Assembly: GCA_003166335.1 (NCBI GenBank)
Contig: PMWA01000069.1
Location: 1 to 10,013, forward strand
Source: Methanobacterium sp.
GTDB taxonomy: Archaea; Methanobacteriota; Methanobacteria; Methanobacteriales; Methanobacteriaceae
DNA: 10,013 bases
Direction: 5' to 3'
Shown here: positions 1 to 10,013 of the stretch, one piece after another
How positions within the stretch are numbered: position 1 is the first letter of the stretch
How the letters are laid out: each line of letters opens with the position of its first letter
Position numbers and translations under genes: made by a program
Notes under the pieces: model-generated
Seen by the model: the letters and a program-made list of their open reading frames with translations, nothing else
What the model was told of the DNA's origin: nothing
The model's database searches: none

Positions 1-705
1 GGTATGGTTACTGAAAAAGATTTAAGCCATAAAATGAGAGGGAATGGTCCTGAATGGAAAAGTAGACCTATAGATAAAATATCAATAAGACGTGCCATGA
101 CAGAAAATTTAATCACCACAGATCCCTCAGAGAATGTAACAAGTGTAGTGGAACTCATGATAAAAAATGGTATCAGTTCCGTACCGGTTGTTGATGAAGA
201 AGGATTAGCAGGGATAGTTACAAAAACAGATCTCATAAAGTATTACAACGATAAATATCAGGGTAAATGGAAGGTATCTGATCTCATGAGTAAACATATG
301 GTAACCGTTAATGAAAATCACAGTATTGCACATGTGATTAGTGTAATGGAAAATAATAATGTTAGTAAAATAATAGTTATACGTGATAATGAAGCTGTAG
401 GTATCATTACTCCTGAGAATATCTCATTTGCTTATGTGGAAGATCCTGAAACTGGTGTGAGTGTGGAAAAAATTTATTTCATAAGTAATTCCAATGGAAA
501 AGATAAGAAAAATGTTAAAATGATTTCTATGCTCACAGCAGGAGATATTATGAAAAATCACCTCATAAAAATTGATAAAGATGAAGACGCTGCTAAAGCC
601 ACGGCTATAATGCTTCGTGAGGGTATAAGTGGTTTGCCCGTTGTTGAAGATGATGAAGTGGTGGGTATTATCACTAAAACAGATTTAATTAGAGGTATTC
701 AATAA
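1..705 (+). CDS. CBS-domain protein (stand-alone tandem CBS repeats, 'IMPDH-related'), 5'-truncated by the window edge
   Basis: The frame is open from base 1 (GGT ATG GTT ACT GAA AAA GAT = GMVTEKD, itself the end of a CBS repeat), so the ATG at 4 is internal. Repeated CBS signatures follow: ISSVPVVD..GIVTKTDL, VSKIIVI..GIITPENI, ISGLPVVE..GIITKTDL. Stop TAA at 703-705. Confidence 0.9.
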   Translation, partial: GMVTEKDLSHKMRGNGPEWKSRPIDKISIRRAMTENLITTDPSENVTSVVELMIKNGISSVPVVDEEGLAGIVTKTDLIKYYNDKYQGKWKVSDLMSKHMVTVNENHSIAHVISVMENNNVSKIIVIRDNEAVGIITPENISFAYVEDPETGVSVEKIYFISNSNGKDKKNVKMISMLTAGDIMKNHLIKIDKDEDAAKATAIMLREGISGLPVVEDDEVVGIITKTDLIRGIQ

Positions 706-748
706 ATCACAAATCTTTTATAAAAAAAGTTATTTGGAGATGAAAAAA

Positions 749-1570
749 ATGCATGTAAAAGATGTAATGAGCAGAGAAGTTTTTCATGTGGATAAGGATC
801 AGAATATACACGATGCATTGAAACTCATGAAAAAGCATAAAATCTCCCGACTCCCAGTAATAAACACTAATAACAGCCATATTAAAGAACTGGTTGGAAT
901 AATGACTGAGAAAGATATTGGGCGTCGTCTGGGATCATCTCGCTATGGTAACTTGGCACCTTCTCATTTCCATGTTTCCACGGTTATGACTTCTGAACCC
1001 TTAACCATTGAAAGTAATGAAAGTATAGGAAAGGCAGCTCAATTATTGATTGAAAATAAGATTGGTGGATTGCCGGTGGTGGATGATGGTGAAATCATAG
1101 GTATGATTACTAAAACAGATTTTATAACTACTTGTCAGGGAAGGCCTTTCCATGAAATCACGGTTGGTGAAAGGATGACCTCTAATCCTATAACAGTTAA
1201 TTCTCAGGATAGATTAGTGCACGCAAGAAGATTAATAATAGATGAAGGAATCGGAAGATTACCAGTAATGGAGGGCGACGAGCTAAGTGGAATCCTCACG
1301 GCCAAGGATATTGCGCAATCTATGATATCTTTTAGAAAAGTAGTTCCGGATAAATATAAACCTGCCAGAATCAGAAATCTACTAGTAGGGGATGTCATGA
1401 CTCAAAACGTTAAAACAGTTAGTGAAGATTCCTTAATTGAAGAAGTAGCAACTATAATGGTGGAAAATAATTTCAGTGGTCTGCCAGTTGTTAAAAATGG
1501 AATAATTAAAGGTATCATCACCAAAACGGATCTTTTAAAACTCATTATGGAACTTGAGGAGGTTCACTGA
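749..1570 (+). CDS. CBS-domain protein (4 CBS repeats, two Bateman modules), putative adenyl-nucleotide sensor
   Basis: Four CBS motifs: ISRLPVI..GIMTEKDI, IGGLPVV..GMITKTDF, IGRLPVM..GILTAKDI, FSGLPVV..GIITKTDL. The ORF track starts at TTG 734. ATG 749 (MHVKDVMS) is preferred because SD-like GGAGATG (736-742) precedes it by 6 nt. Stop TGA at 1568-1570. Confidence 0.9.
   Translation: MHVKDVMSREVFHVDKDQNIHDALKLMKKHKISRLPVINTNNSHIKELVGIMTEKDIGRRLGSSRYGNLAPSHFHVSTVMTSEPLTIESNESIGKAAQLLIENKIGGLPVVDDGEIIGMITKTDFITTCQGRPFHEITVGERMTSNPITVNSQDRLVHARRLIIDEGIGRLPVMEGDELSGILTAKDIAQSMISFRKVVPDKYKPARIRNLLVGDVMTQNVKTVSEDSLIEEVATIMVENNFSGLPVVKNGIIKGIITKTDLLKLIMELEEVH
1557..1563 (+). promoter_or_regulatory. 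Shine-Dalgarno AGGAGGT at the end of the CBS gene, positioned for ATT at 1571
   Basis: 7-nt match to the archaeal SD consensus AGGAGGTGA, lying 7 nt before the in-frame ATT at 1571. No SD-like sequence precedes ATG 1610. Confidence 0.6.
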
Positions 1571-2821
1571 ATTTTATCAGAGATAAAATGTAGTCATTGT
1601 AGTTACAGAATGAATGTAAATACGGAAAAAGATTTTCCCAAAACTATTTTTTTTAATTGCTCATCATGTAGTAACAATTATGAACTAACTTTAAAAGAGT
1701 TTATAGTTAAAGAACTTCCCAGAATAATTGATATAGATCATAATAGACTCCTTGAAGCCTATAATAATAGTAATCTGAAATTTTACCACAGTAAATATTT
1801 TAATGCTCTGCAATTCCGTAAAAGTCTGGGAAAGATTGAAGCAGGGACCATGGTCTGTTTTGATAATGAAATTCATGTTATAAGAGGATTTCCCAAGATA
1901 AGAAGGACTTTAATGCTTTCAAAAGCATTAGAGAAACATTTTAATGGTGAAGTAGCTGTTGAAGAGAAAATGAATGGTTATAATGTTCGTATAGCATCAA
2001 TAAATGGTAAAATAATTGCCTTTACACGAGGAGGTTATATATGTCCTTACACTACTAAAAAAGCCCCTCAACTTATGGATTTAAACCAATTTTCCCAGGA
2101 GAATCCGGATCTAGTGATCTGTGGTGAGATGGTGGGAGTAGAAAACCCTTACGTATCCCATTATTACCCTGAAATCGGTAAATTAGGATTTAGAATATTC
2201 GATATAAGAAAAAAGCATTCTAATAAACCATTATCTATTAAAGAAAAAAGAAACATTCTACAAAAATATGATCTTCCATCAGTCAGACATTTAGGAGTTT
2301 ACAGTCTTAAAGACGCTCCCTCTAAAATAATGGAGCTGGTTAAGGAGTTAGGGAAAGACAGTAGGGAGGGAGTGGTCATAAAAGACTTGGAAATGCAGAT
2401 ACCTCCCCTTAAGTACACAGCTTCTCAAGCGCATGATGATGAATTGATATATGCATTTAAATATCCATTTGATTTAGGGAAAGCTTTTTTCTTTAGCAGA
2501 GTAATTCGGGAGGGCTTTCAAGCTTATGAGATGAACGAATCAGCTGAAGAGTTAGGGAAAAGGGCTCAGAGATTGGGTGAATCAATTTTATATCCATTGA
2601 TGGGAACTATAAATCATGTTGCAGAACATAAAGTGGCTGGAGAAGACTTGTTAATGGATGCAGATACTATGGAAGAAGCAGAGGAATTCGTGCGGCATCT
2701 GCGTGATCTGGGAGTTTTGGCTAAGGTAATTGAATTTAAAGATGGTAAGGCGGTTATAAGAAGGATACATCAATCCACTACTGATAAAATAAATAATTAT
2801 ATAAATGGCGGTTTATACTAA
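1571..2821 (+). CDS. ATP-dependent RNA ligase, archaeal Rnl3 family (Pab1020/MthRnl-like), with N-terminal CxxC-x19-CxxC extension. Start uncertain: ATT 1571 proposed, first ATG is 1610
   Basis: Nucleotidyltransferase motifs: I EEKMNGYNVR (adenylated Lys codon 1967-1969), Ia FTRGG, III CGEMVG, IIIa FRIFD, IV REGVVIKD, V LKY. Family-typical IRGFPKIRR and C-terminal region FFFSRVIREGFQ...QSTTDKINNYINGGLY are also present. Confidence 0.92.
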   Translation: MLSEIKCSHCSYRMNVNTEKDFPKTIFFNCSSCSNNYELTLKEFIVKELPRIIDIDHNRLLEAYNNSNLKFYHSKYFNALQFRKSLGKIEAGTMVCFDNEIHVIRGFPKIRRTLMLSKALEKHFNGEVAVEEKMNGYNVRIASINGKIIAFTRGGYICPYTTKKAPQLMDLNQFSQENPDLVICGEMVGVENPYVSHYYPEIGKLGFRIFDIRKKHSNKPLSIKEKRNILQKYDLPSVRHLGVYSLKDAPSKIMELVKELGKDSREGVVIKDLEMQIPPLKYTASQAHDDELIYAFKYPFDLGKAFFFSRVIREGFQAYEMNESAEELGKRAQRLGESILYPLMGTINHVAEHKVAGEDLLMDADTMEEAEEFVRHLRDLGVLAKVIEFKDGKAVIRRIHQSTTDKINNYINGGLY

Positions 2822-2822
2822 A

Positions 2823-2832
2823 TTTTTTTTTA
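2823..2832 (+). terminator. Candidate archaeal oligo-T terminator after the RNA ligase
   Basis: A run of 10 T starts 2 nt after the TAA stop (2819-2821). Confidence 0.45.
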
Positions 2833-2852
2833 TTATAAAAATAGTGAATAAT

Positions 2853-3716
2853 ATGAATAATAATAAACTAAAAATTGATGAATTGGAAGAAAACATTCTA
2901 AGTAGTGTTAAAATCGGATTTTTCGGTCCTTCGGGATCGTTTACAGAGGAAGCAGCTTTAACCTTAGAAGGGGAGCTCGTGGCGTTTTATACTATTCCTG
3001 AAGTTTTTGATGCTGTCAGTCAAGATAAAGTGGATATTGGAGTAGTTCCAATTGAAAATTCAATAGAAGGATCAGTAGGCATAACTCTCGATTTATTAGC
3101 ACATGATTATGATTTAAAGATTAAAAATGAGATAATACTCCCTATTAGTCATAATCTTTTAGTTAACCATAATATGATTGTGGATAATATAAAAATCATA
3201 TATTCACATCCACAGGCTTTATCACAATGCAGAAAGTTTATAGAGGGTCTTGATATAGTTACACAATCAGCACCAAGCACGTCTGCAGCGGCTGAATTGA
3301 TTGTAGGTAAAAAATACGCTGCAGCTATTAGTACTGTAAGAGCAGCTCAAATATATGGTTTGGATATTGCAGTAAGTAATATTCAAGATTATAAAAATAA
3401 TTTAACCAGATTTGTAGTTGTTAGTAAGCAAGATCACCGTCGGACGAATAATGATAAAACTTCGATTGTTTTTTCTCTTCCAGAAGATAGAGCGGGTGGA
3501 TTATACGAAATATTAGGAGAATTTGCAGAAAAAAATGTTAATTTAACTAAAATTGAATCTAGACCTTCTAAGGAGAAATTGGGCAGATATATATTCTTTG
3601 TGGATTTGGAAGGGCATCGTGAGGACCTACGGATAAGAAACATTTTAAATGTAATAAAATCAGAAGTAAGATATATAAAGATCATTGGTTCATATCCTAA
3701 AGAAAGACCTGATTGA
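2853..3716 (+). CDS. pheA: Prephenate dehydratase (monofunctional PDT + ACT domain)
   Basis: Motifs GPSGSFTEEAA, GVVPIENSIEGSV, YSHPQALSQC, catalytic N-x-TRF (NLTRF), and ACT domain with NLTKIESRP and YIFFVD. No chorismate mutase domain. ATG 2853 (or GTG 2844) is preferred over the track's 2805, which overlaps the ligase and reads through the T-tract. Confidence 0.95.
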   Translation: MNNNKLKIDELEENILSSVKIGFFGPSGSFTEEAALTLEGELVAFYTIPEVFDAVSQDKVDIGVVPIENSIEGSVGITLDLLAHDYDLKIKNEIILPISHNLLVNHNMIVDNIKIIYSHPQALSQCRKFIEGLDIVTQSAPSTSAAAELIVGKKYAAAISTVRAAQIYGLDIAVSNIQDYKNNLTRFVVVSKQDHRRTNNDKTSIVFSLPEDRAGGLYEILGEFAEKNVNLTKIESRPSKEKLGRYIFFVDLEGHREDLRIRNILNVIKSEVRYIKIIGSYPKERPD

Positions 3717-3724
3717 TGTAGGAG

Positions 3725-4357
3725 ATGATTGATATAATTCCCGATAAAGAGAAGCTTATTAATAGCTTAAATGAACTAGAATTTGAATTTAAGAAGGGTA
3801 ATATATCTAAAGATTCTTATAATTCACAAAAAAAAAGATTAGAAGATAAAATAGATACTACAGAAATTGTAGATAGAGTTAAAAAACTCCAGGGTAAAAA
3901 TGAAGCTGATAAAACTCTCGATTACTGGACTCAGAAGAAAAACGAGGATAAAGTTCAAGAAGAAAAAGAAGAGCTTATGCGAAAGTTTATGACTTCCTCT
4001 AAAACTCATGATTTAAGGACAATTAAAGAAAAAAAACGAGGGATTAATAGAAATCGTACAATATTAGCAACTTTATTGGCCGTAATATTTATTTCGGGTG
4101 TTGCATTTGGATTTGTAGTCATTAATGGTTCTGTTGAATCATCGGCAGTACCTATGTCAATAAATCAAAGCGCATTTCCTTCTAATAACAATACTAATAT
4201 TACAACTAATAATACATTAAACACAAGCCAAACCAGTCAATTAACAACAACTAATTCTAATACTGGTAGTACACCTACTAGTACAAATACTGGTACACCT
4301 ACTAGTACAAAAACTGGCAGTACACCTACTAGTAATAGCAGTAGTAGTAATGGGTAA
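3725..4357 (+). CDS. Hypothetical single-pass membrane protein: charged helical N-terminus, one TM helix, Thr/Ser/Asn-rich C-terminal tail
   Basis: K/E-rich N-terminal ~110 aa. Hydrophobic segment TILATLLAVIFISGVAFGFVVI is preceded by basic KKRGINRNR (positive-inside rule). The low-complexity tail carries several N-x-S/T sequons. Confidence 0.8.
   Translation: MIDIIPDKEKLINSLNELEFEFKKGNISKDSYNSQKKRLEDKIDTTEIVDRVKKLQGKNEADKTLDYWTQKKNEDKVQEEKEELMRKFMTSSKTHDLRTIKEKKRGINRNRTILATLLAVIFISGVAFGFVVINGSVESSAVPMSINQSAFPSNNNTNITTNNTLNTSQTSQLTTTNSNTGSTPTSTNTGTPTSTKTGSTPTSNSSSSNG
4262..4333 (+). repeat. Three imperfect in-frame tandem repeats encoding TG(S)TPTS(TN/TK)
   Basis: actggtagtacacctactagtacaaat (4262-4288), actggtacacctactagtacaaaa (4289-4312), actggcagtacacctactagt (4313-4333). 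Shared core acacctactagt. Confidence 0.9.
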
Positions 4358-4465
4358 TACTGGTTAATGAAAATTAAACATTTAAATTCTTTTTTATATT
4401 TTATAATGAATAAAGAGTATTTAAAAAGGAGACACAGTAACTACATATATATTACAGGTGAATAA

Positions 4466-5002
4466 ATGAATAAGTATCCTCTTTTAATAATAACTCTTCT
4501 ATCTCTAGTTATTTTAGCATCTGGATGCGTTAGCAACAATAATTTGAATCAAACTAAAACTTACTCTCAAAATGGAATTTACTTCGTTTATAATGGAACC
4601 TGGGAAATTGCTAACACATCATCAACCAATGCAGTAACAGGAGTAGGTGATCCTAATACAGTAAACTCTCAAACTCATGAACCGAATACTTTCGTAATCA
4701 TCCAGAAACCAAACGTTACAATGAATACAGATCTACAAATGGCTTATACTCAAAACTACGCAACTTTTTTCAATAATACGAGTAATATGCCAATATCAGA
4801 AGCTAATATCACTTTAAATAATAATACGGCACTTGAAAATACTTATATAACTACAAGTAATGGTGCGCAAAGCGAGATGATGGCGGTTTGGGTTTCACAA
4901 AATGGTCAAATATATGTAATTCTATGTGGAGCACCTCCAAATAATTTTGAAAATCAGCAAAAGAACTTTAATATTATCATAAATAGTTTCAAGCTTCAGT
5001 AA
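4466..5002 (+). CDS. Secreted lipoprotein, PsbP/Mog1-like (DUF1795-like) fold likely
   Basis: Signal peptide MNKYPLLIITLLSLVILASG-C with a lipobox. Pattern YSQNGIYFVYNGTW ... ANITLNNNTA ... GQIYVILCGA ... FNIIINSFKLQ is typical of PsbP-related proteins in Methanobacteriales. SD AGGTGA at 4456-4461. Confidence 0.75.
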   Translation: MNKYPLLIITLLSLVILASGCVSNNNLNQTKTYSQNGIYFVYNGTWEIANTSSTNAVTGVGDPNTVNSQTHEPNTFVIIQKPNVTMNTDLQMAYTQNYATFFNNTSNMPISEANITLNNNTALENTYITTSNGAQSEMMAVWVSQNGQIYVILCGAPPNNFENQQKNFNIIINSFKLQ

Positions 5003-5154
5003 ATGTTCGAATATTTAAATTTCTTCGAGTACATTTCAATTATTTCTTAATATTAAATTTTATTTGATTATTAAATTTGAAAATAATAGATTAAAATTGC
5101 TCCTTTTAGTTATATTAAATGGATTCCCAATTTTATAGCTAATGCATCAAATGC

Positions 5155-5168
5155 AAAAATTATATATT
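5155..5168 (+). promoter_or_regulatory. Candidate BRE/TATA promoter in the 460-bp intergenic region
   Basis: AAAAA-TTATATATT, an A-rich BRE followed by a TTATATA box. The background is AT-rich, so specificity is low. Confidence 0.35.
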
Positions 5169-5381
5169 AAGGACAGCCATACACTTATATCTGTATAAGT
5201 TATAACTATATAGACAGAGTAGTGAGCATTAAAATAATCATATATCTGCTTTTATTTTAGCTAAATCTTTAAAATTTAAAACTTAACTTTATGGATTATT
5301 CAAATCGGTCATAATCAACTAATAATTAGAATTACTACTATCAATTCATCTTAAAAATTATAATCATAATATGAACATTAA

Positions 5382-5404
5382 TAAATCTTAGAACTTAAGA
5401 TTTA
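5382..5404. promoter_or_regulatory. Perfect 9-bp inverted repeat TAAATCTTA-gaact-TAAGATTTA (operator or RNA hairpin)
   Basis: Arms 5382-5390 and 5396-5404 are exact reverse complements. It lies about 18 nt downstream of AAAAA-TTATAAT (5353-5364) and about 60 nt upstream of the NusA-like start. Confidence 0.5.
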
Positions 5405-5462
5405 GTTGATTGAATATGTAAAATTCAAGATTATCAAAAAAATAGAACAAGGAGGAATGTAA

Positions 5463-5960
5463 ATGGTATTGCCAGTCTGCGATGTCTGTCTCAAGAGCGG
5501 TATGCTATGTCAAGGGTGTGAAAATAAATTAAAAAGTGGTGAGATCACACAAATGGACTTGGACATTGCTAAATTACTTTATAAATTAGGCGAGGGTAAA
5601 ATCGGATTTAAAAAGACCATAGAAATAGGTGACACAGTTATAATTGTTACAGATAAGGAACAAGTAGGAAAACTAATAGGAAAAAGCGGTAAAATAGTTA
5701 GAGAAATATCCCGTAGTATTGAGAAGAAAGTGCGAGTGGTGGGTGAGAATTCAGATTTACGTGCAGTAGCTAAAGATATACTAGCGCCAGCCAGACTTTC
5801 AGGGATAAATATAGTTTATGGTAAAGATGGACAGAAAAAATATAAAATTAGAGTTATGGCTGAGGATTCTAGAAGAATACCCGGTAGATTAGATGTTTTA
5901 AACAGCATAATCAAAGAATTAACCTCTGAAGATACTCTGGTAGTGGTAGACAGAAAATAA
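5463..5960 (+). CDS. Zinc-finger + KH-domain NusA-like protein (archaeal NusA paralog, NusA2-type)
   Basis: N-terminal CDVC-x6-CQGC, followed by a KH domain with a GxxG loop (VGKLIGKSGKIVREI) and a second degenerate KH-like domain. SD AGGAGG at 5450-5455. Confidence 0.85.
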   Translation: MVLPVCDVCLKSGMLCQGCENKLKSGEITQMDLDIAKLLYKLGEGKIGFKKTIEIGDTVIIVTDKEQVGKLIGKSGKIVREISRSIEKKVRVVGENSDLRAVAKDILAPARLSGINIVYGKDGQKKYKIRVMAEDSRRIPGRLDVLNSIIKELTSEDTLVVVDRK

Positions 5961-6000
5961 GTTGATAAATGATTTACAATTTTGAATCAGAGTTGATTGT

Positions 6001-7155
6001 ATGGAAATCGTGCTTTGTGTTACCGGTAGTGTAGCTGCAATAGAAGCAGTTAAATTGGCAAGGGAACTTAGAAGACATAAAATAGAGGTTAAGTGCTTCA
6101 TGAGCGATGATGCATGTGAAATTATCCACCCTAATGCTATGGAGTTCGCCACAGATCAAGAAGTGATATTAGAACTCACAGGTAAAATAGAGCATGTGAA
6201 ATACGCACAAACAGATTTAGTACTGGTAGCACCGGCTACTGCTAATGTAATAAGCAAATTCGCATATAAAATTGCAGATAATCCTATTAATACTCTTTTA
6301 ATTACAGCTTTTGGATATAAAACTCCTATAATATTTGTTCCATCAATGCACTACTCAATGTATCAGGCAATCTTAGAGAATATCCATAAATTGGAAAATG
6401 ACGGAATAAAATTCATAAAGCCGAAAATAGAAGAAAATAAAGCTAAATTCCCAGATATTAACGATATAGTACTTCATGCTTTAAGAGAAACTTCTGATAA
6501 ATCTTTAAAGGGTAAAAAAATTCTAGTTAGTGCTGGAGCAACTTACGAAGCGATAGATCCTGTTCGTGGAATAACTAATAGAAGCTCCGGTAAGACAGGA
6601 GTGGAAATAGCCAGAGAAGCATTCATAAGAGGAGCCGATGTTACAATACTTTGCGGTAGAATGGATGTTCCAGTGCCTCGTATTTTCAAGGTAGTTAAGG
6701 TGGAGTCAACGGAAGAAATGCAAGGCGAACTAAAAAAACTATTAAAAAACCAAGATATTTTCATATCAGCAGCAGCAGTATCTGATTTTATCCCTGAAAA
6801 ATCTGTACAAGAGAATGTAGATAAAATATCATCAGACAATGATTTTATATTAAAACTCAAACGTGCACCTAAAATAATAAATTCTGTGAAGAAAATAAAC
6901 CCTGATATATTCTTAGTAGGTTTTAAAGCGGAATATAATGTATCTGATGAACAATTAATTGATTCTGCCCGTAGAAAGATGAAGGAATCCAGCGCAGATA
7001 TCATGGTAGCTAATGACGTTGCTATTAAAGATGGTGGATTTGGCTCTGATAAAAATGAGATTATTATCATTGATGAAGACGTTTTTAGTGTTCCATTAAC
7101 CTCAAAGAGGGAGATTTCTCAGAGAATTTTGGATAGGGTTATAGAAAAGATTTAA
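6001..7155 (+). CDS. coaBC: Bifunctional phosphopantothenoylcysteine decarboxylase/synthetase (Dfp)
   Basis: HFCD flavoprotein domain: VTGSVAA, EHV, APATANVISK, ADN, PSMH. CoaB domain: GATYEAIDPVRGITNRSSGKTG, AAAVSDF, LVGFKAE, VANDV, GFGSDKN. Confidence 0.96.
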   Translation: MEIVLCVTGSVAAIEAVKLARELRRHKIEVKCFMSDDACEIIHPNAMEFATDQEVILELTGKIEHVKYAQTDLVLVAPATANVISKFAYKIADNPINTLLITAFGYKTPIIFVPSMHYSMYQAILENIHKLENDGIKFIKPKIEENKAKFPDINDIVLHALRETSDKSLKGKKILVSAGATYEAIDPVRGITNRSSGKTGVEIAREAFIRGADVTILCGRMDVPVPRIFKVVKVESTEEMQGELKKLLKNQDIFISAAAVSDFIPEKSVQENVDKISSDNDFILKLKRAPKIINSVKKINPDIFLVGFKAEYNVSDEQLIDSARRKMKESSADIMVANDVAIKDGGFGSDKNEIIIIDEDVFSVPLTSKREISQRILDRVIEKI

Positions 7156-7181
7156 TATTCTTATTTTACCTTTTTCAGCTG

Positions 7182-7209
7182 TTTAGATAAAATTTAAATC
7201 TAAATTTTT
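7182..7209. terminator. Candidate terminator between convergent coaBC and fibrillarin
   Basis: TTTAGAT (7182-7188) / ATCTAAA (7198-7204) stem followed by TTTTT (7205-7209). A further T-rich tract lies at 7158-7175. Confidence 0.4.
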
Positions 7210-7222
7210 AAAAAGAAATACA

Positions 7223-7888
7223 TTAAAATCCGAATTCACATACAAAAGACAAATGATCTTTTTCATAAGGCTCTAGATCAATTTTCTCCATTACGTGAAA
7301 ACCATTAGCCTTTAACTTTGTTTCTTCCTCATGAAAAACTATATCAGAATTTTTAGTAACATTTATACTTCTTGATTTCAACATTAGAATACCTAAACCA
7401 TTTTTTTTTAAAAATAACCTCATATTATCAATGAAAAGCTCTGTCTGTCGAGGTTGGGCTACATCTGAATAAATAATATCAACTTTTTCCACCAGATGGA
7501 TGTAATTTAAAGGTTTAGTGGCATCATCTAAAATAGGAATCATATTAATCCGTAAATCTGATAAATCAACTAAATTCCGCATCATTCGCGGTGAAAACTC
7601 CACACAATAAACTAAACCTTGAGATGCTATGTCAGATATATGGGACGGGGTAGTTCCTGAAGATGCCCCTAAATAGAGAACTTTCGAATCTTTTTTGAAA
7701 GGAAAAATTTTTAAGCCATTTAAAATAGCTGCAGCTAGTTTAGATCTTCGTTGATTCCAAATTCTAAATTCTGACCCATTTATATTAACTAATTTCTCAC
7801 CATAAACATTTAATGTCGGTGTAAGATTTTGAGTAGCTAAATGGTCGTCTATTAAATATACCCTAGGAAACTTTTCTTTTAAATCCAT
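7223..7888 (-). CDS. flpA: Fibrillarin-like rRNA/tRNA 2'-O-methyltransferase
   Basis: Motifs VYGE, RIWNQRRSKLAAAI, SAM-binding VLYLGASSGTTPSHISD, YCVEFSPR, DVAQPRQ, LEPYEKDH. GAGAGG SD on the minus strand (7897-7902). Confidence 0.96.
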   Translation of the reverse strand: MDLKEKFPRVYLIDDHLATQNLTPTLNVYGEKLVNINGSEFRIWNQRRSKLAAAILNGLKIFPFKKDSKVLYLGASSGTTPSHISDIASQGLVYCVEFSPRMMRNLVDLSDLRINMIPILDDATKPLNYIHLVEKVDIIYSDVAQPRQTELFIDNMRLFLKKNGLGILMLKSRSINVTKNSDIVFHEEETKLKANGFHVMEKIDLEPYEKDHLSFVCEFGF

Positions 7889-7965
7889 TTATTTTTCCTC
7901 TCTTTGCACCTTAATTTATAGAATCAATTGAATAATAGTAAAAAATAATAAATAAAATTGAAAAT

Positions 7966-9171
7966 TTAATAATACAAATTAAACTTTTTTTTATATTTAT
8001 CCTTCTTTTTTTTCTTCTTTCTTTTTTGTTTATCTGATTTTAAACTTTTACTTGGCCTTTTAGGGAATGGATTTGCTTTTTTAATATCATTTAATTTAAT
8101 GTTGAAGTTTTCTTCTATAGAATGGTCAACTTCTCCTGAAAAAACATCTTTACGCGCAGCTAAAGATATTTTAGATGCTAAAGCACGCGCGATTTTTCCT
8201 CTAAGCCACCATTTTGCTCCTCTGACTTCGGGATGCTGGTATATGACACCGTGTTTAGGAGGTCTCTCACCCGTCTTTAAATGTCTGAAAAGAGCTTTTT
8301 CAGCACCTAATACTTGAATAGTTCCTGAAGGTAGCATTGCTAGTTTTTTAATTCCACCTACATGTGCTATTAATTTAGCTCCCAGCGATGCACCAGCCAA
8401 ATTTCTGAGGTTAGGTGCCAAGTCTTTCATTTTTTCCTCAACATATACAGTGAGGGATTTTTTTGTTTTTTGTAGATGTTTTAGGGAATCTGCAAATTCC
8501 TTTAACATGGAGATATCTAAATCGCTAATATCGGCTCCAATACTTTTTTCTATCTTTAAATCAGAATCCAGAATTTTTGAATCTATTATGGATTTTTTGT
8601 ATCCATATTCTGCTACTATTTTAGTGTAGAGTTCATTACTTTTTATTTTATTGAGTTCTGGGAAATGGATGGAATACCATTCTCTTAATCTTTCCGCCAG
8701 TTTGCTAGTTATTTCATCCATTTCATCAATGGTGTTTATAGCTTGAATTAGAAGGAGATCCTCAGATTTTAATGCTTCACTCAAACGATATCTGGTGATT
8801 TCTAGGGATGTTTGGTGGATTATAATATTCATTTCTTCTTTTGTTTCTATGAAACCAGTTTTTTGTAGTATATCAACCAGATTAGATCTTAAAAATTCTC
8901 CTCCTTTATTAGGAGTTCTGAATTCAAATTTATGATTATCTTTAAGATTTTGATACTTTGATTGGGGACTGTTAGTTTCTATTATTATTTTATCATAATT
9001 TTTTACTATTCTTTTTAGTATGGATTCTTCTTCTCTAGTTAAAACATCATTTTGGATTTTAGTAAGTCTTTCAGTAAGTTTTCTACTTGGGAAAAGTTCA
9101 TAATCTAAGAGAGTAAAATTTTCATTAAGGATAATGAAACCAGCAAAACACATGCTTAGATAACACTTCAT
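7966..9171 (-). CDS. nop5: Box C/D RNP core protein Nop5 (Nop56/58)
   Basis: Motifs LLIQAI..IDEMD, ERLREWYSIHFPEL, Nop domain APNLRNLAGASLGAKLIAHVGG, QVLGAEKALFRHL..GERPPKHGVIYQHP, RGKIARALASK, and a Lys-rich tail. ATG 9171 (MKCYL) is preferred over 9309, which overlaps pyrD. Confidence 0.95.
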   Translation of the reverse strand: MKCYLSMCFAGFIILNENFTLLDYELFPSRKLTERLTKIQNDVLTREEESILKRIVKNYDKIIIETNSPQSKYQNLKDNHKFEFRTPNKGGEFLRSNLVDILQKTGFIETKEEMNIIIHQTSLEITRYRLSEALKSEDLLLIQAINTIDEMDEITSKLAERLREWYSIHFPELNKIKSNELYTKIVAEYGYKKSIIDSKILDSDLKIEKSIGADISDLDISMLKEFADSLKHLQKTKKSLTVYVEEKMKDLAPNLRNLAGASLGAKLIAHVGGIKKLAMLPSGTIQVLGAEKALFRHLKTGERPPKHGVIYQHPEVRGAKWWLRGKIARALASKISLAARKDVFSGEVDHSIEENFNIKLNDIKKANPFPKRPSKSLKSDKQKRKKKKKKDKYKKKFNLYY

Positions 9172-9194
9172 AGATTTAATGTTATAATCAAGTG

Positions 9195-9210
9195 ATTTAT
9201 AATTTTTCTT
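9195..9210 (-). promoter_or_regulatory. BRE-TATA promoter for nop5-flpA
   Basis: The minus strand reads AAGAAAAA-TTATAAAT, and the box ends 24 nt upstream of the nop5 ATG. Confidence 0.6.
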
Positions 9211-9227
9211 TGGTATAGGTGATTGTG

Positions 9228-10013
9228 GTGCTTGAAACTGAAATTTGCAGATTAAAAATGAGAAATCCCACCATGTTGGCAGCTGGTGTGCTTGGTAATA
9301 CAGCAGCATCGCTTAATTGGGCCTCAAGAAGTGGTGCCGGAGCAGTGGTTACTAAATCATTTAGTGTAGAGCCTAACAAGGGTTATCCCAATCCAACAAC
9401 AGTGGAAGTGACTGGAGGATTCATAAATGCTGTAGGATTATCTAATCCGGGGGTTGAAGCATTTACATTAGAACTGGAAAAACTGGAAAGATCAGTTCCA
9501 GTAGTGGCATCCATCTATGGAGCAAATCCTGAAGAATTTAGAAAATTAGCAACTAAAATTGGGGGAGTAGTGGATATGATAGAGTTAAATGTATCCTGTC
9601 CTCATGCAGTAGGAGGGTGCGGTGCTTCAATTGGTCAGGATCCTGATTTGACTGCAGAAGTAGTTAAAACAGTTAAAAATGTGATTAAAACTCCAATAAG
9701 TGTGAAATTAACTCCTAATGTGACAGATATTGTTGAAATAGCTGTTGCCTCTCAAAAGGCTGGTTGTGACGCTTTAACCTTAATAAACTCTCTGGGACCA
9801 GGCATGCGCATCGATATTGAAACAGCTCATACCATACTACATAACAAATTTGGCGGACTATCTGGTCCTGCAATAAAGCCAATAGCATTAAGATGTGTTT
9901 ATGATGTATATGAAGCTGTAGATGTACCTTTGATAGGGGTTGGCGGGATAAAAGATTATAGTGATTTAGTTGAATTCCTTTTCGCCGGTGCAAGTTGCGT
10001 GCAGATAGGAACT
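9228..10013 (+). CDS. pyrD: Dihydroorotate dehydrogenase, class 1 (probably 1B catalytic subunit), 3'-truncated by the window edge
   Basis: Not in the ORF track. Manual translation from GTG 9228 gives MLETEICRLKMRNPTMLAAG..GAVVTKS..GYPNP..INAVGLSNPG..ELNVSCPH (catalytic Cys)..VKLTPN..LINSL..GGLSGPAIKP..IGVGGI..AGASCVQIGT. SD AGGTGAT at 9217-9223. Alternative start GTG 9225. Confidence 0.96.
   Translation, partial: MLETEICRLKMRNPTMLAAGVLGNTAASLNWASRSGAGAVVTKSFSVEPNKGYPNPTTVEVTGGFINAVGLSNPGVEAFTLELEKLERSVPVVASIYGANPEEFRKLATKIGGVVDMIELNVSCPHAVGGCGASIGQDPDLTAEVVKTVKNVIKTPISVKLTPNVTDIVEIAVASQKAGCDALTLINSLGPGMRIDIETAHTILHNKFGGLSGPAIKPIALRCVYDVYEAVDVPLIGVGGIKDYSDLVEFLFAGASCVQIGT

Follow-up and report, generated by a model that had tools for sequence, protein, structure and literature searches.

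An Rnl3 RNA Ligase of the Methanobacteriales with a Conserved Predicted N-Terminal Zinc Ribbon and a Likely AUU Start Codon

Gene content of the locus

Where does the RNA ligase encoded on this Methanobacterium sp. contig begin? In the window (the whole stretch of 10,013 nucleotides that was analysed), gene finders choose an ATG that falls between two CxxC pairs, so that one pair of an apparent four-cysteine motif is left upstream of the annotated protein. The features on which the question turns are these.

1..705, + strand: CBS-domain gene, likely SriC (ribosome hibernation factor), its 5' part cut by the contig start
749..1570, + strand: gene with four CBS domains (Pfam CBS x4), likely SriD, with the ligase Shine-Dalgarno (SD) motif inside its final codons
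1557..1563, + strand: SD motif AGGAGGT, in Glu-Glu-Val codons of the CBS gene
1568..1570, + strand: TGA stop of the CBS gene, read directly in the sequence
1571..1573, + strand: ATT, putative ligase start codon, from SD spacing and conservation of a near-cognate codon
1571..2821, + strand: Rnl3 (Pab1020/MthRnl family) ATP-dependent RNA ligase, 416 aa; TIGR01209, PF09414, PF18330
1583..1690, + strand: predicted C4 zinc ribbon, TFS/RPB9-like, with a basic hairpin tip; Cys codons 1589, 1598, 1658, 1667
1610..1612, + strand: internal ATG, the gene finders' choice of start and likely a structural Met of the ribbon

The frame from 1571 to 2821 is open over 416 aa (N-terminus ILSEIKCSHCSYRM), and the four cysteine codons are those of Cys7, 10, 30 and 33, giving CxxC-x19-CxxC. 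The CBS ORF, which closes at 1570, is read in the ligase frame, and a single TGA separates the two; the ATT lies 7 nt after AGGAGGT and 8 nt after its GGAGG core, and from 1571 there is no in-frame ATG, GTG or TTG upstream of 1610. A preliminary description, made from the letters of this DNA, had reported the same frame relation, SD position, missing canonical codon and cysteine motif, and each of these was borne out by the coordinates and the ORF reading.

The downstream protein matches the TIGR01209 whole-protein model at 420 bits (cut-off 136.9), and a Pfam search identifies its nucleotidyltransferase domain as PF09414. The motif I lysine is K133 (codon 1967-1969), and E131, E132, K133, N135 and G136 are invariant in 80 aligned sequences. 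PF18330 recognises its dimerisation and C-terminal (Lig_C) domains (residues 294-414, E 2e-37), the protein aligns to 5d1o over its full length, and residues 40-337 of the structural model superimpose on 5d1o with Z 28.0 and an rmsd of 2.8. On the family's sequence criteria the product of 1571-2821 is an Rnl3 RNA ligase, for which a homodimer and RNA circularisation are predicted.

The gene at 1..705 carries Pfam CBS domains and has 9zni_6 as its best PDB match (E 8e-42), while the profile of 749..1570, whose Met at 749 is invariant in 80 aligned sequences, best matches 9zng_7 (E 4.5e-55). 9ZNI is the 70S-SriC-SriD complex and 9ZNG the 70S-SriD complex (PMC13004131). With four CBS domains and closest matches to the Sri chains in gene order, the two genes likely encode the hibernation factors SriC and SriD, an assignment made by best hit, where PMC13004131 used a tree, and for both proteins binding to the small subunit and inhibition of translation are predicted.

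The predicted N-terminal zinc ribbon

We collected 137 related loci, one genome per species, of which 133 were parsed (G100, G101, G112 and G122 were left out), and scored a ribbon as intact when CxxC-x15..24-CxxC was found in the ligase frame. By this measure 89 of the 133, in 15 of 16 genera, have the ribbon. The start-site counts given below come from the 87 of these in which the upstream gene was also parsed; in the two left out, G088 and G108, the CBS gene was not parsed, and by eye each has an ATT 7-8 nt after GGAGG.

The nine codons upstream of the internal Met have a pN/pS of 0.33, whereas the other two frames give 0.88 and 0.70, calculated from 572 within-genus pairs of 85 loci, which are not independent pairs. 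Both TGT and TGC are in use as Cys1 and Cys2 codons. The invariance of the cysteines and the lack of stops in these 85 loci are circular, as the loci were selected for them, and we do not count them as evidence. The in-frame conservation and the low pN/pS before the internal Met uphold the proposal that the true protein is about 416 aa long with a full C4 ribbon.

AlphaFold2 places strands at residues 13-17, 25-30 and 36-40 (pLDDT 69-89), a result in keeping with what the preliminary description had expected of the extended N-terminus, and thus predicts a three-strand sheet, with the domain modelled as part of the whole protein. The best PDB match of the ribbon profile is 1qyp (E 6.2e-6, over 36 positions of a Cys-rich profile); against Pfam TFIIS the ribbon scores 15.6 bits, under the 21-bit cut-off. 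An ESM Atlas search with residues 1-50 gave no usable match, and whole-model fold searches were filled by the ligase domain and are no test of the ribbon. Taken together, sequence and model predict that the N-terminal four-cysteine segment is a zinc ribbon, which would bind one zinc ion.

The start codon

The 16S 3' end was not found in this assembly, and SD spacing was therefore derived from the genome's own genes, where it peaks at 7-9 nt. At 7-9 nt behind an SD motif (GGRGG) inside the upstream gene, 84 of the 87 ribbon-bearing loci have ATT (64), ATC (7), CTG (7) or ATA (6), while ATG, GTG or TTG occurs at that spacing in 0/87; a near-cognate codon there is missing in three, and GGRGG itself is present in 86/87. 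The Glu codons of the CBS gene at the SD are GAG in 149/150 (vs 20% in the CBS body); at the same site in one ribbonless clade they are GAA in 19/19. Among Ile-type codons, ATT accounts for 64/77 at the start site vs 19/67 at the Ile two codons before Cys1. The relatives are related by descent and not independent, and p-values therefore overstate.

The distance between the CBS stop and the putative start is -4 to +3 nt in all 84 loci, the commonest layout (52/84) being ATT directly after the stop. A non-canonical AUU start adjoining the CBS stop, as the preliminary description proposed, is thus what the relatives point to, and the codons that they carry at SD spacing are ATT, ATC, CTG and ATA, not the ATG or TTG that might have been found there. 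Its alternative start, AUA 1583, does not stand: this codon, the second before Cys1, is an I/V position that varies as ordinary codons do, and the SD core is 20 nt away.

The annotated start must be weighed against this. ATG 1610 might be the only start, or might yield a second, shorter isoform, with the upstream codons unmade or minor, and an ATG is conserved there in 77/87 loci. No SD-like motif precedes the internal Met in any of the 87, which is weak evidence, since of the genome's 436 unambiguous canonical starts just 132 have one and the other 304 do without. Of 120 database proteins, 86 begin at this Met, between the two CxxC pairs, as had been predicted of automated annotation; this reflects only gene-finder rules, which halve the ribbon since AUU or a similarly weak codon is the gene's likely start. 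Initiation at 1610 would leave unexplained the purifying selection on the upstream codons, the ten loci with CTT, CTC, ATA, TTG or GTG in place of the ATG (two of which, G017, 91% identical, and G040, have no canonical codon before residues 55 and 89, respectively, which lie within the ligase fold), and the decay of the second CxxC in lineages that likely begin at the internal Met. We regard a start at 1610 as quite unlikely, although a minor short isoform from this Met may be made. Canonical ligase starts may also exist in a few lineages: G115 and L128 have a TTG at 4 nt from the SD, and two database proteins, seen as protein records and not as DNA, begin just before the ribbon.

The frame common to the CBS and ligase genes, found in the window and in 61/87 relatives with TGA in 50 of those 61, might instead suggest readthrough of UGA 1568 into a CBS-ribbon-ligase fusion of about 690 aa, which the preliminary description had ranked lower. 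The same frame and the same stop across relatives, as programmed readthrough would have it, are not what we find. Over the three frames the loci divide 61/9/17, so that in 26/87 ribbon-bearing loci the ligase is out of frame with the CBS gene; the CBS stop is TGA in 67, TAA in 19 and TAG in 1, so that 20/87 have TAA or TAG, and it is lost in 0/87. Furthermore, no hit among the best 120 in the database is longer than 421 aa, in a search that extended up to 728 aa, and the codon after the stop behaves as a start, unlike an ordinary Ile. As a general mechanism readthrough is refuted, and as an account of this gene it is very unlikely, although it may occur at a low level in this one organism. Selenocysteine at the UGA was also considered; no tRNA-Sec is among the tRNAs found, an incomplete set, and the idea is moot because relatives use TAA or TAG.

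A further candidate is that translation begins at an NTG overlapping the CBS stop, CTG 1567 in the window, and reaches the ligase frame by a programmed frameshift. Such an NTG occurs in 67/87 loci, 8 of which have it in the ligase frame. Frame-0 loci would require a +1 shift and frame-1 loci a -1 shift, a slippery site common to them is lacking, 20/87 have CTA or TTA and no NTG, and RNA-library contigs show no inserted or missing letter; we consider this mechanism highly improbable. That the real message has an AUG, concealed by sequencing error, RNA editing or splicing, is scarcely credible, and we found no evidence in favour of any of the three. A 100% identical protein (residues 1-416) occurs in two other metagenome assemblies, ATT is found in 64 genomes, and RNA-library contigs from three runs match the DNA letters across 1568-1573, where their listing shows neither a differing letter nor a gap or joint, although such contigs drop rare variants and may derive from DNA. 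The depths of these contigs are no basis for ranking genes and were left aside. A sequencing error of ATT for ATG, which the preliminary description held could undo the non-canonical start, is thereby dismissed.

A hairpin hiding the AUU was considered as well, at about 1566-1594 in the window (z -1.63); with a mean z of +0.17 over 78 distinct start regions, only 2 of which reach -2, it is not conserved. A scan for bacterial promoters and terminators, whose coverage does not extend to archaeal promoters, gave nothing above shuffles.

Near-cognate starts elsewhere in the genome

SD-led sites elsewhere in this genome also show near-cognate codons: 12 of 26 are ATT, ATA, ATC or CTG vs 14% expected (p 8e-5), and there are about 15 such sites besides the ligase. 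In a CDC48-like gene, one aligned site in 30 loci has ATT in 10, ATC in 9, ATG in 9, ATA in 1 and AAA in 1, and the aligned site of a second control gene is CTG in 7/24 and ATG in 17/24.

These sites, and the interchange of ATG with ATT, ATC or CTG in the two control genes, allow a neutral reading, in which the AUU start and the ribbon are real and the weak codon is purposeless, tolerated behind a strong SD with coupling to compensate. Against this, ATG is used in 9/30 and 17/24 of the control loci and in 0/87 of the ligases, across three families; ATT, ATC and ATA are each a single change away from ATG, yet no reversion is seen; and 19 of 21 ligases outside the order carry a canonical codon in place. 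A codon without purpose is a possibility to be taken seriously, but we think it doubtful.

Lineages without the ribbon

No intact ribbon is found in 44 of the 133 parsed relatives. The SD motif is absent from two ribbonless clades (19/19 and 9/9) and still present in 9/38 ribbonless loci. In lineages that likely start at the internal Met, the second CxxC has been lost too (5 genomes). Seven genomes have an inserted linker, as long as about 25 codons, ahead of the ribbon, and in these the ATT remains with the SD; in G147 the ribbon is deleted in frame and the CTG kept. It is likely that the ribbon was lost several times, including in the MthRnl lineage; in ligase loci from another phylum it is present in 0/21.

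Origin of the ribbon from a CBS/zinc-ribbon gene adjoining the ligase was considered and rejected, as outside the order the direct upstream gene is SriD-like and has no cysteine pairs. A CBS/ribbon-like gene two places upstream of a ligase was seen once (L396, outside the order).

A possible mechanism

We think it quite probable that the gene encodes an Rnl3 ligase with a conserved predicted N-terminal zinc ribbon, likely started at AUU 1571 behind an SD buried in the likely SriD gene. What is read directly is the open frame and how it is conserved, the SD, and that no canonical codon stands at SD spacing; the rest we infer. A small subunit terminating at the CBS stop would stay anchored on the SD and reinitiate at the adjacent near-cognate codon; distances of -4 to +3 nt are within the range of termination-reinitiation, and the 39 nt to ATG 1610 are outside it (PMC10666635). 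Selection would keep the weak codon because it would keep a catalytic ligase much less abundant than its operon partners, the Sri proteins: the ligase would adenylate, circularise and trim RNA ends, and the Sri proteins would act one per ribosome. The basic-tipped ribbon would be an accessory RNA-binding finger, gained at the base of the group and lost several times, with ribbonless relatives such as MthRnl ligating without it. Both the RNA-binding finger and the argument from Sri stoichiometry are suppositions on our part.

A more ambitious proposal, which we hold to be improbable, is that the ligase is a ribosome-associated RNA repair ligase and the last gene of a hibernation operon, its weak start sensing initiation stringency, be it through the level of aIF1 or through what the Sri proteins do to the small subunit, and its TFS-derived ribbon steering it to RNA ends on resting ribosomes, in an order-wide archaeal counterpart of infC/pcnB control. 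An aIF1 gene is present in the genome and appears to start at ATG.

If the proposed start is correct, most ligase-bearing Methanobacteriales have an Rnl3 with a domain missing from the studied enzyme, MthRnl, and, as databases mostly truncate the ribbon, cloning these ligases from annotation would yield half a finger. The accessory finger and the tie to the Sri operon would be concrete leads on the poorly known physiological substrate of Rnl3. The start itself, near-cognate in one gene across three families, with four weak codons and no ATG in 87 genomes, would give archaea a clean, testable example of weak initiation under selection, and one found in culturable methanogens. Methanobacterium oryzae DSM 11106 and Methanobacterium sp. 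ACI-7 are cultured examples that bear the ribbon.

Comparison with known systems

The closest relatives of the ligase are the Rnl3 ligases MthRnl (MTH1221, 381 aa, PDB 5D1O), Pab1020 (2VUG), the Palaeococcus ligase (8UCE) and Aquifex 3QWU, with which it has TIGR01209, PF09414, PF18330 and motif I EEKMNG in common, at 53% identity to 5d1o. Like the Rnl3 architecture described in PMC4797309, it has four domains; the window ligase differs in about 40 additional N-terminal residues with the C4 motif and in its near-cognate start. All 6 solved Rnl3 sequences begin at profile position 45-56, in agreement with the preliminary description, in which the characterised enzymes, of about 380 aa, are not known to have an N-terminal zinc ribbon.

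Like the C-terminal zinc ribbon of TFS/RPB9/TFIIS (PDB 1QYP), the predicted ribbon has CxxC...CxxC and a three-strand sheet, but it is 4 residues shorter and is fused to a ligase. The acidic Asp-Glu hairpin tip of TFS/TFIIS, seen in 1qyp in the alignment, is replaced by a neutral-to-basic one, the linker having a net charge of 0 to +5 in 87/87 loci and +1 to +5 in 82/87.

The two upstream CBS genes best match SriC and SriD of the sriABCD operon of Methanosarcina acetivorans, in the same order. Here the operon continues into the ligase gene; the main text of PMC13004131 nowhere uses the word "ligase".

The SD inside the upstream gene and the stop-to-start distance of -4 to +3 nt resemble termination-reinitiation coupling (PMC10666635). 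In the usual case there is an overlap of -4 or -1, whereas in 52/84 loci here the stop is directly followed by ATT, and reinitiation would use a near-cognate codon. A review of archaeal initiation gives AUG, GUG and UUG as start codons (PMC7531240), and ribosome profiling of Haloferax set near-cognate sites aside as possible false positives (PMC7261190).

In bacteria, PMC2830850 describes non-canonical starts in infC (ATT/ATA), E. coli pcnB (ATT), Deinococcus dnaA (ATC) and rpsL (CTG), near-cognate starts that are led by an SD, conserved among related species and held to restrict or control output. As in infC and pcnB, the ligase near-cognate codon is SD-led at the proper spacing, conserved, and without a canonical codon in its place, and pcnB, like the ligase gene, acts on RNA ends, as an RNA-end nucleotidyltransferase. 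Unlike theirs, the putative ligase start is archaeal, lies at the stop of an upstream gene and switches among ATT, ATC, ATA and CTG, and a feedback loop is not part of the ligase case as read from its sequence.

Ligase frame and sequence at the locus

The features on which the argument depends are the following.

749-1570, plus strand: CBS gene, likely SriD
1557-1563, plus strand: Shine-Dalgarno (SD) motif AGGAGGT, read in the window sequence
1568-1570, plus strand: TGA, stop of the CBS gene, read in the window sequence
1571, plus strand: ATT, the proposed ligase start, read in the window sequence
1571-2821, plus strand: Rnl3 ATP-dependent RNA ligase
1610, plus strand: ATG (internal Met, Met14), the start chosen by gene finders

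As the preliminary description had it, the ligase frame from 1571 to 2821 is open for 416 residues (N-terminal sequence ILSEIKCSHCSYRM), and no ATG, GTG or TTG occurs in it from 1571 until 1610. The protein scores 420 bits against TIGR01209 (cut-off 136.9) and has both PF09414 and PF18330, and residues 1-50 match several zinc-ribbon families, all below threshold. A sequencing error at the start, which had been considered, is not indicated: the ligase protein is 100% identical in two further metagenome assemblies, and for RNA-library contigs from three runs no variant letter, gap or joint is listed over 1568-1573. One such contig covers 1470-1720 with zero differences and may be this DNA's source; these contigs are no proof of transcription.

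Conservation and modelled fold of the predicted zinc ribbon

An alignment search of 328 Methanobacteriales genomes found the ligase in 136 and, with the query used, did not detect it in 192, a tally that includes entire genus groups (0/103, 0/26 and 0/24). With one genome of the same class added to the 136, 133 of 137 genomes could be parsed. An intact CxxC-x15..24-CxxC motif in the ligase frame is present in 89 of the 133, spanning 15 of 16 genus groups and three of four families. The nine codons directly 5' of the internal Met have a pN/pS of 0.33, whereas the other two frames give 0.88 and 0.70 and the ligase core gives 0.17-0.21 (within-genus pairs, which are not independent); the first half of the motif, claimed to be encoded upstream of the ATG, is therefore coding.

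Structure prediction of the extended N-terminus, suggested earlier as a check, gave three strands (residues 13-17, 25-30 and 36-40; AlphaFold2, 22-sequence alignment, pLDDT 69-89). A profile of residues 1-60 best matches the RPB9/TFS ribbon 1qyp (E 6.2e-6), although the acidic tip of that ribbon is replaced in the ligase, where the linker net charge is +1 to +5 in 82 of 87 cases and 0 in five. Solved Rnl3 structures differ in that their alignment to the ligase begins only at residue 40-56. Of the 68 proteins recovered with the ribbon profile, 66 are Rnl3 ligases. Annotation does cut the ribbon in half, as predicted: among 120 listed database homologues, 86 start between the two CxxC pairs, four have the full motif and 30 have none.

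In seven loci (L032, L250-L252, L257, L282, L305) the ATT and the ribbon are separated by a low-complexity linker rich in Ser and Lys, up to ~25 codons long; the ligases of these loci have a further insertion after motif I. Six others (L008, L009, L272, L275, L281, L308) show frame breaks or decay in the ribbon region, reflecting either homopolymer assembly error or true loss; the shifted frame of L008 recurs in database protein P0005.

Start codon and competing translation routes

Start sites were counted in the 87 ribbon-bearing loci with a parsed CBS gene, 86 of which have a GGRGG SD. The ligase-frame codon 7-9 nt after it is ATT in 64, ATC in 7, CTG in 7, ATA in 6 and none of these in 3, so the proposed AUU start behind AGGAGGT extends to a near-cognate codon in 84 of 87, with ATG, GTG or TTG at this spacing in 0 of 87. 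In this genome GGRGG precedes 56 of 436 unambiguous canonical starts, with a spacing peak at 7-9 nt. The SD is under selection as nucleotides: its Glu positions use GAG in 149 of 150 cases vs 20% across the remaining CBS gene, and GAA in 19/19 of one ribbonless clade. Of the Ile-type codons at the start site, 64 of 77 are ATT, compared with 19 of 67 at the ordinary Ile that precedes Cys1 by two codons. The start stays beside the SD both in seven genomes with a linker inserted before the ribbon and in G147, which has an in-frame deletion of the ribbon; among 38 ribbonless loci, nine retain the SD. In genomes G017 and G040 the first canonical codon comes only at residues 55 and 89, and in five genomes with a ligase beginning at the internal Met the second CxxC is lost too. 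Some canonical codon lies between the in-frame stop and Cys1 in 14 of 87 loci, none at 7-9 nt. A few lineages may use a TTG start, since G115 and L128 have TTG 4 nt from the SD and two database proteins (seen as proteins only) start just before the ribbon. Here and in a few close relatives the ATT is covered by an 8-bp hairpin (1566-1594); beyond these the structure is not conserved, and the idea of a conserved hairpin masking the start was tested and discarded.

The start was claimed to lie beside the CBS stop, and in 84/84 loci the two are -4 to +3 nt apart, within the range reported for termination-reinitiation, which a distance of ~20 nt almost abolishes (PMC10666635). ATG 1610 lies 39 nt from the stop. 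A short isoform may start there: 77 of 87 loci retain this ATG, and its lack of an SD in all 87 weighs little, because an SD-like motif precedes no more than 132 of the genome's 436 canonical starts. The earlier alternative of UGA readthrough is ruled out as a general route, because the ligase lies in all three frames relative to the CBS gene (frame 0 61, +1 9, +2 17; thus 26/87 do not keep the frame relation) and the CBS stops are mixed (TGA 67, TAA 19, TAG 1). Two of the nine +1 loci resemble single-base assembly errors or decay. In a database search up to 728 aa, the 120 best of 1305 matches include no CBS-ligase fusion. Initiation at an NTG overlapping the CBS stop, followed by a frameshift into the ligase frame, would require the shift to go one way in some lineages and the other way in others, and in 20 of 87 loci it could not occur at all.

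Probable near-cognate starts at other genes

We scanned this genome (G000) for long ORFs with no SD ahead of the first canonical codon, counting in-frame sites 7-9 nt after GGRGG. Of 26 sites, 12, including the ligase, are ATT/ATA/ATC/CTG, vs 14% expected (p 8e-5), and three are ACG. At L311:208 (G000:C51:5208, +) stands the SD-led ATT of what we take to be a CDC48/VCP-like gene, whose aligned codon in 30 loci is ATT 10, ATC 9, ATG 9, ATA 1 and AAA 1. At L312:179 (G000:C110:40079, +) a conserved 162-aa gene begins with CTG here and in six close relatives (CTG 7, ATG 17 of 24 parsed; 30 loci). About a dozen more SD-led ATT/ATA/ATC/ACG sites lie 5' of the first canonical codon (contigs C9, C16, C20, C23, C38, C64, C68, C98, C99, C107, C115); three of them are ACG, and three belong to proteins whose N-termini look like signal peptides. 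The codon counts support an organism able to start at near-cognate codons and show that the ligase is not unique in this; it is set apart by its 0 ATG in 87. The genome's aIF1 gene apparently starts with ATG.

Neighbouring genes and history

The best match of gene 749-1570 is chain 7 of 9ZNG/9ZNI (E 4.5e-55) and that of gene 1-705 is chain 6 of 9ZNI (E 8e-42); these entries are described as SriD and SriC-SriD ribosome complexes (PMC13004131). The ligase gene sits at the end of what is likely a sri operon. Many ligase loci from outside Methanobacteriales share this CBS-CBS-ligase arrangement. The stretch at 7223-9309, 4.4 kb downstream of the ligase, holds what, from their translations, are presumably Fibrillarin-like and Nop5-like genes. 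Box C/D RNAs are circularised by Rnl3 in Thermococcus (PMC9014305).

In a quick maximum-likelihood tree built from 129 ligase cores and six outgroup rows (SH-aLRT support only, midpoint root), ribbonless groups nest in ribbon-bearing clades, for which reason the ancestor of the group likely had the ribbon, with several later losses, one of them likely in the group of MthRnl-like ligases. The ribbon is absent from all 21 ligase loci taken from another archaeal phylum; 19 of these have a canonical codon at the corresponding site.

Interpretation and comparison with known systems

We are fairly confident, judging from these comparative patterns, that an Rnl3 with an N-terminal C4 ribbon and an AUU start is a real feature. 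Ribosomes would terminate on the SriD-like gene and reinitiate at the AUU, and the weak codon may have been selected to hold a catalytic RNA-end enzyme below the ribosome-stoichiometric Sri proteins; of this regulatory purpose we are less certain. The ribbon could have an accessory RNA-binding role and is not catalytic, because MthRnl is active without it (PMC2577357).

The unannotated N-terminal C4 ribbon on Rnl3 and the order-wide conservation of a near-cognate start appear to be new. Literature searches, with most subscription journals outside their scope, found no paper on Rnl3 together with a zinc ribbon or on a conserved AUU start in Methanobacteriales. Rnl3 is described with four domains, a zinc ribbon not among them (PMC4797309), and the word zinc is absent from the accessible parts of that paper and of PMC9014305. 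On archaeal initiation, a review gives AUG, GUG and UUG as start codons (PMC7531240), non-AUG starts are discriminated against by aIF1 (PMC6237735), near-cognate codons make up about 30% of the putative alternative sites in Haloferax but were set aside (PMC7261190), and CTG starts 5% of new small ORFs in Methanosarcina (PMC11456600); the available parts of PMC2718504 and PMC12153264 add nothing on near-cognate starts. Bacterial precedents for such starts are infC, pcnB, dnaA and rpsL (PMC2830850).
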